Positions 1 to 49,078 of a DNA stretch of 49,078 bases are shown piece after piece. The notes below the pieces were generated by a model that was given only the letters and a program-made list of their open reading frames with translations, did no database searches and had not been told where the DNA came from. Made by a program: the position numbers and the translations under genes. The stretch comes from Octopus bimaculoides (Eukaryota), in NCBI RefSeq assembly GCF_001194135.2, contig NC_068981.1, positions 19,032,839-19,081,916 on the forward strand, given 5' to 3'. How positions within the stretch are numbered: the stretch's first letter is position 1; each line of letters begins with the position of its first letter.

Positions 1-23
1 TATATATATATATATCTGCATCA

Positions 24-298
24 ACAGCTAGCAAGCCAAGCTACTCCACATTGATAAGGAGCAATGACCCTGAAACTAGTCTCTGGATGTTGGCTTTGCT
101 GGGTGGAGGTGCTTATCGCCCCTGTTTGAAAACTTAAAGACACAGAACGCTTGTATCACATAGCCAACTGGAAACGATGTTTCCTGGGGCTAAATAATAG
201 CAGCCTTCATCCCTTTCTTCAAATTGCCACATTAAGTTGGCAACAAACCAACTCTTTATCGTGCTGCTACTGTATAAATCTCTCTCAGAAATTTAGAA
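24..298 (+). repeat. Hammerhead-containing direct repeat, copy 1 (Penelope pLTR/retrozyme-like unit)
   Basis: 24-262 aligns colinearly with 5100-5332 (~80% by eye; shared blocks such as GCTTTGCTGGGTGGAGG, TGGAAACGATGTTTCCTGGGGCT, TGCCACATTAAGTTGGCAACAAACCA). 125-298 also aligns with 47732-47905. Starts a few bases after a (TA)n tract. Confidence 0.9.
45..87 (+). ncRNA. Minimal type I hammerhead ribozyme, decayed copy 1
   Basis: Stem I TCCACA(45-50)/TCTGGA(82-87); core TTGATAA(51-57, degenerate CUGAUGA); stem II GGAG/CCCT with loop CAATGA; GAAA(72-75); palindromic stem III ACTAGT; UC cleavage site at 80-81. Distal stem I extension AAGCCAA(33-39)/TTGGCTT(90-96). Confidence 0.75.
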
Positions 299-434
299 AT
301 GCAATATTTTTTATTTTGTAGATCACTGAATTTATTTGACTTCAAATTCCATAAATTTTCAAAGGCGAATAAGCATCGACAACTAACAAGCTTCTTTTTT
401 TGTTGGTTTTTGAATAAATCTAGCCGATTTTTTT

Positions 435-1806
435 GTGCGCAGCCACCATTGTTGGGTGGTAGTGAAACAATTGAGAAAAATGAGAAGTTGTGCAGAAGCT
501 ACTGGAGGTCGAGTTCCCCTGGGCCCAAGCGTGCTGAAACAGGAGATGTTACAGTGGAATGGAGAGCTGATAGAGAAATATAGTAGTTTGGTAGAGAAGG
601 AAGGGTCAAATATAAAATTGACCCTACCAGGGGAGGAAAGGGCGAAGGTGGAAAAGAGGACGGTCATATTCAGAACATTTTCAAATATAAACAGAAGAAT
701 TGAACACGCGCCGCAGGAAGAAATAGAAGAAATTTTGGAAATACATATAGGAGACAGTATAGCGTTCTTTACAAGAGGAAAGAGATATGCGTCTGTAGTG
801 GTAGCCTTTGTAACGGAAGAGGAGGCGGAAGAAGCCTCCAGCAGGATGATACAGGGAGAGAAATGGACATTGATGCCAAACTGTTTGGATAAACGAATTG
901 TCAGAATGAGTGTAGGAAAAATCATCCCACCGTTGATGGATCCAGAGTGAATAATAGAGGCGATTTTTTAATTCGGAGATGGGGCAGGAAAGCGAAGGCA
1001 TGATAAGCCGAACCCAACAAGTGAAGTGGTGGGGCTACGGATTTGCGATAATTTGTGCAGTGAGCCCGAAATATTACAGCGAAATGCCTGAAATTTTGGA
1101 GCTATCAAATGAGGAAAAGCTGGAGATAATGTTGGAGAGGAGACCCCAAAAGTGTTACCAATGTGGTGAAAGAGGGCACTTGAGAAAGAAATGCCCTAGA
1201 GCAGCAGTGGAAATTGTAGAGGAGAATATTCAGGAGAATGTAATAGTGGAAACAGATAACAGAACAAGACGGGAATCTTGCGGAGGTGAAAGCAAGGAAA
1301 AGAGAGAGGAGAAAGTCACCAACGATAGAGGAACTGAAGAAGTAAAAAGCAATGGAAGAGGAAATCCAACCTAAGACGAGAAACGGGCAAGATTTACCAG
1401 TAGGATTTACCAGTAAAGGACTTACAAGTACAAAAACATTCAGACCCACAGACACTCAAACACACAGACATACAAACGCACAGAAATATAGACAAACAGA
1501 TACAAGATATCTTAGAATCACAGAAACCTAAAAACAAAGACACACAGACAAAACACGGAGAATTACAGTCAAACAAACACACCGATACAATCACAGGAAA
1601 GCCAAGAATTACAGAAATACAGAGACAAAAAACACAAACATGCAAGACACAAATAGAAGTAAGGTTTTTAATGAAATATAGGACACCCAAAAGTTAAAAG
1701 AATTTCAAAACTGAAAGACATTATGAAAGAGTGAATCCACTGGGGCTGGAGGTGGATGTTGAACCTTGGGCCTCGGTGGTGAATTACGTGGACGAAAAGG
1801 AGATGA
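435..1806 (+). pseudogene. ORF1 (gag-like nucleic-acid-binding protein) of the L1/Tx1 element, frameshifted
   Basis: ORF pieces 435-950 and 979-1374; CYQCGERGHLRKKC zinc knuckle at 1153-1194; then a Lys/Gln/Thr-rich low-complexity tail. The 3' end is approximate. Confidence 0.75.
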
Positions 1807-1850
1807 AGTGGTAAGTCGTGATTTATACTCTTGAAAATTTACCAGATAGG

Positions 1851-2806
1851 NNNNNNNNNNNNNNNNNNNNNNNNNNNNNNNNNNNNNNNNNNNNNNNNNN
1901 NNNNNNNNNNNNNNNNNNNNNNNNNNNNNNNNNNNNNNNNNNNNNNNNNNNNNNNNNNNNNNNNNNNNNNNNNNNNNNNNNNNNNNNNNNNNNNNNNNNN
2001 NNNNNNNNNNNNNNNNNNNNNNNNNNNNNNNNNNNNNNNNNNNNNNNNNNNNNNNNNNNNNNNNNNNNNNNNNNNNNNNNNNNNNNNNNNNNNNNNNNNN
2101 NNNNNNNNNNNNNNNNNNNNNNNNNNNNNNNNNNNNNNNNNNNNNNNNNNNNNNNNNNNNNNNNNNNNNNNNNNNNNNNNNNNNNNNNNNNNNNNNNNNN
2201 NNNNNNNNNNNNNNNNNNNNNNNNNNNNNNNNNNNNNNNNNNNNNNNNNNNNNNNNNNNNNNNNNNNNNNNNNNNNNNNNNNNNNNNNNNNNNNNNNNNN
2301 NNNNNNNNNNNNNNNNNNNNNNNNNNNNNNNNNNNNNNNNNNNNNNNNNNNNNNNNNNNNNNNNNNNNNNNNNNNNNNNNNNNNNNNNNNNNNNNNNNNN
2401 NNNNNNNNNNNNNNNNNNNNNNNNNNNNNNNNNNNNNNNNNNNNNNNNNNNNNNNNNNNNNNNNNNNNNNNNNNNNNNNNNNNNNNNNNNNNNNNNNNNN
2501 NNNNNNNNNNNNNNNNNNNNNNNNNNNNNNNNNNNNNNNNNNNNNNNNNNNNNNNNNNNNNNNNNNNNNNNNNNNNNNNNNNNNNNNNNNNNNNNNNNNN
2601 NNNNNNNNNNNNNNNNNNNNNNNNNNNNNNNNNNNNNNNNNNNNNNNNNNNNNNNNNNNNNNNNNNNNNNNNNNNNNNNNNNNNNNNNNNNNNNNNNNNN
2701 NNNNNNNNNNNNNNNNNNNNNNNNNNNNNNNNNNNNNNNNNNNNNNNNNNNNNNNNNNNNNNNNNNNNNNNNNNNNNNNNNNNNNNNNNNNNNNNNNNNN
2801 NNNNNN
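1851..2806. other. Assembly gap inside the L1/Tx1 element (other gaps: 5351-5811, 7162-7580, 14190-14560, 25343-25878, 29283-29292, 33091-33730, 34185-34632, 36949-37350, 47944-48052)
   Basis: Runs of N. Confidence 1.
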
Positions 2807-4905
2807 GGAGGTTAAAAAGGCGTTGGCCGAGGGCACCGGGGAAAAGTCGCCGGGGCTGGATGGTCTACCCTATGAGTTTATCGTAGCATGCCGGACTTGT
2901 TCGGGGACCTGCTGGCCAGCTTCTACACAAACTGGTAACAGAATGGGAGGATTCCCAGTTCTGTGAGCCGGGGAGTGGTGACGCTGATCCAGAAGGACCC
3001 GAGCAAGGGGGATATTATAAGTAATTGCAGGCCCACAACTCTACTCAATGTAGAGTTAAAGATTTTGGCCAAGGTGTTAGCTAAAAGGTTGACGCGTGTT
3101 GTGGAAAAACTTGTAGGGAAGGCGCAGACATGCGCCATCCCAGGCAGGTCGATCCAGGACAATCTTCACCTTATTCACGACACCTTAGACAGGCTGGGTA
3201 AATTAACCGGCAAAGGTGGGGTACTGGTCCATTTAGATCGAAGTAAAGCGTTTGATAGGGTAGAACACCAGTACGTGGCGGCGGTCCTGGAAGCGGCCGG
3301 GCTGGGCCCTGACTTCCGTGGTTGGATCTCCGCCATGTACAGCGGCATCAAATCCACAGTCCAGATAAACGGCTACCTGTCGGAGCCGTTTCCGATGAAG
3401 CGTTCAGTTCGTCAAGGGTGTCCCCTGTCTCCGCTTCTATGCGTGTTGGCTCTTGAGTCATTACTGCAGAAGTTGGAGAATTTGGGGGACGCCCCCAATG
3501 AAATCGATTGCAGTAAGTCAGTCTCTGCTTACGCGGGTGACATCACCATCATCGTGTCCAATGAGGCTCAGCTACCTCGTGTAGAGGAGACTATCAGAGG
3601 ATACGAGGCAGTGGAAGGGGCAAAAGTTAACAAGGACAAGTCCATCGGCTTGCGTCTCGGCACCTGGAGGAGCAAGTCGATATCGTCCAGTGTCGTGGGT
3701 CACTGGACATATGGTCCTGTTAAGATGCTTGGAGTTTGGTTTGTATCGGACTCTCAAACGGAGAAGAATTGGAGCGAGGTGGCAGACAAGGTGGAGGTCC
3801 TAGTACGGACTTGGTACGGGAGGGCTCTGTCCTTGAAAGGAAGGGCGGAGGTGGTACAGGTGCTTATTGCATCTGTCATCACCTACCGCCTGACCGTTGT
3901 CCTTTTCCCCGATTCGTGGCTTAACAAGTTGGAGCGCTTCCTTTTCCGCTTGTTGTGCAAGGGAGGAAAGCAACTTGTGAGGCGCTCCGTTTGCTGTCAG
4001 GAATCGTTAAAGGGTGGGTTAGGGATGCCCTGGCTAATGATGCGCAGACATGCGTTGAAGCTAAGGCATCTCTGGTGCCACCTGGAGGGTGATAATGTGT
4101 GGAATCCGCTGGCAAAGGAATTCTTCCGTGACCAGCCACCTTAGAGCGTTTTAAACCCAGTTTCATTAAAAGACGGAATCTAACTGAATGGCAAAAGAAG
4201 TGTCGACAGGCACTCGTGCTGATCCACAAGACGGGCAAGGTCAGCAGTGGGAATACCACCTCGGTTTTGTATAGAGGGCTGGTAAAGTATAAAAATGATG
4301 ACACCCTAGGAGGGGCTCTGGGGTTCGATGAGAACAAACTTACCAGCCTGTTCAAAAAAACTTTCGGGTTAGGGTATTTGGATAGAAACCAAAAATCCCT
4401 GACCTGGCAGTGCTACAGGAACGCTTTACCTGTTCGAGATAAGTTATCCAGGCACGGAATGTCGGTGCCAACGACATGTCCAAGACGTGGGCTGGACGAC
4501 GAAACCGTCCAGCACGTCTTTGTACATTGTCGGGAACTGTCAGGCTTGATAATTTACGTCAAACACGTGTTGTCGCATCTGGGAAGAGTTCAGCTTTCGG
4601 CTGAATCTATAATAAAGATTGTACCGCTAACTGGACTCTCGAAGGAAAGTGAGGCATGTTTTTAATGTACAGTTGCTGTGCTGAAAGAATGTATACGGAA
4701 GATTATGATGCAAGGATTCGTAACGGGGTCCTTCATCTCTGGCCCTGGTGTGCTACGATACTTCAGATACCATCTGAAGAGCAAGATAGGGCTGGAGAGA
4801 AGGACCCTGTCGAGAAGTGTGTTTAAGGAAAGATGGAAACCTGTGTTAAGAAAGGTGGGTACAAGGGACCCTGCTAAATCGGCATTGGAAAAAAGGAGAA
4901 ACTAA
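2807..4905 (+). pseudogene. ORF2 reverse transcriptase and C-terminal domain of the L1/Tx1 element
   Basis: KSPGLDGLPYEF, NCRPTTLLNVELKILAKVLAKRL, IPGRSIQDN, LDRSKAFDRVEH, VRQGCPLSPLL, YAGD (3530-3541, mutated YADD), KGGLGMP, CPRRGLDDETVQHVFVHC. One frameshift near 2880-2960; stops at 4142 and 4663. Confidence 0.92.
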
Positions 4906-5099
4906 AAGGAAGGAAATAGTCGTTGGGCCTTTGAGGCAACAGGGCATATCCCTTACTCATAAGAAAAAGACTATTTATGTTACAATATCATCAATATTTT
5001 TAAATAATAGGTATTCAAACACATCATCACATTTTTCTGCATGTGTTGTACTGTGCTGTCCCATCCATGTGTTGACCATTATGGTTGTAATAGAAAATT

Positions 5100-5332
5100 C
5101 AGCTAACAAACCAAGCTACTCCTGACTGATGAAGAACAATGACTCTGAAAGTAGTCTCTGGACGCCAGCTTTGCTGGGTGGAGGCGCTTATCGCCCGTTT
5201 GAAAACGTAAGGACGCAGGACGCTTGTGTTACATAGCCAATTGGAAACGATGTTTCCTGGGGCTGAATAACAGTAGCATTCTTCCCTTTCCTGGGACTGC
5301 CACATTAAGTTGGCAACAAACCATCACTTTAT
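5100..5332 (+). repeat. Hammerhead-containing direct repeat, copy 2
   Basis: Colinear with 24-262; cut at its 3' end by (TA)n and then an N-gap. Confidence 0.9.
5120..5162 (+). ncRNA. Minimal type I hammerhead ribozyme, decayed copy 2
   Basis: Stem I TCCTGA(5120-5125)/TCTGGA(5157-5162); intact CTGATGA(5126-5132); stem II AGAA/CTCT with loop CAATGA; GAAA(5147-5150); GTAG (C>G relative to the palindrome); UC at 5155-5156. Confidence 0.8.
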
Positions 5333-5811
5333 ATATATATATATATATATNNNNNNNNNNNNNNNNNNNNNNNNNNNNNNNNNNNNNNNNNNNNNNNNNN
5401 NNNNNNNNNNNNNNNNNNNNNNNNNNNNNNNNNNNNNNNNNNNNNNNNNNNNNNNNNNNNNNNNNNNNNNNNNNNNNNNNNNNNNNNNNNNNNNNNNNNN
5501 NNNNNNNNNNNNNNNNNNNNNNNNNNNNNNNNNNNNNNNNNNNNNNNNNNNNNNNNNNNNNNNNNNNNNNNNNNNNNNNNNNNNNNNNNNNNNNNNNNNN
5601 NNNNNNNNNNNNNNNNNNNNNNNNNNNNNNNNNNNNNNNNNNNNNNNNNNNNNNNNNNNNNNNNNNNNNNNNNNNNNNNNNNNNNNNNNNNNNNNNNNNN
5701 NNNNNNNNNNNNNNNNNNNNNNNNNNNNNNNNNNNNNNNNNNNNNNNNNNNNNNNNNNNNNNNNNNNNNNNNNNNNNNNNNNNNNNNNNNNNNNNNNNNN
5801 NNNNNNNNNNN

Positions 5812-5866
5812 TCTATCGGTCTCTTTTGCCGAACTGCTATCTTACGGGGACGCAAACACACCACCA
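5812..5866 (-). mobile_element. SINE internal fragment (same family as 10899-11195)
   Basis: CTATCGGTCTCTTTTGCCGAACTGCTATCTTACGGGGACGCAAACACACC matches 11005-11055; truncated by the N-gap. Confidence 0.7.
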
Positions 5867-5867
5867 T

Positions 5868-5960
5868 ATATATGTATGTATGTATGTATGCATGTATGTA
5901 TGTATGTATGTATGTATGTATGTATGTATGCATGTATGTATGTATGTATGTATGTATGTA
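5868..5960. repeat. (TATG)n microsatellite
   Basis: Direct reading. Confidence 0.95.
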
Positions 5961-6279
5961 TTCTTACTGCCTGCTTTTTCTTTCTTTCTGCCACTTTGCT
6001 TATGATGCGTTTATACATATATATTCATATATGTAAATACATATACACAATGTACACGCATATTTTGTATGTGTATGTAAATACTTTTCCCTCCCTTACT
6101 CTCGCAAACTCTCTCCTTGCTTTCTCCTTCTCTCCTTCCTCTGCCTTTGTCTCGCCCCCCCCCCCGCCATCACCTATATTCAGTAATTGCGAGAAATCAT
6201 TTCTTCGTTTTTAATTTTTAATCAATCTTAATTTAGTTCCATTTTATATCGCTTGTGTTGTTATTATTGTTAATGATGT

Positions 6280-7780
6280 GTTGATAGTGGCAACAGTGGT
6301 ATTAGCAGCAGCAGCAGCAGCGGAGGTGGTGGCGGCGGCGGCGTCTGTGGTGGTGTTGGTGGTGTTGGTGGTTGCGGTTTTTTGGTGGTAGTAGTGTTAA
6401 TGGTGGTGGTGGTGATGATGATGATGATGATGATGATGAGGATGATGATGATGGAGGTGGTGGTGGTGGTGGTGTTAGTAGTAAAAATACTGATCATGGT
6501 GGTGGCGGCGGTGCTAACAGAAGCAACAGTTGTACTAATCCTGGGAACTCCAGCAGTAGTAGTAGTAATAGCGATTTGTGTGGTGGTGGGTATGGTGAGA
6601 ATGGCAGCAATGGTTTGCGGTGGTTATAATAGTTTTAGTAATAGTAGTAGTTGTGGTAATAATGGTGGTAGTAGTAGTAGTAGTAGCAGTAGTCATAGTA
6701 GGGGTGAGTTGGTGGTGGTTATAGTAATTGTAATGGCATTGATAGTAGTGGAGGAGGTGGTGGTGGTGGTGGTGGTGGTGGTGGCAGCGGTGGTACTTTT
6801 GCTTAGTTGTTGTTGTTGCTGGTGATAGTACTAATTGTTGCTGTTGTTGTTGTTGTTGTTGTTGTGGTGGTGGTGGTGGAGATCGTGGTCGTAGTTATTA
6901 TGAAGTTGTTTCTTTTCTTTCGTTGTTATAATAATAATGGTAACAACAACAATAAATGCAATAATAATAATAATAATAATAATGATAATAACAAGAGAAG
7001 CAACAATGACATCAACAGCAACAACAACAACATGAATACCACCACCAACACCACCACTAGCAACACTAATACCACTACCACCAGCACCACCACCACCACC
7101 AACAACAACAACAACCACAACAATAGCAATAACATGAACACTACCACCAACACCACCACCANNNNNNNNNNNNNNNNNNNNNNNNNNNNNNNNNNNNNNN
7201 NNNNNNNNNNNNNNNNNNNNNNNNNNNNNNNNNNNNNNNNNNNNNNNNNNNNNNNNNNNNNNNNNNNNNNNNNNNNNNNNNNNNNNNNNNNNNNNNNNNN
7301 NNNNNNNNNNNNNNNNNNNNNNNNNNNNNNNNNNNNNNNNNNNNNNNNNNNNNNNNNNNNNNNNNNNNNNNNNNNNNNNNNNNNNNNNNNNNNNNNNNNN
7401 NNNNNNNNNNNNNNNNNNNNNNNNNNNNNNNNNNNNNNNNNNNNNNNNNNNNNNNNNNNNNNNNNNNNNNNNNNNNNNNNNNNNNNNNNNNNNNNNNNNN
7501 NNNNNNNNNNNNNNNNNNNNNNNNNNNNNNNNNNNNNNNNNNNNNNNNNNNNNNNNNNNNNNNNNNNNNNNNNNNNNNNNACAACAACAACAACAACAAC
7601 AAGTAATACAATAATCATATATCATATATCGACAACAGCAGCGGCAACCACAGCACCAATAACAGCAATAAAAACAATTACAACCACAACACAAACAACA
7701 ATAATAGTAAGAACAACAACAGCAACTACACCGACAATAACATCGATCACAGCAACAACAACAACAACAACAACAACAAT
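6280..7780. repeat. Compound trinucleotide low-complexity region (GGT/GAT/AGT/GTT, then AAC/ACC/AAT)
   Basis: Direct reading; source of the poly-V, poly-T and poly-N ORFs in the track. Confidence 0.95.
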
Positions 7781-8392
7781 CTGTCTTCGCCTTCCCCTTT
7801 CTCTATTGTAATTCAATAAAGTCAGATAAGGGATGAAAATCGAAGAAGATTTAGTGAAGAATGGCGTCGGTGGAGTAAGGCAGAGAGAGAAGGGAGTCTA
7901 TTGAATTATTGGTTACAGGAGAATGTTGTGGTTTTAGTGGTGAACAACTGGAGGGAGGGAGTATTACTGTATACCACTCTTGCGGAGTATCCACCTAAAT
8001 TATAGTGATGGGGCTAACTACTAGCCAGGAGTAATTAGGTGAATATAACCACTGGGTAATTGGGCTAATTTTGTAAGGTGATTATTGTGGATTAGTGCCA
8101 AGTCAGTTCTAATTGAATAGATCTGTGATCAAATTTATTCTATCCATGGCCATCAAGTCAGTTTTCCGCAGGCATGCTGCTTGTGTAGTTAAGAAACTCG
8201 CTTTGCAAAGAAATGGTTTTGAGTTTTGCCCAACTACAAGTATCTTCTACTTTATCCCCGGGATGAACAATGCTTTGTCAGTGAATTTGGTAGATGAAAA
8301 CTGTGTGGAAGCCTGTGATATATGTGTACAAGGTGTTTGAGCTAAATTTGACTGATTGCATAAAAGGAAAATAAAATAATATTTTGTTGTGT

Positions 8393-8551
8393 CAAGAGAG
8401 AGTCATTACGTCAGAATTGATAACACAGACACTGGTTCAATTCCATTCCTTTATTATTACTCAATTGGGTAAATATCCAATTGATTAATAGTAAAGAAGT
8501 GGAATTGAACCAGTGTGTGCTTTATTAGTATTGGCATAATGACTCTCCCTG
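8393..8551. mobile_element. Fold-back (near-palindromic) MITE-like element
   Basis: GAGAGTCATTA/TAATGACTCTC, ACACTGGTTCAATTCCA/TGGAATTGAACCAGTGT and TCAATTGG/CCAATTGA are mutual reverse complements around a short loop near 8470. No clear TSD. Confidence 0.75.
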
Positions 8552-8739
8552 GGTAAAACAAAACTTGTTTCAACACACGAATTCACATAAAGAATCTTGC
8601 ATAAAAATACAAAAACGAAGTAAAACACAATATCCTATCCAAGAATAAAGTATTTAAAACGTCAAAAAATACCGCAAAACATTTTTTCCGACACTTTAAA
8701 AGTTCTACTGATCTGCTGTCCTCAACACCAACATTTCTC

Positions 8740-8922
8740 TCGAAGTACAACCTATCGTCTTAAGCAAGGAAATGTACCCTGTACTCCTAGATATATTACG
8801 ACTGGAAATAGTAACAGATTGGTCGTAGCTGGAAAAGACATTGATCATGGATCAAAGAATGCGATAAAAGCTCAGCTAGGGCACAACAACAACAACAACA
8901 ACAACAGCAACAACAACAACGA
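8740..8922 (+). mobile_element. (CAA)n-tailed retroposon 3' fragment
   Basis: Ends in a (CAA)n tail; TGGTCGTAGCTGGAA...TGATCAT resembles TGGTCGTGGCTGGAA...TGATCAT at about 39667-39692. Confidence 0.4.
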
Positions 8923-9438
8923 TAAGAGTAACAATTAAAACTGTTCTGTATATAAAAACTATAATTAATTATTAATGAAGAAGCTAAACCATGTATTCAT
9001 CACTACAATCTCACCATCACTACCACTGACACTTGAATCCGGTTATAATAAGTTTAGAATACTCCCAAACGCCATTATACGCCAATTACAGTATTTAATA
9101 GCATAAAAGATGCAGGGGCGTAATTGGCGCACCCCAATTTCAGTAGCGCATATCGAGGGGAAAAAAAAACACTTTTTAGTGTATTAAGACTAGGGGTGAT
9201 TTTTTGAGACGTTTTATTGGAAAATCGTGCGTTTTATATGTCATCAAATATAATAGTTTTATTATGTGTGGTTGGTCTTTATTTAATCACTCCTCTGCTG
9301 TATCCCTTGATTTCTTTCATCTCATGAACTCCACCCTTTCCTTTTGCCTTGCTTTAAGCATTTGCTCTGCAAACATTTGTCCTCCCTCTCCACTTTTTAT
9401 CTCCACTTTGTTCACACTCTAGACTCTTAACTCTTGAC

Positions 9439-9724
9439 CAGTGGTTTCCAAACTTTTCCAGGGTGCCGCCCCCTTGGTTCTAAGGCCACATTCCAAGTGC
9501 CCCCCACCCACTCACCATCACAGACTTGGGACCATTTTCTGCAGCAAGTTCAAAACAACAGTATTTCACAAATAAAACTTAACCTAATTAACCCTTAATT
9601 TTGTTTGTTTTTACATCCGTTGCCCCGTTTTTGGTTACCCCATTATCGCCCCCATTTTCTTCAACGCCCCCTGGATCTTTCCACCGCCCCAGAGGGGAGA
9701 TACCGCCCACTTTGGGAACCATTG
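9439..9724. mobile_element. hAT (Charlie-like) MITE, 286 bp
   Basis: TIRs CAGTGGTTTCCAAACT / ACTTTGGGAACCATTG; degenerate 8-bp TSD CTCTTGAC (9431-9438) / TTCTAGAT (9725-9732), fitting the NTCTAGAN target preference. Confidence 0.85.
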
Positions 9725-9899
9725 TTCTAGATTCTTGACACCTAGCTTTCTTACACCCTAGACTCTTAATTCCTTCTGACTTTCTCCCTGTCTCCTAATA
9801 CTACATATTTTATAAATTAAAAATATTGTATGAAAGCTTTTTAATTAAAAATCTTAGATAACTTTTTTTAACATGTGGTGTAATGGTTTCTTTATTTAT

Positions 9900-10630
9900 A
9901 CTTATGCTCTTTACCATCCGCATTTTCTTTCTGTTCCCAATGAAATCTTGCCGGTACATATTGATTAGATATGGTCGGAAGAATGTTAGCTTCTTGTATC
10001 AATATCCAATAATCAAGTCCCTTCGACGTGCTTTTCCATCCTGGAATTTCCGGATCACAGTTGCAAGAGTTTCACCATCAATGTTATATGTCTTGGATGT
10101 AATGCAGGAGCAATAATTTTTTAGGATTTGTTCCAGCCACATAGCATCTTACTTAAATTCCTACTCTTCACTCCAGATTTTCCTCCAGAAGGAGCCTATG
10201 TCTTCTTGTGAAGGAACTTCCGTGATGTTTACTGCTCCTCCTCTCATGTCTCTGTATACTGCTGCCTGTTTGCGGTTAAATCTTTTTGTTTATTGTTCTT
10301 CTCTCGGTTATTCTCTTCTGATGTCGGAGTTTTTCACTGACAGCTTTTAGCTCCTGCTTGAGGGTAATCAGTTTGAAAGTGAATGTCCTCTTCTTGCTGT
10401 CTCCAAGCATCATTTCTATCTCCTTTCTCACTTTCTGTTGGTGGGACGTATAGTGACTTGCTTGTTTGCATGCTATAAGCATCATTACATGACCGTTGGT
10501 CTTCCGTAAACCAGTTATCTTTTTCTCTGTCTTCAAAACCCATGATGGCACTTTCTTTGTTAGTTCGGTTTTGTTTACTTTTTGAATATCATTCGTGTAC
10601 TGTTTTATAGTAGTAACCAGAGCACATAAA
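9900..10630 (-). mobile_element. Dong/R4-type (RLE) LINE fragment, region upstream of and entering the RT
   Basis: Minus-strand translation ...RHQKRITERRTINKK..VYRDMRGG..PSQEDIGSFWRKIW..MWLEQI..KARRRDLIIGY*YKKL matches the R4-like P.EE..FW..IW and KAPG.D.I..FW.K.L patterns. Confidence 0.75.
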
Positions 10631-10664
10631 CAGGCGTTAATCTGCCAGTATGTGGGTTCATCAC

Positions 10665-10757
10665 ACATGTATGTATATATGTATGTATGTATGTATGTAT
10701 GCATGTATTTACCTATCTATCCACACACACACATATATATATATCATATATATGCAT

Positions 10758-10798
<41 letters not shown>

Positions 10799-10900
10799 TA
10801 CACACACACATACACACGCACACACACACACACACATGTGTGTGTGTGTGTATATGTGTGTGTGTATATGTGTGTGTGTATATATATGTGTGTGTGTATA
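10665..10900. repeat. Compound (TATG)/(CA)/(TG) microsatellite
   Basis: Direct reading. Confidence 0.9.
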
Positions 10901-11195
10901 TCATTGGCTGCGGCCATGCTGGGGAACCGTCTTGAAGAATTTTTAGCCGAATGAAGTGAATCCAGTACTTATTGTTTTCCTTTTCCTCTAAGACTGGTAG
11001 TATTCTATCGGTCTCCTTGCCAAACCGTTAAGTTACGGGAACATAAACACACCAACACCGGTTGTCAAACGGTGGTGGGACACACACACACACACACACA
11101 CGCATACATATACATATACATATATACAACGGGCTTCTTTCAGTTTCCGTCTAACAATTCCACTCACAACGTCTTGGTCGGCCCGAGGATATAGT
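10899..11195 (-). mobile_element. SINE with internal microsatellite, 5'-truncated
   Basis: 11125-11195 is the reverse complement of the 47570-47650 SINE segment (GAAAGAAGCCCGTTGT, GACGGAAAC); 11005-11055 matches 5812-5866. Confidence 0.8.
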
Positions 11196-12385
11196 TAAGG
11201 AGTATATAAAAATGAACTTGGCATGTAACATGACGAGTATACCATTAAAACTCTTTCATCATGAGAAAAATGGCGTAAAATGATCTTGATTTATAAGTTA
11301 AACTCCGAGTTATTGAGTAATAATCACTTATGTTACGATATACGTACCGATCACAGGACTGCTATTACATTGAGGATGACTAAATTCAACATCTTAAGAT
11401 TACATGTAGATGTACATGCCACAATGGGATAGTGGGTAAAAACATGATTAGCTTTTGTTCAAAAATAAAGGCTCCTTGTTCAAATCTAGTCTAGTTCTCT
11501 GTACATATCGAAGACTGACTATGGTATATGAGAACAAATCAATCAAAATGTAGCTTTGATATAATATTGAAAAAATATTTCATCTTCAAAGAGAAATTTA
11601 ATAGTCCGAAAAATTATTATCTTATTAACAACAACTCATCTAGACATTTAGATAGTTAAACATCTATTTCACTCACTTAATAATGGCAGGCGTAACTAAC
11701 CAGAAATCATTACTGATAATGAAAGGAGTAACTAATGGATGCGTTTCACTATTTACTCTTCTGTCTCGTAATCTTTCTTCATTACATCTATAGCTCCTCT
11801 CTTTCTTACTTCCAATCTATACGTTTAATGGCATGACTGAATTTATAAAATATAATAAAATAATCTGTGTATCATATTTCAAGTAGGTACATCATTGAAA
11901 GCCTACTTAACTACCCCATTCGTCTTGAGATAATATCTCTTATAGACGGATAGCTGTTAAAAAAGACAAAAAATACAAAATAGTGTACAATGAATGACTT
12001 ACAGCTGAGGCAATTGACTGACACCGGTCCTTCGTAGCTGACATCTTCTCGTAAATGTTTTACGTAAAAATAGCGAGGTGTGGGTGAATTTTTATCTCAA
12101 CAGTGAAATTACTCTGTATTACAGTTTTGCGTTAATAAAAAAACAGAAGGGTGCAATGCGCATGACTTCTGTATGCCCTTTTGGGATTGGTGTTTTCAAT
12201 GCAGCCGAAGCCCGATCTGAATACAAGCACGAAGTTGTTTGCAGGGAACTATAAACGGCGCGGGATCAGGAGCCTGGTTTGCATGGTTGGAATAGTGTGA
12301 ACTCTGCTAAAGGCATCCAAGAACATAAAAGGGTGTTATACGTATATACGCATTTATATAGAGAGATGGAGTACATACATGATGT

Positions 12386-12778
12386 TGTTGTTGTTGTTGT
12401 TGGCACTCCGTCGCTTACGACGTCGAGGGTTCCAGTTGATCCGATCAACGGAACAGCCTGCTCGTGAAATTAACGTGCAAGTGGCTGAGCACTCCACAGA
12501 TACGTGTACCCTTAACATAGTTCTCGGGGATATTCAGCGTAACATAGTGTGACAAGGCTGACCCTTTGAATTACAGGCACAACAGAAACAGGAAGTAAGA
12601 GTGAGAGAAAGTTGTGGTGGAAGAGTACAGCAGGGTTCGCCACCATCCCCTGCCGGAGCCTCGTGGAGCTTTTAGGTGTTTTCGCTCAATAAACACTCAC
12701 AATGCCCGGTCTGGGAATCGAAACCGCGATCCTATGACCGCGAGTCCGCTGCCCTAACCACGGGGCCATTGTGCCTCC
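12386..12778 (-). mobile_element. Full-length tRNA-derived SINE with (CAA)n tail
   Basis: On the minus strand: A-box-like TGGCCCCGTGG and B-box GGTTTCGATTCCC; (CAA)n tail; 13-bp TSD ACATACATGATGT (12373-12385 / 12779-12791); about 90% similar to 31351-31730. Confidence 0.93.
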
Positions 12779-13887
12779 ACATACATGATGTACATACAAA
12801 CAATCTATATGATGCATGTGGTCATGTGTCTCCTCATCAAATGTCACTATACCTCATGATGTGCTTCGCCTGATGTAGATAACACAGAAACGTCATGATC
12901 CTCTGACCGCTCGATATCGGGCTAAGCACGCTCCTAGGACGATCTTTGTACTTGAGATCATGTTCTCAATACAATGGCACCAAGTAGCACTGATATTTCA
13001 TAAGAGAATATCATTTTTGACGATAAACGCTTAACTTTTCGGTGGAAACTGTACATAATTTCTCCTAAATTAAAACTATAATCACTAGAGTTTGAGGCAA
13101 TCAGCAGAAACCAGCTCAATAATATTTTTTTTTTCGTTTAAATAATGTATAATGTCAGCATGTTAAATGAAGAAGTGAGTTCTAACATTTTTTAAAAACT
13201 ACTTTAAATAAATGTTGAGTAATGTGTTTTGTCTAAGAGTTTATTTCATTGCGGAATCTTTATAACGATTTGAACGTATGATTAATAGTCAATGTTTTTC
13301 AATGATTTCTGTTCTAAAATATTATCCTCTGTTTTTATTGATACTAGCCCTGTCCCTTTCTGTCGAAAACAGTTTAAAGAAATAGGGATAAAGGAAAAGA
13401 ACCAAAAGCAAAATTGTAGTCAGACGAAGATATTGATGGGAAAAATTGAGAATTGAAGAATCTGCAAATCATAGATAGGAAGCGTTAAAGAATATGCTGA
13501 AACGAATAGTGTATCAGTATAATTACACTAAATAAATAGAAAATCATTGAAGAGTGAAATAATTGTTGGAATGGTTAATCAATGCCAGGTATGGAAAAGA
13601 ATCACTGATGTGTAACTGAAGTATATCAATAACAGAAAATATGGCCAAATCAACATTTCGTGTCTATTGCAGGATATCTCCAGAGTTTCAAGTATAAATG
13701 ATGTTTCTGCTGCAAAATCTCATTTGTTTTGTTTTTGCTTTTCTCATTTACCAGGAAGATTTGTAGCCAAACTTCCGAAAACTGATGGTATAGAAATCTA
13801 GGGAGGTGATAGGTCATATTCCAGGCATTAAAGCAATATTAGTGCGTTCAAACTCCTGACTATGAAAGTGCAGAATTATATATATAG

Positions 13888-13941
<54 letters not shown>

Positions 13942-16254
13942 TACATATACATGTACGTGCGCGTACACACATACACACACACTCGTATGTTAAGCAATGA
14001 TAGTTCCATTGGGACCAAAGATTGCTACTGATGGCATGATTAATGTTGCAAAAGTAAGTTCAGGAATGACCAGACAGGTTGGTGCATTAACTTATATCTG
14101 CCAATAGGAACTTGTTATTTAGGAGGTTTTTCCATGTCAGTTAAATATGATATATGTGGTCATTTCTTTCCTCACCAGATGTCAACGCANNNNNNNNNNN
14201 NNNNNNNNNNNNNNNNNNNNNNNNNNNNNNNNNNNNNNNNNNNNNNNNNNNNNNNNNNNNNNNNNNNNNNNNNNNNNNNNNNNNNNNNNNNNNNNNNNNN
14301 NNNNNNNNNNNNNNNNNNNNNNNNNNNNNNNNNNNNNNNNNNNNNNNNNNNNNNNNNNNNNNNNNNNNNNNNNNNNNNNNNNNNNNNNNNNNNNNNNNNN
14401 NNNNNNNNNNNNNNNNNNNNNNNNNNNNNNNNNNNNNNNNNNNNNNNNNNNNNNNNNNNNNNNNNNNNNNNNNNNNNNNNNNNNNNNNNNNNNNNNNNNN
14501 NNNNNNNNNNNNNNNNNNNNNNNNNNNNNNNNNNNNNNNNNNNNNNNNNNNNNNNNNNNNNAACATAGCATGAACACTAAAATTACGTACATTCACATAT
14601 AGAAACGCTTGTATACTCATATATTCATATCTATAAGTCTGAACATGTACATCACATACACATGCATGTGTGCACACATACATACACATTTATATAGAGT
14701 GATGGAGTACACAAACGATGTACATACATTCTAGATGCACACATACATCATACATACATGTTTTTCTGTTAATATACATACCCACAAATACATACATACA
14801 TAATACATACATATATACATGCATACATAATACATACATACACACATACATACATACATACGTACATACATACATACATACATAACATAGCATAACATAA
14901 CAACATTCATATGCATCGTCGTCAACAACAGACGAATAGGCATAGAGGACCGATTAAAATGTGTTCATGAACATTTTCGACTATAAATACGCAAATATAG
15001 TGGTCTAGATCGATAACTGTTTTTTTTTTCTTTCTGTCTCCTCTTATTAATAAGAGAAACACTCTTTACTCTCCAACTTAGCTTATTACAAAAAAACAAA
15101 AAGCAAACAAAAAAATATTCACCAGGTCGTTGAAAATATTGATAGCAACACCAATACCGATATCAACAGGGCTACTCACATTAACAGTACTAACATGTTT
15201 GTGAGATTAGACGACGAAGAAATTCTCACTTCGTTTGCTTTTTGCTTGTAAACTAAAATCTTCTGTGCTAAGAAAGAAAAAAAATCTCGCCTAAATTCTC
15301 CTATCTTTTAACAAAAATACTGGGCAGAAGCTTTCCCCAAACTTCAAATGCTTACTTCACAGTTAATCAGCTTCGACAACAAGCATCTTTGCTCGAAAAA
15401 AAAAAAATGGCTGTCACCGATAGGAACTGTTAGTCCAGCTCATATGATATTAGTCGATTGAAGTCATCCTGAAACCAGCCACAGAAGTGAGCGATAAAAA
15501 TGTAAATAAAACACCACGGTTATCACCTTAGTCAGCTTTCTTACGTCTTTGTATGAAACTGGTCTTGCAGAGATGACTGGAATGCATACAACTTATAAAC
15601 AATTTAAAACTACAGTTTGCAAAATAATTTCACCACACTCAATAAGCTATCATTATATAACACGCCATTTTTGATAAGAGTAGCGAAAAAAAAAAAACAA
15701 AAAAAAACACAAGCGTTCTCATGTTAAGAATTACTAACATTATCTACGGAACTCTTGTAAAATATGTGATATCAAGAATTGGATTATCAATACCTTTTTG
15801 TATATAGTTGCTACTACTCTGGAAGGACACAACGGATACTTATTTGTAGAGAATGTGATAATGAAATTACACGAGCAACTCATGCGGTTAACAAAATTAA
15901 AGGAAAACATCAACAGAATCGGCCATGTAACCCCATGACAACGTTTCAATTTTTTTCATCAAGCAACTAGATTGCATTGGTGGCAATCATTTCGACTGAA
16001 GTCAGCAATTAGCGCACGACAATGGTTCGGCGTATATTTACATCAACCGCTTTAACCAGTTTACGGCGGTGATTCATTCGGTTGCGTGCGCGCTGCAACG
16101 GTAATCGCGCCAGTTGAGGTTAGCATTCAGTACGAGATAGCGTTCGGCGTATGTTTACGTCAACCGCTTTAGTGCATGTACTGATTATTTGCCTAATCTA
16201 TATCCCTGTGCAGGACTTCAACTTCATGTATTTACAATCACGTGAATTCAGAAA

Positions 16255-18010
16255 TGAACTTTAGTATGGAAGTGGTCAAAACAGGGTACCACACGCAGTG
16301 GCATATCACATTGTGAACAATGTTATCTAGTTTCTTTACGTTTCCCTTTTGTCTTATATGCTGTGCATCTCTATGAAGCCTTTGTCTGCTTGGCGGTGGA
16401 GAGAAACAGTCGTGGAAAATGTCCATGTCCCTTCACCATGTGATGAGGAGAGAATCCAGCGTGGAGACGTCCACGCGTTCTCTACTTTGGCATGTCTGAT
16501 GCTTGCATCATTTCACGGAACAATAGATTCCTGAATGTGAATCCATCCTCCACACCACCAAGCATCTGCCAAATCAAATGTGAATACACGACATACATGT
16601 CAACTATATACAAGAAAATGTTTGTACCATTTCACAAATTTTCTCACCGATTTGTGTGTCGTCACCAGCTGATCTGAGCAATCAACCCCGCCCATCCCTT
16701 CATTGTATGAAATAACTACACTAGGTTTCATTATGGCATTACCGTCTGCGTCTTGTTTCCTAGTGTCCTTTATGCTTGCAAAATGCATTGTGAGTAACAT
16801 GCAGACATTTTTCTTCTCACGCCACACTAGAACGTGAATGCCACTATCGGTGCATCGGTACGATGCTTTATCTTCTGAAGCTCGGGCAGCATGTTTTTCC
16901 TGTGCGTCCACACAATCCCACAGGTATTAGTCTTCCTCGCCTGCAACTTCAGGAAGAGGTCTGGACTGGAAAACTAGTTGTCCATATAAATATTGTAGCC
17001 TTTGTCAAACAAGTTTTCATTTAGCAACAATACGACATCACTTGACACTACAGTAGACGTTGGAAGATCCAATCTGTCCTGACCAGTGTAGATTTTGTAA
17101 TTCCACGTGTACCCACAGGCTCTGCTGGTTGGCTAGCAAACTTTATACGCCTTGACTCCTAAGCGGACACGTTTGGTTGGGTCGTATCATTTGAATCGAA
17201 CCCTTCCTTGAATTTCCACTAACTATCGTCCATACAAATGTCCTGTGCGGGGACATACAAAATTCTGAAACATTCAGCCATTTCGTCACCGATAGGATGT
17301 ATTTTGGACATCCAGTCATCCTGGTTCTCGCCTGAATTTAAATGTAGAAGAAGCACCAAAAATCGATCACGTGGCATCGTTTTCGGAAAGAAAGGTGCCG
17401 ATTCCAATATGACGCCAGAGTCGGTTTCGTCACGGTGCCCATCAGTATTAGCAGGGCAATCAGAACTTTGAGTTTGTCCCCTGTGGTTGGAAACCAATCA
17501 CCAACAAGCCCAGGTCTGACATGTTGGGGATGGTTTTCAGCATAATCATTCGTTTCGTCCGCTATATATTGGAACATTCCATCCGTCAAAAACTCGCGAA
17601 AGATTTCCAATGGCGAACTTCCATGTTCAGGGTTTGCCTTTATGCCAAGCGTACCAGTAAACCCATGCCGTTAGATGAAATTGTCTCTCACTCGCCACAC
17701 GACATTCTGTTGTCCAGGTCCATTCACTACTGTCTGCCTGTACCGTTGATTCACCGGAATATCATCATCGCTGTCGGTATCATCTGATTCTGAACTAGGA
17801 AAATAATCACTCTCCGAGTCATCGTCCGAACCGGAAGAAACAACTGGTGAGGTGGTGAAGCTTGGTGTAGCTTGGTGCGACGACCACAAATTCGACGAAA
17901 TAGGACGGGACGACGAAGTTGACGGAGCCGGAGCGGTAGGACGCGACGACCGTAAATTCGACGAAACAGGACGTGACGGCGAAGTTGACGGAGCCGGAGC
18001 GGTAGGACCT
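16255..18010 (-). pseudogene. piggyBac (PGBD4-like) transposase, with frameshifts and stops
   Basis: Acidic N-terminus (DDDSESDYFPSSESDD); FQYIADETNDYA; LILMG; MPRDRF; catalytic DDS, YMDN*FSSP and MGGVDCSDQ; C-terminal cysteine-rich domain [35 protein letters not shown]. Confidence 0.92.
17879..18010. repeat. 66-bp tandem duplication (2 units) in the piggyBac 5' coding region
   Basis: Units start at 17879 and 17945; reads as a Ser/Pro-rich 22-aa repeat (RPTAPAPSTS...) on the minus strand. Confidence 0.9.
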
Positions 18011-18718
18011 GCCTATCAGGTTGTAAGTATTTACATGAAACATCTAATCGGCCTATCAGTTGGCAGGGGAGCCGTTACTACCTCAGGGGATAGGTTCTAA
18101 GTCAGGCGGCGTATAATTACGTCGACCGATTTAAAGCATGTGCATTGCGTGCGTAAATTTACGTCAACCGTTTTAAAAAGGTTAATTAATATCATAATGT
18201 ATAAAGTAAATAAGTTCACAGCACACCGACTGCAGCTTGTTAACGAAAAGAAAAAAAGACTCAAACAAAATTAACAATAATGAACGAGGATTCTACACAG
18301 CAAAATTCGGTTAATAACTTTAATACACGAACTCCCAAAAAAAAAAAAAAAAAAAAGAAGAGAAAAACTTCGTTGTCGGAAACACAACTACAACGAGCCA
18401 GTACATATTTGTCTCTAATCTACAAATCGCGAACTGGAAGATTAACAAAAAATGTATTCGTAAAATGAGCTCCGTCACGAGAAGTTCTTAAATTTATTTT
18501 GGTCTGAAATCTGGAATGAAAGGTTTTCAATCAAATTGCATTATGGTTAGATACAGTAAAAAAAAAGAAAAAAATGCCTTATCAAAATCAATTCTATAAC
18601 TTTGGCAATCAACTTAGGAATTTTCGCTAAAGCTGTGGAAAATGAGAGGCACTGGAAGATGTTGAATTTAACAGATACTCACTAACTTGTATATTTAAGA
18701 TACAAGTTATTTAAGAAC

Positions 18719-18830
18719 GAAAGGTCAGATTGTTATATCAAATTGATTTGTCATTGTACCGACAGATCCTCAGAATGAAAGGTCAGATTGCTTTTTCAAA
18801 TTGTTTTGTCATTCTGCGGACAAATCTTGT
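18719..18830. repeat. 58-bp imperfect tandem duplication
   Basis: GAAAGGTCAGATTG...CAAATTG.TTTGTCATT at 18719 and 18777. Confidence 0.85.
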
Positions 18831-19881
18831 AACCAGCAATGAAGACACAAACTATAGACACTACTTCTGTAAACATTATCTATGAACTTTACACAAGCCA
18901 TCTCAAATAAATTCAGCTAAACCCATTGAAAGTGCAAGGGAGTGACTGATCACCTGGCTGATGAAGAGATGTGTGTGAAGGGTTGTCCAGATGTGCTGTT
19001 CGAAGTGGAGAAATAGAGCAGAAACCATGTGAGAGTATAGACTGATTACAAAAAGGCGTTGATTCTATTACCTACTCATAGTTGCTGAAGTCACTGAACT
19101 TGACAAAAATATTTTCCGTCTAAACTGCAGCCATTGAAGGACTTACAAAAGCATGTCCAACAGTTTTCACACTCTTAACTGGATGCAGACAGATTGTCAA
19201 ATGCTATTAATATTTGAAGGGAATATTCCAAGTATGGTTTGTGCAGCGGTTTATTTCAGCGCTAAATCAAATGCTATTTTTCTAATTACAAAATTGCAGT
19301 GTTTGTATTAGGGTTTACAACAGCAAGACACACCAATATAATTAATAATTTATTTGTAGATGATCTAATGATCTTTAGTAAAATATTTACGATACTGATA
19401 TTTCGTAACATTTTCTGCATGATGTAGGGATAGAATTTGGTCAAACGAAATATGAATATGGGATAAAATGCTTCCGAAATCTGAAGCCTTTACATCAATG
19501 GTCTCAATATCTATCCTGTTGCATACATTGGACACTACAAATATGTAGGTATTGACGAAAATATATCGTACAAAGGTGCTTTGATAAAAGATAGTGTGAC
19601 CAAAAAATATTATACGAGACTTTACAAATATAGCAGTCGGAACATTCTTTTCACAAAACGCTCTCTACTTATGCATTTTGTAATATCAGTACCTGTAACC
19701 ACCTTAAGAACGCTTGATTAAAATATAGAAGAAATCTGTCCCGTTGATACAAGAACCTCAAAGAACGCTGTCAGTAATTGAAAGTTTCCACGTGAATAAT
19801 TACAGCGACAGAAGGAAAGGTGAAAAAGAAGCTCAGTCTAACCATTTGAGTGCCGTATGATATCACTCAAACAGACAGCAG

Positions 19882-19917
<36 letters not shown>

Positions 19918-20600
19918 GACAGCAAAAATAAATAAATCAACCAAGTGTTCCAAAATGAATGGAACAACATCTTACGAGTAGGTAATAGACTTCTCAAAAA
20001 GTACTCGCTTCTCGGTGATTATCCTTACGGCAGCAGAATTGTTGGACGACTTCCCTTTAAAAAGTTCAGTATATCAAAAGATGCTATGCATGGATGTGAC
20101 TCCTGTAAACTCAAGCAAAATGCTAACATTAATTGATAGCGTAACTTCTGACTGTTGACCGCGTTATCTCACGCCACTTTTCGACGTAAAATGTCTATTA
20201 TGTCATATTTCTGTGGAAGATATTACATTGGTGATAAACAGAAACTATGTTCCAATGCGGTATGCTATAGTGGGTAAAACAATTCACTGTCCTATCCGTA
20301 AAAAAAGATTGTTCTGGAATAATATTAAGAATATCTGTTGTTAAATATATATATATCAACATAAAGAACATTGTTGAGAGTTTCCTATAAAATTTTATCA
20401 AGTTTAAACAAAATAGACCTGAGGTGGTTGTCTGAGAGAGAAAAGTTATAGAGGTCATAGAGGTCATAGAGGCCAGCTGCCCTGCAAATGTGAACATTTC
20501 TTTCAAAATAAGTGACAAAGAGTATATTTAAGGAAATTTGTTTAAGCTTGCAGTTTCTCTACCCATTTTACGGACACATTTATACCAATAATTATTGGTG
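18830..20600 (+). mobile_element. Dong/R4-type LINE, heavily decayed RT to RLE region
   Basis: TDYKKA, KGIFQ, NNLFVDDL, DVGIEFGQTK, YKYVGIDENI, then KQNRPEVVV...IEASCPANVNISFKISDKE (RLE motif). Confidence 0.75.
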
Positions 20601-21258
20601 TTCTTAGCTATATCAATAAACGTCCACGTGATAGTCACGAAAATTTAGGATTTTCGAGCAAAGCGAGTAACTAGTTGATACCCACTTTGTAGATAAAATT
20701 TGTAAGCATAACAGAAGAAAAAAAAAACACTTTTCTAAATTGCAGCACGTATCTCTTATCACTGTTGTTATCCAAATTTTAATGAGGAAGCTACAGAAAA
20801 AATAAAACGTTAGTTCGTAAATACAACAACGAAAAGTAATACCATAGAACTTTTGTTTATGTTATTTACCGACAGAAAATGTAGACCTCGACAGATTTTG
20901 ATGACGTTATAAAACAACAATAATTCAACAGTACATGGTTTGAGAATACCGTGTTGATGTAGAATTCAAATGAAAAATTCTAAATATGAATTTACAATGG
21001 TTTACATATGTTTCTGAAAATGTACATCGATAAGTCAAGGAGATAATTTATATAATAGAAATGTTATGGAAAATGTACATGGATATTTTCATGTTTTCAT
21101 GTCAAGGAGATATTGAGTGTAGTGAGCTATGGGCAAATAAATGAATGCTTATCGTTCTAAGTAAAATCAGTTAAATGTACCCATATTTACTGGTAAAAAT
21201 TCTGTCGAGGCTATGCTGAGGTAGAATTTAACTGCTATCAAGAGGGAGCGAGAGCAAG

Positions 21259-21311
<53 letters not shown>

Positions 21312-21954
21312 GGGAGGTGGGTGCTAAAATAATATCTGACGCAAGAATACTGCCAGAATAAAAAAGTTAGAAGCAGTAGGAGACTTGCATGTATCGAATG
21401 AATAACACCAAATTAGAAAAAGAAAAAAGAAAATTTCTGGTGCTTTTACTGGAAGATTAGGTCCTGCAGAGTATTAGTCTCTGATTGGTCAAAGCAACGC
21501 GTGTGACAAGAGTAAATTAAAATGTCAACAGTGGAAGTGGAATCACTAGAGAACGTTGTTTCTTTCTTAGAAACCAGCTATTTCTTAAAAGAAAGAATTC
21601 CTGACAAAAACAAGATAATAATAAACAAATACATATGTGCATATATTATATACAGTAATGCGTACATACATATGAGCGCGCAGATGTATAGACATACACA
21701 GATATATCACAAGATATGTGTGTGCAATATTTAAATATTCAATTTCTTCGATCAATACTAGTATTTCTCGGACACTCAGTGTATGTGGCCGAGTATGCCA
21801 AAGTCAAATACCAGCAAAATACTCAGGTAGACTCACTTTGACAGTGTAGATAAAAAAGTTAGGTCCGCAAATTACAGTTACAGTCAATTTGATGGGCTTC
21901 CACATAGATTTCACCAACTGAAACTAACCAACGTGGCTTGGGCTGAATGACAAT

Positions 21955-22135
21955 AAATGTACAGCCACCAATATTATTTTGCTCTGTAGATGTGAACATC
22001 GCTTCCAAAGTTAACAAGAAGGAGAATATTTCTGGACAACAGCTTCGAAATTTGCAGCTCTTCTACCCTGACTATAAAATACACATTTATTCTAATGGTT
22101 ATTGTTACACACGATTACGATAATTTGGAAAGTGA
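21955..22135 (+). mobile_element. Dong/R4 C-terminal (post-RLE) fragment, near-duplicate of 23152-23305
   Basis: VDVNIASKVNK..LRNLQLFYPDYKIH; about 90% identical to 23152-23305 by eye. Confidence 0.7.
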
Positions 22136-22269
22136 CAAATACAAAGCTCGGTTAGAGCCAGAAAATCGTTGACAGACGTGCAGCTGCACAGGATCGTCTA
22201 AAATGTGCTTTTAAACGTCTCCTCCTGCATCTATGTCAACTGCATCTATGTCGACCTAGAGAAGCCCCG

Positions 22270-23305
22270 ATCAGAAAGTCGTTCTTTTTCTTCCATCACA
22301 AATAAGAGAAACCTGTTTTACTAATCAAACACGAATAATTTATAGTGGATTCTAAACAAGGATTTTCCACCACATGGAGTTTCGCTTATTTCAACATCAA
22401 TAATGACAACACCCTTACAAACATTGTGGAATCTGCGAACTATTCTATGTAATGTAAATGTCCTACTCATTTCCCCGGTCTTTGTAAATAAATCGGGATG
22501 TTCCGCGATGCAATGAAAAAAGCCAGAGAAAATCCCACGATAGGATACATGACTCGCTTAAAAATATACCGAAACGAATTTTGAACATGCTCAAAAGATG
22601 AGGCAACAGACATCCTTCTATGTTTGGAAAAAGGCTGTCACAAAACAGCAGTCAATAATCTAATTCCTATGATGCCATTCAGCTTTCCTATTGTACTGAA
22701 AACTGCTCAAAAATTGCCGTAGGGACCGACAAGAATGTGAACAACCTGATACCGCTAGCGGCGCCATCATGCAAGTTTGTCGTCGGATCGGCGTCTCTAC
22801 GTACTGACCAAATAGTGACAACTATTGAATATACGCAGCTGAAAAACATTTTACAACTACAGCTTGAAAACAGTTTTCCCAGCTTCTGTCAGCTGTCATT
22901 AAATAACGGACCTCCTTTGACGAGAGCGGGAGAAAGACAGCTGTGAGGCAACCGTAAATGTGGATTATATGAATCTTCTGTGGAGGCCACAACACAAAGT
23001 AACCAGCAGATGCTGAAAATGACATCGCGGTACTACCTTCGGCAATGACATGATGCTCAATCCTCCTGGATAAGTATAAGCAGTACCGTAGCTATTGAAC
23101 ACATGCATTCCAATCAAAGCTGCTACCAAGAGCAAACATAATAAACCTAATATGTACAGCCATAAATATTATTTTGCTCTGTAGATGTGAACATCACTTT
23201 CGTTAACAAGAAGGAGAATATTTCTGGACAACTGCTTCGAAATTTGCAGCTCTTCTACTCTGACTATAAAATACACATTTATTCCAATAGTTACGATAAT
23301 TTGGA
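22270..23305 (+). mobile_element. Internally deleted Dong/R4-like remnant (N-terminal and C-terminal pieces)
   Basis: KARENPTIGYMTRLKIY near 22520; IKAATKSKHNKPN near 23120; post-RLE segment 23152-23305. Confidence 0.55.
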
Positions 23306-23825
23306 AAAGCTATGATTTTCAATCAAAGCGATCTGCTGATACGATTTTTAAGTGGAACAGCCAAAATATGCAAGACTTTTCTCAAGTTCAGTATGTAATA
23401 TTTATCGTTGTCATTACTCCAATCCCAGTGATAAAGTTTTTGTGTATTTACCTGAAACCAACTTCCTACTTTCAGGAAGAATTCCAATGAATAAATAAAA
23501 ATGTAAACATGCGTGTAAGCATATGTGTGTGGTTGTGTACATACTTACGCATACGCACACACACATACGCACACACATATAAGCATATTAATATGCATAT
23601 ACGTATATGTAGATATACAACGGGTATAAAATCTATGCAACTATCTTTTAATCAATTGCTCGATCTATCGAAATTTATCAATCGACGTACATATCTGTTA
23701 ATTTGCTAACCATATATATACCTATCAATCGATGCGTCTACTTACCTATCCCTTTTCTTCCATCCTTTCCTACCAACCTAGCCATCTACCAATCAGTCTG
23801 TCCGTCTGTATATGTACTCGACGTC

Positions 23826-23827
<2 letters not shown>

Positions 23828-23900
<73 letters not shown>
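23828..23900. repeat. (TATC)n microsatellite
   Basis: Direct reading. Confidence 0.95.
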
Positions 23901-23901
<1 letters not shown>

Positions 23902-24059
23902 TCCACCGTGTACCTACCTACATAACAGATTCGTTATCCACACATCAATCAATCAGTCAATCAATCAATCAATCATACAATCGATCACTGAGTCTACCCA
24001 CTATATATGAACTGAGACAAACTGCAGTTAACTCATCTGATCTAATATGCTGGTATCTG

Positions 24060-24105
24060 TTCAGAGTGTAGATGGTGATGGTTGTAGTAATTGTGGTGAT
24101 AATGG

Positions 24106-24140
<35 letters not shown>

Positions 24141-24860
24141 TTGTTGTTGTTGTTGGTGGTGGTGGTAGTAGTAGTGATGTTAGTGGTGATGGTGGTGGTA
24201 AAGTGAATGGTGATGATGTGAGGTGATGTAGCAATATAGAGACAAGTGGAGATGATGGCGGTGATGAAGAGGACGTTAGTATAAACATAAATCAAACAAC
24301 ACACATAAATATAATATAATAAAAAAAAGAAATCACGCTGTGAATACAGCCGGTGCATAAAACAAAGTATCAAAATATAAATAAATAAAATATAAACGAC
24401 GAAACACGAAGGAACCTCTGTCCACTGGCTATAAACAATGCATAAATATACAGACGGCCGTGTGCGCGCACGCGCACATACACATATACATACACACACA
24501 CACATACACACACACACATACACACACACACACAGCCATCAACACTACTTTTACACATCAAAGCCAACTACATCAACACCACTACCATCATTGACATTAC
24601 TTTCATCGTTGTAGTCGTCGTCGTACTCTTCCTCTTTATCATCATCATCATCATCATCATCGTCATCATCATCATCATCATTATCATCTTCATCATCATC
24701 GTTATTACTACACGTTTACCATCCGCATCTTTATTTCAACTTCACTACCACTCATTAATCACAACCACTGTCTCTACCACCACCACCACCGCCACCATCA
24801 CCATATACAGCTCTACTACAATCATCATCATTAGCATTATCTTCAACCCCCTCCATCGCC
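24060..24860. repeat. Compound low-complexity region (GTT/GGT, CA, CAT/CAC)
   Basis: Direct reading. Confidence 0.9.
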
Positions 24861-25140
24861 ATTACTATCAGTAGCCTTTGCCCTCTCTATCACATAAACT
24901 TCGTTAACACCCGCATCTGCAACTCTACCGCTATAGGTCTTGGCTATATTTTTGCCCCTTTAGTTTTCTGTTAATATTTCAGTTTGTACACACACACACA
25001 CATACACACACACACACACACCTACTTAGACTGTCTTGATACTACATAAATAATATTTTTATAAACAAACCCGAAAGGCTTTACGAGTTACGGAGAGAAA
25101 GCTACTATCGAAGACTCATAGCATTATAACTGTATTTCAG

Positions 25141-25342
25141 ATGGCACGTAAAAAACACCATTTTGAGCGGGACGGTTGCCAGTACCGCCTGACTGGCCCT
25201 CGTGCCAGTGGAACGTAAAAGCACCCACTACACTCTCGGAGTGCAGCCATCTGGTTCGCCAGTCCTCAGTTAAATCGTCCAACCCATGCTAGCATGGAAG
25301 GCGGACGTTAAACGATGATGACGATGATGATGATGATGATGA
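25141..25342 (+). mobile_element. SINE/LINE 3' end with (GAT)n tail
   Basis: GC-richer block with internal repeat GCACGTAAAA/GAACGTAAAAGCACC, ending CCCATGCTAGCATGGAAGGCGGACGTTAAACGATGATG and a (GAT)n tail. Confidence 0.65.
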
Positions 25343-25892
25343 NNNNNNNNNNNNNNNNNNNNNNNNNNNNNNNNNNNNNNNNNNNNNNNNNNNNNNNNNN
25401 NNNNNNNNNNNNNNNNNNNNNNNNNNNNNNNNNNNNNNNNNNNNNNNNNNNNNNNNNNNNNNNNNNNNNNNNNNNNNNNNNNNNNNNNNNNNNNNNNNNN
25501 NNNNNNNNNNNNNNNNNNNNNNNNNNNNNNNNNNNNNNNNNNNNNNNNNNNNNNNNNNNNNNNNNNNNNNNNNNNNNNNNNNNNNNNNNNNNNNNNNNNN
25601 NNNNNNNNNNNNNNNNNNNNNNNNNNNNNNNNNNNNNNNNNNNNNNNNNNNNNNNNNNNNNNNNNNNNNNNNNNNNNNNNNNNNNNNNNNNNNNNNNNNN
25701 NNNNNNNNNNNNNNNNNNNNNNNNNNNNNNNNNNNNNNNNNNNNNNNNNNNNNNNNNNNNNNNNNNNNNNNNNNNNNNNNNNNNNNNNNNNNNNNNNNNN
25801 NNNNNNNNNNNNNNNNNNNNNNNNNNNNNNNNNNNNNNNNNNNNNNNNNNNNNNNNNNNNNNNNNNNNNNNNNNNNNNCTCTCTCTCTCTCC

Positions 25893-25927
<35 letters not shown>

Positions 25928-25947
25928 CACATACACACACACATATA

Positions 25948-26842
25948 CACAGAGTGCGATGGGTAAATTGTCGCCATTTTATATTCTTAATTTCGCACAT
26001 GTACATTGTTTGTTTTTGATTTTGTCGATTACACAGTACAGTAGGGTCAGTTGGGCACCGTCTGTGAGAAAATCGGCACAATGACGCAATTCACTCTGCC
26101 AGTAATTTGGAAAGGACATGCTGTACTACTCGGTGTTCGCACCAGAAACTCTAATACGAACATTTCAGAGTGTTTGGGTATCAATCTGAGGATAGTGCAA
26201 TCTGAAGACATGTACTGAGAGTGATAAAAATCAAACATCCAGTCAACATCATGGTGTTTAGAGTGATCACTAGTGATGGCGACGTTATGCCTCCATTCAT
26301 CTTCCCACGCGGCTTCAGACTCAACGTAGAGGCCCACATTAAGTGATTGGTGGAGGCAGTGCTGTTCTGGGTCAAGTGGGTCGAAGACCCTATGTCTGGA
26401 AACAGGACTCTGCACCATGCCACACAAGCAGAAGAACCCAGGCATGGCTGTCAAACAATTTCTGCGACCAGATCACCCCTAACATCTCATCTGGCCATCT
26501 AACTCCCCAAACTGCAAGCCCCTTGATTAGTATGTGAGGGGCGCAGTTGAGCGAGAGAACAATAAAACTCCTCGTGACACCAAAGATGAACTGAAGGCAA
26601 GGGTTATGGCAGCATTCACCAACTTAAATAAAGCGACCCTCTAGAAGAGTTGAAGGAGATTCGGAAGTCGTCTGAAGGCCGTGGTTGAAGCCAATAGCTA
26701 TTATATTGAATAAATTTACTCTTTAGTATTTCAAGATATTTTCATACAATTTTGGTAATTATATCTGTTAAAACGAGATGTCAGTGTTATTTTCAATTTT
26801 GCGTAATTTAGACGACAGTTTATTCACTGTATTCATTGTGTG
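25948..26842 (+). mobile_element. Tc1/mariner superfamily, DD37D (maT-type) element, internally deleted
   Basis: KHPVNIMVFRVITSDGDVMPPFIF; VWKQDSAPCHTS; WPSNSPNCKPLD with 37 residues between the two Asp after removing a 5-bp duplication; RLKAVVEAN. Degenerate TIRs (TAAATTGTCGCC / GACGACAGTTTA) with TA flanks. Confidence 0.85.
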
Positions 26843-27042
26843 TATATATGAATGAGAAAAAGAAGAAAATGGAGAAATTGACATAAACATCAGTTTATTC
26901 AAAGATATTCTAATCAATATAATAAGAAATTCTTATCCATACAACCCTTTCCATATCCAATTGATTCAATTAAAGAAATTAAATTAATTTAAATCAATTC
27001 AAAATCTTCGTATTGAGATTGGTTAATTGGATATTTCATCAG

Positions 27043-27110
27043 GGGAAAATTTCCCGAAGGGAGTCACATTCCAACATGTTGGTCGAGCCCTTGACAGACT
27101 CAGATATGAG
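27043..27110 (+). CDS. Candidate 68-nt coding exon of an unidentified host gene
   Basis: TTTCATCAG acceptor, GAG|GTAATG donor, open frame ENFPKGVTFQHVGRALDRLRYE, GC-richer than its flanks. No partner exons identified. Confidence 0.3.
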
Positions 27111-27158
27111 GTAATGTATGTATTAAAAAAGCCGTTACTAGTATATATATATATATAT

Positions 27159-27275
27159 ACGGGAGAATGTACGAAAAAAAGAACAACAGACGAGGACAGG
27201 TGGTGTAAACAACAAAAGGATGTATTAGTTTGACGCTCGGGAATACAGAATGTCTTTAACGTTTCGAGCTACGCT
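27159..27275 (-). mobile_element. Penelope pLTR-like fragment with the 3' half of a second hammerhead family, embedded in (TA)n
   Basis: Minus strand reads AGCGTAGCTC-GAAA-CG-TT-AAAGAC: stem II remnant, GAAA, palindromic AACGTT and UH. The CUGANGA position is replaced by (TA)n; (TA)n lies on both sides. Confidence 0.5.
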
Positions 27276-27387
27276 ATATATATATATATACATATGGCCA
27301 AATATGTATGATATAGTTGTGTGCGTGCGTTTGTAATACATAATAGTTGGTATTGGTGGTGGTGTTGCAGTTAGGGTGAACTAGGTG

Positions 27388-27434
<47 letters not shown>

Positions 27435-27812
27435 GAGAAATTGTGTATGCCTTTATTGAAATATGGAAGCCAACAAAAAAACTATGACCTATCAAAAACT
27501 GCTAATTAATTATCATATTATAGCATCGCGTCATCAATATTTGTACGCAATAGTTATGGACTATGTAAACAAAGGAAAACTTATACGTTACCAAATATAA
27601 TTTATAAAATTTTTTATAAAAAACTAAAATTACAAAAACCAGAACTATTATATAATCAATACATATATATTCCGTTATTTTTCACAAAGTGTTGGGGAAG
27701 GCAACTCTTCTCAAAGAAAGATACTCTTATACAAAACTTGCATTCAAAAGAGTACCAGTCATCTTGCAGTGCTTGTCACTGAAATCTATTATGGTGTGGT
27801 AAATGTGGTGTA

Positions 27813-28061
27813 TAGTAATCCCTCGCCATTTCGCGGTTCACCTACTACAGTTCACATATCGCGGTTCACATATCGTGGTTTATTATTTAAGCTTACGTTG
27901 ATTCCCACGTGGTGTTGTTTTGCATTTATAATAAAATAAATATACACAAATTATAGAAATAATTTTAAAATATACAGTACAGTACTGTTTCAACTTCGCG
28001 AATTTTCACCTATCACGGGGTGTTTTCAAACGTAATACCCTCGATTATCGAGGGATTACTG
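27813..28061. mobile_element. Tigger/pogo-like MITE, 249 bp
   Basis: TIRs TAGTAATCCCTCG / CGAGGGATTACTG; TA TSD at 27811-27812 and 28062-28063. Confidence 0.85.
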
Positions 28062-28619
28062 TACAAGCTTTTGTACTTAAATCCAGTGACGTACAGATGT
28101 CTCGCTTTCGTTTCATTTCTTGATCCGTTTCGTATTTTATAAAGTCCCATGACGATGGTTGCGTAGCAGGAAAAATCATATTCGCGGACATTTGAGGATA
28201 ATAGTAAATAGAAAAACACTCAAGCTGAAAGTGAGGCTGCTATCATCTGACAAAATGAGGCAGTCATCATGATGCATGCATGTCTAAATCATTGTGTATC
28301 GGAAATGCTTGAATATTGCTTGAGACTAGAAATGTTTTATTTGCATCTATAAAATAAAACATCTTGGTGGGGTTTAACTTTTTCTGTTCATCCCTGTCAC
28401 CTTAGAACGTCAATTGTTTTGCCCTCTATTTCTTAAAGCTGTACATAGCATATATAAAGCCAACTTCCTCCTCAGGCTCCTCACATGCCGTTGCTGTCCT
28501 GTGACTTGGATTTCATTGGTACGTCATTTTCTTTTCACTCCTAACCCAAGGGATATCTGCAGACCTTTTCAACATTTTCAGTAGAAAAAGTAACTTCAAA
28601 ATAACACATGGTAAGAAAT

Positions 28620-28940
28620 ATACTCCCGAAACTGTGCTATGATGGCTGCTAACAATAATCTGTATCAATTTAACGATGCAATTGAAGTGATTTCGAACAT
28701 ATGCTGGCTTAATGTGTGAACTCTAAAAGCTATACATCACTCGGGAACCTTTCGGATGCTCTTTTGGAATTTTCCGTCTATAGCCTGCAAACTTTTGGAG
28801 GTTTTTCAGATTTCTGAATTTTATATAGAGAATTTACGATTGTTTTATCATCTGGAATGAAACCTATGATAAGCTTCTGGGCTTCAAATCTACACTGAAC
28901 AATATAAACTCCAATATTCAATTTACAATGGAATATAGCA
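28620..28940 (+). mobile_element. Penelope-like element RT fragment
   Basis: NNNLYQFND, then YDCFIIWNETYDKLLGFKSTLNNINSNIQFTMEYSN, matching the PLE pattern RY.DD.F..W...LN.....I.FT.E. Confidence 0.65.
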
Positions 28941-30571
28941 ATTGTCCCCCTTACCACCTATTGCCTCCCTTTATCCACTCTCTCCATTCATTCTTACTTT
29001 TCAAAAAATCCAAAATGGTGTGATTCCTTTGTCTCAAGGAAGGATTGCTTCACAATGTCCCTTGAAAAGCTAATTTAAATAACGAAAACCGGTTGGATAT
29101 CACTACATTTTATGAGACTTTTACCACCCATAAACATATATATATATTTTTTTAATAAAAGATATTAAAACTGTGAAATGAAAGCATTTCTCTTCCCCTT
29201 TTTATATATGTTTTACGCATATTTTCACTTCATAATTTTTCCACGTGGTGTATACTGATTCTCCAGCATTTTTGCTCCTATTNNNNNNNNNNTAAATAGA
29301 TATATTGAGCGTATTAGCTCATGAGAAGAAAGAATATACATACATATATTATCCTATAACACATATATTTAAGAAGCTATAAGCATCAAAAGCATTGATC
29401 ACAATAGGAAAACCTCTTTCTCAAAGGTTGGTGGCATTCTGTTTTTGAGATTTTAAACAATATTCTTTTCTTCAAATACTGTGACTGTAACAAAAATTGT
29501 TAGCAAAATCTTTTTTAAACACACACACACACACACACATGGAAGGAAGAGAAAGATAAAGCAATATTCTATTGTATTTTGTCAGTCACCCCACACCGAT
29601 TACATGACATATTCAAAAATAGTTAACCAATATAAATTTATCCCAATACACCATGCATCATTTAAAAAGACTAAGAAATGCTGCCACCACTAGATTTCGT
29701 TTAAATTTCATTGCGATGTAAATTATGTTTTCATTAGAAGAATACAATATTTCAGAACGTGACTGCACCTGTTAAAAATTGTTTCTTCTTCAAACACAGA
29801 CTGGTTGCAATACAATTTTCTTTCTACATCATTTCTGTATTTTTCTTTTACTTGATAAGTAAAATTGCACGTCAAACTTACAATGTTGATAAATTACAAC
29901 ATGTTTTCCAGTTCTATCAATTTATCTTCTTATGTTAAAACAAAGATAAACTCGAAAGACAACCAGCCATTCAAATTCCAAATCGTGGATGGAAGGAAGA
30001 AAAAAAAGATAAAAATCAATTACGAATTCTGTGTTTAGTTTTGTATAAAATTTTCAAGTTGGTTACTTCGCTGAGAAGATTCCATTCCATACATCAGTTT
30101 ATCAAAAAACAGATTTTATCCGAGTCTTGTAGGCTGACAATGGAGATTAAATTATTACACAGCACTGAACTCATATTTACTGTATATTCCAGTAACGGCC
30201 CGAACGGGAAATTTCTAAATGTAACACCTGGTATTCAAAAGTAAAATTTCTCAAAGCATGGTTTACTTTCCAGGTAATTTGAAGTAAAAGCAAGAAAATA
30301 AATCAAAATTAAAATCTAGAGATAAAATAAATCAAATAAAGCAACAAGATTTTATGAGATTAATGCAAAAACATTTATTTCATAGAAATTTTTGCTACAT
30401 CTGTATAGATGTATTTTAGATATAAGAGTAAAATTATGTAATAATATATCAGTGTTACATTACAGACACCTGTAGTATGTACATTACTTTAGTCTAGTCA
30501 ACATAGTGTCTACGTTGTCGTTTTACTTACTAGAATTAACAGTCAAATCTCCTTCAAATCACACCCTACTA

Positions 30572-30786
30572 TATTGGTTTCAAATTTCGGCATAAAGCCA
30601 ACAAGTTCGAAGGAAGAATTAGGTTGATTACGTCGACCCCATTGCTCAACTGGTACTTAATTTATCGACTCCTAACGGATGAAATCAAAGTCGTCATCGG
30701 TGGTATTTGAACTCAGAACGTAAGGACGGACGAAATGCCGCTAAGCGTTTTACCCGGTGTGCTAACGTTTCTGGCAGCTGGCCGCC
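30572..30786 (-). mobile_element. tRNA-derived SINE (same family as 39862-40075)
   Basis: Minus strand: GGCGGCCAGCTGCCAGAAACGTTAG head, GAGTTCAAATACC B-box, central GACTTTGATTTCATCCG...GTCGATAAATTAAGTACCAG domain (resembles the Nin/Deu-type SINE core, from memory). Confidence 0.8.
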
Positions 30787-31350
30787 TTAAATCATACCAT
30801 ATTAAAAAAAAAAAAGTTAAAAAAAATTAACACCTTAGAAAATAGCTTCCAGGTAGACGATAACCAATACTTCACTCATATGTTCGAGGTCCCAGAGAAT
30901 ATGCCAAAGATAAGCTGACAAGTTCAATATGAGTAAGAAACATTTTGTCACTCATTGGACAGAGGTGGTCGGAACACCGGACAAATGCGTTGGCACGTTT
31001 GCTCTTTGTTATGCATTCTGCTCAGCTTGTTTGATCCTCTCTCGGTCGAATTCTAAAGCTTCATTCAGTAGAGACAGCAGTAGGTCGATATCTCAGCTAC
31101 AAGTCTTTCCATGGCTCCGACTTTAAGCTGAAATCTTTCAGGGAGGACTTTAATGTATGCTTGTAGTATAGACTTAAATACACTAAAAACAGATAGGATG
31201 GTTACGTTTGGAATATGATAGATCTGCACAATCTATCATATTCTCTAACTACTACTGATATAGTCGCACATATATGGATATTTCTAGTGTAATTGTGTTG
31301 TAATGAATGATGTTTTTGTTGTTGTTTAACCACAGGTTAGCCTTAACTGA

Positions 31351-31730
31351 GTGGGGGCGCAATGGCACAGTGGTTAGGGCAGAGGACACGCGATCATAGG
31401 ATCGCGGTTTCGATTCCCAGACCGGGCGTTGTGAGTGTTTATTGAGCAAAAACGCCCAAAGCTCCACGAGGCTCCGGCATGGGATGGTGGCGAACCCTGC
31501 TGTACTCTTTCACCACAACTTTCTCTCACTCTTACTTCCTGTTTCTGTTGTGCCTGTAATTCAAAGGGTCAGCCTTGTCACACTGTGTCACGCTGAATAT
31601 CCCCGAGAAGTACGTTAAGGGTACACGTGTCTGTGGAGTGCTCAGCCACTTGCACGTTAATTTCACGAGCAGGCTATTCAACTGGAACACTCGACGTCGT
31701 AAGCGACGGAGTACCAACAACAACAACAAC
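31351..31730 (+). mobile_element. Full-length tRNA-derived SINE with (CAA)n tail
   Basis: A-box TGGCACAGTGG, B-box GGTTTCGATTCCC, (CAA)n tail, imperfect TSD AGCCTTAACT (31339-31348) / AGCCCTTAACT (31731-31741); homologous to 12386-12778. Confidence 0.93.
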
Positions 31731-32077
31731 AGCCCTTAACTAAACACATCTATGAGTAATGGTGTTCCAGTTATGGCTATCCGACCCTTTTTCTCATCTA
31801 CCATTTTAACAATTCTTTGTGTTATAACATTACTTAGTTTTCTAAGGTTCTTCTGTAGTCTAACGACCCTCAGTATTCTACAGTGACTCAACGACTCTTT
31901 GTATTCTAATGACTCTCAATCAGCTAAGAAGCTTCAATGTTCTGAAAGATCTTAGTCTTCCGTTCAGAGTCGACAAATCTATTTTTCCATTGCTGCTCAC
32001 ATTTTATAGTCTTTGTTGTTGTTCTAAAAACTTAACGAAACTTATTTAATTACCATCTTCACACTCCTTTTTGAACA

Positions 32078-32350
32078 TTTGTGACATCAACAGAACATGA
32101 TATAACATCGTCGAAATTAACATGGTATCTCTAACTGTGACTAAGTGTGTAACATCTGTGACATTCACTCTGTAACATCTGCGACGTCAACAAAATATGT
32201 GTAACACCTATGACGTCGGCACAATATGTGTAACAACTGTGACATCAACAGAATATTTGTAATGCCTGTGACATGAACATATTATGTGTACTATCTATGG
32301 CATCCACAAAATATGTGTAATATTTGTGACGTCAACAAAACGTATAACAT
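32078..32350. repeat. 29-bp minisatellite, consensus about TGTAACATCTGTGACGTCAACAAAATATG
   Basis: Six in-phase units start at 32171, 32200, 32229, 32258, 32287 and 32316; more degenerate units lie upstream. Confidence 0.9.
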
Positions 32351-32577
32351 CTGAGTTATCAAATAGGCTAGTCAAAACAAAGTCTTTTATGATTCAAGAA
32401 TTCGTTAAACAGACAATGCAATGACAGACACAATAAGAAATTCTACGAGAGGTGAAGTATAGTGATCATAATGTTAATTAGTGAATTTCATCTCATCAGT
32501 TTTGACAATTTTGCTTGCCATGGGGACAAGAGAAATTTGACATTTCACCTAAGAAGGAAAATATTTTAGTTGCTGCA

Positions 32578-32579
<2 letters not shown>

Positions 32580-32643
<64 letters not shown>
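32580..32643. repeat. (CT)n microsatellite
   Basis: Direct reading. Confidence 0.95.
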
Positions 32644-32655
<12 letters not shown>

Positions 32656-33730
32656 TTATCCCTTCCTTCATCCCTCCCACTTTTTCAGTCATGAATTATT
32701 TCGAATTATCTTTATATCTCTTAAAGATCCGACCGTGCTTGTGCAAACATGTCTTGTGCAAATGTGTCTTGTATTAATTATTGTATGTTTTGGTGTAAAT
32801 ATTTGATAAAAGTCTTCTACACATAGGTCGCATCTGTTTCCTTTTACTCGATAAGGCTTAGCAGTACTAATTAGTTCCCAAATGATAGAATATAGGTTTT
32901 GTCTTTAATTGTCCAGCGAAGAGAATACGGAATTACACATCGGAGGAATTCAGTTTGACTAACAACTAAATGTAGTCACAGACGTAAGATACTGATCGGT
33001 GTGTTTAGCCATTACCTGGAACTTATACACCTATCTGCCCTGATAATATATCCATCCAAACTTACTGATATATATATATATATATATATANNNNNNNNNN
33101 NNNNNNNNNNNNNNNNNNNNNNNNNNNNNNNNNNNNNNNNNNNNNNNNNNNNNNNNNNNNNNNNNNNNNNNNNNNNNNNNNNNNNNNNNNNNNNNNNNNN
33201 NNNNNNNNNNNNNNNNNNNNNNNNNNNNNNNNNNNNNNNNNNNNNNNNNNNNNNNNNNNNNNNNNNNNNNNNNNNNNNNNNNNNNNNNNNNNNNNNNNNN
33301 NNNNNNNNNNNNNNNNNNNNNNNNNNNNNNNNNNNNNNNNNNNNNNNNNNNNNNNNNNNNNNNNNNNNNNNNNNNNNNNNNNNNNNNNNNNNNNNNNNNN
33401 NNNNNNNNNNNNNNNNNNNNNNNNNNNNNNNNNNNNNNNNNNNNNNNNNNNNNNNNNNNNNNNNNNNNNNNNNNNNNNNNNNNNNNNNNNNNNNNNNNNN
33501 NNNNNNNNNNNNNNNNNNNNNNNNNNNNNNNNNNNNNNNNNNNNNNNNNNNNNNNNNNNNNNNNNNNNNNNNNNNNNNNNNNNNNNNNNNNNNNNNNNNN
33601 NNNNNNNNNNNNNNNNNNNNNNNNNNNNNNNNNNNNNNNNNNNNNNNNNNNNNNNNNNNNNNNNNNNNNNNNNNNNNNNNNNNNNNNNNNNNNNNNNNNN
33701 NNNNNNNNNNNNNNNNNNNNNNNNNNNNNN

Positions 33731-33782
33731 GGAGCTGAACCCGGAACTGTATGGTTTGGAACCAAACTTCTTACCACACAAA
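33731..33782 (-). mobile_element. SINE tRNA-like head fragment (family of 47487-47655)
   Basis: Reverse complement reads TGTGTGGTAAGAAGTTTGGTTCCAAACCATACAGTTCCGGGTTCAGCTCC, similar to 47498-47546. Confidence 0.7.
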
Positions 33783-34144
33783 CACACATACACCTATAAG
33801 TTATGCTTATATATATATATAATAGAGTTGTCGCTGTTTAGTTACGTATTTAGGAGGGGTTGTAATTTACTTATGGAATGTATTTGTCGATACAGTTGTA
33901 CATGGGGTAAATGTGTTTGAAAGTTGTGGTTTTCTTTGGTTTGTTTGTTCCCAGTGCTTATAGCAGTGCTGTTGACACCGCTGGATTGAATGGTACTGGC
34001 CAGGTGTCGAAACCATAATGATATCCGTACGGCAGCTGATGATGGATGTATGTTGGATTGTTGATAGGGCTGTTTTTATATATGTGGATTAGTATTATTG
34101 GATTGTTGGTATGGCATGGCTATGGAATAGTATGATAAAATATC

Positions 34145-34183
<39 letters not shown>

Positions 34184-35113
34184 TNNNNNNNNNNNNNNNN
34201 NNNNNNNNNNNNNNNNNNNNNNNNNNNNNNNNNNNNNNNNNNNNNNNNNNNNNNNNNNNNNNNNNNNNNNNNNNNNNNNNNNNNNNNNNNNNNNNNNNNN
34301 NNNNNNNNNNNNNNNNNNNNNNNNNNNNNNNNNNNNNNNNNNNNNNNNNNNNNNNNNNNNNNNNNNNNNNNNNNNNNNNNNNNNNNNNNNNNNNNNNNNN
34401 NNNNNNNNNNNNNNNNNNNNNNNNNNNNNNNNNNNNNNNNNNNNNNNNNNNNNNNNNNNNNNNNNNNNNNNNNNNNNNNNNNNNNNNNNNNNNNNNNNNN
34501 NNNNNNNNNNNNNNNNNNNNNNNNNNNNNNNNNNNNNNNNNNNNNNNNNNNNNNNNNNNNNNNNNNNNNNNNNNNNNNNNNNNNNNNNNNNNNNNNNNNN
34601 NNNNNNNNNNNNNNNNNNNNNNNNNNNNNNNNATATATATATATATATATTGCCATCTTGTGGTTATGTTAGCATTCACTGATTATAATGAGTGATTTAA
34701 TAGCGTAGACTTTTCTCAAAACAACGAAAAATGTATTGGCGTGTAATCTGTTGGATGTTCACTATCAACTAATAAGAACGATGGAGTATAGTGTCAAAGT
34801 GGAAAGACTTGATATAGTACGAGGTAAATATGGGAAACCAATGATATGTAAAAACGTGTCGTGTTCTGATATTAAAAGGTATCACTAATAGTAGTAGACT
34901 GAAAGAAACTGGAAAAGTGCAGATTAAATTAAATCAATGGATGGTGTTGTTTTGCTTCACAGATAAAATGATAAAAGGGGGAAAAAGGGAGCGATAGACA
35001 GACTAACAGATCGGTTTATTTTACACTTCATACCAGCTTTAAAAGAGAAAGAAAGTAAAAAGGAAACAAACGATGGTAATGATGAAGATGATGATGATGA
35101 TGATGATGACGAT

Positions 35114-35302
35114 TAGCGGCAATATTTGTGTTTAAAGGAATTAATTGGATTAAAATAACTTTAATTGACCTCTGTCCGATATGTATGTATGCATGTATGT
35201 AGGGAAATACATATATATATATATATATGCATACACACACACACATTCATACATACATATGAACATATGTGTGCGCTCGTGATGTATGTATGTATTTACT
35301 TT
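35114..35302 (+). repeat. ~190-bp dispersed repeat, copy 1
   Basis: TGTGTTTAAAGGAATTAATTGGATTAAAATA.CTTTAATTGACCTCTGTC.GATATG... is shared with 37587-37783. Confidence 0.85.
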
Positions 35303-35499
35303 CTGTTTCGCTGTTTCAATAAAATTTAGTGTATATAAAGAAGGTATTTCTGGTTGAAAATTTAGAGAAATATGTTTTTCTCCGAGTCGCTGTTAATTCA
35401 CATTCTCAAATGAATGCTAACAAAATAGATCACAAAAAATGTAAGATTAGAGAGCATTTTAAGACATAGCAGAAGAGATGAAACGGATCTAAGAAAATA

Positions 35500-35745
35500 A
35501 AAATGCGAGGGAGAGTTTTGAAGAGTTTTGTTTAATGAGAAAGGAATGATCTACCATAAGGTTACAGTTACCAAAGGATAGCAAATTAAATGGGCCACAG
35601 AATATTATGGGGATTATATGAGTGTCTTCTCTTCTAATTTTAATTATTTGAAGTTTTCCTGTAAAGGTGGAAGTTTCGAAGCAGTGGTCCATAGTCATCC
35701 TCTTCCACTTTGATTTTCGAAGAGATATTCACATCAGCAAATACA
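35500..35745 (-). mobile_element. Dong/R4 C-terminal fragment
   Basis: FADVNISSKIKVEEDDYGPLLRNFHL...IIPIIFCGPF, the post-RLE pattern also seen at 20480 and 21980. Confidence 0.65.
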
Positions 35746-35869
35746 TACGTACGTACGTACATACATACATTCATACATACATACATACATACTAATATAC
35801 ATACATATATGTTTAGATAAATAAATAAACACGCATATACATAAATAAACATACACACATACACAAATA

Positions 35870-35948
<79 letters not shown>

Positions 35949-36225
35949 TAGGTAAATAAATGCACACACATACATATATGAACACACGCACATACACAAA
36001 TAATACATATATATATATATATACATACATACATACAGGTATACAAACATACATACATATCACACATGCACATGCTCATACATACACACATACATACATG
36101 CATGCATACATACATACATACATACACAGAGACATACATACATACATATATACATACATACATGCATACATACATGCATGCATACATACATACATACACA
36201 CAAACATACATACATACATTCATGT
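35745..36225. repeat. Compound (TACA)/(TA)/(CA) microsatellite
   Basis: Direct reading. Confidence 0.9.
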
Positions 36226-36249
36226 ATTTGTGAGATAATGCCTAAGTGA

Positions 36250-36440
36250 AAATCTGGATAAACTAGGTTTCAGAAAGAGATATCAAATAGCTAATTCGTA
36301 CATTACAAAAACAATCTGTAAGTGGAAGAGTAAAAATATGCAAAACTTTTCTGAAGGTCAAAATGTAAGTTTTGCTGTTGTTATCTTCATTCGAACGACG
36401 GAGCTGAGTATTATTTTTTTAGAAACTATTTTTCTTAATA
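36250..36440 (+). mobile_element. Dong/R4 extreme 3' end (ORF terminus plus UTR)
   Basis: LQKQSVSGRVKICKTF; UTR block CGACGGAGCT...TTAGAAACTA shared with 38500-38700. Confidence 0.6.
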
Positions 36441-36679
36441 ACTTTCAAGCAATTGAAAACGGACGAGAACACACGCGCGCACACACGCACACACGCACAC
36501 ACACTCATACACACACACACATATGATGTATGTATCTATATATCTAAATATGTATGTATGTGTGTGTATGTATATATATATATGTGTGTGTGTATGTATA
36601 TATATATATATATGTGTGCGTGTGTGTTTGTGTGTGAATGTGTTGATATATTCAAACGTGCACTTGCGCGCGCACGTAC

Positions 36680-36948
36680 ACACACATTCATACACACGCA
36701 CATTCATACACACGCACTTTCATACACACGCACATTCATACACACACACATTCATACACACATACACGCACATTCATACATACACACATTCATACACACA
36801 CACATTCATACACACACACATTCATACACACATACACGCACATTCATACACACATATTCATACACACATACACGCACATTCATACACACACATTCATACA
36901 CACATACACGCACATTCATACACACATATTCATACACACATACACGCA
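36680..36948. repeat. Minisatellite of CATTCATACAC(A)-based 16-22-bp variant units
   Basis: Direct reading; runs into an N-gap. Confidence 0.9.
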
Positions 36949-37586
36949 NNNNNNNNNNNNNNNNNNNNNNNNNNNNNNNNNNNNNNNNNNNNNNNNNNNN
37001 NNNNNNNNNNNNNNNNNNNNNNNNNNNNNNNNNNNNNNNNNNNNNNNNNNNNNNNNNNNNNNNNNNNNNNNNNNNNNNNNNNNNNNNNNNNNNNNNNNNN
37101 NNNNNNNNNNNNNNNNNNNNNNNNNNNNNNNNNNNNNNNNNNNNNNNNNNNNNNNNNNNNNNNNNNNNNNNNNNNNNNNNNNNNNNNNNNNNNNNNNNNN
37201 NNNNNNNNNNNNNNNNNNNNNNNNNNNNNNNNNNNNNNNNNNNNNNNNNNNNNNNNNNNNNNNNNNNNNNNNNNNNNNNNNNNNNNNNNNNNNNNNNNNN
37301 NNNNNNNNNNNNNNNNNNNNNNNNNNNNNNNNNNNNNNNNNNNNNNNNNNCACACACACACATTCAAACACACACACACACACACACAATTTCTTTATCT
37401 CTCTACAATTTTCAGGAAAGAAGCATAACGATCGAAATTGCAAGAAACTTTAATTTCCAGGAACAGAAATTTATTTCAAATAAATGTTTTAAGTACTTCC
37501 ATAATCTTTTGCTGATAAAATAGATCATTTGTTCATCATACATACATACATACACACATACATACATACATACATACATACATACA

Positions 37587-37783
37587 TAGCGGTAATCTGT
37601 GTTTAAAGGAATTAATTGGATTAAAATAGCTTTAATTGACCTCTGTCTGATATGTATGTATGCATGCGTGTATGTAGGGATATACATATGTATGCACACA
37701 CGCACTCACACATACACACATATTCATACATACATATGAATATATGTGTGTGCTCGAGATGTATGTATGTATGTATTTACTTT
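37587..37783 (+). repeat. ~190-bp dispersed repeat, copy 2
   Basis: Homologous to 35114-35302. Confidence 0.85.
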
Positions 37784-37797
37784 CTTATTTCCTAGCA

Positions 37798-38480
37798 TGT
37801 TTAAACCTCTTCTTCCAGGACCATTGTGAAACCAATAGCATCATCACAGCAGAATAAGTAGTTGGGAAGAAGGAAGTTTGGGGATGTGCCGAGCAATTGT
37901 TAATCGACAAAACTGTGATGTCAGAGGTGTGAGAGTATAGGAGGAACCTAGTTTCAATGTGGCTAGACTACAAGAAAGCCTTTGACTTCATTTTCCACTC
38001 ATGGATGCCAGAAGTCCTTCAGCTTGCTAAAGTTCCAGTGAGAATAGTCAACACCATAGCTGACTGGCTTCATCGTGGACCACTATCTTGAAATTAAACA
38101 CAAAGAGTGACTGTATTATCACCGATAGAATGCAGTATTCCAAATGCATATTCGAAGGGGACAGTCTCTCTGTGCTGTTGTTTATACTTTCTGTAAACCC
38201 CTTGTCATTCATGTTAAGGAAGTCTGAAGGATATCTCACCGGGGTCACAAGAAGTACTCGGTTTCACGGAAAAAGGGCGAAAGAAACCCGCGCGGTTACT
38301 CCAAATCCACTCAATTAGTGGCACAGTGAAGATTTGTAAGATATTCCAAAGATTCTCCATGTGAGATTCTAACACTTGGATGTGTGCATCGACAGTTCAA
38401 CCAACACATCAACTCAACCACATATTCACAAACACCGGGAGCTCTCTTAACTCAAAATGTCTTATTGCTTTGTTAGCAAC
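37798..38480 (+). mobile_element. Internally deleted Dong/R4 LINE (RT core joined to the C-terminus and 3' UTR)
   Basis: GCAEQLLIDK, MWLDYKKAFD, IFEGDSLSVLLFILSVNPLSFML, then directly LQIHSISGTVKICKIF. Confidence 0.8.
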
Positions 38481-38499
38481 CGGTTTGAACGCTTTCAAG

Positions 38500-38700
38500 A
38501 ACTTAAATCAAATGCAAAGAAAACTCACACATACATATAAAAGAAATCAACCAACTTTCATATTACAAATACAATCTGCAAGTGGAACAGTAAAAACATG
38601 CAAGACTTTTCACAAGTTTAAAATGTAACATTGTTTTTGTTATCTGCATTCCGACGACGGAGCTTTGTATCTTTGTTAGAAACTAGCTCTTTCCTCAGAA
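38500..38700 (+). mobile_element. Dong/R4 extreme 3' end
   Basis: LQIQSASGTVKTCKTFHKFKM followed by a UTR homologous to 36250-36440. Confidence 0.6.
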
Positions 38701-39861
38701 GAAGAATTAAAATTATCAAAACAAAATATAGCATACATACACACATATTATGTCTGTGTGTGCGTGTATAATACATAGATATATACACACACACACACAC
38801 ACACATTCAATATGTGTACGATTATGCATACAGTGGATATGTATATTTGATTGTACTGTCATTATATATTAATATATATATATACATATATGAATTTACT
38901 CCAGATGTGTCTATTTTATATACATACATACGTATGAATATGCCACTTTATGATAAGTGAACAGAATACTTTTAACTACGTTACATCTCTTTTGCTATTG
39001 TACTATTAATTGGTTATGTACCAATTATCATTTGTACAGCTGAACATCTTCCTAAGACTAACCATTCAACCATGAACTCGGAATTGGAAGCTGAAGGCTG
39101 TTAATGAATTAACCAAACATGTGCTGGAAGTGATATGTGTCATATTGAAAAAATGGCTGTAGTAAGGGTTGAACTTCAGATTATTATGTTAAGGAACCCA
39201 TCTCCTTAATCTCAAAACTTGTTTTGTCTCATTCACTGATAAAGCTGCAGCGTAGAAAATATAAATATAAAGGATGGTGTTGATCAATTTCTTCTCAGAT
39301 ATACACGCATGCACGCACCCACGCACACACGCACGTACGCACTCACGCACGCACTTACACACACACACACATGGACACACACGCACACACACGCACACAC
39401 ACGAATAGTAGATGCGGTTACTTCTAAAGAAAGAGGAGCCGGTATATGTGCAAAGCTTATATTTTATTGAGGGAATTGAAGGTATACCTTTTCACATTGA
39501 TTGATCTGTTTCATCTTAATACAGAATATATTATTTTAGCGAGAAAACTTCTACGCTGCTATTCCACAAGCTAAAATAGCAACCAAATGTTCCTCAACTC
39601 ACAGGGGAAGGAAGCATTAGATAATATAGTCCTAAGTACATTTCGTCTGAAAGAAACAGGATCAAAATGGTCGTGGCTGGAATGCATCTGATCATAGACT
39701 TGTGGGATCACACTTAACTCTGGATTAAACAGTGTCGACTAGAAGACTTTGATGTTCTGGTTGAAACTATGATCACTTTTTATGTCGCAGACATTGAGGT
39801 TGTTAAACTTTCTTCCTCCTTGATGACTAGAACCATTGTCACTATTATTATACCCCAACGT

Positions 39862-40075
39862 TGTGAGCTGGCTGAATCGTTCACACGCCAAGCAAAGTGC
39901 TTAGCGGCATTTCCTTCATCTTTACGTTCTGTGTTCAAATTCTGCTGGTGTCGACTTTGCCTTTCATTTTTTCGGGGTCGATGACATAAATACCAGTTAC
40001 GCACTGGGGTCGATGTTACCAACTTACCTCCTACTCTAAAATTTCGGACCTTGTGCCTTTAGTAGAGAGGATTAC
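39862..40075 (+). mobile_element. tRNA-derived SINE (same family as 30572-30786)
   Basis: GAGCTGGCTGAATCGTT head, GTGTTCAAATTCT B-box-like, GTCGACTTTGCCTTTCATTTTTTCGGGGTCGAT core. Confidence 0.8.
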
Positions 40076-41699
40076 TATCATACGTTATGTTTGTGTATTT
40101 GGTACACTGGAATTACAAGCAAACTGAGGCCCTGGCAGAAACATTTGGATAAGAAATCGACAAAAGAAATTGACAGGAATTGCATGGAAGACCATTTTAG
40201 TGAAGGTAGTTCATAAAATGTTTAATTAATAAACTCCGAATTATGACATGCTGATGATTTCTAAAAAGAATAAAATAATGCTTTACAGGATTACCACTGA
40301 CTAGAAGAAATTTTAAGAACTTCGTAAGAAGCAACAATCAATAGGTAAATAGACAAATAAATATTGAAATTCTCTGCATGTTTTAGCTAATTTTTGATTT
40401 CACGTTCAAAGTTCTAATCCCACCACTAAATATTATGAAGAAAGGATTACGTCTCCTGTAGGTCGCTAGGTCATTGCTTATAAAGAATTGGGATCTCACA
40501 AGCGTGTACCTATTTTGCCATTACATATGCAGAAAGCATTCTAATACATAATATTGATACCCTTGAACTGATACTAAAACACAATACATTTTAGGGAAGA
40601 GATACAATTGATTTAATTCATACAAATACATAATTGGTACTTATTTGTTTGTAGAAAATACATCACACGGGTGATATTTATATGTGTAATACTGTAAGGA
40701 TTGGAGATATTCATTTCAATACATCAAATGATGATAGTTTGTCCCTGTATTGCCAATGCTGTTGCTTCTGTTATTCCACTGAGCTTGGATTTGTTCATCC
40801 AGTTTAGCTTTGTTGTTTTGCTTTTAATTTATATGTAGGAAATCCCACGCACGGAGGTATTCTCCATGTAAAGGCAGCCTTTATGGTTGTTCACCAGAGT
40901 TGATTTATGTGTCATCATTATGTCCGTTTTTCGTTGTTTTTTTTATATAAACAACTTTACTTGTTTGAAATCTAATCCAATTTCTGGTGAGAATTTTGTT
41001 GCTACGGTGATTATCGATTTTCTCCGTTTTGTATAATCACAATGAAGAAAGGCACGTAGCAGGCATTCTTGCGAGTTGAAAAGACAGTGGGCAACATTAA
41101 TAACTTCGTCTTAACACTACTTGATCCTCAATAGTCCCATATCCCGTTTTGGGATATTCAGTCGACGAGTGTCAGACACTGTAAAATACGTGATGTTTTT
41201 TTTTATTTCTTGTATTAAGGTCTATTGTATATAAGACTTTTAATTTCCAGTCCTATACTAAATAGACATGTTATGGCTCACACTACGGATGTGCTAATGA
41301 TACAAACCTTTTGTCATTGAAACGAATATGATTTTTTTTTTGAGCTATCACAAAATATTCATTTTTTTCATTCTCGTTCACACGATTTTTACATACATAG
41401 CTTATTTCATCTATGACCAAGTATTCATAGGAAGCAGAGCTATTCAGCCGCTGTATTAAATTCCATTTACAGCCACTTGTCACATGCGAGTCAGTGTGTC
41501 TTAGTAGCATGTACCATTTTTTTGCTAATAATTTTAGTTATCTATATAGTTACGAGCAGACACGAACACACTATCTGCGTCCTCACAGTTGACTCAGCGG
41601 AACATTTGGGATATGATAACTGGAGGGACAAATGTTTGCACCAGCAATCGGCTGGTGCGCATTACATGAACCCATGACTAATGGTGACTTTTGTGTGGC

Positions 41700-42650
41700 T
41701 GTACGATATATTGGTCAAACCAGAACAGTGCTCAGTAAAATGTACCAAAACAAAGAACATGCAGTTGAAAATACAGAGTAGAAAGCCTAGTTGTTATATT
41801 TATTGGAGTAATACACACATCAGGACTGAATGCGCTGAACTGGGAAATGTAAGTAAAACTAAGGAAAACTAAAATAATGAAGGGAATAAAAGTTAAATAA
41901 GCACCAGTCTCCAAACTACTGTCATCCAAAATTCTGCAGATAGTGAAAACAAATATCTTTAGACCCAGCATCACAAGTAGTTGAACAAATATCTCATCAC
42001 CTAACTTTTCCAACCTATCGCGCCACACATTTGTCATGCGACAACGAAGAAATAATTACAGAAAAAAAAAAACAAATGGAAGAAAGAAAATCACAGTGAA
42101 AAAAAGCACAACTCTAAGCAACGAAAATAGGTGAAGAGGAACACTTTATTCTAAACGACAATGAAATCTCTCCTCAAGAAAATAACAAAGGTAATGAGGA
42201 GAACGAAGATGAAGTATGATTCACTATTCTTTGATAATCAAACAAACGGTTCATAAACAAAATCATGATCTCTGGTGCCAAACAGTTTCTGAAGAACTTG
42301 TAATGACACATAAATAAGTTCAAAATATAAACCACATGAGAATGAAACATTACTTGTAAAATTAAAATGAAGACATTGTATCGAACATAAAGAAAAACAG
42401 AATTTGCTCAAAATGCTAATGTGTTTCAAGATCAAATATCTCAAAAAAACGTTTAATGGTGCATTCGATTGCACTCAAACACAGTGTGTGAAATGGTTAA
42501 CTGAACAGGGTCGTGGAGTGCCCAACTAAACATAACCACTAATCTTTCGCGTGTCATTTTCTTTAAATTAAATCTTGTTTCCATAATTGTGTTTGATCGT
42601 ATTTCTTTTAATTATATCCGTGAAATATGTTTGCGTATATGGAAGTGTAT
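41700..42650 (+). mobile_element. Decayed gag/ORF1-like element, copy A
   Basis: CYIYWSNTHIRTEC (41792-41833) has CX2CX4HX4C spacing with the second Cys mutated; colinear with 46520-47420; 3' motif GGGTCGTGGAGTGCCC at 42508-42523. Confidence 0.6.
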
Positions 42651-43199
42651 GCATGTGTGCGTGTGTGTGCGTGTGTGAGCGTGCTTGTGTGTGTATGGTA
42701 ACCTTTCTTTGTAAATTCCAGTGAAAATTTCTTACTTTTTTGCATTTTTTGAGCCCTTGTTGCTAGTAATGAATAGATGATTATTATTTGATGAAGACTC
42801 CCGGATTATTTTGCTGGGTCTGATGGAAAGTGCCAGCTGTCCACAGCCAGAAGACTAAGGGGTCACTTGTTTACTTGTCATGCCTCAAGAACCCTGCGTG
42901 TTCTACGTTCACACTTGCACCAATCTTTTTGAGCCATGTTGGTACTTGAGTTTCCAAGTGCACCAAATTATTATTATCATTGTTGTTGTTGTTATTTACT
43001 TTAAATCTGCATGTGTGTCACGATCACTTGCCGAAACATACCCAGCATCCTAGGGCAAATGAAGGATAAGAGATGTTACAGCATGACTGAAAGCTAATGA
43101 AGGGGAAGTGGCAGGGGCAGCAGCGAAATATCTTCATGTAAGACAACACAGACATTTAAATTGACAGGGTTTTTCTAAGGATGTGGGTAGTACTTTTCA

Positions 43200-44345
43200 G
43201 CACAATCTTTTCGATTTCTTTGAGACATGGTTCTCCTGGGATATTATCTAAATATTATTGATATCTCTTTCTTTATCATACCTAAAACAACCAAAATAAC
43301 AGGAACAGTTCTTGCTTTAAGATGCCACATCTTTTGTATTTCAATTTCCAGGTGCTTATATTTACTTAATTTGTCAAATTCCTTTACAAATCTATCTTTA
43401 TCAGTGGAAACATTTACATCTATTAGTCTACGAGTACTTTCTTCCCTGTCTTTATTGACTATGTCTGCTCGATTATCCTGGATCGTTCTGTCGGTGTTGG
43501 CCGGAAAATCCCAGAGGATAGTGACATTTTTACCTTCACCGACTGGCTCAGGATGATGTTCATACGAGTAAGCAGGCATACTGATTTTGTAGTGTTTACA
43601 TATTTTCCAACGTAGATACTGTACTACCCTATCGTGAAAGTTTTTGTATTCGTTTGGTGTCAGCACAGGACACCCCGAGACGAAATGGTCTATTGTTTCG
43701 TCAGTCAAATGTGTCGCAGAATCTGCATTTAGGGTCAGAACCGTTTTGAAGAACGTTAGCCTGGTAAGTTTTGGTAAGAAAACTTTGATCTTGTGACGCT
43801 AATATGAAACCTTCAGTCTCTGTTTTCAGTCCTCGATTTCTCAGTCACTGATAGGTTGTTGTTTGGCCTACCTCAGCATTTTGACTTCGAAGTATATACT
43901 GTTCATGTAGAGGCTTCTTGCTCCACTGTTCCTCAATTTGTTTCTGCCTGTTCTTTTTTGCAGTCTGCTTGATCCGTTTTGCCTTGTTTTGTGGCAGTGG
44001 TTTCAGGTTCTTCATCTAATTCAGGGTTAATACCAAGTTACCTTGCAAATTTGCAAGCTTCCTTGACAATAGAATGTGACTTTTACTGCTTTCGTGTTTG
44101 CACACAAGCCGCAGCATCCAGTCCTCTGTACTAGATAAGTACCTGTTCATTGGTATTGTAGAGGTCTTCTAGCACAATTCTACCAGCATTATTCCTCTTC
44201 CTCCTTTACTTCTAGGTAGGTACAGATGATCAACGTCTGCTTTTGGGTGGTGCATGTTCTTAGATGTTAGTATTTTTCATGTTCTTAGCTGTTAGTGGTT
44301 TTCTTGTCTTCCCGTCCAGTCCTTTCATGAACTTAGTACAATTTA
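43200..44345 (-). mobile_element. Dong/R4-type LINE 3' portion with CCHC and RLE endonuclease
   Basis: HHPKADVDHLYLPRSKGGRG; GLKTETEGF; KCRFC...ETIDHFVSGC; ILWDFP..TDRTIQDNRADIV...IDV...KEFDKLSKYKHLEIEI. Confidence 0.9.
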
Positions 44346-45900
44346 CTAATATAATCTGGAAGGATGGTGCAATACCTAAGGACTGGAAGGATGCAATTAT
44401 TCTTTCTCTTTATAACGGGAAGAGAGCCAGAGCAGAGTATGGCAACTACAGAGGTATTGATCTACTATCAGCTGCTAGCCAGGTTCTGGCAAGTATTCTT
44501 CTTACCCACATGAATAGGTGTCTTGTAAATGATATCCTATCTGAATCTCAATGCGGTTTCCGATCTGGAAGAGGAACGCTGGATATGATTTTCACATCAA
44601 GACAGATATAGAAGAAGTGCTATGAGCAGAATATGGAACTTGTCCGGGTATTCATTTATTTAACTTTGATACTGTGGATACGGCCTCCCTATGGAATATG
44701 CTTGGCAAAGTTAGATATCCGGATCACTTTGTATCAATAATCAAACCATTTCTTGATAGGATGGAGGCTTGAGCCAATGATGGTACTGGCATGTCGGGAC
44801 CCATTCCTGTAGAGAATGGTGTCAAGCAGGTGTCATCCTTGCCCCAACACTCTTTTCTCTGTACTTTTGCTGCTACTCTTATTCATGTTTTTGCTGTGGA
44901 CAGCTCTCCTGGGATATATGTTAGCTATCGATCTTCTGTGTCGATTTGCTTCCAATTCAAAAATTTTCCAGTCTCTTATGCGTGACCTCCTTTATGCAGA
45001 TGATTGTGACTTAGTCACTCATACAGCGGATGATATGCAAATACTTGTGAATCATATTTCTGCTTCTTTTAAAGTATTTGGACTCAGCATTATCCTGGAC
45101 AAGACTGTATCAGGAAACCCGTATGTGGAACCTGCTATCTTGGCTGAAGGAACACTTCTGAAAGTGATAGACAAGTTTGTCTACCTGGGAAGCACACTCA
45201 GCCGTTCTTTCTCCCTGGATGATGCAATATATTTCAGGCTGCAGAGAGCTACTGATTTCTTCAGGTCTCTTGAATCTCGTATCTGGTCTTAACATGGTAT
45301 CACAAGTGAGCAAAAATTGCTGTGTACCGTGAATATGTATTGACATCGATCTTTTACTCAAGTGAGACATGGACCCTTTACAAACGTCATGTAAAGGTAC
45401 CAGAACGCTTCCATCAGAAATGTCTGAGACACATTCTGAATGTTGGCTGGACCTTAAAACTCCTGATAAACAGATCTTGAGGAAAGCCAATATCCTGAGT
45501 ATTGAGGCGATGATGAACAAACACCGGTTACGTTGGACTGGACACTTTATTAGAATGAATGATAGCAGAATCCCTACATAGATACTATATGGGAAACTTG
45601 TTAGGGAAAAGCAACCCCGGCAAAAGCCAAGACCGTGATTTAAGGACTGTTTAAAGTACACATTAAAGGCCTGTGAAATGCGGGAGGCTGACTAGGAGAG
45701 CAATGCTTGTCATCACTAGGGAAGAAGGGAGTCGATAGCTTTGAAAGAGCACGTATTCTTCATGAAGAATTTAAGCGTGCTGCTCGAAAACGCACTACTA
45801 GTGTAATGAATGGGGAAAGCCTGGTCTGCAATGTTTGCAGTCGTGTATATTTGTTCGTTAGCCACCATCGGAGCCGCGAGTGTAAAGTATAAGGTGGTCA
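44346..45900 (+). mobile_element. RTE-clade (BovB-like) LINE, 5'-truncated and decayed
   Basis: IPKDWKDAIILSLY, GNYRGIDLLS, ESQCGFRSGRGTLDMIF, NGVKQ, LLYADDCDL, FVYLGSTLS, LRWTGHFIRMNDSRIP, terminal CNVCSR; followed by a microsatellite tail. Confidence 0.92.
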
Positions 45901-45915
45901 TGAGCGCATTGCATT

Positions 45916-45916
45916 T

Positions 45917-45968
<52 letters not shown>

Positions 45969-46011
45969 GAAGAAGAAGAAGAAGAAGAAGAAGAAGAAGA
46001 AGAAGAAGAAG

Positions 46012-46042
<31 letters not shown>
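45916..46042. repeat. Compound (AGT)n(AGA)n(ACA)n microsatellite at the RTE 3' end
   Basis: Direct reading. Confidence 0.95.
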
Positions 46043-46519
46043 TCACACATAGCAATTCTGACACGACTACAAGAGCCGTATGACAACAAACTTTCTGTCA
46101 ATGGTAAATAGATAGAGAGAATTTTTTGATCCCCTTGCGATTACAAGTAAAGAAATTTAGACGGAAGTATTTTGTACAAACCAACAGAATTCCTTTGCTC
46201 CGGGAGATAATTCATGAAAGGTAAAGAGAAAACTTAGGTGCTTTTCTCTGCGGAAAGATGGAAGCAATCAAGTAACATAAGCACTCCAAGACATACAGGA
46301 GAAATTTTCTAAACTGAAAAGATAAAAGCTATGGTACTATTTGCGATACTGTTAAAACTGAAAACGCAGTTAAAACTCAAGCTGAAATTATGAAACCTTC
46401 CTACATATACATATTTGTGCTTTAATACATGGGTCAGAGAAACAAAGGATTTACAAAATATATGACACTGGACACGAGGTGGGCTCAAGGTTTGTACTGA
46501 CTTTTTGTGGCAGTAATGT

Positions 46520-47420
46520 AAAGGTGGTCAAAGCAAGCCATAAATACACGTAGTGGAAGATGCCAAGATAAAGGGTTTGCGTTTCGTGACACACTGTAAG
46601 CGCATAGGTGTAATATTTTTCAGAGCAGATGACTGAGTGCATCAAGAACTGGGGAAACTAAGTAAAAATAAGGAAAGCTAAAACAATGAAGAATAATATC
46701 AGTAACAAGTAGAACAACACACTATCGTTTCCAGATCACTGCCAGCAAAAATCTAGTGACAGGAAAGAAAATATCTTTAGGCCCAGTATCACAAATAGAT
46801 GAAAATGCATCGCATCTTCTAACAGTACCATCATGTAGTGTCACATTTTCGTCATGCGATGCAAGAGAAATAATAACAAAGGAAAATACGAAGGAAAAAA
46901 AACCATAAAAAATACATAACATAAAACAACGGAAACAAGTCAGGAAAAACATTTTCTTTTAAATGACTATGAAATCCAACCTCAGGAAAACAACAAAGAA
47001 ACAGCAGACGACTATGATGAAACAACATTAAACGTGCTTCGAAAATCAAACAAATGGTTAATAGACAAAATTACGCATCTGTGTTGCCGCTGACTTTTAG
47101 AAGTTGTAATAACACATAAACAGTTGGGTTGAAAATACAAACAAGATGAGAAAGATACATTACTTGTAAAATTAATATGAAGACATTATATTGAACATGC
47201 CCAGGTTGTTAATGTGTTTCATCATCAAATACTTCTAAAAGTGCTTAATGGTGCATTCAGTTGCACCCAAACACAGTTTGAAACTGTTTAAGTGAACGGG
47301 GTCGTGGAGTGCCCAGATCAACTTAACCATGTTTTATTCTTTTAAAATAATATTATGTTTTAATAATTGTTTTACTATATACATATGATTATTTCTGTGC
47401 AAATACATCTACGTGTATGC
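46520..47420 (+). mobile_element. Decayed gag/ORF1-like element, copy B (may begin as early as ~46050)
   Basis: Colinear with copy A; knuckle remnant at 46609-46640; GGGTCGTGGAGTGCCC at 47299-47314; runs into a (TG)n tract like copy A. Confidence 0.6.
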
Positions 47421-47423
47421 ATA

Positions 47424-47483
<60 letters not shown>

Positions 47484-47486
47484 GGT

Positions 47487-47655
47487 GCAGGCGTGGCTGT
47501 GTGGTAAGGAGCTGGCTTCCCAAATACATAGTTCCGCGTTCAGTCCCACTGCGTGGCACTTTGGGCAGGTGTCTTCTACTATAGCCTCGGGTCGACAAAA
47601 GCCCAGTGGGTGGATTGGGTAGATGGAAACTCGAAGAAGCCCGTTGTGTATATGT
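47487..47655 (+). mobile_element. tRNA-derived SINE, 5' half
   Basis: GCAGGCGTGGCTGTGTGGTAAG A-box region and GCGTTCAGTCCC B-box-like; body homologous to 11125-11195 (minus). Confidence 0.85.
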
Positions 47656-47731
47656 GTGTGTGTGTGTGTGTGTCTCTGCGTGCGCGTACGCGCGCGTGTG
47701 GCTGTCTGTGTGTAAGTGTCTTTGAAACACA

Positions 47732-47905
47732 TTTGAAACTTAAGGACACAGGAAATGTGTCAAGGCCGACAGGAAACGGTCCAGCTTCCTAGGGCTAAAT
47801 AGCAGTAGTATGATTCCTTTATTGGGACTGTCACATTAAGTTGACAGTATACAACTGCTTTATCGTAACACTACTGCTTAAGTCTCTCTGTGAGATTTAT
47901 AATTA
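47732..47905 (+). repeat. Third, 5'-truncated member of the hammerhead-repeat family (lacks the ribozyme)
   Basis: TTTGAAACTTAAGGACACAG...TTCCTAGGGCTAAATA...GGGACTGTCACATTAAGTTG...CTTTATCGT...TCTCTCT aligns with 125-298 and 5198-5332. Confidence 0.75.
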
Positions 47906-49078
47906 GACCATTTCTAATTTATATATATATATATACATATATANNNNNNNNNNNNNNNNNNNNNNNNNNNNNNNNNNNNNNNNNNNNNNNNNNNNNNNNN
48001 NNNNNNNNNNNNNNNNNNNNNNNNNNNNNNNNNNNNNNNNNNNNNNNNNNNNTATATATATATATATATATACATATATATACATACACACGCACACACA
48101 TATATATATATATACATATATACATACATGCATACATATATATGTGTGTGTGTGTGTGTGAGTATGTGTCTGTGTATGCATGTGAGTGAGTGTCTATCCA
48201 TTTAAAAAAATTTATTTGTATTGCGTCTTTTGCAGTCTCCATATTTTTGAACATTTTTGTTTTTGTTTTTGTTCTTTTTTTTCCCGAAGCACATTATTTT
48301 CCCTTCGTAACCCCAAATGACAGTTTCGTATTACTGTATCTCTTCAAGCCCTTGCAAATGATCATAGAAATACGTCCATTGATACTGACCTCAATATCTC
48401 GGGCCCTTGTGTCCAATAAAAAGAAATCATTTTGTATAGATGTTGTCGTTCTTGTTGTTGTTCTAATCGCATAGTTGATGGATAACGTCCTCATGGTAAC
48501 TATTATCGTGATAATGTTAATGAAATAGAGGACTAAGATACTGATGAAGGAAAGGAAGAACGTCACGACGACGACGACGACGTCAAATAGGACGAAGGCG
48601 ACAGCAATGACATCGACGACGACGACGACGATGATTGTGCTGTAGTGGTGATGGTGGTGGAGTTGTTGATGATGATAATGCTGATAATGATGGTAATGAT
48701 GATGATGAGCGTTATATTACATACATCATAATTCTGAAATAAGTTCGAGGTTTCTCGATTGGAGTGACATTTCTATAGACACCCACGGATGACTCAAGCT
48801 GTCTATATTGTAAGTGCCACGGTTCGAGAATAGACATTATTATAGGCCAACAGATTAATCATTACATAGCAACAACAACAACTGCCATCGTTACACTATG
48901 TGTGTTGCTTGTGAGAGTGGGTGTCTTTCTGACGATATTTTAGGGAAACAATTTCTATACAGATGATTCATCGCAAGTCTCAGCGATTTAGCGTTGGCAT
49001 TTCGCTGATTAATTAAAAACTGCAATATTTTTATGCATAGCATTACATGCACACGTGCACGCACACACACACACACAC

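What the first reader, a model, noticed from the sequence alone, without database searches (positions are those of the whole stretch)
17..5332. L1/Tx1 retrotransposon enclosed by hammerhead-ribozyme direct repeats: possible chimeric ribozyme-LTR element
Seen: two ~235-bp direct repeats (24-262, 5100-5332; ~80% identical by eye), each with a hammerhead at the same position. They sit about 130-200 bp outside a near full-length L1/Tx1 body, with (TA)n beyond both ends. Established: hammerhead-bearing direct terminal repeats characterise Penelope-like elements (pLTRs) and retrozymes. L1/Tx1 elements normally have no terminal repeats, and the ribozymes I know from LINEs are HDV-like. Inference, three models: (a) an L1/Tx1 family that acquired ribozyme termini, so read-through transcripts self-cleave at 81 and 5156 into a ~5.1-kb unit that could circularise; (b) a Penelope/retrozyme unit whose RT-GIY-YIG body was replaced by L1 cargo and is mobilised in trans; (c) a Tx1 that inserted, possibly site-specifically, between two units of a retrozyme or pLTR array. 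The repeat divergence is compatible with identity at insertion given the ORF decay, but this was not computed.
Basis: partly seen in the sequence, partly recalled or inferred. Interest (0 to 1): 0.9.

Follow-up and report, generated by a model that had tools for sequence, protein, structure and literature searches.

The report
Decayed L1 inside hammerhead-repeat array
A broken L1-type jumping gene in an octopus-like genome most likely landed inside a short tandem pair of small ribozyme-carrying repeats, which is ordinary nesting of mobile elements and probably not a new hybrid element.

Summary
The direct repeats are real: 25-259 and 5100-5332 are 85% identical, and (TA)n lies outside both. 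A third, 5'-truncated copy at 47732-47917 also ends in (TA)n, so the repeat is a dispersed family.

About 0.04 such hits are expected per window. Each copy has one mismatch in helix I and one in helix II. No Rfam hammerhead model matches at any threshold.

The body is L1-clade: CCHC ORF1, an RT closest to human L1 ORF2p, and zf-RVT. It has at least seven disabling lesions. Its endonuclease region is hidden in the 1851-2806 gap, which looks about 450 nt too short.

The closest available relatives have conventional ends: a 17-bp TSD directly at the L1 ends, or an (ATT)n tail. The best TSD candidate here (302-315 / 4992-5005) brackets only the L1. Removing the L1 leaves 1.6 tandem units of about 385 nt in (TA)n, which looks like a retrozyme or Penelope-derived repeat.

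The chimeric "ribozyme-LTR L1" is unsupported but not excluded. No other copies of the repeat or of this L1 family were reachable.

The parts
1..15 (.). (TA)n microsatellite, left flank of the whole structure
   Evidence: Read directly. The window starts inside it.
16..24 (+). 9 nt (CTGCATCAA) between (TA)n and unit 1, with no counterpart upstream of unit 2
   Evidence: Alignment A1.
25..311 (+). Unit 1 of the hammerhead-bearing repeat. 25-259 is duplicated as unit 2; 260 to about 311-328 is shared only with copy 3.
   Evidence: nhmmer with the unit profile covers 25-312.
45..87 (+). Hammerhead-like motif 1: helix I 5/6 bp, core UUGAUAA (U3-A8 variant), helix II 3/4 bp, GAAA, palindromic ACUAGU, C17 at 81
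   Evidence: Descriptor scan. The U3-A8 covariant is described in PMC4209133. No Rfam match.
224..243 (+). Conserved hairpin TTGCCA-cattaagt-TGGCAA, also at 5297-5316 and 47828-47847
   Evidence: Pattern found 3 times against 0.02 expected. Two pairs changed on both sides in copy 3.
302..315 (+). Candidate 5' copy of the L1 target-site duplication (CAATATTTTTTATT)
   Evidence: Best match between the two junction regions: exact 10-mer, 12/14. P=0.09 by shuffling.
312..479 (+). Putative L1 5' UTR (inferred)
   Evidence: Lies between the TSD candidate and the first ATG of ORF1. 32% GC. The relative L001 has a 5' UTR of about 237 nt.
480..1371 (+). L1 ORF1 in two frames (480-947, stop at 948; 979-1371), with a CCHC knuckle at about 1147-1197
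   Evidence: Weak homology to L001 ORF1.
1851..2806 (.). Assembly gap. It must hold the whole endonuclease and linker of ORF2, and is probably about 450 nt too short.
   Evidence: No APE or linker hit anywhere in the window. CCHC-to-RT spacing is 1608 nt here against 2063 nt in L001.
2808..4905 (+). ORF2 remnant: RT about 3011-3736 (YAGD in place of YADD), zf-RVT about 4390-4536. Frameshifts at about 2880 and about 4145; premature stops at 2936, 4142 and 4663.
4906..4991 (+). Putative L1 3' UTR and degenerate A/T-rich tail (inferred)
   Evidence: Weak match of 4915-4970 to the clade's terminal motif (P=0.03). Followed by the TSD candidate.
4992..5005 (+). Candidate 3' copy of the L1 TSD (CAATATTTTTAAAT)
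   Evidence: The AT-rich target resembles L001's TSD TATTTTTAAAATTTGTA.
5002..5099 (+). Inferred remainder of repeat monomer 1, the spacer before unit 2
   Evidence: Inference from the empty-site reconstruction (period 385 nt). No independent copy is available.
5100..5332 (+). Unit 2 of the repeat, ending at CTTTA|(TA)n
5120..5162 (+). Hammerhead-like motif 2: helix I 5/6, core CUGAUGA, helix II 3/4, GAAA, loop 3 GUAG (palindrome lost), C17 at 5156
   Evidence: No Rfam match.
5333..5350 (.). (TA)n right flank, followed by a 461-N gap
47732..47917 (+). Third, 5'-truncated copy of the unit (unit positions about 100-300). It lacks the hammerhead part and ends in AATTTA|(TA)n.
   Evidence: blastn 72%, nhmmer E=1e-53, alignment A1.

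Best explanation
Two unrelated retroelements are nested.

First, a short non-coding repeat carrying an animal type-I hammerhead was copied into a (TA)n microsatellite as about 1.6 head-to-tail units. It is a retrozyme-like or Penelope-derived non-autonomous element. The inferred period is about 385 nt. The array starts at 25 and ends at unit position about 235, where CUUUA meets (TA)n.

Later, an L1-clade LINE inserted by ordinary target-primed reverse transcription into an AT-rich site (ATATTTTTAAAT) in the part of unit 1 that lies downstream of the duplicated segment. This made a TSD of about 10-14 bp. That pushed the two hammerhead-bearing segments 5.07 kb apart, so they now look like terminal repeats of the L1. 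Everything then decayed: about 8% per copy in the repeats and at least 7 disabling lesions in the L1.

Shown: the repeats, their (TA)n context, the third independent copy, the L1 identity of the body, and the conventional ends of L1 relatives.

Inferred: the L1 boundaries and TSD, the 385-nt period, mobilisation of the unit by a Penelope-like element, and past ribozyme activity.
For: 1. The unit is an independent dispersed family. A third, 5'-truncated copy sits 42 kb away, also abuts (TA)n, and is collinear with unit 1 for about 50-70 nt beyond the point where unit 2 stops. The sequence after 259 therefore belongs to the repeat and not to the L1.
2. Both array ends and copy 3 end at TTTA|TATA junctions in (TA)n. 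(TA)n is a documented preferred target of Penelope-like elements (PMC8557442).
3. The hammerhead has the canonical animal architecture used by retrozymes: 6-bp helix I, 4-bp helix II, 1-bp helix III with a palindromic loop (PMC4209133, PMC7229834).
4. The body is L1-type and not a Penelope RT/GIY-YIG.
5. Relatives of this L1 have their own ends. L001 is bounded by a 17-bp AT-rich TSD directly at the L1 ends. L002 ends in a conserved motif plus (ATT)n. A truncated relative in this same window ends in the same motif.
6. The single best TSD candidate brackets only the L1, and its target resembles that of L001.
7. The predicted cleavage sites coincide with no structural junction.
8. The model needs no coincidence. 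The left edge of homology is simply where the array starts, and the right edge is where it ends.
Against: - The TSD candidate is not significant on its own (P=0.09).
- The L1 3' end could not be fixed by homology. Only a weak P=0.03 match exists.
- The 98 nt at 5002-5099, assigned to the repeat monomer, have no second copy to confirm the assignment.
- The reconstructed monomer is not unusually structured (z about -0.9), whereas retrozyme RNAs are described as highly self-paired.
- No Rfam hammerhead model matches.
- No Penelope-like element was found in the window.
- L1 decay is compatible with the two units having been identical when the L1 arrived. A co-insertion or an L1-made duplication is therefore not excluded.
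- The two units lie on different contigs joined by a gap.
Confidence: 0.6

Rival explanations
1. Family-level chimera. The unit-L1-unit structure is itself the transposing entity: an L1/Tx1 lineage that acquired hammerhead-bearing terminal repeats, or a retrozyme or Penelope shell carrying L1 cargo. Transcripts are cut at 81 and 5156, possibly circularised, and copied as a whole into (TA)n.
For: The whole structure is bounded by (TA)n on both sides with no microsatellite at the inner junctions. The repeats are in direct orientation at the same register. Repeat divergence is compatible with identity at insertion. This L1 lacks a clear copy of the terminal motif conserved in its relatives. A relative (L001) shows that this clade can integrate composite cDNAs inside one TSD.
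Against: The cleavage sites are 57 nt inside the units and match no junction. Both ribozyme copies are defective, and the hammerhead region is no better conserved than the rest (8/43 differences against 34/233). Unit 1 is longer than unit 2 by sequence that belongs to the independent unit family. Relatives have ordinary L1 ends. A TSD candidate brackets the L1 alone. No second example could be found.
Confidence: 0.1
2. The duplication was made by the L1 insertion itself. [quoted passage not shown] The other is end-to-end template jumps (unit RNA to L1 RNA to unit RNA) within one integration event.
For: Either version gives two units that were identical or near-identical at insertion, which one search does not reject. 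Long TSDs are known for some non-LTR elements (R9, cited in PMC8557442). L001 carries two diverged 3' UTRs (77% identical) inside one intact 17-bp TSD, as expected from template jumping in this clade.
Against: A long TSD requires the left copy to abut the L1 5' end. Yet unit 1 continues for 50-70 nt of unit-family sequence that unit 2 lacks, so an extra deletion must be assumed. The apparent abutment of the L1 3' end to unit 2 was a MAFFT artefact with no statistical support. The C3-G8 / U3-A8 difference between the units is easier to explain if they came from different functional templates.
Confidence: 0.12
3. Two independent insertions of the unit into the same (TA)n tract, with the L1 landing between them by chance.
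For: (TA)n is evidently a hotspot for this family: three of three unit 3' ends abut it. Octopod-type SINE tails seed many TA/TG microsatellites in the window.
Against: No (TA)n remnant lies at either inner junction. Unit 1 and unit 2 are much closer to each other (85%) than to copy 3 (72%).
Confidence: 0.08
4. Scaffolding artefact. The contig carrying unit 1 and ORF1 (1-1850) and the contig carrying ORF2 and unit 2 (2807-5350) come from different loci and were joined through repeat-derived mate pairs.
For: The gap hides the whole endonuclease and linker, and its stated length is about 450 nt short of what a relative needs. Nothing in frame can be followed across it. Ten gaps, many next to (TA)n, show a fragmented assembly.
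Against: Order, orientation and approximate spacing of ORF1 and ORF2 are right for one element. The L1 family appears to be low-copy: no close relatives in 5.8 billion proteins and no other fragments in the window.
Confidence: 0.07

Closest known systems
Animal non-LTR retrozymes (Cervera & de la Pena 2020, PMC7229834) and their proposed origin from Penelope-like element pLTRs (bioRxiv 10.64898/2026.07.22.740005)
   Same: Short non-coding repeat with GC below 50%. Carries a type-I hammerhead with 6-bp helix I, 4-bp helix II and a 1-bp helix III capped by a palindromic loop. Head-to-tail arrangement with an inferred period of 385 nt, inside the reported 170-400 nt range. 5'-truncated solo copies occur. 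Associated with a microsatellite that Penelope-like elements favour.
   Different: Only 1.6 units, and these are interrupted by an L1. Both ribozymes are mutated. The RNA is not predicted to be unusually self-paired. No expression or circle data. Not recognised by Rfam hammerhead models.
Penelope-like elements with hammerhead-bearing pLTRs (Cervera & de la Pena 2014, PMC4209133; Craig et al. 2021, PMC8557442)
   Same: Direct repeats, each with a hammerhead, flanking an RT-coding body. (TA)n target. One repeat longer than the other. U3-A8 core covariant as described for Cercyon PLE hammerheads.
   Different: The body is an L1-clade LINE (CCHC ORF1, L1-type RT, zf-RVT). It is not a TERT-like RT fused to a GIY-YIG endonuclease.
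Xenopus Tx1 composite elements, where the Tx1L LINE is inserted at a specific site in the ~400-bp PTR-1 tandem repeats of the Tx1D DNA transposon (Garrett, Knutzon & Carroll 1989; recalled from my own knowledge, not checked here)
   Same: An L1/Tx1-clade LINE ends up flanked on both sides by direct copies of a repeat of about 400 bp, because it landed inside a tandem array.
   Different: Site specificity is not shown here, since there is only one example. The host repeat is a ribozyme-bearing retroelement and not part of a DNA transposon.
L1 relatives from cephalopods retrieved here (Argonauta hians locus L001; metagenome contig L002; truncated copy at window 48200-48429)
   Same: 58-61% identical RT with the same domain order. 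Insertion into AT-rich sequence next to TA/TTTA microsatellites.
   Different: The relatives end in the conserved motif GGCCCTTGTGGCYAATAAAGAAATC, followed by (ATT)n or directly by a 17-bp TSD. They have no hammerhead-bearing flanking repeats. In the window's element that motif is at best degenerate.

Membership tests
Hammerhead ribozyme, type I (animal canonical form) | Catalytic core C3-U-G-A-N-G8-A ... G12-A-A ... A15.1-U16.1-H17 | tested here: met
   Unit 2 has CUGAUGA...GAAA...U-C. Unit 1 has UUGAUAA, the U3-A8 covariant reported as a natural variant (PMC4209133), plus GAAA...U-C.
Hammerhead ribozyme, type I (animal canonical form) | Helices I (about 6 bp) and II (about 4 bp) fully paired; short helix III with a palindromic loop for dimer formation | tested here: inconclusive
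   Helix I is 5/6 and helix II 3/4 in each copy, with mismatches at different positions. A perfect ancestor is therefore possible. Loop 3 is palindromic (ACUAGU) in unit 1 only.
Hammerhead ribozyme, type I (animal canonical form) | Match to a curated covariance model (Rfam hammerhead families) | tested here: not met
   No hammerhead hit at gathering score, nor at E<=10 on 300-400-nt or 76-nt slices.
Hammerhead ribozyme, type I (animal canonical form) | Self-cleavage activity | not testable with these tools
   Needs in vitro transcription of monomer and dimer constructs.
Animal non-LTR retrozyme | Head-to-tail repeats of about 170-400 nt, each with one type-I hammerhead | tested here: inconclusive
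   Two hammerhead-bearing units in direct orientation. The period is 385 nt only if the L1 (312-5001) is removed at the candidate TSD. No uninterrupted array was seen.
Animal non-LTR retrozyme | Non-coding, GC below 50% | tested here: met
   GC is 0.39-0.47. Of the ORFs of at least 100 aa, none begins inside a unit except three that run on into the N gap after 5350 (5224..6036, 5229..5933 and 5310..6005); nothing suggests a gene.
Animal non-LTR retrozyme | Highly self-paired RNA expressed as a circle | tested here: inconclusive
   Folding z-scores of -0.7, -1.3 and -0.9 are not significant. These are decayed copies. Expression and circularity are not testable here.
Penelope-like element | Single ORF with a TERT-like RT fused to a GIY-YIG endonuclease between the pLTRs | tested here: not met
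   The body has two ORFs: ORF1 with zf-CCHC, and ORF2 with RVT_1 plus zf-RVT. The RT is closest to human L1 ORF2p. No GIY-YIG was found in the window ORFs scanned.
Penelope-like element | Hammerhead-bearing flanking repeats and a microsatellite, (TA)n, insertion bias | tested here: met
   The bias is documented in PMC8557442. This shows PLE-like behaviour of the unit and does not make the composite a PLE.
L1/Tx1-clade LINE | ORF1 with RNA-binding and CCHC parts; ORF2 with an L1-type RT and a C-terminal Cys-rich domain | tested here: met
   L1 versus Tx1 was not resolved.
L1/Tx1-clade LINE | APE-type endonuclease at the ORF2 N-terminus | not testable with these tools
   The whole region falls in the 1851-2806 gap. 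No APE or linker hit anywhere in the window.
L1/Tx1-clade LINE | TSD directly flanking the LINE body | tested here: inconclusive
   The best candidate is 302-315 / 4992-5005 (12/14, with an exact 10-mer). P=0.09.

The most novel reading that the evidence does not exclude
An L1/Tx1 lineage in an octopod has captured hammerhead-bearing repeats of Penelope or retrozyme origin as functional terminal repeats. The unit-L1-unit RNA is processed, or circularised, and copied as a whole into (TA)n. That would make an autonomous LINE with ribozyme 'LTRs'.
Probability: 0.1. Interest if true: 0.8.

Novelty: new member of a known kind. Interest (0 to 1): 0.25.

Why it matters
If the favoured reading holds, this is routine transposon nesting. 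Its value is modest. It documents a hammerhead-bearing, (TA)n-associated short repeat family in an octopod-like genome that Rfam models miss. It also shows how a LINE landing inside a tandem repeat can mimic an LTR-like architecture, which is a useful caution for automated TE classification. Only if the same composite recurs genome-wide would it matter more. It would then be the first LINE using hammerhead termini, and it would link the L1 and Penelope/retrozyme life cycles.

Tried and rejected
1. Rfam at every permitted sensitivity gave no hammerhead. Only meaningless C/D-box-like hits appeared, driven by UGAUGA...CUGA.

2. Searches for more unit copies found only chance matches to the pattern itself. 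I scanned viral contigs, JGI metagenomes (checked) and GTDB genomes. The family-level test could therefore not be run.

3. The protein search with the RT gave a best hit of only 58-61% identity (Argonauta, and a metagenome contig). No same-family L1 copies were available.

4. A MAFFT alignment suggested that the L1's conserved terminal motif sits at 5066-5098, directly abutting unit 2. That would have favoured a giant TSD or template jump. I rejected it: nhmmer with the relatives' motif does not find it, and local alignments of the 3' UTR are no better than shuffles.

5. Comparing repeat divergence with L1 decay does not discriminate.

6. RNA folding of unit 1, unit 2 and the reconstructed 385-nt monomer as a circle showed no significant stability.

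7. I compared the L1 5' UTR with the Argonauta relative by eye to fix the 5' end and saw no similarity.

8. I looked for a Penelope-like ORF in the window and found none. Only a piggyBac-like fragment and other decayed LINE fragments turned up.

Full report
**Source and assembly.** The window is AT-rich (37.6% GC) eukaryotic DNA with ten N gaps, many next to (TA)n. The best protein match of its reverse transcriptase is from the octopod Argonauta hians. This is therefore cephalopod, probably octopod, sequence.

**The gap, tested first.**
- The region of interest sits on two contigs, 1-1850 and 2807-5350. Unit 1 with ORF1 is on one; ORF2 with unit 2 is on the other.
- Left of the gap there is no recognisable ORF2 sequence.
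- tblastn with the endonuclease of a relative, and with the whole N-terminal half of the Argonauta ORF2, finds nothing in the window.
- In the Argonauta element (L001) the distance from the ORF1 zinc knuckle to the RT N-terminus is about 2063 nt. Here it is 1608 nt including the 956 Ns.
- The gap must therefore contain the entire endonuclease and linker. Either it is underestimated by about 450 nt or the element carries a deletion.
- Continuity and reading frame across the gap cannot be established. Order, orientation and rough spacing fit a single element.

**The repeats.**
- 25-259 and 5100-5332 are 84.7% identical (E=8e-64). That is 199/233 identical, 25 transitions, 9 transversions, one 2-nt indel, K2P 0.166.
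- (TA)n lies immediately outside both, at 1-15 and 5333-5350. Nine unrelated bases lie between (TA)n and unit 1.
- A third copy at 47732-47917 is 72% identical and 5'-truncated, covering unit positions about 100-300 and lacking the hammerhead part. It also runs into (TA)n.
- Copy 3 is collinear with unit 1 for another 50-70 nt beyond the point where unit 2 gives way to (TA)n. The unit is therefore at least about 290-300 nt long. Unit 2 is the shorter copy, and the bases after 259 belong to the repeat family and not to the L1.
- Both unit 2 and copy 3 end at TTTA|TATA.
- A hairpin (224-243, TTGCCA/TGGCAA) is kept in all three copies, with two pairs changed on both sides in copy 3.
- No further copies exist in the window.

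**The hammerhead.**
- Rfam reports no hammerhead at gathering score or at E<=10, even on 76-nt slices.
It comprises a 6-bp helix I, the core, a 4-bp helix II with a 6-nt loop, GAAA, a 1-bp helix III with a 4-nt loop, U-C, and the return strand of helix I.
- A descriptor allowing one mismatch per helix finds only 45-87 and 5120-5162 in the whole window. About 0.043 hits are expected per window-sized random sequence. The descriptor was written after seeing the motif.
- Each copy has one mismatch in helix I and one in helix II, at different positions. A fully paired ancestor is therefore plausible.
- Unit 1 keeps the palindromic ACUAGU needed for the dimeric helix III. Unit 2 has lost it.
- Unit 1's core UUGAUAA is the U3-A8 covariant of the C3-G8 pair that Cervera & de la Pena describe in Penelope-associated hammerheads (PMC4209133). 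One search counts it as a change on both sides.
- After allowing for the 12 pairs I could have noticed, this double change is only mildly unlikely under neutral decay: about 0.05-0.08 by my own arithmetic.
- The hammerhead segment is no better conserved than the rest (8/43 against 34/233 differences).
- I conclude that these are decayed copies of a genuine hammerhead-bearing repeat, and that neither copy is likely to be active now.

**The body.**
- ORF1 (480-947, then 979-1371 in another frame) has a CCHC knuckle.
- ORF2 (2808-4905) has RVT_1 and zf-RVT.
- The RT matches human L1 ORF2p at E=5e-33, against 1e-15 for R2.
- It is an L1-clade LINE and not a Penelope-like RT/GIY-YIG element. L1 versus Tx1 was not resolved.
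- Visible lesions are frameshifts at about 950-979, about 2880 and about 4145, premature stops at 948, 2936, 4142 and 4663, and YAGD in place of YADD.

**What relatives look like.**
- The Argonauta element (L001) is bounded by an intact 17-bp AT-rich TSD, TATTTTTAAAATTTGTA, directly at the L1 ends.
- L002 ends in GGCCCTTGTGGCCAATAAAAGAAATC followed by (ATT)n.
- A truncated relative inside this very window ends in the same motif at 48400-48429.
- None of them carries unit-like repeats or hammerhead motifs.
- These relatives are only 58-61% identical, so they are not the same family. They do show that the clade uses ordinary LINE termini.

**Where the L1 ends.**
- A MAFFT alignment suggested that the terminal motif abuts unit 2. 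nhmmer and shuffling controls gave this no support, and I dropped it.
- A gapped alignment places a degenerate terminal motif at 4915-4970 (P=0.03).
- The best match between the two junction regions is CAATATTTTT(TATT/AAAT) at 302-315 and 4992-5005. It is an exact 10-mer and 12/14 overall, with P=0.09 by shuffling.
- Its sequence resembles the AT-rich target of L001.
- Taken together this is suggestive, not proof, that the L1 occupies about 312-4991 and made its own short TSD.

**Synthesis.**
- Removing 312-5001 leaves unit 1 (25-311), 98 nt (5002-5099) and unit 2 (5100-5332). That is 1.6 head-to-tail units with a period of 385 nt, sitting in (TA)n.
- This is the anatomy of animal non-LTR retrozymes, which are 170-400-nt tandem units with type-I hammerheads (PMC7229834). 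They are now argued to derive from Penelope pLTRs (bioRxiv 10.64898/2026.07.22.740005).
- (TA)n is a documented Penelope-like target (PMC8557442).
- The model needs no coincidences. Homology starts where the array starts and ends where it ends. Unit 1 is longer because the array continues through it. The hammerhead cleavage sites match no junction because the ribozyme played no part in building this locus.
The classical Tx1L-in-PTR-1 composites of Xenopus are a precedent, recalled from my own knowledge.

**What remains open.**
- Repeat divergence (K2P 0.166) predicts about 5.2 premature stops in the visible ORF2 if the L1 is as old as the duplication. Three are seen (P=0.22). An L1-generated duplication or a co-mobilised composite is therefore not excluded.
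- The reconstructed monomer is not unusually structured.
- No other copies of the unit or of this L1 family could be retrieved from any collection.

**Probabilities.**
- Nesting into a pre-existing array: about 0.6.
- Two independent unit insertions: 0.08.
- L1-made duplication or template jumps: 0.12.
- Family-level chimera: 0.1.
- Scaffolding error: 0.07.

**Verdict.** The exciting interpretation is not supported. Novelty is limited to a new member of known kinds.

Noticed in passing
L001 (Argonauta hians) 4866-10668: The related L1 carries two tandem 3' UTR copies (10014-10290 and 10421-10651) that are only about 77% identical, inside a single intact 17-bp TSD (TATTTTTAAAATTTGTA). This is as if two different RNAs were copied in one integration event by template jumping.
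   Followed up: partly
window 48200-48429: A 5'-truncated 3' end of a different L1 relative. It terminates in CGGGCCCTTGTGTCCAATAAAAAGAAATC, 94% identical over 32 nt to the terminus of metagenome contig L002. This looks like a strongly conserved 3'-terminal motif across cephalopod L1 families.
   Followed up: partly
window 47485-47645 (partial second copy at 11128-11195, minus strand): A tRNA-like SINE head by eye (GGCGTGGCTGTGTGGTAAG...GTTCAGTCCCACTGCGTGGCAC), followed by TG/TA microsatellite. ARAGORN calls no tRNA. Such SINE tails may seed the many (TA)n/(TG)n tracts that the hammerhead unit family uses as targets.
   Followed up: partly
window 1417-1640: A CA-rich stretch of degenerate 8-nt periodicity (ACACAGAC-like) between ORF1 and the gap. 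It corresponds in position to the low-complexity C-terminal part of ORF1 in the Argonauta relative.
   Followed up: no
window 16600-16908 (minus strand): An ORF fragment matching the piggyBac-type transposase domain DDE_Tnp_1_7 (E=5e-10).
   Followed up: no
window 43244-45660: Decayed fragments of at least one other LINE. There is an RT remnant with YADD (44264-45292, plus strand; weak RVT_1) and a LINE-like C-terminal ORF on the minus strand (43244-43708). Neither is Penelope-like.
   Followed up: no
window 6280-7160: About 900 bp of GGT/GAT/AGT-type trinucleotide-rich sequence, followed by its AAC/ACC-rich reverse-complement-like counterpart, running into a gap. This may be a large imperfect inverted low-complexity block.
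   Followed up: no
window 5105-5156: With permissive settings, Rfam reports only weak C/D-box snoRNA-like hits (E 1-6). They are driven by UGAUGA...CUGA inside the hammerhead-like motif and are chance-level.
   Followed up: yes
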